From contig CBDCXV010000001.1 in the NCBI GenBank assembly GCA_965223905.1, positions 480,001-544,000 on the forward strand: 64,000 bases of DNA. Direction: 5' to 3'. The notes under the pieces are model-generated. The model made no database searches. It saw only the letters and a list, made by a program, of their open reading frames with translations, and was not told the DNA's origin. The translations under genes were made by a program, and so were the position numbers. Numbering within the stretch: the first letter of the stretch is position 1; every line of letters starts with the position of its first letter. Of the stretch, positions 1 to 64,000 are shown piece after piece. Source of the DNA: Candidatus Latescibacterota bacterium (GTDB lineage Bacteria > Latescibacterota > UBA2968 > UBA8231).

Positions 1-90
1 CATGCCGCAGCGCAGCTGGAAGACGGTGCGCGTGTAGACGAGCGGCAGCAGCCGCGGCCAGCCTCCGTCTTCGTAGAGGACGACGTTCAT
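1..90 (-). CDS. GlmU-like putative sugar nucleotidyltransferase (NTP_transf_4 type), 5' part only; runs off the window
   Basis: Manual translation MNVVLYEDGGWPRLLPLVYTRTVFQLRCGM resembles the 'LFED...LLPLTYTRPVFELRCG' N-terminus of this family; it lies directly downstream of glmS. Confidence 0.7.
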   Translation of the reverse strand, partial: MNVVLYEDGGWPRLLPLVYTRTVFQLRCGM

Positions 91-137
91 GGAAGGTGGC
101 GCTGACTCCGGGGAGGCCGCGTGCCGCGACGCCTCCC

Positions 138-1970
138 TCACTCCACGGTCACGCTCTTGGCGAGGTTTCTCGGCTTGTCGACGTCGTGGCCGCGGATGAG
201 AGCGGCGTGATAGGCCAGCAGCTGCAGCGGAACCGTGGTCAGGATGGGGGACAGCAGCGGCAGCGTCGGCGGCACGTAGAGGACTTCCTCGGCCAGCCTC
301 TCCAGCTGGCTGTCTCCCCGGTTGGCGACGGCGATGACGCGGCCCTGGCGGCTGCGCACCTCCTCGATGTTGGCCAGCACCTTGTTGTAGGTATGGTCGC
401 GCGGGGCGATCACCACCACCGGCATGCCGTCGTCGATCAGGGCGATGGGGCCGTGCTTCATCTCGGCGGCGGGCAGCCCTTCGGCGTGGATGTAGCTGAG
501 CTCCTTCAGCTTCAGGGCCCCCTCCAGCGCCACCGGATAGTTGACCCCGCGGCCGAGGTAGAGCCAGTTGTCCCACCCGGTGAGCCGGTCGGCCAGGGCC
601 GCCACCTGGCGGTCGAGCTCCAGGGTTTCAGTCACCTTGTCGGAGATCTTCTCGAGCTCCTTCAGGATGGCGACGGTGCGCTCCGCCGAAAGGTGGCGCC
701 GCCGCCCGAGGTCGAGGGCGATCATCGCCAGCACGGCGATCTGGGCGGTGAAGGCCTTGGTGCTGGCGACCCCGATTTCCGGCCCGACGTGCAGATAGAC
801 GCCGGCCGCGGTTTCCCGGGCCAGCGTCGACCCGACGGCGTTGACGACGCCGAACGCCGCGGCTCCCTTGGTGCGCATTTCGGACAGCGCGGCGAGGACG
901 TCGGCGGTTTCTCCCGACTGGCTGATGGTGACGCAGACGGTGCCGGTCTCGACGACGGGATTTCGGTAGCGCAGCTCGCTGGCGTACTCGACCTCGGTCG
1001 GGATGCGCGTCCACTCCTCGAGCAGGTACTCGCCGATCAGGCCGGCGTGCCAGGCCGTGCCGCAGCCGGTTAGAACCAGCCGGCCGCAATTGGCCAGCTC
1101 TTCTTCCAAGGCCTGCAGTCCGCCGAGGTGAACGCGGCCGGAGCGCAGATCGAGGCGCCCGCGCATGCAGTTGCGAAGCCCTTCCGGCTGCTCGTGGATC
1201 TCCTTGAGCATGAAGGACGGGTAGCCACCCAGCTCGATCTGCTCGAGGGTGGTCTCGAGGACGTCGGTTTCGCGATGCACCGGCTGCGCGTCCCCTGTCG
1301 ACACGTGCAGCCCGTCGGCGTCGATGCGGGCGATTTCGTGGTCTTCGAGGTAGAGGACCTGGCTGGTGTGCTCGACGATGGCGTTGCCGTCCGAGGCGAC
1401 CAGGTATTCCCCGTCTCCCACGCCGACGATCAGCGGGCTGCCGCGGCGTGCCGCGACGAGGGTGTCGGCGGCATCGGTGCAGACCAGGGCGATGCCGAAG
1501 GTGCCGTCGACTTCCTTCAGGGCGGTGCGCACGCTGTCCATCAGGTCGCCGGACCCGGCGTAGAGGAACCCGATCAACTGCACCAGGGACTCGGTGTCGG
1601 TTTCCGTCAGGAACTCGACCCCCTCTCTTTCGAGGTAGGCGCGCACCGCGGCGTGATTCTCGATGATGCCGTTGTGGACGAGGGCGATGCGGCCGGCCGC
1701 GTCGACGTGGGGGTGGGCGTTGCCGTCGGTGGGTGCGCCGTGGGTGGCCCAGCGGGTATGGGCGATTCCGACCGAACCGGCAACAGGTTCGCCGTCGAGG
1801 CGGGATTCCAGGTCGGCGATGCGGCCCGCGGTCTTCCAGAGGCGGAACGACCCGGAATCGAGGGAGCAGACCCCGGCCGAGTCGTAGCCGCGGTATTCGA
1901 GCCGGCGCAACCCGTTGAGGAGCACTTCGCGGAGGGATTTCCTGCCGGCGTATCCGATTATTCCACACAT
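138..1970 (-). CDS. glmS: Glutamine--fructose-6-phosphate transaminase (isomerizing)
   Basis: MCGIIGY N-terminal Cys, RGYDSAG, HTRWATHG, SQSGET, EMKHGP and C-terminal PRNLAKSVTVE. Confidence 0.98.
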   Translation of the reverse strand: MCGIIGYAGRKSLREVLLNGLRRLEYRGYDSAGVCSLDSGSFRLWKTAGRIADLESRLDGEPVAGSVGIAHTRWATHGAPTDGNAHPHVDAAGRIALVHNGIIENHAAVRAYLEREGVEFLTETDTESLVQLIGFLYAGSGDLMDSVRTALKEVDGTFGIALVCTDAADTLVAARRGSPLIVGVGDGEYLVASDGNAIVEHTSQVLYLEDHEIARIDADGLHVSTGDAQPVHRETDVLETTLEQIELGGYPSFMLKEIHEQPEGLRNCMRGRLDLRSGRVHLGGLQALEEELANCGRLVLTGCGTAWHAGLIGEYLLEEWTRIPTEVEYASELRYRNPVVETGTVCVTISQSGETADVLAALSEMRTKGAAAFGVVNAVGSTLARETAAGVYLHVGPEIGVASTKAFTAQIAVLAMIALDLGRRRHLSAERTVAILKELEKISDKVTETLELDRQVAALADRLTGWDNWLYLGRGVNYPVALEGALKLKELSYIHAEGLPAAEMKHGPIALIDDGMPVVVIAPRDHTYNKVLANIEEVRSRQGRVIAVANRGDSQLERLAEEVLYVPPTLPLLSPILTTVPLQLLAYHAALIRGHDVDKPRNLAKSVTVE

Positions 1971-2087
1971 ACTGGTATCAGCTGATCGATTCGAGAAAAC
2001 AGGGGACGGGAGGGCAGGCGGGCGGGAGGAACGCCGTCCGACAAAGATAGCGAAATGCCACTGGAGACGTGGCCGCGCCTGACCGCT

Positions 2088-3887
2088 TCAGCCGGCGAGG
2101 GCGGCAGCCTCGTCGACGCGCTGCCGGATGAGGTCGCACCCTCCCTGCCAGAAATCGCGCGAGGACACGTCGATTCCGAGGCCGGCGAGCAGTTCGGCCG
2201 GTGCCCGCGAACCCCCGGCAGCCAGCAGCTCGAAGTAGCGTTCGACGAACGCTTCCCCCTCGCTCCGGTAGCGGGCGTAGAGGGCGAGCACCAGCAGTTC
2301 CCCGAAGGCGTAGGCGTATACGTAGAACGGCACGTCGACGATGTGGGGGATGTAGAGCCACCAGCAGGCGTGGTCGTCGCCGAGGGTGAGGGCGTCGCCG
2401 AACATCGCCTGCATGTTGCGCTGCCAGAGCTCGTCGAACCGTTCGGAGGGCAGCTCTCCCTCCTCGCGGCGGGCGCGGTGGGCCTGCTGCTCGAAGCGGT
2501 ACATCGCTATCTGCCGGAAGACGGTGGCGAAGGTGTCTTCGATCTTTCCGCACAGGAGGGCCAGGCGCTCCCCGTCCGATTCGAGCTCCCCCCGCAGGCG
2601 GTCGAACACCAGCATCTCGGCGAAGGTGCTCGCCGCCTCCGCCATCGGCAGCACGGGGTGGTAGTCGAGAAGGTGGTTGCCGCTGGCGAGGACGTCGTGA
2701 ATCCCGTGGCCGAGCTCGTGCGCCAGAATCATGACGTCCCGTGGCGAGTCGGTGTAGTTCAGGAAGACGTAGGGATGCAGGTCGGGTGTGATGCCGGCAC
2801 AGTAGGCGCCCCCGCGCTTGCCGTCGGCCAGGGCGGCGTCGATCCAGCGCCTCTCGAAGAAGGGCTCGCAGATGTCGAGGAGGCGGGGCGAGAACTCGCC
2901 GAACGACCCGAGCACGATGTCGCGCGCCTGTCCGAAGGGGATTTTCGATTCCTCGCCGGATATCGGGGCGTAGCGGTCGTAGTGGGTGAGTTCGTCGAGG
3001 CCGAGGAGCTGCCGTTTGAGGTGGTAGTATGCTGCCACGGTGCCGTAGTTCGCGGCGCAGACCTCGCTGACCGTGTCGACGACGCCGCCGCTCAGCTCGT
3101 TGTTCAGGTGGCGGCTGTCCTCAGGCGTGCGGTAGGACCGCAGGCGGTCGAGCACCTCCTTTTCGTGCAGCAGGGTGTTGTAGATGAAGGTGCCGACGTG
3201 GGTGTTCCGCCGCAGTCCCCCGGTGATCGCCGCGGCCGCCCGCCTGCGGGTGTCGCGGTCGGGATCGTAGAGCAGCACGAGGATTTCACTCTGCGTTTTC
3301 TCGACCACCTCCCCCTCTTCCTCTATCCGGAACCGGGTCCGCGAGTTGACCTCGGTGGCGAGGCGGGCGAAAGCGCTCCCCCGCGAGTTGGCGGTCTCGA
3401 CGAGGATCTTTTCTTCCGGTTCGCTGAGATTGTGCGCCGCCATCCGGCGCTCATGGTCGAGGTAGTGCCGGTAGGGGGCCAGCTTCGGAGCGTCCTTGAT
3501 GCGATCGTACGTCTTCAGTGGAATGCGGCCGATCTCGAGGTCGAAGAAGACCAGGTGGGTGGCTGTGGAGCTGTCGAATTCCCGCGTCTTCTGCAACAGC
3601 GCCCCGCGCGCCGGATCGGTGGTGTCGGTCGAGTAGAGCAGACCGGCGTAAGCCCCCGGTTTGTACTGCAAGGTCAGCAGATCCTCGTAGTCGGCCAGGG
3701 CCTGGCGAAGATGCGCCGCGGAGAGGCCGGAAACGGCGATCGAGCCTTTGTACTTCCGCTCGAACTGCTGCGCCCGCCGGGCCGCTTCCCCCATGTCGCC
3801 GTCGAGACGCGGATCCTCGCCGCCGGCATAGAGGTCGGACAGGTCCCAGGTAGGAAGGGCTTCGGTTTCCCGAGGGGATCGGGTCAT
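2088..3887 (-). CDS. pepF: M3B family oligoendopeptidase F
   Basis: WDLSDLY N-terminus, GKRGGAYC, HELGH zinc motif, AEAAS, FYVYAY. Confidence 0.9.
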   Translation of the reverse strand: MTRSPRETEALPTWDLSDLYAGGEDPRLDGDMGEAARRAQQFERKYKGSIAVSGLSAAHLRQALADYEDLLTLQYKPGAYAGLLYSTDTTDPARGALLQKTREFDSSTATHLVFFDLEIGRIPLKTYDRIKDAPKLAPYRHYLDHERRMAAHNLSEPEEKILVETANSRGSAFARLATEVNSRTRFRIEEEGEVVEKTQSEILVLLYDPDRDTRRRAAAAITGGLRRNTHVGTFIYNTLLHEKEVLDRLRSYRTPEDSRHLNNELSGGVVDTVSEVCAANYGTVAAYYHLKRQLLGLDELTHYDRYAPISGEESKIPFGQARDIVLGSFGEFSPRLLDICEPFFERRWIDAALADGKRGGAYCAGITPDLHPYVFLNYTDSPRDVMILAHELGHGIHDVLASGNHLLDYHPVLPMAEAASTFAEMLVFDRLRGELESDGERLALLCGKIEDTFATVFRQIAMYRFEQQAHRARREEGELPSERFDELWQRNMQAMFGDALTLGDDHACWWLYIPHIVDVPFYVYAYAFGELLVLALYARYRSEGEAFVERYFELLAAGGSRAPAELLAGLGIDVSSRDFWQGGCDLIRQRVDEAAALAG

Positions 3888-3920
3888 GGGGTTTCCTGTT
3901 GAATAACGGAAACTCCGGAT

Positions 3921-5051
3921 TCAGTCTTTACGCACCAGCTGCCCCGCCCTCACCGTCGCCAGCGGCTCCCAGCAGCCCCCCGGCCGCTCGACGTCCAGGG
4001 TGTCGCGCAGCCGGCCCTCCTCGTTCCACTGCAGCAGCGCCAGGTCGGCGCAGGCCCCGGCCGCCAGGGTGCCGGCCTCCCCCTTCAGCCCGAGCAGCTC
4101 GGCAGGCCGCGCCGTTGCCCGCGCCAGGACCTCGGCTTCCGGCATGCCGGCGGCGATGAACTTCGACATCGTTCTCGGCAGGTCGTGCTGCGGGTCGCTG
4201 CCGACGTGGCGGCTGTACTGATCGGTGGAAACGGTGTCGGGGTAGAACCTCTCGGCGATGGCGGGCTCGACGTGGGCGAAGCTGAAGGACCTCATGCCGT
4301 GGCAGCCGTCGAACAGCACCCCCCGCTCCTTCGCCTCCCAGACCGCCGATCGAACCTTGCCGCCGGCGATGATGTTGTCCTCGAGGAAGCTGAAGGTGTA
4401 GGTGACGAGGTCGCCGGCCCGCAGGCAGGGCAGCTGCTCCTCGAGGGGGTAGTCGCTGTTGAACCGCGGTCCGTAGAGGACGGGGCGGCCGCTGCGCCCG
4501 GCCGCCTCGATTCCCCGGCGCATGATCTCTCGCGGGTCGTGGGAGACCGCGGGGTTGTACATGGTGTTGAAGGCGATGCCCCAGATCTCCTCCCCGGCCG
4601 CGGCGATGGTGCCGGCGCAGAGATCGACATCGGTGTTGTCGAGGTGCTCGAAACAGTGGGCTTCCTGCGACTCCCCGTGCTTCGACAGGTGCAGGGCCAG
4701 CCGCACCCGCGTGCGGCAGCCGCCGATCACCTCGTCCCGGTAGGCCGGCCAGTTCAGGGCCCCGGCGTCCCCCTGCGACATGCAGGTGGTGACCCCGCGC
4801 GGCAGGAAGTGCTCGTCCGGGTCGACGCCGTAGCGCGACCCGCCCAGGGCCGGGTGGGCGTGCATGTCGACGAGACCGGGCAGGAGCAGGGCGTCCGGGT
4901 AGTCGAGGGTTTGCGCGGCGGATCCCGAGATGTCGGGTCCGGCCGCGGCGATGCGGTCGCCGCGCACGGCGACGGCGCCCGGGCCGTCGAGGCCGGTGTC
5001 GGCGCAGAAGACGCGGCCGGCCGTAATCAGCAGATCGTAGTCGGTCGTCAT
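3921..5051 (-). CDS. Amidohydrolase/deacetylase family metallohydrolase (dihydroorotase-like)
   Basis: Likely start MTTDYDLLITAGRV at 5051 (ATGA overlap with the upstream gene); PGLVDMHAH, GVTT, STD, GTLAAGACADLA. Confidence 0.85.
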   Translation of the reverse strand: MTTDYDLLITAGRVFCADTGLDGPGAVAVRGDRIAAAGPDISGSAAQTLDYPDALLLPGLVDMHAHPALGGSRYGVDPDEHFLPRGVTTCMSQGDAGALNWPAYRDEVIGGCRTRVRLALHLSKHGESQEAHCFEHLDNTDVDLCAGTIAAAGEEIWGIAFNTMYNPAVSHDPREIMRRGIEAAGRSGRPVLYGPRFNSDYPLEEQLPCLRAGDLVTYTFSFLEDNIIAGGKVRSAVWEAKERGVLFDGCHGMRSFSFAHVEPAIAERFYPDTVSTDQYSRHVGSDPQHDLPRTMSKFIAAGMPEAEVLARATARPAELLGLKGEAGTLAAGACADLALLQWNEEGRLRDTLDVERPGGCWEPLATVRAGQLVRKD

Positions 5052-6115
5052 GGGGATCGCAGATCCTGCCCGGCGCTTTCGTTGTTGACTGCCTGCACGA
5101 GCGCCCGCATGTAGGCGATGGAATAGGCGGTGCCGGCACGGCTGCCGCCGATGATCTCGGGGATGTGGTCGGGGATCACCGCCCCGTCGTACTCCACCGC
5201 CCGCAACGCCTGCATCACCCGGTGCATGTCCTGGTAGCCGTCGTCCATCAGGGTCTCGACGCAGAGCTCCGGCATCGGGTTGGAGACGTTGCGGAAGTGG
5301 ACCTTGAACAGCTTTTTGCGGCTGCCGAAATAGTGGACCGCCTCTTCGACGCTGCCGCCCATCCCCTGCTTCCCCCCTTCGAGCCAGCAACCGACGCAGA
5401 GGCAGACGCCGATGTTGGGGCTGTCGGCCATGTCGATGGCCCGCTTGTACCCGGCGAAGTTGCCGAACAGGCAGCGGGGGACGCCGCCGAGAGCGTAGAC
5501 CGGCGGGTCGTCGGGGTGGATGCCGACGTAGACTCCGGCCTCCTCGGCGGCGGGGGCGAGCCGGCGAATCAGGTAGTCGTAGTTGTCCCACAGCTCTTCC
5601 TCGGTGTAGCGGCGGCCGTGGGTCAGCTCCCCCGAGAAGGTCCGGTCGTCCCAGCGGCCGACGGCGTTTCCGACGTCGATGGTGCGGGCGGTCATGCCGC
5701 CGCGGCGGGTGGCTTGGGCGGTGCTCCAGATGCCGTTGCCCATGTGGGCGTAGGTGTGATAGTGGATGCCGGCCTCGCCGAGGTTGCGGATGAAGCGGAT
5801 CAGCTCCTCGACCTTGGCGTCCCGCCCCGGCAGGTTCAGGGTGATTTCAGGGACGTTGTGCACCCCGTGGTGGGCGATGCGGTAGATCTGCAGGCCGAAC
5901 CCGGCGAAGCGGGCCTTGAGCCGCTTGTAGGTCTCGACCGTGTGCAGCGCCGGGTCGTCGATGCCGACCATAAGCCACTCGAGGCCGAGCTGCTGGAAAA
6001 ACCGCAGGTCTTCGTCGCTGGCGTCTTGGGAAGTCTGCCCGGCGACCTGGATTCCCGGTGTCGTCGAGAAGAAGCCGGGAACGGCGCGCAACGGGTAGGG
6101 TTTATCGGTGCTCAT
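5048..6115 (-). CDS. uxuA: Mannonate dehydratase (UxuA)-like protein
   Basis: EELWDNYDYLIRRLAPAAEEAGV, IHPDDPP, VHFRNV, IPDH. Confidence 0.8.
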   Translation of the reverse strand: MSTDKPYPLRAVPGFFSTTPGIQVAGQTSQDASDEDLRFFQQLGLEWLMVGIDDPALHTVETYKRLKARFAGFGLQIYRIAHHGVHNVPEITLNLPGRDAKVEELIRFIRNLGEAGIHYHTYAHMGNGIWSTAQATRRGGMTARTIDVGNAVGRWDDRTFSGELTHGRRYTEEELWDNYDYLIRRLAPAAEEAGVYVGIHPDDPPVYALGGVPRCLFGNFAGYKRAIDMADSPNIGVCLCVGCWLEGGKQGMGGSVEEAVHYFGSRKKLFKVHFRNVSNPMPELCVETLMDDGYQDMHRVMQALRAVEYDGAVIPDHIPEIIGGSRAGTAYSIAYMRALVQAVNNESAGQDLRSP

Positions 6116-6136
6116 GGGACTCTTTGGGGCCGCGGT

Positions 6137-6517
6137 CTAAACCTCGAGCGGCTCCGGGGTCTTCAGCACGAAGAACTTGCGGACCGCCTTCCTGACGTTC
6201 CAATGGGCTTTCAGCCCGATCGGAAAGTGGGCCATGTCGCCGGGGCCGACGTCGTAGCTCCTGCCCCCTTCTTCGGTGATCGTCACTTCTCCTTCGAACA
6301 GGTAGACGAACTCGTCCCAGGTGTAGGTCCAGTCGAACTCGCCCGGCTCGCAAGTCCACAGACCGCTGGACAGGGTCTTGTCCGCCGATTGGTTGAGCAC
6401 GGCGCCGCGTGCGACCGGATTGCCGGCGGTGATCGAATCCCCGTCGATGGGCATGTCGGGGAGGGAGCCCTCCGGCTCGCTGGCGGTGATCATGGCGATG
6501 GTGCTGAGGTCGGTCAT
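6137..6517 (-). CDS. Cupin domain protein (Cupin_3/DUF861)
   Basis: SGLWTCEPG..DEFVYLFEGEV..GPGDMAHFP..RKFF. Confidence 0.85.
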   Translation of the reverse strand: MTDLSTIAMITASEPEGSLPDMPIDGDSITAGNPVARGAVLNQSADKTLSSGLWTCEPGEFDWTYTWDEFVYLFEGEVTITEEGGRSYDVGPGDMAHFPIGLKAHWNVRKAVRKFFVLKTPEPLEV

Positions 6518-6620
6518 GGGATTGTCTCCGGTGGGAGGTGGGAGTGCGATTGCTGCCGGCTCATGCGATGAGAACCGGGGGCCGAACGGTCGAAACGAAG
6601 ATCGGCGTCACACACAGGGT

Positions 6621-7577
6621 TCAGGCAGCCGCGGCGCAGGAGACGGCGCGGATTTCGGAGGAGGCGCTCCAGACCGCCTGCCAGCGCCGGCCGCGGTCGC
6701 CGCTGCGGTACAGCGTCCCCTCGACCGCGGCCCAGGCGACGCCGGCGGCGTCGAAGGCGACCCGGAAGGTGTCGACGTTGTCGCGCGCAACCTCCGGGAA
6801 GCCGTCGCGGACGTGCGCCCAGGAGCGCCCGGCGTCGTCGCTGCGGAACAGCTTGCCCGTGCCCTCGGCGTGCGGCCCCCTGCTCACCGATGCGAGCAGG
6901 CAGTCCGGGTCGGCCGGATGCACGGCGACCGCCCTGCCGTAACGGGCGGGCAGTCCGCCGGAGCGGTGCTCCCAGGAGTCGCCGCGGTCGCCGCTGACGA
7001 ACACGGCCTGCGCGGTGTTGGCGTACACCCGCTCCGGGGCCGCGGGGCAGACGGCGACCTGGTGCACGTCCTGGTGCAGGCCGGGGGTCACCGGCTTCCA
7101 GGACTCGCCGCGGTCGGCGGAGCGCATGATGCTGCCGACGTGGATGTCGGCGTACACGTCGGCGCCGGAATGGGCGAGGCTGCGCACAGCCGGCGGGCCT
7201 CCCCAGGGGGTGTACCAGTCGTCGCGGACAGCGAGCCGGGCGAAGGATTCGATCCGCCGTGCCGGCGTTCCGCGTTCCATCCGGTAGACGTGGGGCGGCT
7301 CGGTCCCGATCAGCAGCACCAGCGGATCCTCGGCGAGAAGGTGCAGGCAGCAGATCTCGTCGTCGATGCCGCTCTCGCAGCGCTCGGCCCCGTCCGCGCC
7401 GATGCAGGCGACCTCGCCGTTGGGCAGGGCCACGACCCCACCCCCGTTGACGGCGGCCTCGCCGGCGATCGCGGCTTCGTCGAGCACCCGTACCGGTTCT
7501 GGTTCCGGGGCCGCTTCGTCCGCTACGTATACGGTCTCTTCCGTCAGTATCAGCAAAGGGTCGCTCGCGGCCGGCAA
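6621..7577 (-). CDS. BNR/Asp-box repeat beta-propeller protein
   Basis: Four Asp-boxes (SADRGESW, SGDRGDSW, SDDAGRSW, SGDRGRRW); start uncertain. Confidence 0.75.
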   Translation of the reverse strand: MPAASDPLLILTEETVYVADEAAPEPEPVRVLDEAAIAGEAAVNGGGVVALPNGEVACIGADGAERCESGIDDEICCLHLLAEDPLVLLIGTEPPHVYRMERGTPARRIESFARLAVRDDWYTPWGGPPAVRSLAHSGADVYADIHVGSIMRSADRGESWKPVTPGLHQDVHQVAVCPAAPERVYANTAQAVFVSGDRGDSWEHRSGGLPARYGRAVAVHPADPDCLLASVSRGPHAEGTGKLFRSDDAGRSWAHVRDGFPEVARDNVDTFRVAFDAAGVAWAAVEGTLYRSGDRGRRWQAVWSASSEIRAVSCAAAA

Positions 7578-7637
7578 GCCCGGCGGCGAACCCTCCTTTC
7601 CATTGGATGGCGATTGCGTGACATACGGCGCTCGCGG

Positions 7638-7666
7638 TTGTCAAGGCATATATACTGCGCTAAAAT
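7638..7666 (+). promoter_or_regulatory. Putative sigma-70 promoter upstream of phoX
   Basis: TTGTCA-N17-TAAAAT in an AT-rich intergenic patch. Confidence 0.5.
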
Positions 7667-7841
7667 GAGCGCGATCAAGCAGGCACGAAAACTCAGCAGC
7701 CCTTCCAAGGATAGTTGCCATGCCGGGGAGCGGGGGAACCGCGATGGGAGTCCGGATGTTGTTTCACCGAAGCCGGGATGGATCGGCGGAAGAGTTGCGA
7801 GGTGTTGACGAGACAGGACGCCAGGGAAAGGACCGGGAAAA

Positions 7842-9230
7842 ATGACCATCTCACGCAGGACGTTTCTCCGCAGGACCGCGGCCGTATCGGCCGGCTTCGC
7901 AGGTCTCCGCGAGCTTTCGATGGTGTACGGCGCCGAGGCCCCCGAACAGATTTTCGATTCTCTCGAGAAGGACCCGAACGGCCTGCTCGAGCTGCCGCGC
8001 GGCTTCGGCTACCGGGTGATCTCGCGGGTCGAGGAGCGCATGGCCGATGGTTTCCTGGTGCCGTGGGCTCCGGACGGCATGGCTGCTTTTCCCGCCTCCA
8101 ACGGCAGAACCTTGCTGCTGTGCAACTCCGAAGCGAGCCCCTCTGACGAGAAGGATGGGCCGATGGGGGAGCAGGCGAAGCTGCTGGCGCAGCTGCCGGA
8201 ACGGCTGGTCTACGACCCGCGCGAGGACGACGGCCAGTGTCTCGGCGGGGTGACGACCATCATCTACGACACCCGCACCGGGCTCGTGGAGAAGCAGTTC
8301 TTCAGTCTCGCCGGCACGGTGCGCAACTGCGCCGGGGGGCCGACGCCGTGGAACAGCTGGATCACCTGCGAGGAGACCACCGACAGGGCGGGGGACGGGT
8401 ACACAAAGGACCACGGCTACAACTTCGAGGTGGCCGCCTCGGAGAAGCAGGAGCTGCAGGAGCCGGTGCCGCTGCTGGACATGGGCCGCTTCGTTCACGA
8501 GGCGGTGGCCGTCGACCCTGCCTCGGGGATCGTCTACCAGACCGAGGACCGCGGCGACGGCCTCATCTACCGGTTCATTCCCGACAAGCCCGGCCGCCTG
8601 CAGGAGGGGGGGCGGCTGCAGGCGCTGGCTTCCTGGGACAAGTCCTCCCTCGACACCCGCAACTGGCGGGGCGAAGGGGCCTCCGCGGCGACGGAGATCC
8701 CGGTCGGGACCGAGTTCCCGGTGCGCTGGATCGACCTCGAAGACGTGCAGTCCCCCGACGGCGACCTGCATCTGCAGGGGTTCAACAAGGGGGCGGCGCG
8801 CTTCGCCCGCGGCGAGGGGATGTGGTACGGGAATGGAAGCGTCTTTTTCGTCTGCACCAGCGGCGGCCACGCCGGACAGGGGCAGGTCTGGCGCTACACC
8901 CCGAGCCCGCACGAGGGGACCGCCGGGGAGCTCGGGGCCGGGGCGGGAATGCTGATGCTCTACGCCGAGCCGAACGACAAGGGCCTGGTGGAGAACGCCG
9001 ACAACCTCACCGTCGCCCCGTGGGGGGACGTGATCCTCTGCGAGGACGGCGGCGGGCCCGACCGCCTGGTCGGCATCCGGCCGGAGGGGACGTTCTACGA
9101 GCTGGCGCGCACCGTTTCTTCGTCGGAGCTGGCCGGGGCGACCTTTTCTCCGGACGGCAGCACCCTGTTCGTCAACGCCCAGCAGGACGGGGTGACCCTG
9201 GCGATCACCGGCCCCTGGCCGGCCGCCTGA
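7842..9230 (+). CDS. phoX: PhoX-family (DUF839) alkaline phosphatase, Tat-exported
   Basis: SRRTFL twin-arginine signal; PDGM, NCAGGPTPW, TCEE, GRFVHEA, RGEG, ADNL, CEDG, SELAG, VNAQ. Confidence 0.88.
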   Translation: MTISRRTFLRRTAAVSAGFAGLRELSMVYGAEAPEQIFDSLEKDPNGLLELPRGFGYRVISRVEERMADGFLVPWAPDGMAAFPASNGRTLLLCNSEASPSDEKDGPMGEQAKLLAQLPERLVYDPREDDGQCLGGVTTIIYDTRTGLVEKQFFSLAGTVRNCAGGPTPWNSWITCEETTDRAGDGYTKDHGYNFEVAASEKQELQEPVPLLDMGRFVHEAVAVDPASGIVYQTEDRGDGLIYRFIPDKPGRLQEGGRLQALASWDKSSLDTRNWRGEGASAATEIPVGTEFPVRWIDLEDVQSPDGDLHLQGFNKGAARFARGEGMWYGNGSVFFVCTSGGHAGQGQVWRYTPSPHEGTAGELGAGAGMLMLYAEPNDKGLVENADNLTVAPWGDVILCEDGGGPDRLVGIRPEGTFYELARTVSSSELAGATFSPDGSTLFVNAQQDGVTLAITGPWPAA

Positions 9231-9239
9231 TCTTCCGCC

Positions 9240-10420
9240 TCAGCAGGCTCGCTCCTCGAGCCATTCCCTGCTGATCTCGAGCCCGAACCCCGGGGCGCCG
9301 CTGGGGACGACGAAGCCGTTCTCGACGACCGGGGTCCCCGGCAGTCTCACCATCTCCGCCAGCGGCACTCCCGGCGGGGAGACCCCCTCCGAGCGTTCGC
9401 CCCAGGCGACGGCAGGCATCGCGAAGGAGAGGTGCTGGCCGTACGGGTAGTTCATGCCGCCGTGGGCGAGCACGTGCTGGCCGTGGGCTTCGGCGAGGTG
9501 GCAGATGCGCAGGGGGCGGCGCTGATGCCGCCGACCCAGCGGACGTCGGGCTGGAAGATGTCGACGAGGCCGTTGGCGGCGGCGAAGGCGAACGGCGGGA
9601 TGGAGTACCAGTGCTCGCCGGTCGCCAGGATCTGGTGGGGAATGCGCTCCCGCAGCTTGACGTAGCTGCCGAGATCCTCCGGCCGCACGTAATCCTCGAA
9701 CCACTTGATGCGGTACGGTTTCAGGGCTTCGGACAGGCGCACGACGTACTCGACGTCGAACGACATCCAGGCGTCGACCATCAGCTCGCGCTCGTCGCCG
9801 ATCAGCTCGCGGGCGGTGGCGACCAGCTCCTCGTTGCGGCGCAGCCCCTCCATGTCGTCCTCCGGGCCGTGGCGGAAGAAGACCTTGACCGCATCGAAGC
9901 CGAGCTCGAGGAACCACTCGATGCTGTTCTCGATGCCGTAGTTGTGCCCGGTGGCGCTGGCGTAGCAGGGGATGGCGGTCTTCTGCGGCCCGCCCAGAAG
10001 CTCGTAGACCGGCCGCTGCAGCAGCTTGCCCTTGAGATCCCACAGGGCCATGTCGACGGCGCTGATCGCGTAGCTCGCCAGGCCGGAGGTGCCGTAGTGG
10101 GCGGTGGCGCGCTGCATCGCGTCGAACAGCTTCTCGGTGGCCATGCAGTTCTCGCCGGTGATCATCGGGCCGAGGTGGTCCTCGATGATCCCGGCTACGG
10201 GAGGTGAGAAACAGCCGAGGCCGAAACCCCAGGTGCCGTCCCGGGCGGTGACGACGCAGGCGACGTCCCGCCAGTCGCCCCGGGAGCGGGGGAGCAGGCC
10301 GGGGTAGCGGTGCATCGGGCTGACGATGGGAGGGGCGTCAGGTATCTCCGGAACGCGCGGCTTCGTCCTCTGGCGGGGTGCCGTCTCGATGGGGAAGGCG
10401 CGCACTTCGGCGATTTCCAT
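9240..10420 (-). pseudogene. Mandelate racemase/enolase-superfamily dehydratase (L-rhamnonate dehydratase-like), frameshifted near 9512-9516
   Basis: ISAVDMALWDLKGK, MVDAW, WFED, TGEH and QPD lie in one frame; the C-terminus LRICHLAEAHG...APGFGLEI lies in another; the break is in a G5 run, so the gene may be intact in vivo. Confidence 0.75.
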
Positions 10421-10542
10421 CTGTCGAATTCTCCGGTTTGTCTGGGTGCGGGGGAACCGCTATACTCGAAAAACCGTTCGCTCTCCCCCGCACCTCCGTT
10501 CGCAAGCTCCCCCCCATCTCCGGCTCTCCGCAAGGAAGGCAT

Positions 10543-13500
10543 ATGTCGCGTCGCGGCAGCAGGCGTTTTGTGGCCGACGTGCACCTGCACTCGCGCCACT
10601 CGCGCGCAACCAGCAAAGAGCTCAATCCCGAAAACCTCCACAAGTGGTCGGCGCTGAAGGGCGTAGACGTCGTCGGTACCGCCGATTTCACCCACCCGGA
10701 ATGGCTGGCGGAGCTGAAAGAGAAGCTCACCCCTGCCGAGGAGGGGCTGTACCGGCTGCGCGACGACCTGCTGGAAGCGGTGGAGCAGGAGCTGCCGGCT
10801 TCCTGCCGAAGCGAGGTCAGGTTTCTTCTTTCGGTCGAAATCAGCTCCATCTACAAGCGCCACGGCCGCACTCGCAAGGTGCACAACGTCGTCATCCTTC
10901 CCGACTTCGCCGCGGCCGACCGCTTCAACCGGCGCCTGGGGCGGATCGGCAACCTCAAGTCGGACGGGAGGCCGATCCTCGGCCTCGACAGCCGCGACCT
11001 GCTCGAAATCTGCCTCGAGGTCTGCCCCGAGGTGCTGTTCATCCCCGCCCACATCTGGACCCCCCACTTCGCCGTGCTGGGGGCCAGCTCCGGGTTCGAC
11101 AGCATGGAGGAGTGCTTCGACGACCTGCTGCCCCACATCTACGCGGTCGAGACCGGGCTTTCCTCCGATCCGCCGATGAACGGCCGCCTCTCGCAGCTCG
11201 ACCGCTTCGCCGTGGTTTCGAACTCCGACGCCCACTCGCCGCGCAAGCTGGCGCGCGAGGCGACCTGCTTCGACACCGACCTGTCGTACCGGGGGATGCT
11301 CGAGGCGCTACGCGACCGCGATCCGCAGCGCTTCACCGGCACCATCGAGTTCTACCCGGAAGAGGGGAAGTACCACTACGACGGCCACCGCAAGTGCGGC
11401 GTCTGCTGGACCCCGACGCAGACCATCGCCGCCGGGGGGCTGTGCCCGGAATGCGGCCGCAAAGTGACCGTCGGCGTGCTCCATCGCGTCGAGAAGCTGG
11501 CCGACCGCGGCGAAGGGGAAGCCGCGCCTGAGCGCCGGTTCGAGTATCTCATACCCCTGGAAGAGGTGATCGGCTCGGCCCTCGGCGTCGGCCCCAACAG
11601 CAAGAAGGTGCAGCAGATCTACCACGCCCTCGTCGCGCAGCTCGGCCCGGAGCTGGACGTTTTGCGGACTGCCGACATTGCGAAGATCGCCCAGAGCGGA
11701 GGCCAGCCCCTGGTCGCCGAGGGCGTGCGGCGGATGCGTAGCGGCAAGGTGGCGATCGCGCCGGGATACGACGGCGAGTACGGCAGGATCGAGGTGTTCA
11801 GCGACGAGGAGCGCCGCCGGATCGAGGGCCAATCGCAGCTGTTCGACATGGGGGCCGTCCTCGACGAGGAGGCGCTGCAGGCGGCCGAGGTCGTCGAGTC
11901 GATGGCGGGAGAAGCGGGCGGGCCCAGGCCGGAGGCCCTGATGGAGCAGGGCAGCGCGGTGCTGGAACGCCTGCTGTTCTCCGGAACCGCGCTCGACGAC
12001 GGGCAGCAGGCCGCGGTCGAGGAGCCGGCGGGGCCGGTGGTGGTTGCCGCCGGGCCGGGCTCGGGCAAGACGCGAACCCTGGTGCAGCGGATAGCCCACC
12101 TGGTCCGCCGCGAGGGGGTCTCGCCGGGCAAGATCTACGCCGTCACCTTCACCAACCGCGCCGCCGACGAGATGCGGCAGCGGCTGCGCGCCATGGACCC
12201 GCCGCTGCGGAACGTCGAGCGGGTATTCACCGGCACCTTCCACCGTCTCGCCCTGCAGCTGATGGGCAACTTTCGCCGGAGCCCCGAAGCCGCCGTCATC
12301 GACGCACAGGACGCTCGGGCCATCGTCGCCGCGGTGATCGAGGAACAGGGCGCCGGCTTGCGCCCGGCCGCGGCGCAGGAGCAGATCTCGCGGTGGAAGG
12401 CGGAGGGGCGGCTGCCGGCGCAGGTGCCGGCTGCCGAGGCCGCGCTCGCCGGCGTGTACGAGGGATACCGGCGGCGGCTGGCGCGCCTTGGAGCGCGGGA
12501 CTACGACGACATCCTCCTCGATTTCCTGCACCTGCTCGAAGAGGACGAAGGGTTCGCCGCCTACGCCGCCGGCTGCATTCAGTGCCTTCTGATCGACGAG
12601 TTTCAGGACGTCAACGCCGTCCAGTACCGCCTGGCGGTCAGGATGGCCGGCGACGGCCGCGGCCTCTTCGTCATCGGCGATCCCAACCAGTCGATTTACG
12701 GCTTCCGCGGCGCCGACCCGGTGTACTTCGACCGCCTCGGGTCGGCTTTTCCGGGAAACAGGCGCATCCACCTGACCACCAACTACCGCTCCGCCCCTTA
12801 CCTGGTGCGGGCAGGTCGTTCCCTGATCGGCCTTGCAGAAAAAGCCGGCGGCAACGGGGCGGGCGCCGCGGCAGCACGCGGCGCCATCCGCATGGTCGCG
12901 ACCGACAGCGAAATGTCGGAGGCGATCGCCGTCGTCAGGGAGATCGACCGCCTCGTCGGGGGCGCCGACATGATCGCGTCCGACAACGCCGCGGGAAGCG
13001 TCGGCGGGGAATACAGCTTCGGCGACGTCGCCGTGCTGTTCCGCACCGGGAGGCAGGCGGAGGTGCTGGAGACCTGCTTCCTGACCGAAGGGCTTCCGTA
13101 CCGCCTCATCGGTCAGCGAGGTTTCCTCGAGACGCCCGCGGTGCGCCGGGCGCTGGCCTTCTGGCGCTACGTCGCGCAGCCGGACAGCGGCCTGCGGCTG
13201 CTCGAGGGGCTGCGACGGAATCCGTTCAACCCGGGGCGCGCCGCCATGTCTCAGATCACCGCGGCAGTGCTAGAGACCTCCGGGCCGGTGGACCTGGCGA
13301 CCCTCGGCGCAGCGCTTTCGGAACGGGAGCGCGCGAAGATCGCGACCCTGACGGAGGCGGCAGGGCGCTACCGGAGCCGGGCAGGGGAGCCGCCGGCCGA
13401 CCTGCTGCGCTCCTGGCAGCAGGAGTTCGGTGACGCCGCGGCGGGGGAGGAGACGGGCTTCTCCCGGTTCGTCTCCCTGGCGGAAAACGCGGAATCCATG

Positions 13501-13893
13501 AAGCAGCTCCTCGAGCGGGTGGTGCTCGGTCAGGACGCCGACATCGAGCGCCGCGGCGGCGCCAGGCAGCCTGAGGCGGTCAGCCTGATGACCATGCACG
13601 CCGCCAAGGGACTGGAGTTCCCGGTGGTGCTGATCTGCGGCGTCGAGGACGGAGTGATACCGCTGGCCGAACCGGGGAGGGAGTGCGACGAAGAGGAGGA
13701 GCGGCGCCTGTTTTACGTCGCCGTTACCCGCGCCGGGAAGGAACTGGTCCTGTTCCGCGCCCGCAGCCGCATGCGGCACGGGCAGCGGGTGCAGTTGCAG
13801 AAGTCGCGGTTCGTGGGCATGATACCCGAGGCGCTCGTGCGGGAAGAGGCGATGTCCGAGTCGCGGCGGGGGCGCCAACTGAGCCTGTTCTGA
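10543..13893 (+). CDS. Fusion of endonuclease Q (PHP domain + Zn finger) and UvrD/PcrA-type SF1 helicase
   Basis: N-half: ADVHLHSRHS, GTADFTHP, PAHIWTP, ETGLSSD, NSDAHS, GKYHYDGHRKC..CPECG. C-half: AGPGSGKT, TFTNRAA, IDEFQD, GDPNQSIYGFRG, NYRS, TMHAAKGLEF, EERRLFYVAVTRA. ATG at 10543 follows AAGGAAGG. Confidence 0.92.
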   Translation: MSRRGSRRFVADVHLHSRHSRATSKELNPENLHKWSALKGVDVVGTADFTHPEWLAELKEKLTPAEEGLYRLRDDLLEAVEQELPASCRSEVRFLLSVEISSIYKRHGRTRKVHNVVILPDFAAADRFNRRLGRIGNLKSDGRPILGLDSRDLLEICLEVCPEVLFIPAHIWTPHFAVLGASSGFDSMEECFDDLLPHIYAVETGLSSDPPMNGRLSQLDRFAVVSNSDAHSPRKLAREATCFDTDLSYRGMLEALRDRDPQRFTGTIEFYPEEGKYHYDGHRKCGVCWTPTQTIAAGGLCPECGRKVTVGVLHRVEKLADRGEGEAAPERRFEYLIPLEEVIGSALGVGPNSKKVQQIYHALVAQLGPELDVLRTADIAKIAQSGGQPLVAEGVRRMRSGKVAIAPGYDGEYGRIEVFSDEERRRIEGQSQLFDMGAVLDEEALQAAEVVESMAGEAGGPRPEALMEQGSAVLERLLFSGTALDDGQQAAVEEPAGPVVVAAGPGSGKTRTLVQRIAHLVRREGVSPGKIYAVTFTNRAADEMRQRLRAMDPPLRNVERVFTGTFHRLALQLMGNFRRSPEAAVIDAQDARAIVAAVIEEQGAGLRPAAAQEQISRWKAEGRLPAQVPAAEAALAGVYEGYRRRLARLGARDYDDILLDFLHLLEEDEGFAAYAAGCIQCLLIDEFQDVNAVQYRLAVRMAGDGRGLFVIGDPNQSIYGFRGADPVYFDRLGSAFPGNRRIHLTTNYRSAPYLVRAGRSLIGLAEKAGGNGAGAAAARGAIRMVATDSEMSEAIAVVREIDRLVGGADMIASDNAAGSVGGEYSFGDVAVLFRTGRQAEVLETCFLTEGLPYRLIGQRGFLETPAVRRALAFWRYVAQPDSGLRLLEGLRRNPFNPGRAAMSQITAAVLETSGPVDLATLGAALSERERAKIATLTEAAGRYRSRAGEPPADLLRSWQQEFGDAAAGEETGFSRFVSLAENAESMKQLLERVVLGQDADIERRGGARQPEAVSLMTMHAAKGLEFPVVLICGVEDGVIPLAEPGRECDEEEERRLFYVAVTRAGKELVLFRARSRMRHGQRVQLQKSRFVGMIPEALVREEAMSESRRGRQLSLF

Positions 13894-13896
13894 ACG

Positions 13897-14739
13897 ATGA
13901 CGGACACCCGGCTGACGCAGCAGCAGATCGACTTCTTCAACACCTTCGGCTACCTCTGTTTCTCCGGCCTGCTGGCCGACTGCATCGACGGCATCATCGC
14001 CGAGTTCGAGCGCGTCTGGGAGCGGCACGGCGGCGGCCACCACGGCAGGCCCCACGACGAGGACCAGCGCTCCTGCATCGTGCCGTTCCCCGACAAGAGC
14101 GAGTACCTCAGCAGCCTTCTCGACGACCCGCGCATCCACGACATCGCCGCCGGCCTGCTCGGTGAGGACTTCAACTACACCAGCGGCGACGGCAACCTCT
14201 ACGTCGGCGACACCCGCTGGCACTCCGACGGCTACAGCGGCACCCGCATCCCCAGCATCAAGATCGCCTTCTACCTCGACCCGGTGACCGCCGACACCGG
14301 CGCCGTGCGCGTCATCCCCGGCAGCCACCACTGCGGCGACGCCTACGCCGACAGCCTCGAGCGATCCGTCAGGGAGAGCAGTGAGCAGTGGGGCATCCCC
14401 CCCGAGGAAGTGCCGGCCGTCATCGTCGAGACCGAGCCGGGGGACATCGTCGTCTTCTGGCACAACACCAAGCACTCGGCCTTCGGCGGCTCGGTGCGAC
14501 GCCGCATGTACACGATGAACTTCTACGAGCACGTCCCCGAGGAGCGGCTCGAGGATTTCCAGAACGTCCTGGCGAACGAGGGCCGCTTCTGGATCGACCA
14601 CATCCTGGGTGAAGAGATGCTGAGAACCGCGGGACCGGAGCGCATGGTGCACCTGCGGCAGGTCATCGAAAACGACTTCAAGGTGAAGGAAGTGCACGCC
14701 CGCCTGCGGGCCGAGCGCCCGGAACCGTCCCGGGGATGA
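13897..14739 (+). CDS. Phytanoyl-CoA dioxygenase family Fe(II)/2-oxoglutarate oxygenase
   Basis: LTQQQIDFFNTFGY, WHSD, GAVRVIPGSH, PGDIVVF..H..RR. Confidence 0.88.
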   Translation: MTDTRLTQQQIDFFNTFGYLCFSGLLADCIDGIIAEFERVWERHGGGHHGRPHDEDQRSCIVPFPDKSEYLSSLLDDPRIHDIAAGLLGEDFNYTSGDGNLYVGDTRWHSDGYSGTRIPSIKIAFYLDPVTADTGAVRVIPGSHHCGDAYADSLERSVRESSEQWGIPPEEVPAVIVETEPGDIVVFWHNTKHSAFGGSVRRRMYTMNFYEHVPEERLEDFQNVLANEGRFWIDHILGEEMLRTAGPERMVHLRQVIENDFKVKEVHARLRAERPEPSRG

Positions 14740-14936
14740 GGGCTGGGCGGGCCTGGGCAACACATGACAAATAGGGGAGCAAGCCCGCGATCTTGCCGGG
14801 CGATACTTTCTCCAAATCCCCTTCCTACCGATATATCCCGTTCGAGCTTTCTGTTCCGGAAGCTCGCATTCCCACCTGACTTTGGCGCGCCACGGCTGCG
14901 GTACATGGCCGGAGCACCAAGCCTCGGATCCGAAGG

Positions 14937-15710
14937 TTACTTCCGGGGAAGGCCGGCTGTCGAAGAGTAGCCGTTTGCCGCTATGGCGTCCCGCAGAAAA
15001 TCGAACGGAAGGGCACGAGGTCCGGCCTCCTTTTTCCAGCGGCCGGCCGCCTCCGGCCGTACCACGATCCGTGCCAGCGGGATGCCCAAAAAAGCCTCGA
15101 GTCGTTCGAGCGTCTCCTCCTGTTTCAGCACGAAGTCCTCGAACCGGATCTCGGTTACATGTTTCGGCCTCGGTGTGGCTTTCATCAGCTGGTATTGATA
15201 GAACCAGGAGATCGCCCGCATTTCGTGAACGTCCTCGGTCCGTGGGTAATCAATCCCGAACTTGCGTAAATCGTCCGTTTTGTGGCCGCCCAGAATGCAA
15301 TCCCTCGGATCGCGGATCCAATGAATGAACCGGGCCTCGGGAAACAGGCGGGAAATCCACGGATAGACGAGGGTCGTCTCGGGTATCTTCCACCCCTTGT
15401 GCGCGGACGAGTTGTGCATCACGTCTTCCAGGTAGGTGTGGATGTGCCGCTCGAACTCGCGGTCGATCGGCATCGAAAACAGGGGATCGAAGTTCCACGA
15501 CAACCCACCCTTCCATTCGACGTATTGGGCCATGACCCGGCAGGCGTCGTACATCGCCTGCCCCGGGATCTTGTCCCCGGATGGGTTCAGCCGGCTTCCC
15601 ATGTAAACCCCACTGGCGTACAAGGTGTGGGAAACGGCACGCGTCCCGGAATGACCGCGGCCGATCACTGTGATCAGAGTTTCCATATGCGTTGAGTGCC
15701 TGTCCGTCAT
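14937..15710 (-). CDS. Sulfotransferase family protein
   Basis: GRGHSGT PAPS loop, GWKIP, RDPRD, RFEDFV. Confidence 0.8.
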   Translation of the reverse strand: MTDRHSTHMETLITVIGRGHSGTRAVSHTLYASGVYMGSRLNPSGDKIPGQAMYDACRVMAQYVEWKGGLSWNFDPLFSMPIDREFERHIHTYLEDVMHNSSAHKGWKIPETTLVYPWISRLFPEARFIHWIRDPRDCILGGHKTDDLRKFGIDYPRTEDVHEMRAISWFYQYQLMKATPRPKHVTEIRFEDFVLKQEETLERLEAFLGIPLARIVVRPEAAGRWKKEAGPRALPFDFLRDAIAANGYSSTAGLPRK

Positions 15711-16115
15711 TCAGCGAACAATAGCCTTCGAGTTGAAAAATGCAGCGCTCTCATCAACGCAGGCGCGAATTTCAGCACCCCGGAAGGTGATCGCCAAGTG
15801 CCTGAGCTCCTCCTCGAGCCAGGCGGGACGGATGTGCGGGATACACGCGAGCACGGCACCGACGGGGATGCAGGCCTCCGGCAAGAGTGGTCCGGGGCAG
15901 CAGCTTGGAGCCGTTCCAGGTCTGAGGGGAAGATGATTCATCGAGGCATCGTGTCCGGGAAATCCCACGCGAATCGGAACGATACCGCCCATGAATACAC
16001 TGCCGGAAAATCTGGACACATGAAGTCCTGCAGCGTAGAGTTCCGGCCTTTCGGCAAGGCCGGGGGTGGTTTCCGCCCAGGGCCCTGAAAAATTCACTCC
16101 CACGGAGATTGCACC

Positions 16116-16874
16116 ATGAGCTCAAATGGAAAGGTCGCCCTCGTTACGGGGGCGGGAAGCGGTATCGGTCAGCGCACCTCCCTGGCCCTGCTGAAGGAGG
16201 GATACTCGGTGGCGCTGGCCGGCAGGCGCGAGGAGGCGCTGCAGTCGACGGTGGATCTCGCCGGGCAGGATGGGGAACGCGCCCTTTCCGTGCCGTCGGA
16301 CGTCACCGATCCCGATGCGGTGCGGGCGTTGTTCGCGAAAACGAAGGAGGAGTTCGGGCGCCTGGATCTGCTGTTCAACAACGCCGGCATGGGGGCGCCC
16401 GGGGTGCCCCTGGAGGACCTGACCTTCGAGCAGTGGACGGCGGTCGTCAACCTAAACCTGACCGGGGTGTTCCTGTGCACGCAGGAGGCGTTCCGGATCA
16501 TGAAGGACCAGGATCCGCGCGGCGGCCGCATCATCAACAACGGCTCGGTGTCGGCGCACGTGCCGCGGCCCAACTCGGCGCCGTACACGGCGACCAAGCA
16601 CGCCGTTCAGGGATTGACGCGGGCGACCTCGCTCGACGGCCGCAAGTACGACATCGCCTGCGGGCAGATCGACATCGGCAACGCCGCTACGGATATGACC
16701 CAGCGGATGAATGACGGGGTTCCCCAGCCGAACGGGTCGATGATGGTGGAGCCGCGCATGGACGCCGACGACGTGGCGCGGGCGGTGGTGTACATGGCCA
16801 GCCTGCCGCTGGAGGCCAACGTGCAGTTCATCACGGTGATGGCGACGAAGATGCCGTATATCGGACGGGGGTGA
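16116..16874 (+). CDS. SDR family oxidoreductase
   Basis: [17 protein letters not shown]. Confidence 0.93.
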
Positions 16875-16971
16875 GACGGTCCTTCGGGCCGTCCCGGACC
16901 GGTGACGAAGCAGGGATTTCGAGAAGGGATTTGGGGGAAGCCGATGTGCAGGCGGTAACCTCGGGGGGAAG

Positions 16972-18936
16972 TCAGGTGGCGCTCGCCGCCTCCGCCGGCT
17001 CCGGGTTCAGCAGCGTCGCGATGTGAACCGCCTGAAACAGCGTCGCCGGCTCCAGCTGCGTTCGCAGGGCCCGCTTCCTCGGCAGCAGCGTCGTTTCACC
17101 AAGCATAGGGGGCGACACCACCACCTCGACGCGGCCGGGGTTGATGTCGAGGTTGCCCCGCGGGCACTTGGGCCAGACCTGGTGAATGCCGCGAAATGCC
17201 AGCGGCACGATCACCGTGTCCTGCGGCAGGTAGGCGAACAGGGCGTGCTGCATCGGCAGGATCTGCAGCGCGAAAGCGGCCACCGTCCCGGCTCCGTATA
17301 CCACTCCCGCACGCTGCTCCAGCAGCTCGGCGAACCGCTGCGTCGGGTTGCCGGTGTCCTTGCTGCGGCGCAGGATGACGTAGCCGTCCACTTCTTCGCT
17401 CAAGGTGTCGATGCGCTCCGGGCCGATGCCGATCAGCGAAAACTCCCTTCCCCCGATCCGGACCGCGGTGGCGTCGAGCAGCCGCTCCCGCGACAGAATG
17501 GTGCACGGCCGCGGCCTTTCCCATCCCATTGCCCGGCACAGCTGCGGCGACTGCAGGACGCAGTACATCACCGGGTGGTCGAGCAGGCTGAGATGGGTCG
17601 GCAGGAAGGCGACCTTGCGAGCCCCCGGCTCTCCCAGGCGCAACTCGCGGGCCATCTCCTCGAACAGCGGGTCGACGATCACATCCAGCTCGATGCCGAA
17701 CAGGTCGAGCACCTTGTCGCCCATGTCGAGCATGCTCTTCCACGCCTCCTCGATGCGCATCTGCTCCGGGACCTCGGGGCGCCAGAGCTTCATCTTGATC
17801 CTGCGTGTCTTGCGGAAGAGCCGCAGCCACGCCAGCAGCCGCGCGCGGCGTTTCCAGGAGGAGATCGTCTGCTTCTTTCCGACGCCGGGGTGCTCGAGGA
17901 AACGTCCTGTCTTGCCGTCGTGGAAAAACAGGGGCACCTCCACCGGGGGAATCTCCTCCCCGCCGCGGGCGCGCTTGAGCAGGGCGTTCGCCTTGGGGAT
18001 CAGGGCGGTAACCAGGTCGATCATGTCCCGCGTGAGATAGCTGTACTGCTGGCCGTACCAGTATTCGCGCGGCCGGATCTGGGCCGGATCCTCGAGGTGG
18101 GCCTTGAGGAACTCCAGCAGCATCCCCTGCGCCAGGCGCACGTGCAGCTCGAGCTTCTCCAGCCAGCGGCGCCGGATCTTGCCCCGCAACTGCGAGACGA
18201 GAAGGTCGAGGTCGGTGACCGCCTTCCATATGGAGATCCCGAACCAGATGAAGTTGCTGAAGGTGTTGAAGCGGACGGCGAGGTGCTCGCCGGCGGCGAG
18301 CATGTCGACCACGGCTTCGGCAATGCCGGTGAGAAGGTCGCGCAGCGTCCCCGTACGCCGTTCTCCCGAGGCGGTGGTGCAGGAGTACTCCTCGGCCCAG
18401 CGGGGATCGCCGGGGTCGGCGTTGCGGTGCACTCTTTCCGCGACCGAGCTCGCCAGCGCCAGGGGAGCGCGGGCGACGCGGAACTCGACGAGAGCCGCCT
18501 CTCCCGCGTCGAGGGGTACCGGGTCTTCGCGGCGCAGTGCTTCGAGGTAGACGGCCTGATAGAGCTGCAGGAAGTCGCGCTCGTCGCCGGCGCCCCGTTC
18601 CCGGAACTGGTGCTGGACCTGGGCGAAGAGGCGGTTGCTTTCGTGGTAGGCGGGAAGCCTTTCGCCGTAGCGTTCGTACGCTTCACCGAGGCGGCTGTCG
18701 CGGCGGGAGGGCGTGCCGTCGTAGATCTCGGCGATGAGAACGGCGCGTCTGGCGAGGGCCTCGGTGCCGGGCACCTGCCCCGGACCCGGGCTGCAGGGCC
18801 ATGCGACATCTTCGGGATTCCAGCCGGCGAAGTGGCCGTCGGCGCGGGCCACGCGCAGAAGCTCCTGCGCGGCTTCGTCGTACCTGGAGAGGATCTCCTC
18901 GAGATTTTCGCTGACTTGGGCGAGGGCTTCCTTCAC
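16972..18936 (-). CDS. Large protein with an unknown N-terminal helical region and a C-terminal LPLAT/PlsC-like acyltransferase domain
   Basis: FLPTHLSLLD (HX4D) motif, YGAGT in block III position, IVPLAFRG; GTG start. Confidence 0.6.
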   Translation of the reverse strand: MKEALAQVSENLEEILSRYDEAAQELLRVARADGHFAGWNPEDVAWPCSPGPGQVPGTEALARRAVLIAEIYDGTPSRRDSRLGEAYERYGERLPAYHESNRLFAQVQHQFRERGAGDERDFLQLYQAVYLEALRREDPVPLDAGEAALVEFRVARAPLALASSVAERVHRNADPGDPRWAEEYSCTTASGERRTGTLRDLLTGIAEAVVDMLAAGEHLAVRFNTFSNFIWFGISIWKAVTDLDLLVSQLRGKIRRRWLEKLELHVRLAQGMLLEFLKAHLEDPAQIRPREYWYGQQYSYLTRDMIDLVTALIPKANALLKRARGGEEIPPVEVPLFFHDGKTGRFLEHPGVGKKQTISSWKRRARLLAWLRLFRKTRRIKMKLWRPEVPEQMRIEEAWKSMLDMGDKVLDLFGIELDVIVDPLFEEMARELRLGEPGARKVAFLPTHLSLLDHPVMYCVLQSPQLCRAMGWERPRPCTILSRERLLDATAVRIGGREFSLIGIGPERIDTLSEEVDGYVILRRSKDTGNPTQRFAELLEQRAGVVYGAGTVAAFALQILPMQHALFAYLPQDTVIVPLAFRGIHQVWPKCPRGNLDINPGRVEVVVSPPMLGETTLLPRKRALRTQLEPATLFQAVHIATLLNPEPAEAASAT

Positions 18937-19004
18937 GCCGCCAAGATAAGCCAGGGCCGTACAGGGCTACAAATGCCAACCTGTCGCGGAGGTGCGTCCC
19001 GGAA

Positions 19005-20084
19005 TCAGGGCTTGAGGGCGCGAATGACGCGGGTGCCGTCCGTGAGCTCGCGCAGCTCGGGATCGGCGAAGCCGGCCTGGCGCAGCCAGTCGCCGTGCTC
19101 TTCCTCGGTGTACGAGCGCCCTTCCTCGTAGATGTTGAGGAAGACGAGGTTGAACAGCGCTCCTTTGGCAGGTGTCGTACGGCCGTCGTCGAGGATGCCG
19201 GCGCCGATGACGTAGAGGGCGCCTCCCGAGCGCAGGAGCCCGGCAGCGCGGCCGACGACCCGGGACGCCTGTCCGGGGTCCAACACCTGCAGGAAGGAGA
19301 CCATCAGCACCGCGTCGAAGGAGCCGGGGGCCAGCCGGGAGCGGTCGGGTTCCGGCATCGCCACCCGGCCGGCAGTGAGGTCCGCGGGGACGATTTCGAT
19401 TCTCTCCGCGGCCGGGGATTGCGAGACGAAGTCTCTGGTCACCTCGGCGACGTCGGGCAGCTCCACCGCGGTGGCATGGAGTTCGGGCAGTTCCTCGGCG
19501 AGGCCGATGAGGAGACCTCCCGAACCGCTGCCGATATCGGCGACGCGGCCGCAGCCGCCGAGCCACTCGCTGCCCGCCAGCTCGCGTCCTCGCTGGAGAG
19601 CGGCGGAATGCAGTCCCCCGAGAAAGGTGGTCAGCTCCTCTCGGGGCATGGCGGCGAAATCCTTCTCTGCAAGCGGCCGGCCAGCCCGGATCGAATCCGC
19701 GCTTTTCAGGGCGGCGTCCCAGAGGATGGCGAGCAGCTCCTGGTGGCCGGCGAGGTACCCCGCTTTTCCCGGCACGAGGAAGCGGCTGGCCTCGGGGCTG
19801 TTGCGGAAGCGGGGCTCACTTTCGTCCGGCATCCCGGGCGCGGCCGGTTTTTCGATGGCGAGCAACTCGACCGCAGCCAGGGCGTACAGCAGCTGGCCCA
19901 GGCGCCGGCTGTCGGCGCCGAGCCGATCCCCCAGTTCGGCCGCGGTGGCAGGACCGTTTTCCAGCAGTGCGAAAAGGTCGAGCCGCAACCCCGCCAAAAG
20001 CGCGAAGGAGGGCAGGATCTCGAGCAGCTTCTCGAGCCGTTCGCTGCCGGCTGCGTCTGTCGGAACCTTCTGGTATCTGGACAT
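19005..20084 (-). CDS. O-methyltransferase (Methyltransf_2 with dimerisation HTH)
   Basis: LDLFALLENGPATAAELG HTH, ADIGSGSG, ELPDV, EEHGDWLRQAGF. Confidence 0.88.
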   Translation of the reverse strand: MSRYQKVPTDAAGSERLEKLLEILPSFALLAGLRLDLFALLENGPATAAELGDRLGADSRRLGQLLYALAAVELLAIEKPAAPGMPDESEPRFRNSPEASRFLVPGKAGYLAGHQELLAILWDAALKSADSIRAGRPLAEKDFAAMPREELTTFLGGLHSAALQRGRELAGSEWLGGCGRVADIGSGSGGLLIGLAEELPELHATAVELPDVAEVTRDFVSQSPAAERIEIVPADLTAGRVAMPEPDRSRLAPGSFDAVLMVSFLQVLDPGQASRVVGRAAGLLRSGGALYVIGAGILDDGRTTPAKGALFNLVFLNIYEEGRSYTEEEHGDWLRQAGFADPELRELTDGTRVIRALKP

Positions 20085-20131
20085 GGGGTCGAGTGGTATT
20101 TAGCGGCAAGTCCCGGGTAGGAAAGCGGCTG

Positions 20132-20500
20132 TTATTCCCCCTGTGAATTGGCGGGCCGCTCGGCGATTTCCAGGGTGTTGCCGTCCGGGTCGCAGACGAG
20201 GATGTCGCGCAGGCCCCAGGCCTGAAGCCTCGGCGGCTGTTTCACCGTGACCCCGGCGGCAAGGCAGCGTTCGTAAAGCCGATCGACCGAGTCGACGGAC
20301 ATGTGGCAATGCCCGTAGCCGGCGGCCTCCGGGTCGAGGCCGATATGCATGTCGACGCCGTCCCGGTGGAGGATGGCGAAACAGACCGGATCGCCGTTGG
20401 TAAAGGTCACCGCGAAACCGAGGGTGCCGGTCCAGAACTCCAGCGCCCGCTTCATGTCGCTGACGTGAAGGCCGGGGACTGCTCGGTGAAAGGTCGTCAT
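20132..20500 (-). CDS. VOC/glyoxalase/bleomycin-resistance family protein
   Basis: AVPGLHVSDMKRALEFW..LGF, WGLRD..DPDGNTLE; start re-assigned to ATG at 20500. Confidence 0.88.
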   Translation of the reverse strand: MTTFHRAVPGLHVSDMKRALEFWTGTLGFAVTFTNGDPVCFAILHRDGVDMHIGLDPEAAGYGHCHMSVDSVDRLYERCLAAGVTVKQPPRLQAWGLRDILVCDPDGNTLEIAERPANSQGE

Positions 20501-20809
20501 GGCTTTTTTCGGTGGAGAACAGCGAAAAGCATCCCGCCGGGGGATTTCCGCTGAAGGGCACCTTTCCGGCAAGAAGGCCGGGGTGTGAACGGAGCAGCGC
20601 AATGGGCCCCTGCTTTTCGAGCAGGCGCCGCTTTGGCCGAGTTTCCGAATTCCTGTGAAAGGTGCCGGCAATTGCGGCAAAAGGTCAATCGGCAGCTTGT
20701 CGACCTCGCGAGAGTGGTTCGCCCCGTCCTCGAAGCGCCGCCGGCGCGGCGCGAAATCCCGCGAGAGAGATTCGGTCGCGGCGGCATGCACAAATGGAGC
20801 CGGCTCAGG

Positions 20810-20847
20810 AAAAAACAGGGCCGGCCCCCGGAATGGGAGCCGGCCCT
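20810..20847 (-). terminator. Rho-independent terminator
   Basis: Minus strand AGGGCCGGCTCCC-ATTCC-GGGGGCCGGCCCT followed by GTTTTTT. Confidence 0.8.
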
Positions 20848-20925
20848 TGTCGTTCCGGGAGGGACTCGAACGGATGCAGCCGGAGTTTCCGGATAAGCTT
20901 GTCGCAGGCTGCTATCTCTGCAGCG

Positions 20926-21042
20926 CTATCCCGCCTCCAGGGGGCCGTGGATGGCAAGCGTCAGGGACAGGGCCAGCACCCACCAGAACAACCGTTGAAC
21001 TGCAGCCGTCGAGGCGCTCCACATTCGCAATCTGTGAATCAT
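20926..21042 (-). CDS. Putative 38-aa small membrane protein
   Basis: AAAAGGAG RBS 6 nt before ATG; MIHRLRMWSASTAAVQRLFWWVLALSLTLAIHGPLEAG has one hydrophobic segment. Confidence 0.5.
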   Translation of the reverse strand: MIHRLRMWSASTAAVQRLFWWVLALSLTLAIHGPLEAG

Positions 21043-21154
21043 CGCAATCTCCTTTTCATCGCATGGTCGGGTCGACGGAGACAATTGGATCCGTCCCCTC
21101 GGCAGGTTCTTCACGCCTTTCACGAGACCTGTGCCTCGACCGTTGCCGCGCCGC

Positions 21155-21238
21155 TCAGGTGACGAGCGGAGCGACGATGAACACGAAGAGGCTGACGAGT
21201 CCGTACATCAGGCCCTGGTTCAACAGCTCGCGTCGCAT
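21155..21238 (-). CDS. Putative 27-aa small membrane protein
   Basis: AAAGGAGG RBS 7 nt before ATG; MRRELLNQGLMYGLVSLFVFIVAPLVT has a basic N-terminus and a TM-like helix. Confidence 0.5.
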   Translation of the reverse strand: MRRELLNQGLMYGLVSLFVFIVAPLVT

Positions 21239-21324
21239 GGGCATGCCTCCTTTCGGGTTTGAGGTTGCCTTCGATTCCTGAATCAGTATCTCTGCTGCTT
21301 CTCGCGCCTGGCGGTGCCGGCACG

Positions 21325-21357
21325 AAAAAGCCGCAGACACTCCAGGTGTCTGCGGCT
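21325..21357 (-). terminator. Rho-independent terminator or attenuator
   Basis: Perfect 12-bp stem AGCCGCAGACAC-CTGGA-GTGTCTGCGGCT followed by TTTT. Confidence 0.75.
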
Positions 21358-21576
21358 CGTCCCGCCGGACAGGGACCCGTGAGGGGCCGGTCCGGTCATT
21401 TGCAGGGTCGTCGGCTCCGCCGGGCCGCACTCGCACACACCTTCATTTTTTCTCGAAGGAGAACTGGCTGAGTGCGATCGGCAGCGTTCTTATCTCAGCT
21501 CGTTCCTTCGGTTGTCAACAGATAAGCCATGCGTTCCTCGAGTCTTTGCATGGTGAACAGTTGCACCAACCAATTC

Positions 21577-21591
21577 GCAACATTTGTGCCA
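21577..21591 (-). promoter_or_regulatory. Sigma-54 (-24/-12) promoter
   Basis: Minus strand TGGCAC-AAATG-TTGC is an exact TGGCAC-N5-TTGC match. Confidence 0.7.
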
Positions 21592-21919
21592 GTTGCCGGA
21601 CGCAGAGGGTAACTCCCTGTGCGGGAAGCGGATGGCTTGTGAAGCGTTCCGCCGGGCTGGTGCAACGGGGGCAATTTCTGCAGCTATTGCAGGGGGTGCG
21701 CTGCAACAATTGCCTCGCTGCCACCAAGTCCTCGGGACCGGCAGCAAGGGACTTGGCGCCGCGGACGGTCGTTTGCTCGCGGGTTATGTGCTGCCAGGGC
21801 GGGTAAGGATCTCGTGAGGTCACGTTTCTGCCGCTATCGCGGGAGTTTTATCTTTGGCCCTTGAAAGGCGGCCGATTGCCGCCGTTGAAATGCACGAAAA
21901 AAGCAGACGCGGAGGTGAG

Positions 21920-22969
21920 TTGTTGGGAAAACGCAGCTTCGTCAGCGACAACAACGCCGGCATTCACCCGGAGGTGCTGCAGGCGATGATCGACGCCAAC
22001 GTCGGTCACGAGGTGGGGTACGGTGAGGATCCGTACACGGAAAGGGCGGTCCAGGCCTTTCGCGACCACTTCGGGGAGGAGACCGAGGTGTTTCTGGTAT
22101 TCAACGGAACCGCTGCCAACGTCGTCAGCACCGGCGGTGTCTGCACCCCGTACCAGGCGCTGATTTGCGGCGACTGCTCCCATATCCACGTCTCCGAAAG
22201 CGGCGCCGTCGAGCGCTTTGTCGGATGCCGCGTTTATCCCGCCCCCACCGTCGACGGCAAGTTGACGGTCGACGCCATAGAGCCGCTGACCCGCGAGGAG
22301 ATTCCCGGACACAGCAGCCAGCCGCGTCTCCTTTCGATCACGCAGGCGACGGAGATGGGCACGGTATACACCGTTGAGGAGACGCGGTCGCTCGCGGACT
22401 TCGTCCACGAACGGGGGATGCTGCTGCATCTCGACGGGGCGCGTCTCGCCAATGCCGCGGTCGCCCTGGGACTGTCGTTGCGGGCGGTGACCCGGGACGC
22501 CGGGGTCGACATCGTCAGCTTCGGAGGCACCAAGAACGGCATGATGATCGGGGAGGCGGTGCTGTTCTTCGATCCCGGACTGGCGCGGGACTTCGGCTAC
22601 GTGCGCAAGCAGGGGCTGCAGCTGGCGTCTAAGATGCGGTTCATCAGCGCCCAGTTCGAAGCGGTGCTGCGCGGGGATCTGTGGCGCCGCACCGCCGAGC
22701 GCGCAAACCGGATGGCTCAGCTGCTGGCCGCAAAGGTCCGCAACGTGCCGAACCTGAAAATCCTCTATCCCGCCGAGAGCAACGGCGTGTTCGCCGAAAT
22801 CCCCACCCCCTGTGTCGCCGAGCTGCAGAAGGAGTTCTACTTCATCGGCTTCGACCTCAGCGGTCCCACCTGTCAGGTGCGCTGGATGGCTTCTTTCGAC
22901 ACGACCGAGGAGGACGTCGAGCGGTTTGCCGCCGCGGTCGACAGAATCGTCGGCGGCTACGCCGGCTGA
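21920..22969 (+). CDS. ltaE: Low-specificity L-threonine aldolase
   Basis: FVSDN, NGTAAN, SITQATEMG, LHLDGAR, SFGGTKNG (PLP Lys); TTG start after GGAGG. Confidence 0.9.
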   Translation: MLGKRSFVSDNNAGIHPEVLQAMIDANVGHEVGYGEDPYTERAVQAFRDHFGEETEVFLVFNGTAANVVSTGGVCTPYQALICGDCSHIHVSESGAVERFVGCRVYPAPTVDGKLTVDAIEPLTREEIPGHSSQPRLLSITQATEMGTVYTVEETRSLADFVHERGMLLHLDGARLANAAVALGLSLRAVTRDAGVDIVSFGGTKNGMMIGEAVLFFDPGLARDFGYVRKQGLQLASKMRFISAQFEAVLRGDLWRRTAERANRMAQLLAAKVRNVPNLKILYPAESNGVFAEIPTPCVAELQKEFYFIGFDLSGPTCQVRWMASFDTTEEDVERFAAAVDRIVGGYAG

Positions 22970-23981
22970 TGCGAGTATTTGCCGCAACCTGCTTCGCCGC
23001 AGCCCTGTGCGGCTGTCAAAGCGCGATCACCGCGGGCAAGGCGTACTACGAGGAAGCGAAGGATTACGACAAGGCCCGCGAGTACCTGGAGCTCGGGATA
23101 AGACAATCGCCCAGAAACCCCGAAGCCCACTTCTGGCTGGGGCAAGTACATGCGGCCCAGGGCAACTATGAGGCCATGGCGGAGGCGTTTGCGCGTTCGC
23201 TCGAGCTGAGCTCGGAATATTACGTCACTATCGCCAGAATGCGGGCCCGCTATTTCACCGAAGAGTACAATCGCGGCATCGGCCTGGTGCGTCACCCCCC
23301 GGCCGACTACGCCGGGGGGGGCGGGTCGCTTTCCGCAACGCCGTAATTATCAATCCGGAATCGAGGGATGCCTTGAGCAACCTCGCGTACGTCTACTACA
23401 GTCTCGACAGTCTCGCCGCCGCCGAGGGAGCGTACCGCGGCATCCTGGAAAGCAATCCCGCGGACGAGGATGCTATACTGAACATCGGCACCGTCTACAT
23501 CGCCATGGGCCGCTACAGCGACGCCTCCGACGCCTTTCGGAGGCTCCTCGACCAGCACCCCTTTCACGACGAGTGAACGCGAAAGCTCGCGGCCCTCTGC
23601 GAGCAGCTCGGCGACCTGGAAGAGGCGGGCGAGCTGTACCGGCAGCTGACGCTGATGGATGCCGCAGATCCGTCGTCGCTCGTAGGCCTGGGGCGGGTCC
23701 AGCGAGCCCTTGGAGAGCCGTCGCTGGCAATCGAGGCCCTCGAATCGGCCCTTGCCATCGACCCGGCGGACGAGGAAGCGCTCTATCACCTGGGGATGGT
23801 GTACGCGGAACAGGGAAACAGCGAAGAGGCGATACCGAGGTTGGAGGTGTTGACGGTCCGCATGCCGGAGAGGGGGGAAGTCTGGGCCGAGCTGTCCAAG
23901 CTGTACGCCGCCAAGGGCTGGAACGAACGGAGCGGGAGGGCCGCAGCCCGTGCGCGGGCCCTGTCCGAAGCGCCCGATTGA
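22969..23981 (+). pseudogene. TPR-repeat lipoprotein, disrupted by a frameshift at G8 (23314-23321) and an in-frame TGA (23574)
   Basis: Lipobox LCGC; TPR-like helices continue across three ORF pieces (NPEAHFWLG, DALSNLAY, DAILNIG, EALYHLG). Confidence 0.7.
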
Positions 23982-24021
23982 AGGCTTCGGCGGCGGCGGC
24001 CCGGAAACCGGGTGCGGCCGC

Positions 24022-25050
24022 TCAGAAGCCGAGAACCATTGTCCAGAAAGGGGACTTCCCGACCTCGATATCGTCTCCGAACGGCTCCAGGCGGCCGGAC
24101 TCCTGGTCGACGCGGAAGCAGCGCATCTGGTTGGCGGCCTCGCCGGTGCAGTAACAGAAGCCGCCGCCGGGATCGATGTTGAACGAACGCGGGCTCGAGG
24201 GCACGGGGAAGTGGCCGAAGGGGGACAGCCTGCCGTCGCCGCCGATCTCGAATCCGACGATGGAGTCGCCGGGGCCGCGGTTGGAAGCGTAGAGCCACCT
24301 GCCGTTGGGGTGGACTTCGACGTGGGCGCAGTGACTGGTCTCGGCGTAACCGTCCGGCAGGGTCGACACAGTCTGGAAGATCTCCAGCGTTCCCCCATCC
24401 GCGTCGTAGCGCTGAGCGGTGACGCTGTTCCCCTGCTCGTTGACGGTGTAGACGACGTCGCCCCCGGGGCCGAAGCACATGTGGCGCGGTCCGGTGATGT
24501 CGTCCGGCGGCGTCACTTCGGCCGGGTCGTTCGCCGTCAGCTCTCCCGAACTGCTCTCGAAGCGGAATTGGGAGGTCTTGTTGTTGGGACAGACGTGGGG
24601 GATGAACACGAACCGCTCCGTCGGATCGATCAGCACGGCGTGGGCTTTCTCCCCGGTGTCGACCCGCTGTGCCAGGTCACCGATGGAGCCGTCGTCTGCG
24701 ATTGCGTGCACGGTCACCCCGCCTCCGGTGTAGTACCCGGCGATCAGAAAACGGCCGCCTCCGCAGGCGACCGCGAGACAGGGAGTGGCGTGGCCTGTCG
24801 CCACCTTGTTGATATGCTCCAGGGCTCCGGTGGTCCTGTCCAGGCGGTAGCTCGACAGCTCCGTCGAGCCGACGTGGGCCCCGTAGACGCGGTCACCGGA
24901 GGGCCCCAGGGTCAGGGCGCCGATCGGTCCGTGCGCGGGGCTGACCCCGGCCAGTTTCAGGGCGCCGCTGCCGGCGTCCATCGAATACGTTCTGATCTCC
25001 TCGTCGCCGGTGAGAGCGACAAATACGAAAAACCGGGAGGCGTCCGTCAT
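24022..25050 (-). CDS. pgl: Lactonase family protein (6-phosphogluconolactonase Pgl/YbhE)
   Basis: GPRHMCF, YTVNE, HPNGRWLYASNRG, PRSFNIDP. Confidence 0.85.
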   Translation of the reverse strand: MTDASRFFVFVALTGDEEIRTYSMDAGSGALKLAGVSPAHGPIGALTLGPSGDRVYGAHVGSTELSSYRLDRTTGALEHINKVATGHATPCLAVACGGGRFLIAGYYTGGGVTVHAIADDGSIGDLAQRVDTGEKAHAVLIDPTERFVFIPHVCPNNKTSQFRFESSSGELTANDPAEVTPPDDITGPRHMCFGPGGDVVYTVNEQGNSVTAQRYDADGGTLEIFQTVSTLPDGYAETSHCAHVEVHPNGRWLYASNRGPGDSIVGFEIGGDGRLSPFGHFPVPSSPRSFNIDPGGGFCYCTGEAANQMRCFRVDQESGRLEPFGDDIEVGKSPFWTMVLGF

Positions 25051-25136
25051 TTTCCTTGCTCTTCTGTGGAGGTTTGGACCTGCCGCCGGCTCAACGCCGG
25101 GTGCTCGGAGGAAAGGTAGCGAGATCCGGCGGACTC

Positions 25137-26663
25137 TCAAACGGCGCGATCGAGGGTGCGGTACTGTATCGCCTCGGAAATGTGCTGTTCCGAGATTTCG
25201 TCGGCGCGGTCGAGATCGGCGATCGTCCGGCCGACTTTGAGAATGCGGTCGTAGGCTCGCGCCGAGAGTCCAAGGGTTTCGATGGCCCTCCCGAGCAGCT
25301 TCTCGCCGCCGCAGGTGAGAGGACAGTAGCGGCGAATGTCCCTGGCCTCCATGTGGCCGTTGCAGAAGAGGTCCTCGCGCCCTTCGAAGCGGCGCCGCTG
25401 TATGCGGCGCGCCTCTTCGACGTGCCGGCGGAATTCAGACGACGGCGCGCGCTCGGACCGGGACGCGAGCTCGCGGTACTCGACACCCGGTACGTCGATG
25501 TGGATGTCGATGCGGTCGAGGAGCGGTCCGGAGATTCGGGCGCGGTAGCGCTCGATCAGCAGCGGCGTGCAGGTACAGTCGCGCCGCGGGTCGGAAAGAA
25601 AGCCGCACGGACAGGGGTTCATGGCGGCGATCAGCATGAAACGGGCGGGAAAGGACAGGGTCATGGCAGCGCGGCCGATGGTGATGCGGTGATCTTCCAG
25701 GGGTTGCCGCAGGGCTTCGATCACGTGCTTCTGGAATTCCGGCAGCTCATCGAGGAAGAGCACGCCGTGATGGGCAAGGGACACCTCCCCCGGGCGCGGA
25801 TGCGAGCCGCCACCGATCAGCCCGGCATTGGAGATGGTGTGGTGAGGCGCCCGGAACGGGCGCGAGGAAACGACAGCTTCACCGGCAGGCAGCGCCCCTG
25901 CCACCGAGTGAATCTTGGTCGTCGCCAGCGCCTCTTCGAGGGACATCTCGGCGAGGATCGACGGCACCCGGCGGGCGAGCATGGTCTTGCCCGAACCGGG
26001 AGGTCCGATCATCAGGATGTTGTGGGAACCCGCCGCGGCGACCTCGAGGGCGCGCTTGGCGTGCTGCTGGCCGCCGACGTCGGCGAAGTCGAAATCGGCG
26101 GGGGTAGCCTTGGGGAGCACCTGCGAGGGGTCGAAGTCGTGGGGCGCCAGGCGTACGCTGCCTTCGAGTATCTCCACGGCCTCGCGAAGGGTGCCGACCC
26201 CGTAGACGAGGGGTCCGCCGGCGAGAGCTGCCTCGCGGGCGTTCTGCCGGGGCACGATCATGCCGTAGACCTCCGGGTCCATGTCGGTGGCCACGGAGAG
26301 CGCACCGGTGACCGGGCGCAGACTGGCGTCGAGGGAGAGTTCCCCCAGGAGCACGAAATCGCTCAGGCGGCTGGTATCGACCTGGCCGGAGGCCACGAGG
26401 ATGCCGACGGCGATCGGCAGGTCGAAGGCAGCCCCCACCTTGCGAATACCCGCGGGGGCGAGGTTCACGGTCACGCGCCGCCGCGGCCACTCGAATCCCG
26501 CATTGCGGATCGCCGCCATGACCCGCTCGCGGCTTTCGCGCACAGCGCTGTCGGGAAGGCCGACGACACAGAAGGTCGGCAGGTGGCGGTCGGTGTCGAC
26601 CTCGACGTGGACGAGATAGGCGTCGATACCGAGGGTGGCGGCGCTTAGCACGGTGGCCGGCAT
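25137..26663 (-). CDS. comM: YifB/ComM Mg-chelatase-like AAA+ ATPase
   Basis: VGLPDSAVRESRER, VNLAPA, GPPGSGKT, RAPHH, LFLDELPEF, AMNPCPCG, SGPLLDRID. Confidence 0.93.
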   Translation of the reverse strand: MPATVLSAATLGIDAYLVHVEVDTDRHLPTFCVVGLPDSAVRESRERVMAAIRNAGFEWPRRRVTVNLAPAGIRKVGAAFDLPIAVGILVASGQVDTSRLSDFVLLGELSLDASLRPVTGALSVATDMDPEVYGMIVPRQNAREAALAGGPLVYGVGTLREAVEILEGSVRLAPHDFDPSQVLPKATPADFDFADVGGQQHAKRALEVAAAGSHNILMIGPPGSGKTMLARRVPSILAEMSLEEALATTKIHSVAGALPAGEAVVSSRPFRAPHHTISNAGLIGGGSHPRPGEVSLAHHGVLFLDELPEFQKHVIEALRQPLEDHRITIGRAAMTLSFPARFMLIAAMNPCPCGFLSDPRRDCTCTPLLIERYRARISGPLLDRIDIHIDVPGVEYRELASRSERAPSSEFRRHVEEARRIQRRRFEGREDLFCNGHMEARDIRRYCPLTCGGEKLLGRAIETLGLSARAYDRILKVGRTIADLDRADEISEQHISEAIQYRTLDRAV

Positions 26664-27053
26664 GGGGACGGAGCCGCAAATCACATGCCCGCGGAGCCAC
26701 CCCGGAAACCGGGGCGCCGCCGCGTCGCGTTGTATCCTATGGGTTACAGTCCGTACCCTGGGGGAGCCGGGACCCCTTTGGGCAACCCTCCACGAATTCC
26801 GGAAAACCCCATTGCCCGGTAGCTGGTTTTCCAGGCAGGTGCACTGCCTGACGCTCCGGCGTTCCCGCAAATTCCGTCGTGCCATGCGGCCCGGGATTTG
26901 GCCCGTTGCCGGAAAGGCTCCGAGCTACAGGGCTGCTTGAGACAGGGGAAAGGTTGCGCAATATTCTGATTCAAAGAGCAATGCGCACCAGGCGAGTGCG
27001 AAAATCGCTCGATCCCACCGACCAACCCGCATCCCGGACGCATCGAAAAACAA

Positions 27054-27097
27054 TTGTCCAGCGAAAACGAGCAGCTGTCCAGCGAAAACGAGCAGCT
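27054..27097 (+). repeat. 21-bp tandem duplication at the gene start
   Basis: (T/C)TGTCCAGCGAAAACGAGCAG x2, encoding SSENEQL twice. Confidence 0.9.
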
Positions 27098-27812
27098 CGA
27101 CACCCTCGAACGCGACGGTTTCGTTCACGTTCCCGGGGCGCTCACGGCAGCGGAGACCGAGGGGGTAAGGAAGCGGATAGACCACGCCCGCGAGATGGGA
27201 TGGGAAGAGGGCCTCAACGAGGTCGGCAACATGTGGTTCGACTCGCTTCTCCAACGCGAGCCGGGGAACTTCCGGTTCCTGGTTGCTCACCCGAGCGTGG
27301 CTCCGCTTCTCGAGGGCATGATGGGCAGGCAGTGCCAGCTGCGCAGCCTGCGCTGCCACACCAATCCCGGGCCCTACCTGCAGGAGTGGCACATGGACTT
27401 CTACGGGTACTGGGAGGAAAAGCGGCGCGTCGGGCAGCACCGTCTCGCCGTGCAGCCCGCCGGGGTCAACACGACGTTCTACATGCAGGACAACAACCCG
27501 GGGGACGGCCATCTGAAGTTCATCAAGGCTGGCCACCTCGTGGAGCCGCCGCATCTGTACCCGCTGGACCGCCCCCGGTTCGAGGAGTGGTGCCAGGCGC
27601 AGGAACACGTCGTTCTCCACCCAATGGCGGGAGACGCCGTGGTGTTCCTGAGCCACATCCCGCACCAGGGAGCCAAGGAGAGGAACGACATGGAGCGCAG
27701 CAACGTCGTTTGTCACTACCACGTCGCCCCGATGTACGCCGGCGTCTGGCACGTGTCGCGGCCACCCGGAGAAACAACGGACACCTTTCCCTTCGCCTCC
27801 GCCCGCTCATGA
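27054..27812 (+). CDS. Phytanoyl-CoA dioxygenase family oxygenase
   Basis: LERDGFVHVPGAL, WHMD, AGDAVVF..H. Confidence 0.82.
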   Translation: MSSENEQLSSENEQLDTLERDGFVHVPGALTAAETEGVRKRIDHAREMGWEEGLNEVGNMWFDSLLQREPGNFRFLVAHPSVAPLLEGMMGRQCQLRSLRCHTNPGPYLQEWHMDFYGYWEEKRRVGQHRLAVQPAGVNTTFYMQDNNPGDGHLKFIKAGHLVEPPHLYPLDRPRFEEWCQAQEHVVLHPMAGDAVVFLSHIPHQGAKERNDMERSNVVCHYHVAPMYAGVWHVSRPPGETTDTFPFASARS

Positions 27813-28309
27813 AACGGGTGCGGTGCAAATGGTTGGCCCTGCTGGGGGCGCTCTTCCTGGCTGCCGGCTGCGGCACCAAACCCGAACCGACTCCCGGCAA
27901 TGCATCAGGCACGGAACAGGACAAAACCGCCGGCCTGGACGGCGCTCTCCTGTACTACCTCATGGCACAGGAGGCCTTGGCCAACGACCGCTTCGAGCCG
28001 GCAAAGCAGGCCCTGGAGACGCTGCAGGGGCACATGGATCCGGAGCATGCAGAGGTGGCCGCTGCCGCTGCCGCCGCTGCCGACATCGAGGCGCTCCGCT
28101 CCGCGTTCCTGCCGCTGTCGAACGCCTTGCTCGACAGCGAGCTCCCGGAGGGCTATCGCGTCGCCCACTGTCCGATGGCCTTAGACTACGAGGGGGCGCA
28201 CTGGATTCAGGAGGCTGGGGAGATCGCGAATCCATATTATGGATCGGGGATGCTGCACTGCGGCGTGTTCGTGGAACTCGAAGCGAAACCCGAAGATTCC
28301 GGCAACTGA
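27809..28309 (+). CDS. DUF3347-like putative metal-binding lipoprotein
   Basis: Lipobox AAGC; HCPMA..GAHWIQ..IANPYYGSGMLHCG; ATGA overlap with the upstream gene. Confidence 0.8.
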   Translation: MKRVRCKWLALLGALFLAAGCGTKPEPTPGNASGTEQDKTAGLDGALLYYLMAQEALANDRFEPAKQALETLQGHMDPEHAEVAAAAAAAADIEALRSAFLPLSNALLDSELPEGYRVAHCPMALDYEGAHWIQEAGEIANPYYGSGMLHCGVFVELEAKPEDSGN

Positions 28310-28371
28310 ACGATCCGCCTCGCCGCAATGCTGAAGCTTGCCCCCCGGCACCTACTTTCCAGGGAACCCAT

Positions 28372-29148
28372 ATGAGGACGATTGACCTGACGGTCCGTTT
28401 TTTCCAGGACAGCCCGCCGGAGGGCCAGCCGTACCGCGAGGAGCTGTTCATCAGGCGCGAGACGACCATGTCCCTGCCGGTCGGTCAGACGGCCCTGGTG
28501 CTGGTGGACGTGTGGAACAATCACTTCATAGAAAGCTGGCTGGAGCGGGCATCGCAGGTGACGCGGGAGGCAGTGGTTCCCGCCCTCGAGGCCGCCCGGG
28601 CTGCGGGCCTCGCCATCGTTCACGCTCCCTGTCCCGAAGTGGCGGCGCAGTTCGATCAGCTCGCCCGCCACCAGCCGCCGCCGTCCGAGCCGGAGCCGGA
28701 CTGGCCCCCCGCCGGGTTCCGCGCCCTGCAGGGCGCCTATGCCGCCTTCCGCGGTCCTCGCGACCAGCCCCCCGGCATTCCCCGGATCGAGTCGCTGGGC
28801 ATGTCGTCGGCCATCGAGGTCGCGGCCGACGACTTCGTTGTCGCCACCGGCCAGCAGCTGCACGACCTCTGCCGAGAGCGCCGGATCCTGCACCTGGTGT
28901 ACGCCGGCTTCGCGACCAACTGGTGCATTCTGGGCCGCGACTACGGGATGCGAGCCATGCGCAGGCGGGGCTACAACCTGATTCTGCTGCGCGACGCCAC
29001 CATGGGCGTTGAGTTCCCGGACACGCTCGGTGAACTGATGGCGACGGAGCTGGCGATTCGCGAAGCGGAGCAGCAGATCGGGTTTTCGGCCTCCAACGAG
29101 GATTTCCTCGCGGTCTGCAGGGCGCGGGTTAGTTCTGTTCAGGTCTGA
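28372..29148 (+). CDS. Isochorismatase-family cysteine hydrolase
   Basis: TALVLVDVW, YAGFATNWC, LLRDAT. Confidence 0.8.
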   Translation: MRTIDLTVRFFQDSPPEGQPYREELFIRRETTMSLPVGQTALVLVDVWNNHFIESWLERASQVTREAVVPALEAARAAGLAIVHAPCPEVAAQFDQLARHQPPPSEPEPDWPPAGFRALQGAYAAFRGPRDQPPGIPRIESLGMSSAIEVAADDFVVATGQQLHDLCRERRILHLVYAGFATNWCILGRDYGMRAMRRRGYNLILLRDATMGVEFPDTLGELMATELAIREAEQQIGFSASNEDFLAVCRARVSSVQV

Positions 29149-29178
29149 AGTTCACGCTGTATTGCGCGCAACAGTAGA

Positions 29179-29754
29179 CTAGTTGAGCTCCAGGCGCCGC
29201 AGCATGCCTTCATACGGTCCGGCCTGCTGGCCGGGACGCATGTAGACCTTGCGCATGTAGTCGAGCGCCCCGGAGATCGACTCGAACTCGACGGCAAGCG
29301 CCTTGAACACCGATGCCTGTGGGGACATCGTCATCTCCATGCGCTCCGCTACGATGCCGTATGCCTGTTGCCCCTGCTCGAGGTAGTAGCCCAGCAGCGA
29401 TTCCGCCTCCAGATGGGCCCGGAAAAGGCCGCTCATGAACAGGGTGTAGTCGCCGCAGTGCCGCCTCACCTCTACTTCGCGTTCGAAACGGTACGGGGCC
29501 GCAGAGTTCCATGCCCGCATCAGTTCGAGCAGCATGCCGGCCACCGTTTCCAGGGGCCGGCCGCGAGCGTCGCGGATTCGGTAGAGCTCGTCGGTGCGCG
29601 CAAAGTCGGCGAGCAGTCTTGTAACGTAGTCGATCAGCTCGCGGCTCTGCAGGCCCAGCATGCCGAACGAAGGGGCCACCATGTGCTGGAAAAACCGGCG
29701 CAGCCCGGCCTGAGATTCGGCCGTGACCGGCCTGTTTCGAATCGATCTCGACAT
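29179..29754 (-). CDS. Conserved hypothetical helical protein
   Basis: Clean 191-aa ORF with typical codon bias; RRHCGDYTLFMSGLF..YY..G..AY motif. Confidence 0.65.
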   Translation of the reverse strand: MSRSIRNRPVTAESQAGLRRFFQHMVAPSFGMLGLQSRELIDYVTRLLADFARTDELYRIRDARGRPLETVAGMLLELMRAWNSAAPYRFEREVEVRRHCGDYTLFMSGLFRAHLEAESLLGYYLEQGQQAYGIVAERMEMTMSPQASVFKALAVEFESISGALDYMRKVYMRPGQQAGPYEGMLRRLELN

Positions 29755-29887
29755 GTCACACCGTAAGCCGGAATAGTGTCATATTATATCCACATGCTTT
29801 CCCGAAAAAGAGTCATCCCCGCTGCGAAAGGGATCTGCAGCTGTCCGGGGTGCAGGCCGACGCAAAAAACCGCGGCTGCATTTCGGG

Positions 29888-30679
29888 ATGTCTCCGAATC
29901 GAACCCCTTCGACGCGACAGGATAGCACCGTGTTTCCCGGGCGCAAACTGACGCTGTTGCTCATCCCAGAAGAGGGCGGTCGCATCTACGAATTCAAGAT
30001 CCCCCGCATCTTTGTCGGGCTCTCCGCGCTGCTGGCGGCAGGCGCCGGCGTGCTGCTGGTTATCGGGGCTCGCTATCTTTTCGAGGCGCATACCCTCTCT
30101 TCCAGGCTGGAGCGGCTGGAGAGGGAACGGCGGCACCTCACAGAGGCAGTGATGCAGATCGACGAGCTCGAGAAAACCCTCGGCCGCCTGCAGAGCCAGA
30201 GTGACCAGCTGCACCGCATACTGGGCAGCCAAAGTGGCTACCACTTACCGCAGGAAGGCTCGACCGCCGACCGCTACCGCTACGTCTCTTCGGTATTTCG
30301 GCTGCAACACGGGCAGGTCCGCACCGTCCCGGCACTGTGGCCTGTCCGGGGTGTCCTGCGCCAACCTTTCGGAAGCCAGGGCGTGCTCATCGCCACGCCG
30401 GCGGGGAGCCTGGTGAGGGCAACGGCAGCCGGCCGCGTGACGGAGGCCGGCTATGACCGGCGGCTCGGCCACGCATTACGCATCGATCACGGCAGAGGTC
30501 TTTGCAGCTTGTACGGACACAACCGCATTCTCCTTGCGGAAGCCGGGGAGTACGTCTTCCGCGGACAGCCGATAGCGTTGTCCGGCGCCCCGCCCAGTGG
30601 GGGAGAACCGGCCCTTTTGTACTCCGTGTTGGAAGATGGGCGGCCTCGCGACCCAACTCGTTTCCGTCTGTGGTTGTGA
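29888..30679 (+). CDS. M23/LytM-domain protein (TM + coiled coil), zinc ligands degenerate
   Basis: WPVRG, VRATAAGRV, IDHG, LYGHN, VFRGQPIALSG, DP; HxxxD and HxH are absent. Confidence 0.8.
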   Translation: MSPNRTPSTRQDSTVFPGRKLTLLLIPEEGGRIYEFKIPRIFVGLSALLAAGAGVLLVIGARYLFEAHTLSSRLERLERERRHLTEAVMQIDELEKTLGRLQSQSDQLHRILGSQSGYHLPQEGSTADRYRYVSSVFRLQHGQVRTVPALWPVRGVLRQPFGSQGVLIATPAGSLVRATAAGRVTEAGYDRRLGHALRIDHGRGLCSLYGHNRILLAEAGEYVFRGQPIALSGAPPSGGEPALLYSVLEDGRPRDPTRFRLWL

Positions 30680-31065
30680 AAACCGCACGCAAAAAAGAGG
30701 TGGACGGCACCGTGATCGGGCCAGGAGCGCAGGTAGACGGGGTGTTCAATATCGACCATCCCGTGCGCGTCGACGGCAAGCTCAGTGGGCGCCTGAGTAC
30801 GTCCGGCCCCTTGATCGTAGGTGAAAACGGCTTCGTGGAAGCCGAGGAGATCGAGGTGGGAGAGGCTGTCATCCGCGGCCGCGTTGCGGGCAGAATCGTG
30901 GCCAGCGGGAGGGTCTACCTGGCCTCGACTTCCCGGTTTCGAGGTTCCGTCAAGACTCCCCACCTGGTGGTCGAAGAGGGGGCGCAGATCGAGTATTCCT
31001 CCCCGGAAGGAACCGGCGCGTCTAATACCACGCCTCCGGGCTCCGCCGAGCGCAACGACTCCTGA
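30676..31065 (+). CDS. Bactofilin (polymer-forming cytoskeletal protein)
   Basis: TVIGPGAQVDG..VRVDGKLSG..LIVGENGFV..G.V.G.I..LVVEEGA; GTGA overlap with the M23 gene. Confidence 0.88.
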   Translation: MKTARKKEVDGTVIGPGAQVDGVFNIDHPVRVDGKLSGRLSTSGPLIVGENGFVEAEEIEVGEAVIRGRVAGRIVASGRVYLASTSRFRGSVKTPHLVVEEGAQIEYSSPEGTGASNTTPPGSAERNDS

Positions 31066-31097
31066 GGGCGGGACCCCCGCGGGCGGCCGGAATCACG

Positions 31098-31149
31098 GCG
31101 AAACAGAAAGGGGGTTCCGCTGTTTCTGCGGAACCCCCTTCTCTTTCGC
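31098..31149. terminator. Terminator hairpin between convergent bactofilin and groL genes
   Basis: AAGGGGGTTCCGC-N7-GCGGAACCCCCTT with T-rich tails on both strands. Confidence 0.75.
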
Positions 31150-31164
31150 ATCGCCTTGAGGCGA

Positions 31165-32847
<1,683 letters not shown>

Positions 32848-32865
32848 TCAACGGGAACGAAGAAG

Positions 32866-32892
32866 GTAGCACTCACAGGCCCGGAGTGCCAA
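32866..32892 (-). promoter_or_regulatory. CIRCE element (HrcA operator)
   Basis: TTGGCACTC-N9-GAGTGCTAC versus consensus TTAGCACTC-N9-GAGTGCTAA, 76 nt upstream of groL. Confidence 0.9.
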
Positions 32893-32921
32893 TTCGGCAA
32901 TGCGAGACTCTGAATATAAGG

Positions 32922-33740
32922 ATGGACGAGGAGCGTAGCAACCCGAATCTGCTGGTCTGCCCTGCCGGGACCATCCCCTACGACAGCGCCTGGCAATGGC
33001 AGAAAAGCCTGCGCGAACGCCGCCTTGCCGGCGAACTTCCCGACCTCCTCCTGCTGCTGGATCATCCGCCGAGCTACACCCTGGGTCGTTCGACAAGACC
33101 GGGCCATCTGGCCGCCGCCGAGGCCAGGGGGATATCGATACACAGGATCGAGCGCGGCGGCAGCATCACCTACCACGGCCCGGGACAGATCGTCGGCTAC
33201 CCGATCATCGACCTGCGCATGAGGGGGCGGGACATTCACCGCTTCATCCGCGAGCTGGAGGAGGTGCTGATCCGGACGCTGCTCGAGCTCCGGCTCGACG
33301 CCCGGAGGCGTTCCGGCTTGACCGGGGTCTGGGTTGAAGACGAGAAGATCGCCGCCATCGGGGTACATGTCCGCCACTGGATCACCATACATGGCTTTGC
33401 GTTGAATGTGACGACCGAGCTCGACCCCTTCCGCTGGATCCGGCCCTGCGGGCTCGACGTCGCCGTGACATCGGTCGCGCAGCTTCTGGGGGAAAGCGCT
33501 CCCGGCATCGGCGAGACCCGCGCCATCGTCAGACGCCAATTCGAAGCGGTGTTCGGATGCCGCAGCGAGCTGGTGGAGCCGGAATTGCTGGGGCTTTTGC
33601 CCGATGACCGGGGCGATTCCATCGCAGAGAGAGGTGCAGAGCTGGAGCCTGGGGGAACGGACACCGGCAAATTGCCGCTTTCACAGACAGCGGTTACCTT
33701 CGGAAGTTTTGGCGACCAAGTCGCCCGTACGAACGGATAG
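32922..33740 (+). CDS. lipB: Lipoyl(octanoyl) transferase
   Basis: HPPSYTLG, RGGSITYHGPGQ, KIAAIG, HGFALNV, PCG. Confidence 0.93.
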   Translation: MDEERSNPNLLVCPAGTIPYDSAWQWQKSLRERRLAGELPDLLLLLDHPPSYTLGRSTRPGHLAAAEARGISIHRIERGGSITYHGPGQIVGYPIIDLRMRGRDIHRFIRELEEVLIRTLLELRLDARRRSGLTGVWVEDEKIAAIGVHVRHWITIHGFALNVTTELDPFRWIRPCGLDVAVTSVAQLLGESAPGIGETRAIVRRQFEAVFGCRSELVEPELLGLLPDDRGDSIAERGAELEPGGTDTGKLPLSQTAVTFGSFGDQVARTNG

Positions 33741-33755
33741 CGACACGCATTCATC

Positions 33756-35012
33756 ATGACCGACTGGCGACCTATAGTACCAGGCCGGGGGCAACGGATC
33801 AGTTCCGGAAACGGCGGTCTCCAAGTTCCCGACAATCCCATAATTCCATTCATAGAGGGGGACGGCACCGGGCCCGACATATGGGCCGCGGCGATCAACG
33901 TCTTCGACGCGGCCGTCGGGAAGGCCTACGGTGGTCGCCGCGCCATCGCCTGGATGGAAGTGCTTGCCGGTCAGAAGGCGTTCGACACCACGGGGGACTG
34001 GCTGCCCGAGGCGACGGTCCAGGCATTCCGCGACTACCTCGTCGGCATCAAGGGGCCGCTGACCACGCCGGTCGGGGGCGGCATTCGCAGTCTCAACGTC
34101 GCCCTGAGGCAGATCCTCGACCTCTACGTCTGTCTGCGGCCGGTGCGGCATTTCGAGGGGGTCCCGTCCCCGGTGCGGCAGCCCGAGCTCGTCGACATGG
34201 CGATCTTCCGCGAGAACACCGAGGACATCTACGCCGGCATCGAGTTCCAATACGGCGACGCCGATACCTCCCGGTTCAGCGACCTGATGGGACAGCACTT
34301 CTCCGAGCGCTTCGCCAAGGTGCGCTTTCCGGGCACGGCCGCGTTCGGAATCAAGCCGGTGTCGCGGGAGGGCACGTCGCGGCTCGTGAAGGCGGCCATC
34401 GACTTCGCCATCGAACGCGGCCGCGACAGCGTTACCCTCGTGCACAAGGGCAACATCATGAAGTTCACCGAGGGCGCCTTCCGCGACTGGGGATACGAGG
34501 TGGCGAAGAAGGAGTACGGCGGCGCCGAGATCGACGGGGGACCGTGGGTTGCGCTGCAGGTCGACGGCGGCGAGATCGTCGTCAAGGACGTGATCGCCGA
34601 CGCATTTCTGCAGCAGATTCTCACGCGCCCGGCAGAGTACGCCGTCATCGCCACCCTCAATCTCAACGGGGACTACATCAGCGATGCCCTTGCCGCCTGC
34701 GTGGGCGGAATCGGCATAGCCCCCGGCGGCAACATCAACTACCAGTCCGGGCACGCCATTTTCGAGGCGACCCACGGCACCGCTCCCAAGTACGCCGGCC
34801 AGGACAAGGTGAACCCCGGCTCGGTGATCCTCTCGGGGGAGATGATGTTTCGCCACCTCGGCTGGAATGAAGCGGCCGACCTGATCATAGACGGTCTCGA
34901 GCGGACCATCGGCAGCAAGGTCGTGACCTACGACTTCGCACGCCTTATGGAGGGGGCTACCGAGGTGAGGTGCTCGGAATTCGGGTCCGCTATAGTCGGC
35001 AACATGGGGTAG
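33756..35012 (+). CDS. icd: NADP-dependent isocitrate dehydrogenase
   Basis: [45 protein letters not shown]. Confidence 0.97.
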
Positions 35013-35031
35013 CCCCCCACGATCCGGAAAC

Positions 35032-35523
35032 ATGGCGGATTCCAGGCTTACCCACGTCGACGAGGCGGGCCGCGTGCGCATGGTCGACGTCAGCGGCAAG
35101 GAGGTCACCGACCGCCTGGCGCGCGCCCGGGGCGAGATCCTCATGCAGGCGGACACGGTTCGCCTTATCACTGGCAACCGGATCGCCAAGGGGAACGTGA
35201 TCGAGACCGCCCGCCTTGCCGGTATCATGGCGGCCAAGCGAACCGCCGATCTGATCCCCCTCTGTCACCCGCTCAATCTCACCGCCATCGACCTGGAATT
35301 CGAGATCGCCGAGGATCGCGTCCGCGTGTCGGCGGAAGCGAGAATTTCCGCCAGGACCGGCGTCGAAATGGAGGCCCTGACCTCGGTGACCGCGGCCTTG
35401 CTGACGATCTACGACATGTGCAAGGCGGTTGATCGCGGGATGGTGCTGTCGGAGGTCAGGCTGGTGGAAAAACAGGGGGGAAGCCGGAGCTACCCGGGGT
35501 CGGGGACGAGCCCAGGGTCCTGA
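35032..35523 (+). CDS. moaC: Cyclic pyranopterin monophosphate synthase
   Basis: LTHVDE..MVDVSGK, LIPLCH, TGVEMEAL, IYDMCKAVD. Confidence 0.96.
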   Translation: MADSRLTHVDEAGRVRMVDVSGKEVTDRLARARGEILMQADTVRLITGNRIAKGNVIETARLAGIMAAKRTADLIPLCHPLNLTAIDLEFEIAEDRVRVSAEARISARTGVEMEALTSVTAALLTIYDMCKAVDRGMVLSEVRLVEKQGGSRSYPGSGTSPGS

Positions 35524-35670
35524 GTCCCCGGAGTCCCTCGGGGCGCAGCGGCGTCCGGTAACGGAGCGCGTCCCTGCGGGCCCGCGCCTTGGAAGTACCC
35601 GCCGCCCGTGCTCGCTTCCAGGAATGGCGTTCGGCAATCAGCTACGGCCATGCCCGGCTCGCAGAGGCGC

Positions 35671-36588
35671 TCATTCCAGGAGGCCGGCGACCTTCAGCAG
35701 CACCGCCTTCTGGCTGTGGAGCCGGTTTTCCGCCTGGGAATAGATCAGCGAGCGGGGATCGTCGAGCAGCTCACCCTCGATCTCGTACCCCCGGTGCGCC
35801 GGCAGGCAGTGCATCACCCGCGTATCGAGGCCGCGCAGCAGCTCGCGGTTTACCTGGTACGGCTGGAACTCCGCGCTTCGCCGCTCCTTCTCCGTCGCGA
35901 ATGCGGGATCGACGAAGTACTCCATGTCGATCCAGGTGTCGGTGTAGATGATGTCGCTCCGTTCGACCGCGGCGCGCAGGTCGTCCGCGGTCCGGTAGGC
36001 ACCCAGGTTCCGCGCCTCCTGAAAGAGTTCCTCGTCCAGGGCCGCAGGGTTGGTCTCGGGGGCGACGACGGTGATCTCCATTCCGAGTTTCACCGCCGCA
36101 GCGATCAGCGAGTTGGTGACGTTGTTGTGGACCCCGGTGTAGGTCAGGCGGATCCCCTCGAGGCGGCCGAGAGATTCCTGGATGGTCTGCAGGTCGGCGA
36201 GGATCTGCATGGGGTGGTAGCGGTCGCAGCAGCCGTTCATCACCGGTACCACCGAGGTTTCGGCCGTCGTCAGCACGTCCTTGTGCAGCAGCAGGCGGGC
36301 GACGATGAAGTCGCAGTACGAGGACAGAACCCGCACCTCGTCGCTGAGCTCCGCAAGGCCGAAGTTCGTGGTCGTCCAGTCGAGGTAGACGGCCTGTCCG
36401 CCGAGTTGCATCATCCCTATTTCGCCGGAGCAGCGGGTACGCGTCGAGGTCTTCTGAAACAGCAGCGCCAGGGTCTTTCCGGCGAGGGCGGTGCGATGCC
36501 GGCTCGAATCCCGCCTGAGAGCCGCACCCTCCTCGACCACGGCCAGGATGTCCTGGCGGCTCCAGTCTTTCAGGGTTACCAGGTTCAC
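35671..36588 (-). CDS. argF: Ornithine carbamoyltransferase
   Basis: STRTR, HPMQILAD, YTDTW.DM, MHCLP, QAENR. Confidence 0.9.
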   Translation of the reverse strand: MNLVTLKDWSRQDILAVVEEGAALRRDSSRHRTALAGKTLALLFQKTSTRTRCSGEIGMMQLGGQAVYLDWTTTNFGLAELSDEVRVLSSYCDFIVARLLLHKDVLTTAETSVVPVMNGCCDRYHPMQILADLQTIQESLGRLEGIRLTYTGVHNNVTNSLIAAAVKLGMEITVVAPETNPAALDEELFQEARNLGAYRTADDLRAAVERSDIIYTDTWIDMEYFVDPAFATEKERRSAEFQPYQVNRELLRGLDTRVMHCLPAHRGYEIEGELLDDPRSLIYSQAENRLHSQKAVLLKVAGLLE

Positions 36589-37538
36589 GCCAGTGCCTTC
36601 TCGATTTCGCCGATAACCGCAGCAGTGACCGAAGCAAGATCCCCCCGGCGTCGGCAGCCGGCTGCGCGTTGGTGTCCGCCCCCGCCAAAAAGGGAGGCCA
36701 CGGCGCTGACATCGACCTCGCTCCGCGACCTCAAACTGACGCGGAAATATCCCGGTTTTTCTTCCTTGAGCAGGGCGGCCACTTCCACTCCCTTGATCAT
36801 CAGGCCGTAGTTGACCACTTCCTCCGGGTCTCCCCTGCGCATGTCGTCGTGGGAAAGGTTGAGGAGAGCGATGCGGCCTCCGGCCCGCAACGACAGCGAC
36901 TCGACCGCCTTGCCGAGCAGCTTTATCTCACCGAGCGAGCGGTTGTTGTAAAGGCGGTCGGCGACGTAGTCGAGGCGCGCTCCGCAGCGAATCAGATGCG
37001 CGGCGACATCGTGGCTGCGGGGGGTCGTCAGCGAATACCGGAAGCTCCCCGTGTCGAACAGAATCCCGGTGTACAGCTGTTCGGCCAGCGGCGCATCGAT
37101 CTTCGCATCCATTGCCGCGCACAGGTGAAAGAGCAGCTCGCACGTCGAGCTGACTTCCTCGGACACGAGGTTGGCAATGCCGAAATGCCTGTTTCCCCTG
37201 TGGTGGTCGACGTTGAGGATCGCCGTGTCCGTCCGCAGGAAGTCCTGGACGGAGCCGACGCGGTCCAGCGACGGACAATCGAGGACCACAGCGGCGTCGG
37301 GACCGTTGTGCTTCAGTCCGTCGGCCTGCTGAATTTCGTGGAATCCCGGCAGGAAATCGAATCTTCCGGGAACATCGTCGAGAATGACAGTTGCCGGCTT
37401 TCCCATCCGGGACAGGAGGTTGGCCATGGCCAGGCAGCTGCCGATCGAATCGCCGTCTCCGTTGACGTGGGAGGTCACGACGAAGGTGCTGGCGCCTCCG
37501 AGGAATGAGACCGCGGCGTCGAAGTCGGGAAGGCTCAC
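36585..37538 (-). CDS. nrnA: DHH/DHHA1 bifunctional oligoribonuclease/PAP phosphatase
   Basis: HVNGDGDS, VDHH, DTGSF, SLRS, GGGH..AAG. Confidence 0.88.
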   Translation of the reverse strand: MSLPDFDAAVSFLGGASTFVVTSHVNGDGDSIGSCLAMANLLSRMGKPATVILDDVPGRFDFLPGFHEIQQADGLKHNGPDAAVVLDCPSLDRVGSVQDFLRTDTAILNVDHHRGNRHFGIANLVSEEVSSTCELLFHLCAAMDAKIDAPLAEQLYTGILFDTGSFRYSLTTPRSHDVAAHLIRCGARLDYVADRLYNNRSLGEIKLLGKAVESLSLRAGGRIALLNLSHDDMRRGDPEEVVNYGLMIKGVEVAALLKEEKPGYFRVSLRSRSEVDVSAVASLFGGGGHQRAAGCRRRGDLASVTAAVIGEIEKALA

Positions 37539-37552
37539 TGAAAAGCGTCCGC

Positions 37553-38359
37553 TCAGGGGGGAAGCCGGAGGACGAAGTGGACCCGGTCGGAACGGTCCGA
37601 CCCGGGGTGCATGCAAAAGCCGTCGAAGGCACCCAGGACCTCTAACGGGCTGGCGGCGATCATGTCGGTCATTTCGTCGAACTCGTAGATCCGCTGTTCG
37701 TGTGATTCGCACACGCGGCGGTCTTCGTAGCCGATGTCGAAAGAATTGTACTGTATGCGGCGGTCTGCGTTGTAATAGCTGTGCCGCGTGTAGACGAAGC
37801 CCGGCCCCTCCTCTGCGTCGAGCACATCCCGGAAATGGTCGAGGGAGTTGCGCTCGGTGCAGATGTCGAACACGAAGACCCCCTCGGGCTTCAGCAGGCC
37901 CGCAACCGATTCCAGCGCCGCGCCTACATCCTCGGTGGTCATCAGGTAATTGAAGCTGTCATACAGGCAGGTCGCGGCATCGAACGGCCCGAGCCCTCCG
38001 AGGCTGCGCAGGTCTCCTGTCGAAAAAGGAACCGCAGATGCAATGCTCGCCGCCTTTCCCTGAGCCGCTGCGACCATCGCAGCCGAAGCGTCGACGCCCG
38101 AAACATCGTAGCCCAGCTTGCTGAACTCCAGGGTGGCGTTGCCAGTGCCGCAGGCGAGATCGACGAGGGTTTCCGGGCCCTTTCCGAATTTCCTCAAGAG
38201 GGTGTCGACGTAGCTCGTCCAGGAGACGTAGTCCACGTGCCTCATCACGAAATCGTATATGGCGGCCAGCCCTTCGTAGGGGGGTCCCTGCGGCGGAGCG
38301 CCGTCGTCGGGCCCGGCTCGCGACACCGAAAACGGAGAGCTCTCGGGCACGGCGTTCAC
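37553..38359 (-). CDS. Class I SAM-dependent methyltransferase
   Basis: VDLACGTG, GVDAS, DSFNYL, LKPEGVFVFD. Confidence 0.88.
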   Translation of the reverse strand: MNAVPESSPFSVSRAGPDDGAPPQGPPYEGLAAIYDFVMRHVDYVSWTSYVDTLLRKFGKGPETLVDLACGTGNATLEFSKLGYDVSGVDASAAMVAAAQGKAASIASAVPFSTGDLRSLGGLGPFDAATCLYDSFNYLMTTEDVGAALESVAGLLKPEGVFVFDICTERNSLDHFRDVLDAEEGPGFVYTRHSYYNADRRIQYNSFDIGYEDRRVCESHEQRIYEFDEMTDMIAASPLEVLGAFDGFCMHPGSDRSDRVHFVLRLPP

Positions 38360-38482
38360 GGGCGTCTTCCCTGAATCACAATTCGGCGGTGGGGACGCAC
38401 CGGCGAAGACAAGCGGCTGGGAGTACCGGGCTGTTGACAGGGGATTGCCTGGCGAAGGTTCGTTGCGACGAGAAACCCTTCT

Positions 38483-38788
38483 TCATGGGAGCGGCTCATC
38501 GTCGTCGAAACTCAGGATCTCATCCCGCCTGCGGCGCTCGCTGTGCAGCACGCGGACGAAATTCAAGCGCTGTTTTTTCGGCACCGGTCTGGATGGGATC
38601 TCGAGGATCTCGGCCTCAAGGTGCGCATCCTCCAGGTCTAGAATCAGCACCTCACCGACCCTGGGCTCGCGCGCCGGCTTGGCGGCGGTTCCGGCGATGG
38701 TGACTCGGCCCTCCTCGCACGCCCGCTTGGCATCGCGGCGCCGTGCGAACAGGCCGGTGTTCTTGAGATAGGCGTCCAGCCGCGGCAT
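38483..38788 (-). CDS. S4-domain RNA-binding protein (Hsp15/RqcP-like)
   Basis: RLDAYLK..LFARR..AKRACEEGRV..KPA. Confidence 0.85.
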   Translation of the reverse strand: MPRLDAYLKNTGLFARRRDAKRACEEGRVTIAGTAAKPAREPRVGEVLILDLEDAHLEAEILEIPSRPVPKKQRLNFVRVLHSERRRRDEILSFDDDEPLP

Positions 38789-38797
38789 GCCGGCAGT

Positions 38798-40144
38798 TCA
38801 ACCACGCCCCCCATCCGCGCCCGAAGCCGAATCGCTCCCGGCTTCGCGAGGGTTCCAGAGAAACTGTTCTTCATCGAGGCGGTTTTCCACGTGTATTTCC
38901 TTCTTGAAATCCTCGATCATCTCGACCATGAGCTCGTTCATGCGCACTTCCCGGACCAGCCCCTCGAGGGTCGGGTGATCGTCGTTGATCTTGAGGATGT
39001 GACCGTCCGACTCGAGCAGGAAGGGCTGCGATATCTCCCCGAGCCTGAGATGCCCGATGTGGGGCTGCAGAAACGGTGGAATCTGCCGTGAGTCCAGGAT
39101 CTGCCAGAGGCCGCCGGCTCTCGCGCTTTGCGGGTCTTCGGAGTATTCCTTGGCCAGCTGGGCGAAATCTTCTCCCGTCATTGCGCGCTCCCGCAGCTCC
39201 GTAAGGCGGGTCACGGCGCGTACGCGGTCGTCGGCGGTGATGCGGGAGAGCACGAGGATGTGACTGGCGCACAGCTCGTCTTCCCGCTTCTCGTGAAGGC
39301 GGATGAGGTGGAATCCGTGCCTGGTGCGCACCGGGTGCGATATCTCCTCCGGCTTGAGCTCGAGGGCCGCCATTTCGAACTCCGGCATCAGCATGCCGAG
39401 CTCGAAGCAGCCGAGATCCCCTCCCGAGGCGGCCGTGCCAGGGTCTTCGGAATAGATCCTGGCCAACTCCGCAAAGTCACCCCCCGCCTGGATCTCCTCC
39501 TCAATGCGGGCGATCCTGGCCATCGACGCGGTGAGGATCTCCTGGGAGGGGCTCACCTTGATGTTGATCTGGCTGATGGAAATCTTGGACGGCAGGGAAT
39601 CGGCGTGGGCCTTTCGGAACTGCTCGACGTCCCCCCGGGTGATGAAAGTCCGGTAGGCGAGCTGCCCGAGCATCTGTTCGTAGAGCATGCGGTTCTGGAT
39701 CTGTTTGCGATAGCGCGTCTTCAGCTGGCGCTCGCTGATCCCGGTGCGCTCCAGCATGTCCTCGAACTCGGCCGGATCGATGCTGTCCTTGATGCGGCCC
39801 AACTCGGCGTTGAGCAGCTCGTCGACGCGTGAGTAGTCGATCTCGAGGCTGTCCTTCCTCGCCTTGAGGACTACTACCTGCTCGTCGATCATCTCGTTCA
39901 GGGTGCGTTCGCGGCGCCTGTCGATCTCCTCCGGACCGAGATAGGTCAACCCCTGCTGTTGCAACTCGAGGCTCAGCCTGAGATTCAGCTCCGACCACAG
40001 AATCACCTGGTCGTCGACTACGGCGACGATGCGGTCCAGCAGCTCCGGATAGGCGTCCGCCGGCCTCGGGCTCGGCAGGGGATGGACCAGAAATGCGGCC
40101 ACCGCGGCCGCGACTGGCAGTTTTTTTCGAAGGGATGCACTCAT
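38798..40144 (-). CDS. surA: SurA-like periplasmic chaperone/peptidyl-prolyl isomerase
   Basis: DRIVAVVDDQVIL SurA N-domain and two parvulin domains (FAELARIYSED..GGDLG; FAQLAKEYSED). Confidence 0.8.
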   Translation of the reverse strand: MSASLRKKLPVAAAVAAFLVHPLPSPRPADAYPELLDRIVAVVDDQVILWSELNLRLSLELQQQGLTYLGPEEIDRRRERTLNEMIDEQVVVLKARKDSLEIDYSRVDELLNAELGRIKDSIDPAEFEDMLERTGISERQLKTRYRKQIQNRMLYEQMLGQLAYRTFITRGDVEQFRKAHADSLPSKISISQINIKVSPSQEILTASMARIARIEEEIQAGGDFAELARIYSEDPGTAASGGDLGCFELGMLMPEFEMAALELKPEEISHPVRTRHGFHLIRLHEKREDELCASHILVLSRITADDRVRAVTRLTELRERAMTGEDFAQLAKEYSEDPQSARAGGLWQILDSRQIPPFLQPHIGHLRLGEISQPFLLESDGHILKINDDHPTLEGLVREVRMNELMVEMIEDFKKEIHVENRLDEEQFLWNPREAGSDSASGADGGRG

Positions 40145-40182
40145 TTGTTCATTCGCAAGCAGTCGGTTTGAAGCGGTGATTT

Positions 40183-40998
40183 TCAGTTTGTGGAGATTTC
40201 CCAGGAGCGCCGGGCCTTCAGCGTTTCGACAAGCCCATCGAGGCGCCGCCGGTGCTCTTCGAAAACGATCCTGCCGACGATCTCGGAGCGAACCTGTTCC
40301 AGCGCCATCGCGCTCCCGGCCGGCTCGTGGGCCAGGACGCGGACGAGGTGGTAACCGCGCTCTGCAGGGACCGGACTCGACACCTCGCCAGGCGCCAGGT
40401 TCCGGCAGGTTTCCCACAGCTCCGGCAGGTCGTCGGCGGTGAAGTAGCCCAGATCGCCTCCGCCCATTTTTGTTTCCTGGTCCAGGGAGTACTCCTCTGC
40501 AGCCTGTTCGAAAGTATAGCCCTCCAACAGTTCCCGCCGCAGAGCCTCGGCGTCGCCACGGGTGGAGAGCAGAATGTGCTGCGCCCGGGTCTCCGCCCGG
40601 GTTCGCAGGAAGTCGTTCTGGTGGTCGCGGTAGTATTGGGTCACAGCTTCATCGCCGACATCGACGGGGCGATTCGCCAACACGCTGTCGAGGAATGAGG
40701 CTACCACCAAGTCGCGGCGAGCCTGTGCGATCAGTCGCTGCACGTGGGCTTTCTCGTGCACCTTGAGATCGAGCGCTTCCCGGTAAATCAACTCCTGCCC
40801 GACCCAGTCCTCGATGAATTGACTGCGCTCGACCGCCGCCAGTTCCTCGTCGAGCTGATCTGGGAGCTGGTCGGCGAGCTCGGCCTCGGTGAGAACCGCG
40901 TCGTCGACGCGGGCAGCGATTTCAGATGCGTCTCGCTGTGGCCCGCAGCCTGTGAGCAGCGCCGCCGATATCGAGAACGCGGCCTGAAACCTTGTCAC
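40183..40998 (-). CDS. Parvulin-type PPIase lipoprotein (PrsA-like)
   Basis: Lipobox LTGC; HILL, FEQAAEEYS, GGDLG, GYHLV. Confidence 0.85.
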   Translation of the reverse strand: MTRFQAAFSISAALLTGCGPQRDASEIAARVDDAVLTEAELADQLPDQLDEELAAVERSQFIEDWVGQELIYREALDLKVHEKAHVQRLIAQARRDLVVASFLDSVLANRPVDVGDEAVTQYYRDHQNDFLRTRAETRAQHILLSTRGDAEALRRELLEGYTFEQAAEEYSLDQETKMGGGDLGYFTADDLPELWETCRNLAPGEVSSPVPAERGYHLVRVLAHEPAGSAMALEQVRSEIVGRIVFEEHRRRLDGLVETLKARRSWEISTN

Positions 40999-43900
40999 AC
41001 CAGCTCCTGCATCACGCGTTTTGCCTTTTCCAGGCGTTCCTGTTCATCGCCGGCGCGCAGAAAGGTCTCGATCGTAAGCCGCTCGGCGACGTCGAACTCG
41101 AGCTCGGACGAGTTCTTCTCGACCAGGCGCTGAATATCGGATGGGGTGATCTGCACCTCTTCCGGGAAAACCAGGCGGAATCTCGATCTCTCCAGTTGCA
41201 CCCCCGCCAGGCGCAGCTGCCGCGCCAACACCTTGATTTCCATGATGTTCATCAGCGACCGGGCCTGCCAGGGCAGGCGCCCGAAGCGATCCTCCAGCTC
41301 TTCCTGGATCGCGAGCAGGTCGACGACGCGCCGGGCGTCCGCCAGCCGCTGGTAGAAGCCGATCTTGAGATCGGCGTCGGATATGTAGTCCTCGGGGATG
41401 TAGGCGGTGGCGGCGATCCTGATGTCGGGCTCGACCTCCGGCTCCACTTCTTCACCCTTCAGCTCGCGCACCGCTTCGTCGAGCAGGCGGCAGTAGAGGT
41501 CGAAGCCGACTGCGTGAATGAAGCCGTGCTGCTGCGCCCCCAGGAGGTTGCCGGCGCCGCGGATCTCCATGTCGCGCATGGCGATGTTGAATCCGGAGCC
41601 GAGGTCGGCGAATTCCTCGATGGCGCGCAGGCGCAGTCGGGACTTGCGCGTCAGGCGTTTGCCCTTGGGAACCATCAGGTAGGCGTAGGCGCGCTCTTTC
41701 GAGCGGCCGACCCGGCCGCGGATCTGGTACAGCTGGCCCAGGCCAAGCATGTCGGCGCGGTTGACCAGAACCGTGTTGACCGTGGGGATGTCGATCCCGG
41801 ACTCGATGATCATGGTGGTTACCAGGCAGTCGTATTTCCGCTCGAGAAAATCGAACATGATCTTCTCGAGCTGCCGCGAGCCCATCTGTCCGTGGGCGAC
41901 GCCGAAACGGACGGCGGGCAACAGATCCTCCAGGTACTCGGCCAGCCGCTGAATCGACTGTACGCGGTTGTGAACGAAATAGACCTGCCCGCCGCGGGTG
42001 ATCTCGTGGCTGATCGCTGCGGCGATGCGGTCCTCGTCGAAGGAGAGGATTTCGGTGTGGATCGGCAGTCTGTCCTGAGGCGGCGTGTTGATTACCGACA
42101 TGTCCCTGGAGCCCATCAGGGACATGTGCAGGGTGCGCGGAATCGGGGTGGCGGTCAGGGTCATCACGTCGATCAGGCGCTTGAACTGCTTCAGCTTTTC
42201 CTTGTGCCTGACGCCGAAGCGCTGCTCTTCGTCGACGACCAGCATGCCCAGGTCCCGGAATTCGACGTCCTTCGACAAAATCCGGTGGGTGCCGATCAGG
42301 ATGTCGACTTTGCCATCCTTGACATCCCTGGCGATCCGTTTCAGTTCCGTGGCGGTGCGGAACCGGCTCATGACCTCGATGCGGGCTGCGGTCTGCGACA
42401 TCCGCTCCGAGAAAGTCAGGAAGTGCTGCTGCGCCAGGATCGTCGTCGGCACGAGAACCGCTACCTGCTTGCCGTCGCACACCGCCTTGTACGCGGCGCG
42501 CACGGCGACTTCCGTCTTTCCGTAGCCGACGTCCCCGCACACCAGCCGGTCCATCGGGTGGGACGCCTCCATGTCGCTCTTGACTTCCTCCACCGCGCGC
42601 AGCTGGTCGGGTGTTTCCTGGTATGGAAACGAGGCTTCCAGCTCCCGCTGCATCGAGGAGTCGGCAGCGTAGCCGAAACCCGCCTGCGTCTGGCGCTCCG
42701 CGTAGAGCTGGATCAGCTCGCGAGCCATCTTGAAGATCTCTTCCCGGGTGCGCTCCTTGAGCTTCTCCCAGGCGTTTCCGCCGAGCTTGTTGAGCAGCGG
42801 CGGTTCCCCTTCCGCGCCGGAGTACTTCCGCAGCCGGTCGAGCTGCTCCACCGGGACGAACAGCTTGTCTTCCCCCTGGTAGACGACCTCAAGGCAGTCG
42901 TGGTCGCGTCCGCTCAGCGTCAGCCTGCGAATGCCGCGGTAGCGCCCGACGCCGTGGTCGACGTGAACGACGAAGTCGCCGACTGAAAGCGCATCGCGGG
43001 AGGAGATCGGTTTGGCCGCCTTGAAGCGCCGGTAGCGGTAACGCTGCTTGCGGCGGCTGAAGATCTCGTGATCGTTGAGCACCGCGACGCGCGCTTCCGG
43101 GAAGACGAAGCCGCGATGCAGCGTTCCCAGGCCGAATGACAGCTTTTCCGAGCCGTCTGCCAGGATCTCCTCCAGCCTGCTCGACTGGCCCTGCGTTTCG
43201 GTGAGGAGGTGGATCTCGTATCCCTCGCCATCGAGGGTCTCCAGCTCTTTCCGCAGCACGGGGAGCTCGCCCTGTACGGCGCGAGGCTCGCGGCTCTCGA
43301 AGCGGACGGCGCTCCCGGAGGACCCTACCGGCGCCTGCGCCAGCCGGCTCTCCGCGGAGATGCGCTGGCGCAGCCAGTCGGCATCCCGCACCAGCGCCGG
43401 GGGCGGCAGTCGGTCGCCGCGGTCGCGGTGTTTTTCGTAGTCGGCAACCGAGGTCCTGAGCGCCTTGGCGATCTCGGGCTCGAACTCCTCGGCCTCGTCG
43501 CAGAAAAGGACCGGGTCGTGGAGGTATTCGAAGAGGCCGTTGTCGCGGCCGTAGAGGAGGGACATGAAGGTCTCGATTCCTTCCAGGGAGCCGCCGAGCT
43601 CGAGCTGGTCTTTCAGGTAGTCGAGGCCGACCTCGTGGTCCCGTTCCGCCTCCTCGATGGCGCCGGCGTATTGCTCGAACAGTGGAGGATGAAGCAGCAG
43701 CTCGGCCGCCGGCAGCACGTTCACCTCCTCCATCGCGCTCAGCGAGCGCTGGGTAGCGACGTCGAACTGGCGGATGGACTCGATTTCGTCGCCGAAGAAC
43801 TCGAGGCGCAGGGGGTGTTCGAGGGCGAACGGGAAGACGTCGACGATACCGCCCCTGACGCTGAACTGCCCGACTCCGTCGACCATCGGGACGCGCTCGA

Positions 43901-44402
43901 ACCCGGAGTCGACCAGATGCGAAGAGAGGCTTTCGGGGGCCCGCTCCTCGCCGGCCCGGAGCGACAGGATCCCGTGCTCGAGGGCGTGCGGGGGGATTAC
44001 GGGGGTCACCAGGGCGGCGGCCGGTGCGACGGCGATGGTGGGCTCGCGCCCTGCGAGCTGGGCCACCGCTTCGACGCGCAGCCGGGTTACTTCTTCGGAG
44101 GGGGAGCGCCCGTCGTACAGGGGGGCGTCCCATGCAGGGAAGTAGCGCACCACTCCCTCGCCGGCGATTGCCTGCAGGTCGTCGCGCCAGCGTTCGGCGC
44201 GGTCTTCATCGCTGGTGATTACCAGCAAGGGCCGGTTCATCGACCGCTGCACGTGAGTTGCCAGGAAAGCGGCCAGCGTCGCGGGCAGGCCGTGCAGAAG
44301 AACCTCCTCCTCCCCCCGCTGAAGGCGCCTCACGGCCTCTTTGAAGGAGGAGGTCAGCGCCGTTTTGCGAGCGATGTGATCGAGGGATGAAGCCGGGGTC
44401 AT
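40995..44402 (-). CDS. mfd: Transcription-repair coupling factor
   Basis: RGGIVD, VVHVDHGVG, GDVGYGKT, DEEQRFG, TATPIPRT, QIRGRVGR, TRCF domain. Confidence 0.97.
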   Translation of the reverse strand: MTPASSLDHIARKTALTSSFKEAVRRLQRGEEEVLLHGLPATLAAFLATHVQRSMNRPLLVITSDEDRAERWRDDLQAIAGEGVVRYFPAWDAPLYDGRSPSEEVTRLRVEAVAQLAGREPTIAVAPAAALVTPVIPPHALEHGILSLRAGEERAPESLSSHLVDSGFERVPMVDGVGQFSVRGGIVDVFPFALEHPLRLEFFGDEIESIRQFDVATQRSLSAMEEVNVLPAAELLLHPPLFEQYAGAIEEAERDHEVGLDYLKDQLELGGSLEGIETFMSLLYGRDNGLFEYLHDPVLFCDEAEEFEPEIAKALRTSVADYEKHRDRGDRLPPPALVRDADWLRQRISAESRLAQAPVGSSGSAVRFESREPRAVQGELPVLRKELETLDGEGYEIHLLTETQGQSSRLEEILADGSEKLSFGLGTLHRGFVFPEARVAVLNDHEIFSRRKQRYRYRRFKAAKPISSRDALSVGDFVVHVDHGVGRYRGIRRLTLSGRDHDCLEVVYQGEDKLFVPVEQLDRLRKYSGAEGEPPLLNKLGGNAWEKLKERTREEIFKMARELIQLYAERQTQAGFGYAADSSMQRELEASFPYQETPDQLRAVEEVKSDMEASHPMDRLVCGDVGYGKTEVAVRAAYKAVCDGKQVAVLVPTTILAQQHFLTFSERMSQTAARIEVMSRFRTATELKRIARDVKDGKVDILIGTHRILSKDVEFRDLGMLVVDEEQRFGVRHKEKLKQFKRLIDVMTLTATPIPRTLHMSLMGSRDMSVINTPPQDRLPIHTEILSFDEDRIAAAISHEITRGGQVYFVHNRVQSIQRLAEYLEDLLPAVRFGVAHGQMGSRQLEKIMFDFLERKYDCLVTTMIIESGIDIPTVNTVLVNRADMLGLGQLYQIRGRVGRSKERAYAYLMVPKGKRLTRKSRLRLRAIEEFADLGSGFNIAMRDMEIRGAGNLLGAQQHGFIHAVGFDLYCRLLDEAVRELKGEEVEPEVEPDIRIAATAYIPEDYISDADLKIGFYQRLADARRVVDLLAIQEELEDRFGRLPWQARSLMNIMEIKVLARQLRLAGVQLERSRFRLVFPEEVQITPSDIQRLVEKNSSELEFDVAERLTIETFLRAGDEQERLEKAKRVMQELV

Positions 44403-44642
44403 TAAGGCAGAGAGCAGCACTTGGACGGCAGTGCCGCCGGACGGGTGCGCTGGGTGGGAGGTGGTTCTGGTGTGGAAGTGAGTTGGGGGCTTGGAAGCGC
44501 CTGAAAAGGCAGGAAAGATAAAGGGGCCTCGGAACCGGCGCCAATTTGCCGCCTTCCGCGAAAGGAGCCGAAACCGAGGTGATTGCAGCAAACTGCTGAC
44601 CAGGTTAACCGGTCGTTCGGTCGATCCACCTGTGAACGGCCA

Positions 44643-44670
44643 AAACTTTCTCACTCCTCCAGGCGTCTAA
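44643..44670 (+). promoter_or_regulatory. ECF-type promoter (probable autoregulation)
   Basis: AAACTT-N16-GTCTAA ending 57 nt upstream of the ECF sigma gene. Confidence 0.65.
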
Positions 44671-44726
44671 CCAGTTGGGCCCGGGGGAAGTCTCGAATCG
44701 GGACGCCCTGGTTTCCAGGAGGGTAG

Positions 44727-45308
44727 ATGACGGACGCCGAACTGGTGAGGCGCTTCCGCGGCGGCGATCCCCAGGCTTTCAACGCCCTGGTGGGGCGTTG
44801 GCAGGGGCGTCTCTACAACTTCATTCTGCGCTATACGGGAGATCGCGAAGAGGCACGGGACCTGTGCCAGAAGGTGCTTGTCAGTGCTTACCGCAACATT
44901 CGTCGACTGCGCGATCCGGAGAAAGTTTCCACATGGCTGTACCAGATCGCGGTAAACACCTGCCGCGACGAGCTGAGACGGCGCCGGCGGTACACTGCGG
45001 TCTCCCTGGAAAGTCTGGAGCACGGGGGAGACCGCACGGGGAATCCCCTGCTGCAGTCTTCCTCTCCTGCAGATTCAAGGGTCCACGCGCGAGATCTGCG
45101 CGACCTGCTAAATCGAGCCCTGCAGTCCATCCCCGAGGAGCAACGGGTAGTGGTCCTGATGAAGGAATACCAGCACCTGAAATTCACTGAGATCGCAACC
45201 GTTCTCGAGTTGCCCGTGAATACGGTCAAATCGCGGCTCTACTATGGCCTGAACAATCTCAGAAAGCTGCTGAATCAGTGGGATGTCACGGAGGAGACGA
45301 TCGATTGA
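44727..45308 (+). CDS. ECF RNA polymerase sigma factor
   Basis: AFNALV, WLYQIAVN, EIATVLELPVNTVKSRL. Confidence 0.93.
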   Translation: MTDAELVRRFRGGDPQAFNALVGRWQGRLYNFILRYTGDREEARDLCQKVLVSAYRNIRRLRDPEKVSTWLYQIAVNTCRDELRRRRRYTAVSLESLEHGGDRTGNPLLQSSSPADSRVHARDLRDLLNRALQSIPEEQRVVVLMKEYQHLKFTEIATVLELPVNTVKSRLYYGLNNLRKLLNQWDVTEETID

Positions 45309-46012
45309 TGAAATGCGATCTGTCGAGAGAAAAACTCGTGGAGTATTTCTACGGCGAGGTGAATGCGGAGAAGAAAGCGGGCATCGAGGCGCACGCGAAA
45401 ATATGCCCGAGCTGCAAGCAGGCCCTGGAGGAGATGGGTTGGACTGCGAGCAGCTTGCGCGCCTGGGAGGACGAGAATCCGCAGGCGAGTGTGGTATTCA
45501 CGCTGGAAAAGCCTCCACCCTGGTGGAAAGCTTTTTTCCCAGACTGGCTTTATGCAGGGAAAAGCCGCTGGCTGATGCCGGGCCTGTCTCTCGGTCTGGC
45601 CGGCGTCGTGCTGGTCCTGTCTCTATTGAATATCGAGGTCGAGTACGGACAGGGAGCTATCCGCGCGAGCCTGAGCTTGCCGGCGGATTCCGAGGCCGAG
45701 CCGGTGACAACCGTCCTGGAAGAGCCGCTCACGCGGGGGGAATTTTTTTGGGCGCAACAACACTCCCTGGCCCTGATCGAGGAACTGATCGTCGTTGCCC
45801 ACGAACAGCAACGCGTTGAACTCGGTCTGGTCCTGGCCCGATTCGACCAGAACCTCGAAGCCCGGCGCCTCAGGGACCTGCAACTGGTAGGCGAAGGGCT
45901 GCAGAAGATCGACTGGTCGACGGAGAGCCGTTTCATGCGCGCCGAAGAACTGTTGCGCCGTTTGCTGGTGGCCACATACGCCAGGATGGATCCACCCATG
46001 GAGTCCAACTGA
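45308..46012 (+). CDS. Anti-sigma factor (zf-HC2 + TM)
   Basis: HAKICPSC (HxxxCxxC) followed by a TM segment; TGATG coupling to the sigma gene. Confidence 0.85.
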   Translation: MKCDLSREKLVEYFYGEVNAEKKAGIEAHAKICPSCKQALEEMGWTASSLRAWEDENPQASVVFTLEKPPPWWKAFFPDWLYAGKSRWLMPGLSLGLAGVVLVLSLLNIEVEYGQGAIRASLSLPADSEAEPVTTVLEEPLTRGEFFWAQQHSLALIEELIVVAHEQQRVELGLVLARFDQNLEARRLRDLQLVGEGLQKIDWSTESRFMRAEELLRRLLVATYARMDPPMESN

Positions 46013-46036
46013 ATGTTTCGTTTGGAGGTGTTAAAA

Positions 46037-47281
46037 ATGAAAGATAGTCTGCTGGTGGCATTGGTGGCCGCCTGCTTTATCGTTCTGACGGTTCCCGACC
46101 TTGCCGAGGCAGAGATCGACAAGAAGCGCATGCGGCGGGATCTGAGCATCATGGAGGATGTGCTGAAAAGCTTGTACAGGCATGCGAATACATCCATATT
46201 GGGGACTTCATTGGGGACTTCGAAACCGCGTGTGCGGGGGATGTACTTTGAAAACTACGGGGTTGTTGTTCTCATTGAAGATCGCAATCCAGGAGGCATC
46301 ATCGGTCTTTCCCATCACTTCGGTCTGAAGGCTTTCATGAAGCAGCTGGAGGATTTCGAAGATACCAGGGGATCGGTTTTTGAAGAGAAAGCGAGGAAGC
46401 TGGAAGAGGAAGGCCGAGCGGCCCAGGAAAATCGAATCGCTGAATTCCTGGGGAATTACGCTGATGCAATTCGCCAGTTGAAAGAAGAAGATAGAGTTGC
46501 GGTCCTGCTGCGATATCGAGCTGTCGATTCTTACGGGGTCGAGACAAGGACAAGACCATATGAGGATTCAACGCTGGTCAAAACGATACTGTTTGCTGGC
46601 AGGGATTCTGTGGTGGTCGAGACAGTCGAAGACCAAGGGGTGAAAAAAACCAGAATGTTTCCAGGAAAAAACCGGGAAATGTTTCCTGAAAAAAGCCTGG
46701 ACAGGTTAAGGAATATAATTTCGGTTCCAGCAGGTGAGTATTACGAGGTTTCGGCAAAAAAGCGGGATATAGTCGAGTACCGCAGCGAGCGTATCGGCGA
46801 GGAGGAGTTTCGCCAGCGGTTGGTGGTTCGGGAGCACAAACCGGACGATTCCAGGATGAAGAAGATCCAGATCCTTTCGGTAATCCTGGACAATTCTCTT
46901 AAGCGGACCGATCAACTCGTACCGAATTTTGGCACAAGGACTTTAAGTATGTACTACGAGGGATTGGGGGCAGTTTTCTTCATGAATGCGGGACACGGGT
47001 ACTGGGAAATTCATCCTCTGACAACAAAACAAGGTGCGGCAGAGGTGGAGACTCGCGAACGGTTCAGGGAAAAGCTGATCGAGGTAGTGGGCGACTACGG
47101 CTACACACTGCGCACCCTCGGGCCTGAGGAGTACATGGTGGTCGATGTCCGCTTTCCGGCAGGGTGGGAAAGCAATCCGGGGCTTGTGCTGAAGGTTCGA
47201 AAGAAGGACGTCGATGCCTTCAGCCGGGAGGAAATGGACTTCGAGGAGTTTCGTCGAAAGGTCGAGATCCTGGAATTTTAA
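46037..47281 (+). CDS. Hypothetical exported protein with an internally duplicated domain
   Basis: Signal peptide (..PDLAEA); GGAGG RBS; repeats GMYFENYGVVV/SMYYEGLGAVF, FLGNYADAIRQL/VVGDYGYTLRTL, EEEFRQRL/FEEFRRKV. Confidence 0.75.
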   Translation: MKDSLLVALVAACFIVLTVPDLAEAEIDKKRMRRDLSIMEDVLKSLYRHANTSILGTSLGTSKPRVRGMYFENYGVVVLIEDRNPGGIIGLSHHFGLKAFMKQLEDFEDTRGSVFEEKARKLEEEGRAAQENRIAEFLGNYADAIRQLKEEDRVAVLLRYRAVDSYGVETRTRPYEDSTLVKTILFAGRDSVVVETVEDQGVKKTRMFPGKNREMFPEKSLDRLRNIISVPAGEYYEVSAKKRDIVEYRSERIGEEEFRQRLVVREHKPDDSRMKKIQILSVILDNSLKRTDQLVPNFGTRTLSMYYEGLGAVFFMNAGHGYWEIHPLTTKQGAAEVETRERFREKLIEVVGDYGYTLRTLGPEEYMVVDVRFPAGWESNPGLVLKVRKKDVDAFSREEMDFEEFRRKVEILEF

Positions 47282-47312
47282 TTGCGCCCGGATGCTCCCG
47301 CGCAAGGAACCC

Positions 47313-48362
47313 TCATCCTGCTTCCAGCGAGATTCCCAACTTCGCTCCCCACTCGACGATCTGGCGCCAGGTTTCCTCTTCGACGTCAATCCCGTGCGTC
47401 CGCTCCTGCGTGACAATCGCCTCGATTTCGCCGGGCATCAGGATGTCGTCGAAGCCCTCCGCTGGAGGCGACGATTTGACGTGGGCTACGAATTTCTCCG
47501 ATTCCTCGAAAAACTCGTCGAGGGGCAGGAACTGTTCGACGTCGATGACGATCAGCAGCACCCCGTTCCTCAGCCTGTTGTCCTTCCCGATGTATCCTGA
47601 ACCGGTGAGAATGCCGGCTATAAGCTCGAGTGCGACGTTGAGCGCATACCCCTTGTGACCTGCGGCGGCCCCTCCGAGCGGAAGGATGCTGCCTGGGGGG
47701 TCGCTGTACAAGTCGTTGGGATCATTCGTCGGTTCCCCCCTTGAGTTGAGAAGCCATCCATCAGGGGTTTCCACTCCGCGGTTGCGGGCAACCCTGACCT
47801 TGCCCTCCGCAACTACGGTCGTGGTCATGTCGATGACGATCGGCCCTGAGGATCGCGGAATCCCGAAAGCGAGAGGATCGGTGACGAGCCTCGGCTCGAT
47901 GCCTCCCCAAGGGGCCATGCGGAACTGCGGCACACCCACGGCGTTTACGAACATCATCCCGACCATCCCTTGTCTGGCAATCTGGTCGACGTAGCTGCCG
48001 AGACGGCCGATGTGGTTAGCCTGGCGGACGGCGATCGCGGCCATTCCCGTTTGCCGGGCCTTGTCCAGACCGAGTTCGGTGGCGCGGCTCATCGTGACCT
48101 GTCCAAACCCCCAGTTGCCCTCGACAACCGCCATTATCGGGGTCTGGCCAACGATCTCCACCTCTGCAACCGGAACGATCTCCTCCTTTTCGATCAAGGC
48201 GAGGTACTGCGGCAGGCGGATGACGCCATGGGAGTCGTGGCCGGCGCGGTTCGCTTCGACGAGCAGCCCGGCTACCAGCCCGGCCTTGTCCGGCGGTGTT
48301 CCCGCGGCAACCAGGACGGCCGTCGCGTGTTCGATCAATTCGTTCGGTGTGAAGGTTGGCAT
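47313..48362 (-). CDS. Ldh_2 family oxidoreductase (malate/L-lactate dehydrogenase type 2)
   Basis: GHDSHG, NHIGRLG, DMTT, GHKGYAL, MPGE. Confidence 0.9.
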   Translation of the reverse strand: MPTFTPNELIEHATAVLVAAGTPPDKAGLVAGLLVEANRAGHDSHGVIRLPQYLALIEKEEIVPVAEVEIVGQTPIMAVVEGNWGFGQVTMSRATELGLDKARQTGMAAIAVRQANHIGRLGSYVDQIARQGMVGMMFVNAVGVPQFRMAPWGGIEPRLVTDPLAFGIPRSSGPIVIDMTTTVVAEGKVRVARNRGVETPDGWLLNSRGEPTNDPNDLYSDPPGSILPLGGAAAGHKGYALNVALELIAGILTGSGYIGKDNRLRNGVLLIVIDVEQFLPLDEFFEESEKFVAHVKSSPPAEGFDDILMPGEIEAIVTQERTHGIDVEEETWRQIVEWGAKLGISLEAG

Positions 48363-48505
48363 ATGTACGGCATCCCACGCGGATCCGGCCCGGAACTGTT
48401 TGCGGGCGAGCCGGAAAGGAGCGTTAAAGGCTGTTGAAAGGGTAGCGGAAACCACGGGTCTGCCGACGCTGAGCGCGCCGGTCGCCACGCGGCGACCGAT
48501 GGAGC

Positions 48506-48549
48506 AAAGAGAAGGGCGCAACTCCTTTTGAACGAGGAGTCGCGCCCTT
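48506..48549 (-). terminator. Terminator downstream of tRNA-Ala
   Basis: AAGGGCGCGACTCCT-N8-AGGAGTTGCGCCCTT followed by CTCTTT. Confidence 0.7.
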
Positions 48550-48555
48550 ATTTCC

Positions 48556-48631
48556 TGGTGGAGCTGAGGGGAATCGAACCCCTGACCTCCTGAATGCCAT
48601 TCAGGCGCTCTCCCAACTGAGCTACAGCCCC
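48556..48631 (-). tRNA. tRNA-Ala (GGC)
   Basis: 76 nt GGGGCTGTAGCTCAGTTGGGAGAGCG-CCTGA-ATGGCAT-TCAGG...GGTTCGATTCC...CTCCACCA; G3:U70 pair, encoded CCA. Confidence 0.98.
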
Positions 48632-48644
48632 CGGGACGCCAGTT

Positions 48645-48673
48645 AAACTAGCGGCCCCTCAGCGGTCCGTCAA
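48645..48673 (-). promoter_or_regulatory. Sigma-70 promoter of tRNA-Ala
   Basis: TTGACG-N17-TAGTTT. Confidence 0.65.
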
Positions 48674-48830
48674 TTAGTCCCGGAGGAAGCTACTTGTGGT
48701 CAGGTGGAGATAATGATTGGCATCTCCCTTCTCTAACCTGAATCGACCCTGTACATGAGTTTTTGAAACCCCGCATCGGATGTCCGGGAAAGCCCAGACA
48801 GATGGACGTGCCTAATCCCCGGATGCCCTC

Positions 48831-49505
48831 CTACCGTGCCAGCATGGCCTTGATGCGTCCCCAAGTCGACCCGTCAGCATCGGTTACGACATCTCCGGCG
48901 GACACCACGACACCGAGACCGAGATCCTCATGTTGGTACTCTTCTCGGTCAGTGGAGCTGGGACCTAGCGACAGAAAATTCACTTCGATCCGCGTCTCCG
49001 TCTGGGAGTTGAAACCGTCACTCGTGCGCACGGTGAAGGTTCCGAACTGGTGATCCCCCTCGATCGTCTCGCTGACGCTCGCTCCGCCAAGGCGCAACCG
49101 TCCGTTGTCGAGCGGTTCGACGCCGCTGCCGAAGGTCACGAAGGGATCCTCGGGTGCGAACGCGGCGCTTTCGAGATCGAAAGCGCTGGCCGGAATCAGT
49201 TCGAGAATCAGCTCGACCTGACGGATGTCATTCAACTTACGGCCGCTGAAGAGCAACGCGACTTCCTGCCCGCCGCTCGCAGCTTCCCAGTTATTCCCTT
49301 CGATCAGGACCTCGCCGGCGTAGGCGCCGTCGAGGACGACACTCTGGCGCAGTTCGGAGGCGGCCGCAGCTTTGCCAGCGGCCGGTAGCGGCGGATGCGC
49401 AACGCCTGGTTCGGCCTCGCTGCATTGCAGCAGAAAACACCAGAGGAACGACAAAACCGCTGTTATCGAGTAACGGGACACTGTGAACATTCTCCTGAGC
49501 ATCAT
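48831..49505 (-). CDS. Hypothetical exported beta-rich protein with C-terminal TWGRIK motif
   Basis: Hydrophobic N-terminal signal (possible lipobox LLQC); ends ..GSTWGRIKAMLAR; GAGG RBS. Confidence 0.7.
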   Translation of the reverse strand: MMLRRMFTVSRYSITAVLSFLWCFLLQCSEAEPGVAHPPLPAAGKAAAASELRQSVVLDGAYAGEVLIEGNNWEAASGGQEVALLFSGRKLNDIRQVELILELIPASAFDLESAAFAPEDPFVTFGSGVEPLDNGRLRLGGASVSETIEGDHQFGTFTVRTSDGFNSQTETRIEVNFLSLGPSSTDREEYQHEDLGLGVVVSAGDVVTDADGSTWGRIKAMLAR

Positions 49506-49839
49506 GTCACCTCTTGACTTGTCGGGGTTGGACTAAAGGCGCCCGGATAAGAACGCTTCGTCTGGGCATGAAGGCCATCGCTACGGCAGAGCCGGAATGT
49601 GCGCCGTTCGGCGGGATGTCTTTCGTTGAACAGACGGCAGCCCATGAAAATGTGCAGATTCCGGGTTCGGGGGCGACGGCCACCTCGAGCCGGCGACCCG
49701 TCGAAAATGTGCAGTTCCGAGTCGCAGAGCCACGGATGGGCAAAATATGGTGCAGGGCCCCGGTTTTTCCTACCGCGAATACGCATCGGACGGTCGGGGC
49801 TGATGCGGTTGGTCTGGTAGCGGTCGGAGTAGCTGGTTG

Positions 49840-50436
49840 TCACTGGAATTTCCAGATCAGCGAAAAATCCGCTGGGAGATCGGAACTGCCGGCAAGAGAC
49901 AGTCCGAAGTCGGCGAGATGGGCATCGACGTAAGCATCGAGGGCGGAAAACGTCGCCGTGGCGATGAACAGGAGCAGGCGGGTGTTGCGGCGGCCGGCCG
50001 CGGCCTGGCGTTCCGCAACCTCGGCGCGGTCGAGGTTGCGTGTCTCCGAGATGCCGGCCCCTGCAAAGCCGGCCGCCGCGGCGGAGAACAGAACCGCCTT
50101 GAAGTATCGGCCGTTGCGCAACTGACCCCATCCTGGAATCAGGGCGGACCGCCACAGGGCCTCCTTCGGGGTGAGTCGAGTTTTCGCCGTCGCATGTTCC
50201 CGATTCGCCGTGTCTGCGGTTGCTGCTGCGGTTGCTGCCGTGTCCGGGTCAGCTCGTTTCAGCACCTCGGCAGCACCGGATTCGCCGTAAGTGGCTGCAA
50301 CGGCACCGGAGGCGGCGGTCGCACCCGCCGTCAGCAAAGAGATCAGGACGAGGAGACTGCAGGCGGCCATCGGTGGCAGGGCAGGGGCGCAGCTGGGTTC
50401 CCTGGTATCCGACGCCTGTGGGCTGGCCGAGGTCAC
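49840..50436 (-). CDS. DUF5683-like membrane protein
   Basis: PKEALWRSALIPGWGQLRN..KA..LDAYVDAHL. Confidence 0.75.
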   Translation of the reverse strand: MTSASPQASDTREPSCAPALPPMAACSLLVLISLLTAGATAASGAVAATYGESGAAEVLKRADPDTAATAAATADTANREHATAKTRLTPKEALWRSALIPGWGQLRNGRYFKAVLFSAAAAGFAGAGISETRNLDRAEVAERQAAAGRRNTRLLLFIATATFSALDAYVDAHLADFGLSLAGSSDLPADFSLIWKFQ

Positions 50437-51368
50437 GTGCCGAAACGGTCCCCCGGCCGCACCTGGTAACCCCGCACGAAGGCCTTCCAGGCCATGCGAT
50501 TGCGTCCCGATGGTTGCACTTCGTCGACGACGAGGGCCCCGTCCCCGGTGGCGATCACCAGGCCGGTTTCACCGTCGGTGGAAAGGACCGTGCCCGCGTC
50601 CGCTCGCAGGGCATCTTTCCAGGGGTGGGCGCGGTGAATCTTCAGTATCCGATCCCGTCCCCATGTCGTGAACGCTCCGGGAACGGGGTTGGCGCCGCGG
50701 ATGCGGTTGCGAACCGACTCGGTCGGCTGAGACCAGATCAGCCTGCCGTCTTCCCTGGACAGCTTCGGGGCCCTGCTGGCGCCTGAGGCCGGTTGCGGCC
50801 TGGGGTGAAGATCGCCTCGCTCCAGGCCATCGACCGTGGCGGCCACGAGATGTGCGCCGAGCGCGGCGAGGCGCTGCTCCAGTTCTCCGGCGGTTTCCTC
50901 ACTCCCCACGGCGACCCGCTGCTGCAGCAGGATGTCGCCGGCGTCGACCCGGGAGTTGAGGAGGATGGTCGTCGCCCCGGTTTCGCGCTCGCCGTTGAAC
51001 AGGGTCCAGGGAATGGGGGCGGCGCCGCGATAGGCGGGCAACAGCGAAGGGTGAAGGTTGACCGCTCCCATCGGCGGGACGGCGAGCAGCACATCCGGAA
51101 GGATCGAGAAAGCGACGACGACGAACAGATCGCAGCCGAAGGCGGACAGGGTTTCGGGCAGTCCTGGATCGGCAACCGATTCGGGCTGCAGACAGGGTAA
51201 CCCGAGTTCAGCGGCGGCGGCTTTAACGGCTGGCGGGGAGGTCCTGCGACCCCGGCCTCGGGGACGGTCGGGGTTGGTGACGACGGCGACCACGTCGTGC
51301 CGGTTCGCCGCCAGGACGCGAAGCGATGGAAGGGCGAATTCCGGTGTACCCATGAACAGGATTTTCAT
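50433..51368 (-). CDS. fmt: Methionyl-tRNA formyltransferase
   Basis: FMGTPEFA, VVTNPDRP, NLHPSLLPAYRGAAPI. Confidence 0.96.
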   Translation of the reverse strand: MKILFMGTPEFALPSLRVLAANRHDVVAVVTNPDRPRGRGRRTSPPAVKAAAAELGLPCLQPESVADPGLPETLSAFGCDLFVVVAFSILPDVLLAVPPMGAVNLHPSLLPAYRGAAPIPWTLFNGERETGATTILLNSRVDAGDILLQQRVAVGSEETAGELEQRLAALGAHLVAATVDGLERGDLHPRPQPASGASRAPKLSREDGRLIWSQPTESVRNRIRGANPVPGAFTTWGRDRILKIHRAHPWKDALRADAGTVLSTDGETGLVIATGDGALVVDEVQPSGRNRMAWKAFVRGYQVRPGDRFGT

Positions 51369-51420
51369 CGTGCATCGGGGAACAACTGCGGGGAAAGCGC
51401 CGTCGGCGCCTGCGGGAAGG

Positions 51421-51756
51421 CTACTTTTCGTCGCCGTTCTTGACGCGCTGCACGGCCGCTCGCGAGAGATCGACCTTGACGTTCTCGGCGATTTTCACGA
51501 CGAGGACGTCGTCCTTGATGTTGAGGATCACCCCGTGGATACCGCCGTTCGTAACGATGCGGTCTCCCTTTTCCAGCTCGTCGATCATGCGCTGCTGCGC
51601 TTTCTGCTTCTTGATCTGCGGGCGCAGAATGAGCAGGTAGAGGACGAGGAACATCAGGACAAACGGCAGCAGCTGCACCAACGGCGCGCCGCCCCCGGCG
51701 CCCTCGGCTCCGCTGCCTCCCATGGCATGGGCGGCGTCTGGGAAGAAGAACAGCAA
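51421..51756 (-). CDS. yajC: Preprotein translocase subunit YajC
   Basis: TM followed by RPQ.K, LEKGDRIVTNGGIHG. Confidence 0.93.
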   Translation of the reverse strand: MLFFFPDAAHAMGGSGAEGAGGGAPLVQLLPFVLMFLVLYLLILRPQIKKQKAQQRMIDELEKGDRIVTNGGIHGVILNIKDDVLVVKIAENVKVDLSRAAVQRVKNGDEK

Positions 51757-51810
51757 GACAACCTCTCTTTCGGTCGTTCTGTTGCGAAGGATTCCGAAAG
51801 ATAACGCCTG

Positions 51811-54183
<2,373 letters not shown>

Positions 54184-54237
54184 TCACTCCGCCGGAAGAA
54201 ACGGCGCGAAGCGAGGAGAAGGGGAGGAGAGGGGAAC

Positions 54238-54939
54238 CTACTCGGAAAGTTGTTTGAGCGCGGACCAGGAGAGCGAAGGAAAATGCGTGGAACCGGCCTT
54301 GGGCGATTCCTCCTCCTCCTCGCTACAGTCGCCTTCACGAGGATCGTCGATCCAGCGCACGATGCGCCAGATCCCGTCGTCGCCCTCACGCAGCTTGAAG
54401 GTCATGTCCTGATCGACCTGGAAGCCGTCGTCGTCGGTTTTCAGCAGCAGGATTAGGACCTTGCCCCGGAATACTTCCCAGTCCTCGTCCGGGTGTCCGT
54501 CCGGATCCCCCTCGAAGGCCATCGGGCGCTCCCGCCCCAGTTCGGTCTTGCGCTCGATCAGTTGAAACTCCCATTCCACGGTGCGGTAAACGTCGAATAT
54601 GCCGCGGCTGCTGCCGTCGCGGGTGCCCATGATCTCCAGCTCTTCTTCGCGCCCGTTAAAGTAGACCAGGTTTCCGTGACAATCGTCCTCCGTGAACCAG
54701 AAACGCTCGTCGAGAAGGGTCTCGTAGAGGTTCTTGTCGCGCTCGTTGAAGGCGCGCTCGAGGTTGTCCATCACGATCCCCGGCTCGGTCGCCTCCTCTG
54801 CGGGAGGGGGTTCCACATCGGGGGGAGGCCTGGGAGGGATAGTGGGCGTTGGAGCGAATGGGTTGCCGCAGGCCGTCAGGAGAACGCTGGCCGCCACTGC
54901 CACTGCGGCAAATGAGAAGTTTCTTCGAGTCGTTTCCAT
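54238..54939 (-). CDS. Hypothetical lipoprotein (possibly NTF2-like fold)
   Basis: Lipobox LTAC-GNPFAP; Pro-rich linker; ends WRIVRWID. Confidence 0.7.
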   Translation of the reverse strand: METTRRNFSFAAVAVAASVLLTACGNPFAPTPTIPPRPPPDVEPPPAEEATEPGIVMDNLERAFNERDKNLYETLLDERFWFTEDDCHGNLVYFNGREEELEIMGTRDGSSRGIFDVYRTVEWEFQLIERKTELGRERPMAFEGDPDGHPDEDWEVFRGKVLILLLKTDDDGFQVDQDMTFKLREGDDGIWRIVRWIDDPREGDCSEEEEESPKAGSTHFPSLSWSALKQLSE

Positions 54940-55706
54940 CACTGTGAAAACTCCCCTCTCAATTTGGTCCACGACTTCTTGGCCGACGCCTGATCGCGAA
55001 AATCCCGCCACCGCTCGATGGTCCAAGCCGGGTTATCCTGGCTCGGGGTGGCAACATCGACCTCCATCCGGCCCCTGATGTTAAAAATGGTCGCGGTAAC
55101 TCCTTCGCGCGGCTGCTCCGTGAACTCGATCTCGTAGTTGAAAATATAACGCTCGACCAGGGGATTGTCCCCGAGGATGCGCTGGTCCCTGGTCGAATTG
55201 TACCAGCGCTGGAAGCTGATTTTTTGAAAGCGCTCCTTGTCGAGCACCAGGCTGGCAAAACGGCGCTCCTGGGAATGCGTCCACAGCGTGTCGAGGTCGG
55301 CCTCGGGGTTGTAGTCATCCGGCGGATTGAACACCTCGAGAAACAGCTGTATGTCGTCGGCGTCCGGGACGAACAGGAAACTCTCCTCCAGCTGGTCCAG
55401 GTACTGCACCGGACTGAATCCGCGAAAGCTGTCGCGGACATTGAACAAGACGGCTTCAGGGGTCGTCGGTTCCCTGAGAGCGAGAAGGATGCCGCTGGGG
55501 CAGTCGGGAGTGCGGCCCCCGAAGGGGCTTGACGGGTCGGTGCGCTCGGATACGAGGTCCGCATCGGCGCATTTCGGAAAACTTTTTAGATCCGTCGTCT
55601 CGGTGCAGCGGCACTCGACCTCGGCGCCTTCCTCCAGGCTGCACCCGGACAGAATCCAGAGCACTGCCGGAATTGCGGCTTGCTGAATGGAAATTCTCCT
55701 AAACAC
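54939..55706 (-). CDS. Hypothetical lipoprotein, paralog of the neighbouring gene
   Basis: Lipobox LSGC; PTTPEAVLFNV..Y..L..F.F; WTIERWRD. Confidence 0.7.
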   Translation of the reverse strand: MFRRISIQQAAIPAVLWILSGCSLEEGAEVECRCTETTDLKSFPKCADADLVSERTDPSSPFGGRTPDCPSGILLALREPTTPEAVLFNVRDSFRGFSPVQYLDQLEESFLFVPDADDIQLFLEVFNPPDDYNPEADLDTLWTHSQERRFASLVLDKERFQKISFQRWYNSTRDQRILGDNPLVERYIFNYEIEFTEQPREGVTATIFNIRGRMEVDVATPSQDNPAWTIERWRDFRDQASAKKSWTKLRGEFSQ

Positions 55707-56730
55707 TGAACGGGACCGGGCTGAAGCAGGAGGCGAAGATGACGAAGCAGAGCACCCCGATACGCCGGCGCCGGCGATCCAGGGGAATGTTGGGAAAAAA
55801 CGGTGCGGGATGGTCCCTGCCCAGCAGGGCGAGCAGGAAAGCGAGGAAAATCCACCCCGGCCACCCTGGCGGCAACTCCAACATTTTCCAGAAAATACCG
55901 TGCAGTCCGAGCCCTATCAACAAGGCGAAGGTTGCGCGGGCGATGTAGCGGTGCCAGGGACCGAAAACGGCGTACGAAACATGGCCGCCGTCGAGCTGAC
56001 CGACAGGAAACAGGTTGAACGCCGTGATGAACAGGCCCACCCAGCCGGCAAAGGCGACTGGGCTGAGAAGCACCATGTCGCCCGGCTCGATCACCGGCAT
56101 CAGCCAGGCGGAAAGGATCGCGAAAATCGGCGGGGCACCGAGCTGCCAGAACGGCTCTGGATTTGCGAACGGGAGCTGCTCGAAGTATCCGGCGTCAACG
56201 ACGCGCGACTGCGGCAGACCGACGACGCAGGCTGCCAGAGCCACGACGAAGCCGGCCAGCGGACCGGAAGCGCCGATATCGAGAAGGGCTCTCTTGTGAG
56301 GTATGGGGGACCGGATGCGAATCACCGCTCCCAGGGTGCCGAGAAAGGATATGTATGGCAGCGGGATGAAGTACGGAAGGGAGGCTTTCACGCCCCAGCG
56401 GCGGGCGGCGAAATAATGGCCGAATTCGTGGACCGTGAGGATGCCCAGCAAGGTCGCTGCGAAGGGAATGCCCTCGACGAGGTGCACGAGCCGCTCGAAG
56501 CCGAAAAAGGGGTTCACTCCGCTCTGTATCGCCCCGGCCGCCGTCATTGAGAACAGGGTCAGCAGGAACAGGGCGGCGTGCAGGACGGGACTGGAGGCGC
56601 GCCCGCTCCTCGGCCCTGCGGCGAACACGGATGGCTTGCCGGCGGTTCGCTCCCGCACCTTTTCGAATTCGAGGTGGCCATGCCGCGAACTCGGACGCGG
56701 GGCCGGAGGCCGCTTGCGCCAGAGGTGCAT
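55699..56730 (-). CDS. Site-2 protease (M50) intramembrane metalloprotease
   Basis: HEFGH, LPYFIP, GTLGA, ASGPLAG, NLFPVGQLDGGH. Confidence 0.92.
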   Translation of the reverse strand: MHLWRKRPPAPRPSSRHGHLEFEKVRERTAGKPSVFAAGPRSGRASSPVLHAALFLLTLFSMTAAGAIQSGVNPFFGFERLVHLVEGIPFAATLLGILTVHEFGHYFAARRWGVKASLPYFIPLPYISFLGTLGAVIRIRSPIPHKRALLDIGASGPLAGFVVALAACVVGLPQSRVVDAGYFEQLPFANPEPFWQLGAPPIFAILSAWLMPVIEPGDMVLLSPVAFAGWVGLFITAFNLFPVGQLDGGHVSYAVFGPWHRYIARATFALLIGLGLHGIFWKMLELPPGWPGWIFLAFLLALLGRDHPAPFFPNIPLDRRRRRIGVLCFVIFASCFSPVPFSV

Positions 56731-57668
56731 TACGGCATCTGCAAGGCGGGAGCTCTCGCTGGCGCCCGCGCCGCGCTACGGTACAGACTGAGGCGATGCC
56801 CCTGACCGAGGCCGGATGCAAACGGCACGTAGGCGTAATCGAGGCGCCAGGATCGCACCTGCAACCCGAAGCCGGCCGACAACGAGCGGCGGGACCCGGT
56901 TTGGTAGCCTCCCCGCAGCAGAAGGGTTGTCGACAGCGGCCACTCGACACCGCCGTGAAAGCTGGAGCCGTACCCCTGGGCCAGCTGGACTTCGAGCAGG
57001 GCAAGCCGACTTGCCAGCGGTTCGAAGGGCTTTCCGAAGCAGTTGCAGGCGAGGGCGATGCGCAACTGGCCCGGCAGCTCCGTGGAATCGTTCGCAAGGG
57101 GATTCATGGCGCCGAAATTCCGCACCGAGCCGCCGACTCGAAGGTGGTCGCCCAGCCGATACAGAATCCCGAAATCGAGGGCCGCACCCAGCGCCGACTC
57201 GGTATGAATCGACTGCCGGATCAGTTTCCCGGCGGCTCCTATCTGCAGGTTTTCTGTCGAACGCCGGCCGTACCCAAGGCCGAAAGCCCACTCGTACACT
57301 CCGAATTCACCGAGCGGCTCGTGGCTGGGTCCCACGCGGCGCTCCAGCCCGGCGGCGCGAGAAAGCGACAGCTGGGCCGACAGAATGCCGGCTCCCAGCG
57401 GCTGCAGGGCGGTTGCGTACTCGTGCCGGGTGTCCTGAACCCAGCTGCTGTGCGTCACCCCCAGGCGACCCCCCGCGGCGCTGACCGCTGCCGGGTTGGC
57501 CGCGGCGGCATCGATATCGGCAAGAGCCGCGGCGGCCTCCCCGAGGGCGGTCGCGCGCGCACCCGAGCCGAGCAGCAGGAACGGCAGCCCGGAGGCGCCG
57601 GCGCCCGCCGCCCAGGACAGCAGGAAGGCGGCGACCGCAAAGCGAGCGCCAGCCGTCGCCGGGCTCAT
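56730..57668 (-). CDS. PorV/PorQ-family outer-membrane beta-barrel
   Basis: FLLLGSGARATALGEA..NPA N-terminus; LDYAY..GLG..HRLSL C-terminus. Confidence 0.8.
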   Translation of the reverse strand: MSPATAGARFAVAAFLLSWAAGAGASGLPFLLLGSGARATALGEAAAALADIDAAAANPAAVSAAGGRLGVTHSSWVQDTRHEYATALQPLGAGILSAQLSLSRAAGLERRVGPSHEPLGEFGVYEWAFGLGYGRRSTENLQIGAAGKLIRQSIHTESALGAALDFGILYRLGDHLRVGGSVRNFGAMNPLANDSTELPGQLRIALACNCFGKPFEPLASRLALLEVQLAQGYGSSFHGGVEWPLSTTLLLRGGYQTGSRRSLSAGFGLQVRSWRLDYAYVPFASGLGQGHRLSLYRSAARAPARAPALQMP

Positions 57669-58621
57669 CAGAAGGCGGCTCCCACCCCGATCAGGGTGCG
57701 CGCCCCGGCATCGAGTTCATCGCCGACGTAGGCGTAGTGAAACTGCACCGTATCGATTCTCATCGGCCGCAGGGTCAGCCCGAATGCCGGCGCCCCGAAA
57801 ATGCCTGCCGCCCCGATACGCGCCAGCCCCGCCCGCACCGTCAACAGCGGGTTCACCTTCCATTCGCCTCCCAGACTGGCGAAAGGTGCAATCGTATCGA
57901 AGCGGAAATCGGCGGCGATCAATACTCCTTCCGCCGGCCTGTGGGCCGTCCCCAGCGACAGGCTAACCGGGAGCACTTCGGTGCTTCGATTCTTCTTGTC
58001 GGAGGCCTGCAGCACCGTCCACCGCAGCCTGGAACCGAGTCCCTTCAGACCGGCTGCCAGCGCTGTTTTTTCCGACAGGGAATAGTGCAGGTGAAGATCG
58101 AGCCCCCTTCCCGTAGCGGTCGAAGCGCCGGTTTGCGGCACCTCGATTCGATGCCGGAGGATCTTCACGCCTGCCCCGGCGGAGAACTTTTCGCCGAGGG
58201 GGATGCCCAGGGCGAAGAAGAAGGCGTTCTCGCTGTCGTCGATGTCGCCGAAGGGATCGCCGGCCCCGGTGCGCGCCTTGAGATCGCCGACCGAAGCATG
58301 TATCCAGGCCAGGCCGAAAGCGAGGCCGCCGCGGCGGTTGAACGCTGCGGCCAGGCTGTCCCGCCTGCGGTCGAGGCTCAGCCGGTGCAGCGAAGCGGAG
58401 GCGGTGAGTCCGAGGTTGCGGGTGAGTCGCGCGGCGTTCCAGTAGATCGCGGACTCGTCGTCGACGACCGCGGAGAACGCATTCCCCATTCCAGGGCCGC
58501 GGGTGCCGAGCCCGCTCTCTAGATACGCTCCCCCGTACTCACCCGAAGCGGGTGAGCTGATCGCGGCCAGGATGGCGGCGGTTGCGGCCAGCGGCTGCAG
58601 GAGCTCGCGCGCGCGCGTCAA
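57668..58621 (-). CDS. PorV/PorQ-family outer-membrane beta-barrel
   Basis: GLGTRGPGMGNAFSAVVDDESAIYWNAA; FHYAY; C-terminal Phe. Confidence 0.8.
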   Translation of the reverse strand: MTRARELLQPLAATAAILAAISSPASGEYGGAYLESGLGTRGPGMGNAFSAVVDDESAIYWNAARLTRNLGLTASASLHRLSLDRRRDSLAAAFNRRGGLAFGLAWIHASVGDLKARTGAGDPFGDIDDSENAFFFALGIPLGEKFSAGAGVKILRHRIEVPQTGASTATGRGLDLHLHYSLSEKTALAAGLKGLGSRLRWTVLQASDKKNRSTEVLPVSLSLGTAHRPAEGVLIAADFRFDTIAPFASLGGEWKVNPLLTVRAGLARIGAAGIFGAPAFGLTLRPMRIDTVQFHYAYVGDELDAGARTLIGVGAAF

Positions 58622-60294
58622 TCCAGCACCACCACCTTGCCGAAGGCCACGCCGTCATCCGTGCTCAGGCGGTAGAAGTAGACGCCGTTGGCCACGAGGT
58701 CGCCGTCGTCGTCCCGGCCATCCCAGTTGATGTAGTGGTATCCCTGTCCGGAGCGCGGTTGCCTCACCGCGAGTTCGCGCACAGGGCGGCTGGAGAAATC
58801 GTAGAGGGAAATTGAGACCTCAGCGGGGTCTCGCAGGCCGAAGACGATGCGGGTGTTCTCGTCGCGCGAAGGGGAAAACGGGCTCGGAGCGGCGTAGGTG
58901 ACGGCGCTGTCCGGATCGGCAACGCCACCTACGCCGATGAAGTCTCCCGAATCGAGGGCCCGCGTTTTCAGGGGAAACGCCAGAATCCGCCATTCAATGA
59001 CGGCGACGGATTCGCCGTCCGGGGTGGCGATCTTGGCCTGGGCGAGACCGTTCTCAGCCCCGACCCAGAGCGTCTTCCCTCCCTCTGTGTTCGGCGAAAT
59101 TTCCACGCCGACGAAGGGCTCGCGCAGCTGGTCTCGCGACTGAAGGTCCTCGACCGCGACCGTTTCCCATGTGAAGCCGGCGTCGCCGCTGCGGAGCAGA
59201 CCGTCGTTGCTGGCCGCCCAGACCGCGTCCTCGGCGAAGGCGAATCCCCATGCAAACGTCGGCGCGCCGGACTGCCAGGATTCGCCGTCGTCCGCGGTGA
59301 AGTTGATGGCAGCAGTTTCCAGGTTCGTCGGCCCCAGGTTCGCCCCGGCCCAGACGACGCTGCCACCGGGGCGCCGCTGCCTCGCGAGGGCAACCACCCA
59401 GTTGGCGCTCAGACTGCCGGCCAACCGCTCTCCGAACTCGTCGAAGGCGGCCCGGGAATGCCTCCAGGTGGTTCCTCCATCGAAGCTGCGGGCAACGCCG
59501 CCGGAGGTTCCGATCCAGACGGTGTCGTTGTAGGCGAGCGCCGAGAAGGTGCGATGTACGAACGATTGCAGGTCGAGGCTGTCGGCCGCGGCGCGAGCCT
59601 CCCGCACCCTTTCTTCATCGACGTCGCCGCTGTTGGCCAGGCTGTCGGCGAGGATGCGAAACAACTCGGCGTCGTTGTCCCCTTTTCCATAGACGATTTC
59701 GCTGGCGCCGTCTGGAAGGACCCGTTCCCAGGTGCGGCCTGCGTCGCGGGAGCGCACCGAGGAGCCGGCGAAGAAGGTTGCCCAGATCGTGTCGCCGTCG
59801 AGTGCGAGCCCGAAACAAGCGTTGTTGACCGCAGTGGCCGGGCCGCGCGCGAAGGAAGGGCGCGACGGATCGAAGATGGCTTCGTTGGGAATGTGATCCC
59901 ATGTCTCCCCGGCGTTCAGACTGAAACTCAGGCCACCGCCTGCCTGGCCGGACCCCAGTGTCGTGTCGAAAAGGGTGGCTGCCCATACGGTGTCGCCGGC
60001 CGCTGCCAGGGCGCTTACCGCACCGCGCCCGAGGCCGTGGGATTCCGTGAAGGTTACCCAGTCGCTGTCCTTGCTGCCGCTGCTGAGGGACGGGTCGAGG
60101 CGCGCCAAGCCGCGTTCGGTGGCGATCCACAGGTATCGGTCGCTCCAGACAATGTCGCCGATTTCGGTGCCGAGCAGGCCGGGTACAGGAGGAACTGCTT
60201 CTTGATGCGGAGTTTGCGGGAGGAGACTGGGTGCCGCCTGAAGGGGCAGTGCCGGGGCGGAAGCGACCGCCAGGACCAGCAGCAGACTACGCAT
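58618..60294 (-). CDS. Exported Asp-box beta-propeller protein with C-terminal FlgD-Ig/T9SS-type-A-like domain
   Basis: Signal peptide; five Asp-boxes (SLNAGETW, SRDAGRTW, SFDGGTTW, TADDGESW, SGDAGFTW); PSPFSP..WDGRDDDGDLVANGVYFYRL..KVVVL. Confidence 0.8.
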   Translation of the reverse strand: MRSLLLVLAVASAPALPLQAAPSLLPQTPHQEAVPPVPGLLGTEIGDIVWSDRYLWIATERGLARLDPSLSSGSKDSDWVTFTESHGLGRGAVSALAAAGDTVWAATLFDTTLGSGQAGGGLSFSLNAGETWDHIPNEAIFDPSRPSFARGPATAVNNACFGLALDGDTIWATFFAGSSVRSRDAGRTWERVLPDGASEIVYGKGDNDAELFRILADSLANSGDVDEERVREARAAADSLDLQSFVHRTFSALAYNDTVWIGTSGGVARSFDGGTTWRHSRAAFDEFGERLAGSLSANWVVALARQRRPGGSVVWAGANLGPTNLETAAINFTADDGESWQSGAPTFAWGFAFAEDAVWAASNDGLLRSGDAGFTWETVAVEDLQSRDQLREPFVGVEISPNTEGGKTLWVGAENGLAQAKIATPDGESVAVIEWRILAFPLKTRALDSGDFIGVGGVADPDSAVTYAAPSPFSPSRDENTRIVFGLRDPAEVSISLYDFSSRPVRELAVRQPRSGQGYHYINWDGRDDDGDLVANGVYFYRLSTDDGVAFGKVVVLD

Positions 60295-61114
60295 ACTCGG
60301 AGGCGCGCGCTTCGAGGGCCGCGATTGCCTCGCAACCTATTCCACAGTCTCCTATACGCGGTCCCGACTCTTCGCCGTGGCTGTCAGAGCCGCCCGTCGG
60401 CAAGAGTCCGTAGCGCTCGGCAAGTTGTGTGTAGTGTTCGATCTGGACGGGCTGGTGCGACGGGTGGAAAACCTCGATACCGTCCAGACCGGAGTCGACC
60501 AACCTGGTCAGCATCGCCAAGGGGCAGCTGTTGCCGGGGTGCGCCAGGACTGCGACGCCCCCCAGGCGGTGGACCATGGCGATCACGTCCGCGGCGGGGG
60601 ACCTCGGTTTCGGCACCGCTGCCGGGCGGCGGTCGCCGATGTAGCGATCGAAGGCCTCTTCCTTCGAGGCAACGGCCCCGCTTCCCACCATAGCCGCGGC
60701 GATATGCGGTCTTCCCAGGAGACCGCATATCGCGTGGCGCATCACTTCTTCGACGGAAATGGCGACCCCGAGCTGGTTGAGTCGTTCGACCATGGCGACC
60801 CCGCGTTCATGTCGCCTCCGGCGCAGCAGACCGACGTAATCGGTCAGGACCGGGTGCCGGCGGTGGATGAAGTAGGAGAGCAGATGTACCTCGCGGTCGC
60901 CGACGTGGGCGCTCAGCTCGATTCCGGGAATAACCCGCACCCCGGAACGGTGTCCGGCTTCCACCGCTTCTTCGACCCCCGCGACGGTGTCGTGGTCGGT
61001 CAGGCTGATGGCCCGTACACCGGCCAGGAGCGCCTCCCCGACCGCCTCCGCCGGGGTGCGCAGTCCGTCGGAGCAAAACGAGTGCATGTGGAGATCGGCG
61101 AGGTTGTAGCTCAC
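60287..61114 (-). CDS. PHP-domain metal-dependent phosphoesterase (TrpH/YciV-like)
   Basis: DLHMHS..SDG, TDHDT, GIELS, LAHP, GGSDSHG. Confidence 0.9.
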   Translation of the reverse strand: MSYNLADLHMHSFCSDGLRTPAEAVGEALLAGVRAISLTDHDTVAGVEEAVEAGHRSGVRVIPGIELSAHVGDREVHLLSYFIHRRHPVLTDYVGLLRRRRHERGVAMVERLNQLGVAISVEEVMRHAICGLLGRPHIAAAMVGSGAVASKEEAFDRYIGDRRPAAVPKPRSPAADVIAMVHRLGGVAVLAHPGNSCPLAMLTRLVDSGLDGIEVFHPSHQPVQIEHYTQLAERYGLLPTGGSDSHGEESGPRIGDCGIGCEAIAALEARASEYA

Positions 61115-61417
61115 GGCTAAACAACGAGGGTGGCGGTTGACCAGCCGGCATTGCCCGGCGGTGCGGGAACAGGATCGGAATCGAGTGGGAAGATAGCGAA
61201 ATCGAGGGTCGGTTGCCCGTCAGTTGCGTGGCAAAGCTCCAATAAACCGGTGCCGGTTTTCCGGATAACGAGTGGCTGCCCCTCGGCACCATGCCGTCTG
61301 AATCGGCGCGGGATCTGGTTGCCGGCTTCCATGTAACCTCATGGACGTGCAGAGGGACGGTGGGTTCCAACTGGGGCCGAAATCCGCACGGGGCCGTATG
61401 GCCCTTGGGGAAGGCGG

Positions 61418-61696
61418 TCAGAGATAGTTGAGCCCAAGCTCCGCAACGAGATTGCGGGTGCCGCCATCGAGCAGTGCACAGATCAGAGCGAAACCGAAAT
61501 CCCGCTCCAGCTCGTTGGCGTACTTCATCTGCTCGTCGCGAAAGTTGAGCCGCTGAAATCCGAGAACCGTGTCCTTGAAGCGGTCGGGAGATTCGTAGAT
61601 GACGACTTGGGCAAGCTCGGTGTTGGCGAGCGCATCGCTGACGAATTCGATGCCGAAAATTTCCTCGAGGGCAGTGCGCAGTTGACGATGGAGCAT
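61418..61696 (-). CDS. Hypothetical protein
   Basis: 92-aa ORF with protein-like composition, co-oriented with purC; no motif recognised. Confidence 0.5.
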   Translation of the reverse strand: MLHRQLRTALEEIFGIEFVSDALANTELAQVVIYESPDRFKDTVLGFQRLNFRDEQMKYANELERDFGFALICALLDGGTRNLVAELGLNYL

Positions 61697-61923
61697 GCCG
61701 GGGTATCTGCTGAGAACAACACTTTAGAATGGGTAGACTTCGTCGAGTTTCCGGCGCAATCGGATGCCGTCCTCCGAAGCGCGGTTCAGTACGATCTCGA
61801 TCACGGGCCGCCGCAACCAGGCCAGGGCAATCAATCCCATGTCGAGAGGAATCTGCCGTGTTTCCAGGCGCAGTACCAGCGCCGCGGAGATGAGGCTTTT
61901 TATCACGGGTGCCTGGCAGGACG

Positions 61924-62895
61924 CTAGTTCGCGAAATAGGGGGCGATCGCCTGTTCGATGCGGTCCCTGATCGGCGCGGAACTGGTCTCGGCCGCGAAGG
62001 GCTGGCCTGTAACGCGCTCGAACAGATCGATGTAGCGCTCGGCGACCTGCACCCTGATGTCGTTGTCCAGTTCGGGAATGTTGTCGTCGGAGATACCCTT
62101 TTCCTTGAGCCACAGCCGCAGAAACTCCTTGTCGAGGCTTTCAGGCTCCTCGCCGCGCCGGTGTCGCTCGGGGTAGGTTTCGGCGATCCAGTAACGCGAG
62201 GAATCGGGAGTGTGGATTTCGTCGGCCACCGCGATTTTTCCACTGGAATTGATCCCAAGCTCGTATTTGGTGTCGACGAGAATCAGGCCCTGCTCCGCAG
62301 CCAGCTCGGAGCCGCGGGCGAAGAGGGCGAGGGCGATGCGTTCGATCTCCTGCCAGGTGTCGGCCTCGACGAGACCGCGTTTGACGATCTGCTCGGGTGA
62401 GATCGACTCGTCGTGATCCTCGGACTTTGTTGTCGGAGTGATGATAGGCGCTTCGAAAGGCTGGTTTTTCACCATCCCGTCGGGAAGACGCAACCCGCAA
62501 AAGTTTCGGACCCTTCTGTTGTAGTGCGTCCAGACCGAGGTTTCCGTGCTGCCCGTAAGGTAGGCTCGCACCACCACCTCCACCGGAATCATCGCCAACT
62601 CTTCGGCGACGGTGACGTTGTCGTCGGGAACGTCGATCACCTGATTCGGCGCGATGTCGCCGGTCCGGTCGAACCAGTGCTTGGCAATGCGATTCAGCAC
62701 CTGCCCCTTCAGCGGAATGGTGCCCAGAACGCGATCGAATGCGCTCTGGCGATCGGTGGTGATCAGAATGCGCTTGTCCTCCAGGAGGTACATGTCGCGG
62801 ACCTTGCCCTGCTTGTAACAGAACTCCCAGCGTTCGAAGCGGGCGTCAAGGAGGCAGTTGTCGAGCAGATCGTACAGTTTTTTGCGGGGGATCAT
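61924..62895 (-). CDS. purC: SAICAR synthetase
   Basis: GKVRD, TDRQSAFD, KGQVLN, LVDTKYE, DEIHTPDSSR, DKEFLR. Confidence 0.96.
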   Translation of the reverse strand: MIPRKKLYDLLDNCLLDARFERWEFCYKQGKVRDMYLLEDKRILITTDRQSAFDRVLGTIPLKGQVLNRIAKHWFDRTGDIAPNQVIDVPDDNVTVAEELAMIPVEVVVRAYLTGSTETSVWTHYNRRVRNFCGLRLPDGMVKNQPFEAPIITPTTKSEDHDESISPEQIVKRGLVEADTWQEIERIALALFARGSELAAEQGLILVDTKYELGINSSGKIAVADEIHTPDSSRYWIAETYPERHRRGEEPESLDKEFLRLWLKEKGISDDNIPELDNDIRVQVAERYIDLFERVTGQPFAAETSSAPIRDRIEQAIAPYFAN

Positions 62896-63215
62896 CGGTG
62901 CGAGCTCCGCCCGGGAAGGGTCGGAATCAAGGTTGACGGCAGGGAAGGAGCGGGGAACGGCTACCCTTGGGGGGTGCCGCCCCCAAGGCAGATGAAAGGT
63001 ACGGCTACCATAAACGGCGTCAAACCTGCTCGGGCGACTTGCCCGGCCTGCTCGGCATCTTGATTTTAGTCCCGATCACGCGTAAGTTACGCCCAAAATT
63101 TGCTGACAAAACGGGAGTTCGACTTCTGTTTGAACCCCCAGTTGGAGAATGCGCGCGGCTGCGCGCGTGTTTCGCCTCATTTGTTTGAATAAATACCTCA
63201 ACCGGGAGGTTTACG

Positions 63216-63704
63216 ATGTTTCGGGGGCTAGCGGCATGCGCATTGGTTCTGGGTCTTTGGGGATGCAGTGACGAGGCTCAAATCGCGGAGCTGACGACAT
63301 ACGTCAAGGCGATCCAGAAGTTCCACCCATACAACGAGAAGGTTCAGTACTATCTCTCCAACCTTGACGACCCGGCCTTCGACCTCAACGAGCAGCACGT
63401 CATAGATGCCCGCCAACTGCTCGAGGACTATGCGGCCGTAGTGAACAGCGTGGAGGATCCCGACGATAACACTCTGCGCCACTCGCACGGTCTGTACAAA
63501 CGTTCGTTCAACGACGCGCGGCGGCTGGCGCAGGATCGCACCGGCGACCTCAGGAGGCAGGCTCATTCGGTCGCCATTGGTTTCCGAAACTTGCGGCGCG
63601 ACATCGCCGACCGCTTCTACCCGTCGATCGAAGTGCTGCTGGCGCGCAAGGGTCTGGATCTCGAGACCGAATATTCCTTGGTCTGGCCGTTCCCGGAGAA
63701 ATAG
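63216..63704 (+). CDS. Hypothetical helical lipoprotein
   Basis: GGAGG RBS; lipobox LWGC. Confidence 0.7.
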   Translation: MFRGLAACALVLGLWGCSDEAQIAELTTYVKAIQKFHPYNEKVQYYLSNLDDPAFDLNEQHVIDARQLLEDYAAVVNSVEDPDDNTLRHSHGLYKRSFNDARRLAQDRTGDLRRQAHSVAIGFRNLRRDIADRFYPSIEVLLARKGLDLETEYSLVWPFPEK

Positions 63705-63814
63705 AATCGGAGGACGCTGACTGAGCCGCTCAAGCGGCCTCGTAGCAGCGGCAAACAGAATCGGGGCGGTTACTCTACTCGGGCCTTCGTTCCCAGCGAT
63801 CAGATCGGGATCGC

Positions 63815-64000
63815 TCAGGAACGGAGGCCTTTTTGCATAATCCACGGCTGCAGCGCCGATAGAATGCCCGTGTACAGGAATCCGGTCTGAAACAGCAGCA
63901 GGAAGGGAATCCCGAAGTACAGGCCGACGGACCACGCCTCCTGAAGGATGGTCGCGAAGTAGAGGGCCATCGATATTTCGAGGCCTGCCAGAAACGTCTT
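63815..64000 (-). CDS. C-terminal fragment of a membrane protein, probably a cellulose-synthase-like GT2
   Basis: Manual translation ..LEISMALYF..GIPFLLLFQTGFLYTG..RS* gives two TM helices resembling GT2 C-termini. Confidence 0.5.
   Translation of the reverse strand, partial: KTFLAGLEISMALYFATILQEAWSVGLYFGIPFLLLFQTGFLYTGILSALQPWIMQKGLRS

Follow-up and report, generated by a model that had tools for sequence, protein, structure and literature searches.

A question raised by this locus is why a bacterium should carry a lesion-specific nuclease and a DNA helicase in one polypeptide. What is such a partnership for, and is it directed at damage in the cell's own DNA or at the DNA of an invader? 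Within the window, by which is meant the whole 64,000-nt stretch of DNA that was analysed, positions 10543-13893 of the plus strand (the strand of all the features described below) form a single open reading frame without interruption, which according to the ORF list and its translation runs from an ATG at 10543 to a TGA at 13891-13893 and encodes 1116 amino acids; this coding sequence, stop codon included, is supported by full-length homologs and by contigs that bridge the joint. The longest version of the frame starts at a GTG at 10378, but the ATG is preferred because it is preceded by the purine-rich, ribosome-binding-site-like AAGGAAGG that is seen directly in the sequence at 10532-10539, because the N-termini of close homologs agree with it (MSRRGSRRFVAD / MRFVAD), and because a 122-bp divergent intergenic region then remains to the minus-strand gene at 9452-10420. 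An earlier note had described this frame as a complete EndoQ fused to an SF1 helicase with intact motifs, with QLSLF at the extreme C-terminus and a second motif, QSQLF, at the domain junction. At the level of sequence this anatomy is confirmed in every part: an EndoQ nuclease, a UvrD-type helicase and two motifs of the sliding-clamp docking type are joined in the one protein, with both modules complete.

The EndoQ module is assigned to residues 11-429 (10573-11829) and has the PHP catalytic, Zn-binding and C-terminal helical layout of archaeal EndoQ (P. furiosus PF1551, T. kodakarensis TK0887; structures 5zb8 and 7k30-7k33). With the whole protein as query it matches PfuEndoQ (5zb8) end to end, over residues 5-393 of the 400-residue chain (E 1.1e-41), and with the domain alone as query the values are 5.5e-43 for 5zb8 and 2.7e-42 for 7k30. 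Positions 2-374 of the 374 in model TIGR00375 are matched as well (E 7.7e-45, 153.9 bits), although the curated cut-off of 326.6 bits is not reached, nor is it by the match in any of the 103 EndoQ-positive genomes of the same phylum. By these comparisons the fusion's EndoQ falls outside the narrow TIGR00375 equivalog and inside the wider NCBI 'endonuclease Q family protein', a member of which (P0127) is 71% identical to the module. The six metal ligands of the PHP domain that are listed and were mutated in PMC5961232 (H8, H10, E76, H84, H139 and D193 of PfuEndoQ) are all retained, as H14, H16, E99, H114, H170 and D229, and are invariant in 48 sequences. Most of the lesion pocket is kept too, with T142, E167, G169, L170, S171 and N191 corresponding to T173, E203, G205, L206, S207 and N227, beside H139 and D193 at H170 and D229; the first five of these are invariant in the family alignment A1 and N227 is kept in at least 90% of it. 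The sole difference in the pocket is Leu168, which is replaced by Thr204, a residue itself invariant within the family. Outside the pocket, the proposed wedge residue Trp144 is replaced by His175, and the Zn-binding ligands C249, C252, C268 and C271 of the Pfu enzyme align through 5zb8 with H282, C285, C301 and C304 (11386-11454). All four are invariant in A1, whereas about half of 118 sequences lack the nearby C288. Since histidine is able to ligate zinc, this is probably a variant site of H-C-C-C type rather than a strict C4 site, and the change of the first ligand, together with that of the wedge residue, means that substrate handling may differ from that of PfuEndoQ.

What distinguishes the protein from archaeal EndoQ is a further stretch of about 680 residues, made up of a linker and a complete SF1A helicase. 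The helicase module, of the UvrD/PcrA/Rep type, is placed at residues 484-1102 (11992-13848) by its matches to PcrA (1pjr residues 12-649, E 5.9e-67), to UvrD (2is1, E 1.8e-64) and to the Pfam families UvrD-helicase (PF00580, 2e-58, 198.7 bits) and UvrD_C (PF13361, 5e-39, 135.3 bits), both of which are above their gathering cut-offs. It has the full 1A/1B/2A/2B core and all the motor motifs found in UvrD, PcrA and Rep (2is1, 1pjr, 1uaa), and in the predicted structure the block has a pLDDT mostly of 85-95. In the Walker A sequence, or helicase motif I (G504-PGSGK-T510, 12052-12072), G504, P505, G506, G508, K509 and T510 are invariant in A1, as are all five residues of motif II, DEFQD (D685, E686, F687, Q688 and D689, 12595-12609). 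Against the NCBIfam equivalogs, in contrast, the scores come to only about a third of the cut-offs (PcrA 330.2 against 911.2 bits, Rep 303.9 against 951.45, UvrD 289.1 against 1144.45) and, given the like result with TIGR00375, the fusion protein is therefore an orthologue of no characterised protein. The match to PcrA stops at residue 649 of 724, which is residue 1102 of the query, so that only 14 residues remain; the extension that PcrA and UvrD carry past domain 2A is thus missing, the C-terminal domain being replaced by a short tail that ends in a clamp-type motif. Canonical UvrD/PcrA-like helicase genes are present separately in the same genome.

The consensus for binding the bacterial beta clamp is a pentapeptide of the QL[SD]LF type that lies in a disordered and exposed stretch, usually at a terminus. 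The putative clamp-binding motif at the end of the protein fits this description: QLSLF forms residues 1112-1116 (13876-13890, CAA CTG AGC CTG TTC, with the stop codon directly after) and pLDDT is below 50 over residues 1106-1116. The conservation that was expected of it is found, in that Qxx[LM]F occurs within the last 16 residues of 113 of the 120 best homologs, and as an exact terminal Q[LM]x[LM]F in 103 of them, against 11 of 781 crude neighbouring ORFs; among the best 80 species-representative loci, 68 have the motif in strict and 7 in loose form. The second putative motif, QSQLF, lies at residues 430-434 (11830-11844), where the part homologous to EndoQ ends and directly after the helical domain, again with a pLDDT below 50 (residues 430-433). 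Q430, L433 and F434 do not vary in A1, and all 120 of the 120 best homologs have Qxx[LM]F at the junction. The motif does degenerate in certain lineages, with 47 of the 80 loci having a strict form, 27 a loose form and 6 none. Its spacing after GYDGEYG is that of the terminal GQxxLF in stand-alone EndoQs of 428 residues, a sequence that ends 34-35 of 87 stand-alone bacterial EndoQs. Because it is kept so consistently and aligns with the stand-alone C-terminus, the junction motif is probably a clamp motif retained from the end of a stand-alone bacterial EndoQ. It also occupies the position of the archaeal PIP box, which archaeal EndoQ needs for PCNA binding and stimulation (PMC4858679); unlike that element, it has the QxxLF form of bacterial beta-clamp motifs and a second copy at the C-terminus. 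Between it and the helicase is a poorly conserved linker (residues 435-483, 11845-11991), with low column conservation and predicted to be disordered (pLDDT below 50 at 435-445, 454-461 and 463-481). A DnaN is encoded in the same genome.

How unusual is this arrangement? Full-length homologs are 53-98% identical to the fusion protein, and 119 of the best 120 in the databases carry both PF27218 and PF00580. The best 80 species-representative loci cover query residues from about 1 to 1116 and are drawn from at least 10 phyla, namely Gemmatimonadota, Latescibacterota, Bacillota, Chloroflexota, Desulfobacterota, Bacteroidota, Spirochaetota, Elusimicrobia, Cloacimonadota and KSB1, and the full-length fusion is found in cultured Geobacter, Moorella, Anaerotruncus, Pseudoflavonifractor and Enterocloster species. 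The reviews found present EndoQ as an archaeal enzyme that is also in 'a few bacteria', a description contradicted both by this spread of fusions and by at least 7,998 scored relatives of EndoQ size, all of them significant. Many bacteria, from many phyla, have a stand-alone EndoQ of about 428 residues, 56-76% identical to the fusion's module and differing from it in having no helicase; the characterised enzymes of B. pumilus and B. subtilis, which are stand-alone and active (PMC5961232, PMC6202378), are distant. Bacterial EndoQ homologs with beta-clamp motifs are recorded in PMC4858679, and PMC5961232 sets out EndoQ families 'based on the domain organization'. Such clamp-motif EndoQs and domain-organisation families have thus been in print since 2016-2018, and the gene in the window is an ordinary member of a widespread, catalogued bacterial family. 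The architecture had been thought uncharacterised, which holds for its biochemistry, in that a literature search found no biochemical study of the fused EndoQ-helicase form, but not for its existence, since it was not unrecorded.

The likely role of the protein is that of a housekeeping repair enzyme, in which a lesion-specific EndoQ is combined with a 3'-5' helicase of the UvrD/PcrA type and two clamp-type motifs. In nucleotide excision repair UvrD displaces the incised strand after the 5' incision, and this displacement provides, by analogy, a working model for the fusion. Its clamp binding, substrate range, order of nicking and unwinding, and downstream partners we infer as follows. The beta clamp would hold the protein on DNA, where the EndoQ module would flip out a hypoxanthine, xanthine, uracil or AP site and cut the phosphodiester bond 5' of the lesion. 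The tethered helicase could then move 3'-5' along the intact strand, peeling off the strand that has the lesion at its 5' end, which a flap nuclease or 5'-3' exonuclease would remove while a clamp-bound polymerase extended the 3'-OH and ligase sealed the product. A helicase step following EndoQ incision was proposed earlier for archaea (PMC4357722). The earlier note had called the protein a one-protein excision repair system, which fits the predicted incision and unwinding, whose modules share the polypeptide, but is overstated for the process as a whole, since removal of the displaced strand, resynthesis and ligation must come from elsewhere. It counts against the scheme that the canonical UvrD/PcrA-like genes of the genome leave no obvious need for a dedicated motor. 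If the scheme is true, many bacteria would repair deaminated bases via a clamp-coupled nick-and-unwind route.

The alternative that survives best keeps the repair function and reverses the order of events, with the helicase as a motor that searches for lesions or prepares the substrate rather than as a post-incision unwinder. It would translocate, or would open up duplex DNA in the wake of a stalled or passing replisome, where clamps remain, and so offer the EndoQ active site DNA that is single-stranded or distorted; removal of the nicked strand would be left to strand displacement by a polymerase, as proposed for archaea. EndoQ reportedly acts on DNA in both single-stranded and duplex form and has a link to the replication clamp (PMC8307549), and in one archaeal model, the left-hand one, nothing beyond a flap nuclease and strand displacement by the polymerase is required (PMC4357722). 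The presence of two clamp-type motifs likewise points to clamps at the fork, or behind it, as the place of recruitment, and the many bacteria with a stand-alone EndoQ and no helicase indicate that unwinding after the nick is therefore not obligatory. Nothing in the sequence, however, fixes the order of events; the flexible linker of 50 residues is compatible with either, and the UvrD precedent makes nick-then-unwind the simpler case, so that we regard a motor-first order as unlikely.

Which lesions would such a repair enzyme deal with that others do not? Uracil-DNA glycosylase (UDG) is found in 138 of the 140 genomes of the phylum, while EndoV, which was not found in the fusion's own genome, was also absent from all five fusion-bearing genomes taken from five phyla. 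Across the same 140 genomes 97 have EndoQ only, 15 EndoV only, 6 both and 22 neither, and in the class of genome G141 the corresponding figures for 121 genomes are 47, 30, 3 (one of these a strong EndoV match) and 41, where about 13.6 genomes with both would be expected under independence. The survey of co-occurrence with ung and nfi that had been proposed therefore shows EndoV to be avoided in two lineages. With UDG near-universal in related genomes and EndoV mostly missing beside the fusion gene, the non-redundant job of the fusion is most likely the repair of deaminated purines, which is the niche of endonuclease V. The inverse distribution rests on few independent events, however. The pattern within the phylum stems largely from family f10 (EndoV in 10 of 10, EndoQ in 0 of 10) and genus g4 (3 of 3 against 0 of 3), and the alternation in the class of G141 suggests two clades. 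In the order of genome G140 EndoV is found in 0 of 121 genomes and the fusion in only 6, and EndoV-less bacteria therefore need not have the fusion gene, as is also seen in the 22 and 41 genomes of the other two sets that have neither.

A more remote reading is that the protein is directed at phages or other foreign DNA, with EndoQ nicking uracil- or hypoxanthine-containing genomes, and the helicase unwinding them and exposing them to degradation, much as in other defence proteins of the nuclease-helicase kind. Nuclease-helicase fusions are common among defence systems, a point that can be cited in its favour, and the helicase half matches PADLOC models of GajB (best E 1.3e-73), with GajB structures among its PDB matches; these matches reflect generic SF1 similarity, however, and fall below that to PcrA (246 against 330 bits). 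Gabija-type and other helicase-nuclease systems differ in context as well, for the fusion locus has no adjacent defence partners, defence island or mobile surroundings. The gene is flanked instead by metabolic genes (PhoX, an enolase-superfamily enzyme, PhyH, a sulfotransferase and an SDR), and over 81 loci no neighbouring cluster, fragments of the gene itself aside, is common to more than 5. EndoQ is single-copy in its own genome and present in 103 of the phylum's 140 genomes, whereas defence genes are spread patchily, and the EndoQ domain occurs in 0 of 50,697 phage records and in 1 of 72,556 plasmid records, the one being from Brevibacillus and 30% identical. The conserved clamp-type motif and the inverse relation to EndoV also fit repair. 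The wide, vertical-looking distribution of the fusion and the other comparative data thus favour housekeeping repair, a reading strengthened by a gene that is near-core, single-copy, with no conserved neighbours, hardly seen in phage or plasmid records and inverse to EndoV; the attack on uracil- or hypoxanthine-containing phage DNA that had also been put forward gains no support, and we consider it very improbable.

That the fusion is an artefact of assembly or annotation, or a decaying gene in which a sequencing error has joined two, is next to impossible and already contradicted, for although split or short forms occur (17 of 102 strong matches in the phylum lie in frames of less than 1000 aa, one with an internal TAA, the other 85 being in frames of at least 1000 aa, and 33 of 50 EndoQ matches in the class of G141 are in short frames), the frame here is uninterrupted, 1411-nt contigs from runs X1 and X4 of two studies (P1 and P3) cross the joint gap-free over 11381-12791, there are more than 100 independent full-length homologs, all catalytic and motor residues are invariant in A1, and an RNA library holds contigs matching both halves, which is weak evidence only.

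The repair reading can be carried a step further in relation to endonuclease V (Nfi), which resembles EndoQ, putatively also in its fused form, in making a single lesion-specific nick near deaminated bases without a glycosylase, and whose distribution is largely complementary to that of the fusion's family in the two lineages. The two enzymes are of unrelated fold and EndoV, unlike the fusion, has neither motor nor clamp motif; moreover, the cut falls at the second bond on the 3' side of the lesion with EndoV and immediately 5' of it with EndoQ (PMC8307549). As a tentative proposal, to which we give somewhat less than an even chance, EndoQ, here fused to a helicase, may be the bacterial functional substitute for EndoV, a clamp-tethered, single-polypeptide incise-and-unwind route for deaminated purines. 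The junction motif would then be the retained EndoQ C-terminus and the motif at the end of the helicase a new acquisition, the pair of them allowing one protein to fill both pockets of the clamp dimer or to hand over from nuclease to motor. Should this be true, bacteria would have a third glycosylase-independent excision route beside EndoV-dependent repair (EndoV-AER) and nucleotide excision repair, one that spans many phyla and includes common gut Clostridia. The complementary distribution would, if the proposed function holds, offer a concrete and testable reason for the absence of nfi from so many bacteria. Stand-alone EndoQs shun EndoV in the same way as the fusion, for of the 33 genomes in the class of G141 whose EndoQ match lies in a short frame, only 3 have an EndoV match, and only 1 of these matches is strong.

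The fusion gene is a single open frame of 1116 codons on the plus strand (10543-13893, TGA stop), in which an EndoQ module (residues 11-429) is followed by a UvrD/PcrA-type SF1A helicase module (residues 484-1102). A QSQLF motif lies at the junction of the two (residues 430-434; 11830-11844, plus strand), and the last five codons, CAA CTG AGC CTG TTC (13876-13890, plus strand), specify a terminal QLSLF. All of these elements had been named in an earlier note on this DNA, and each is found where it had been placed. Upstream of ATG 10543 the ORF list keeps the same frame open as far as a GTG at 10378. The ATG is likely to be the start codon, because it is preceded by AAGGAAGG (10532-10539, plus strand, read directly from the sequence), because the N-termini of close homologs (MSRRGSRRFVAD or MRFVAD) agree with it, and because it avoids the overlap with the divergent minus-strand gene at 9452-10420 that a start at GTG 10378 would create.

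How widespread is this arrangement, and how much of it has been recorded? PF27218 and PF00580 occur together in 119 of the 120 best database relatives (identity 53-98%), most of which have 99% query coverage. With each species represented by a single genome, a scan gave at least 593 stretches, at least 591 of them confirmed by tblastn, though these cannot be taken as that many fusions, since a generic helicase motif served as one of the two search patterns. The best 80 of these loci are full length, matching query residues from about 1 to 1116, and they come from Gemmatimonadota, Latescibacterota, Bacillota (Moorella, Propionispora, Anaerotruncus, Pseudoflavonifractor, Enterocloster and others), Chloroflexota, Desulfobacterota (including Geobacter argillaceus), Bacteroidota, Spirochaetota, Elusimicrobia, Cloacimonadota and KSB1; the guess that such fusions exist in other bacteria thus holds across ten named phyla. 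Within Latescibacterota, 140 genomes with a completeness of 85% or more were surveyed and 103 have an EndoQ match, one of the matches being weak (E 2.3e-5); of the remaining 102, which are strong, 85 sit in an open frame of 1000 aa or longer. An internal TAA interrupts the EndoQ match of one genome of the phylum (G055).

The gene is therefore a further member of a catalogued, uncharacterised family that is neither rare nor unrecorded, and NCBI and JGI name its relatives 'endonuclease Q family protein', 'UvrD-helicase domain-containing protein' or 'TIGR00375 family'. Bacterial EndoQ homologs from Bacillus and Desulfovibrio appear in a domain drawing with total lengths (PMC4357722, Fig. 9), beta-clamp motifs in bacterial EndoQ homologs are known (PMC4858679), and three EndoQ families, of which 2 and 3 are bacterial, are distinguished by domain organization in PMC5961232, citing Shiraishi 2017. 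No paper describing or assaying the fused protein was found in the EndoQ literature, with helicase, clamp, UvrD, bacteria and Bacillus pumilus as the subjects covered. New here is that the junction motif aligns with the end of stand-alone EndoQ, and that the whole family has histidines at the first zinc-ligand position and in place of Trp144 of the Pyrococcus furiosus (Pfu) enzyme; the counts of co-occurrence with endonuclease V (EndoV) and uracil-DNA glycosylase (UDG) are likewise new. The fusion gene would lend itself well to a first biochemical study of a widespread, putative repair enzyme.

The EndoQ module is complete, as had been proposed: residues 5-393 of the solved 400-residue chain of Pfu EndoQ align end to end with residues 11-429 (E 1.1e-41 when the whole protein is searched, 5.5e-43 when only the domain is). 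The module also covers positions 2-374 of the 374 in NCBIfam TIGR00375 (E 7.7e-45), scoring 153.9 bits, which is below the model cut-off of 326.6 bits. The six metal ligands listed and mutated by Miyazono et al. in Pfu EndoQ, namely H8, H10, E76, H84, H139 and D193 (PMC5961232), are all retained and correspond, in a residue-by-residue alignment, to H14, H16, E99, H114, H170 and D229, respectively. The same alignment equates H195 with H231 and the pocket residues T142, E167, G169, L170, S171 and N191 with T173, E203, G205, L206, S207 and N227. In an alignment of 48 fused family members the metal ligands, H231 and the pocket positions are invariant, with the sole exception of N227, which is conserved in at least 90%. 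The fusion family departs from the archaeal enzyme at the zinc site, where C249, the first ligand of the C4 site in Pfu EndoQ, is replaced by His282 (11386-11388), invariant in the 48 sequences, whereas the other three cysteines are kept as C285, C301 and C304. Likewise, Leu168 of Pfu EndoQ is Thr204 throughout the family, and Trp144, which has been put forward as a wedge residue (PMC5961232), is His175 (11065-11067) in all 48 fused homologs. The fusion gene encodes the only EndoQ of its genome.

From its matches, the helicase module can be assigned as a complete SF1A helicase, in agreement with the earlier reading. Residues 484-1102 match PcrA (1pjr, residues 12-649 of 724; E 5.9e-67), UvrD (2is1; E 1.8e-64) and Rep (1uaa; E 1.4e-62), both the UvrD-helicase and UvrD_C domains of Pfam score above cut-off, and the motor motifs GxGKT (506-510) and DEFQD (685-689) are invariant in the 48-sequence alignment. 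The scores of 330 bits for PcrA, 289 for UvrD and 304 for Rep are far under the cut-offs of 911 to 1144, so the module is no orthologue of any of these three. The C-terminal domain of PcrA and UvrD is absent, as just 14 residues follow the helicase core. The genome holds further UvrD-family genes, one of which scores 313 bits in an 829-aa frame. An AlphaFold2 model of the fusion protein, built on the 48-row alignment, consists of two folded bodies with a mean pLDDT of 81.1 and a pTM of 0.58, and in view of the latter the relative placement of nuclease and helicase is not interpreted. The pLDDT falls below 50 in linker segments 430-433, 435-445, 454-461 and 463-481 and in the tail, 1106-1116, which places both QxxLF motifs in segments of predicted disorder.

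Conservation of the terminal motif had been set beforehand as a check, and the motif is widely retained. An exact C-terminal Q[LM]x[LM]F is present in 103 of the 120 homologs, and Qxx[LM]F falls within the last 16 residues in 113; of the seven that lack it, four finish in QLSLW and one in QLTFL, one is truncated, and in the last the motif lies 17 residues from the C-terminus. Among the best 80 species loci (identity 36-55%) there are 68 strict matches, seven loose ones and five misses, where two of the misses run off the contig and two are near-variants (QLSLGF and QLPLKF). A motif of the Qxx[LM]F type occurs in the last 16 residues of only 11 of 781 crude ORFs that flank the 80 loci.

The junction motif is found in 120 of 120 homologs, with Q430, L433 and F434 invariant in the 48-sequence alignment, and in the 80 species loci it is strict in 47, loose in 27 and absent from six, degenerating chiefly in Bacteroidota and Desulfobacterales. 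EndoQ-sized relatives number at least 7,998, every scored candidate being significant, and among 87 listed proteins of no more than 470 aa between 34 (strict pattern) and 35 (looser pattern) end in GQxxLF. In these stand-alone EndoQs the glutamine lies 16 residues past GYDGEYG, the same spacing as Q430 in the fusion protein, and because of this shared spacing the junction motif is best read as the C-terminal clamp motif kept from a stand-alone bacterial EndoQ. It would be the bacterial counterpart of the C-terminal PIP box of archaeal EndoQ, deletion of which is reported to abolish PCNA binding and stimulation (PMC4858679). In the genome, dnaN adjoins recF and specifies a protein of 385 aa. 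A complex prediction for this DnaN with the tail of the fusion protein (1072-1116) scores 0.64, with 0.69 and 0.65 for the controls, values that speak neither for nor against binding. Clamp binding, like the activities of the two modules, is a prediction from the protein sequence. A 338-aa ORF (L001:199-1215, plus strand, contig C1 of the same genome) lies immediately upstream of dnaN-recF.

What might be gained from joining these parts? SF1A helicases move 3'-5', and in nucleotide excision repair UvrD displaces the incised strand after the 5' incision. EndoQ cuts immediately 5' of a lesion, leaving a 3'-OH and, at the end that bears the lesion, a 5'-phosphate (PMC4357722, PMC8307549), and one of two models put forward by its discoverers already includes a helicase (PMC4357722). 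In the mechanism that we infer from the observed anatomy and comparative patterns, the EndoQ module would nick directly 5' of the lesion, after which the helicase would load at the nick on the intact strand, move 3'-5' and strip off the lesion-bearing strand, by analogy with UvrD. Completing the repair would then fall to a flap nuclease or exonuclease, to a polymerase bound to the clamp and to ligase. The order may also be reversed, in which case the helicase would go first, to search for lesions or open up the substrate.

The repair reading of the fusion protein is favoured by the comparative data, in which a survey of co-occurrence with ung and nfi, proposed earlier, gave an inverse relation for nfi in two lineages and near-universal presence for the UDG family. 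The genome itself (93.6% complete) has UDG-family genes, and no EndoV was found in it. As 138 of the 140 Latescibacterota genomes have UDG, the fusion is no replacement for it. EndoV is present in 21 of the 140, where six genomes have both EndoQ and EndoV (G002, G003, G019, G029, G052 and G080), 97 EndoQ only, 15 EndoV only and 22 neither. One family (f10) has EndoV in 10 of 10 genomes and EndoQ in none, as does one genus (g4; 3 of 3 and 0 of 3) within an otherwise EndoQ-positive family (f1). In the class of Geobacter argillaceus (genome G141; 121 genomes) EndoQ is found in 50 genomes and EndoV in 33, with both in three, EndoQ only in 47, EndoV only in 30 and neither in 41. The three compare with about 13.6 expected under independence, in counts that, here as in Latescibacterota, come from related and hence not independent genomes, and the pattern may come from a handful of events. 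Two of the three have weak or fragmentary EndoV matches. This class has both fused EndoQ frames (at least 1000 aa; 17 genomes) and short ones (about 410-590 aa; 33 genomes). EndoV was found in none of the 17 long-frame genomes, nor in any of five genomes, from as many phyla, that carry the fusion. Neither enzyme is present in 63 genomes across the phylum and the class. The order of another genome, G140 (121 genomes), has EndoV in none and the fusion in only six, which shows that a genome without EndoV need not have EndoQ; with no EndoV-positive genomes this set says nothing on the relation between the two. Where a lineage has both enzymes they tend toward mutual exclusion, which fits an overlapping function in deaminated-purine repair.

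A role in defence or on mobile elements, with the fusion attacking phage DNA, had been offered beside repair and is not favoured. PADLOC does return GajB matches to the helicase half, but these reflect generic helicase similarity and are weaker than the PcrA match. The neighbours give an ordinary metabolic setting, with a PhoX-type alkaline phosphatase (7842-9230, plus strand; E 3e-73) and an enolase-superfamily (MR/MLE) enzyme (9452-10420, minus strand) as upstream neighbours, and further a PhyH-type dioxygenase (13897-14739, plus strand; PF05721, E 1e-12), a sulfotransferase and an SDR. The PhyH-type gene is co-oriented and begins 3 nt past the fusion stop, so that here it probably shares a transcript with the fusion gene; their pairing is not kept in the 80 related loci. 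Fragments of the fusion gene itself aside, no neighbour cluster is common to more than five of 81 loci. The EndoQ domain has no match among 50,697 phage records and one among 72,556 plasmid records, a stand-alone EndoQ from a non-mobilizable replicon of Brevibacillus 733 kb in length, and the fusion gene is near-core and single-copy in its phylum. Taken together, this speaks against the gene serving in defence or on mobile elements. The anatomy given in the earlier note is confirmed, and of its two readings repair is favoured over phage attack.

An assembly artefact, named at the outset as what would undo the fusion, is excluded for practical purposes by full-length relatives in many phyla and by 1411-nt contigs from public runs X1 (possibly the source sample) and X4 (a different study), which bridge 11381-12791 gap-free across the end of EndoQ, the linker and the start of the helicase. 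Metatranscriptome run X10 has short contigs on both halves, which show presence in the library rather than transcription, and gene stretches without RNA cover in it carry no meaning. In three metagenome runs summed contig depth rises several-fold at 11316-11442 and 13475-13728, with many loose ends. A copy-number signal was rejected for these peaks, which cover the most conserved parts of the gene, around the zinc site and at the late helicase motifs, and so probably gather contigs of other organisms that carry relatives. A contig of run X3 carries a 6-nt insertion, GGAAGA, behind 13841 that adds two more acidic residues just before the terminal motif, and close homologs P0002-P0005 have additional Glu residues at the same spot, so that the length of the acidic spacer ahead of the clamp-type motif varies between strains.
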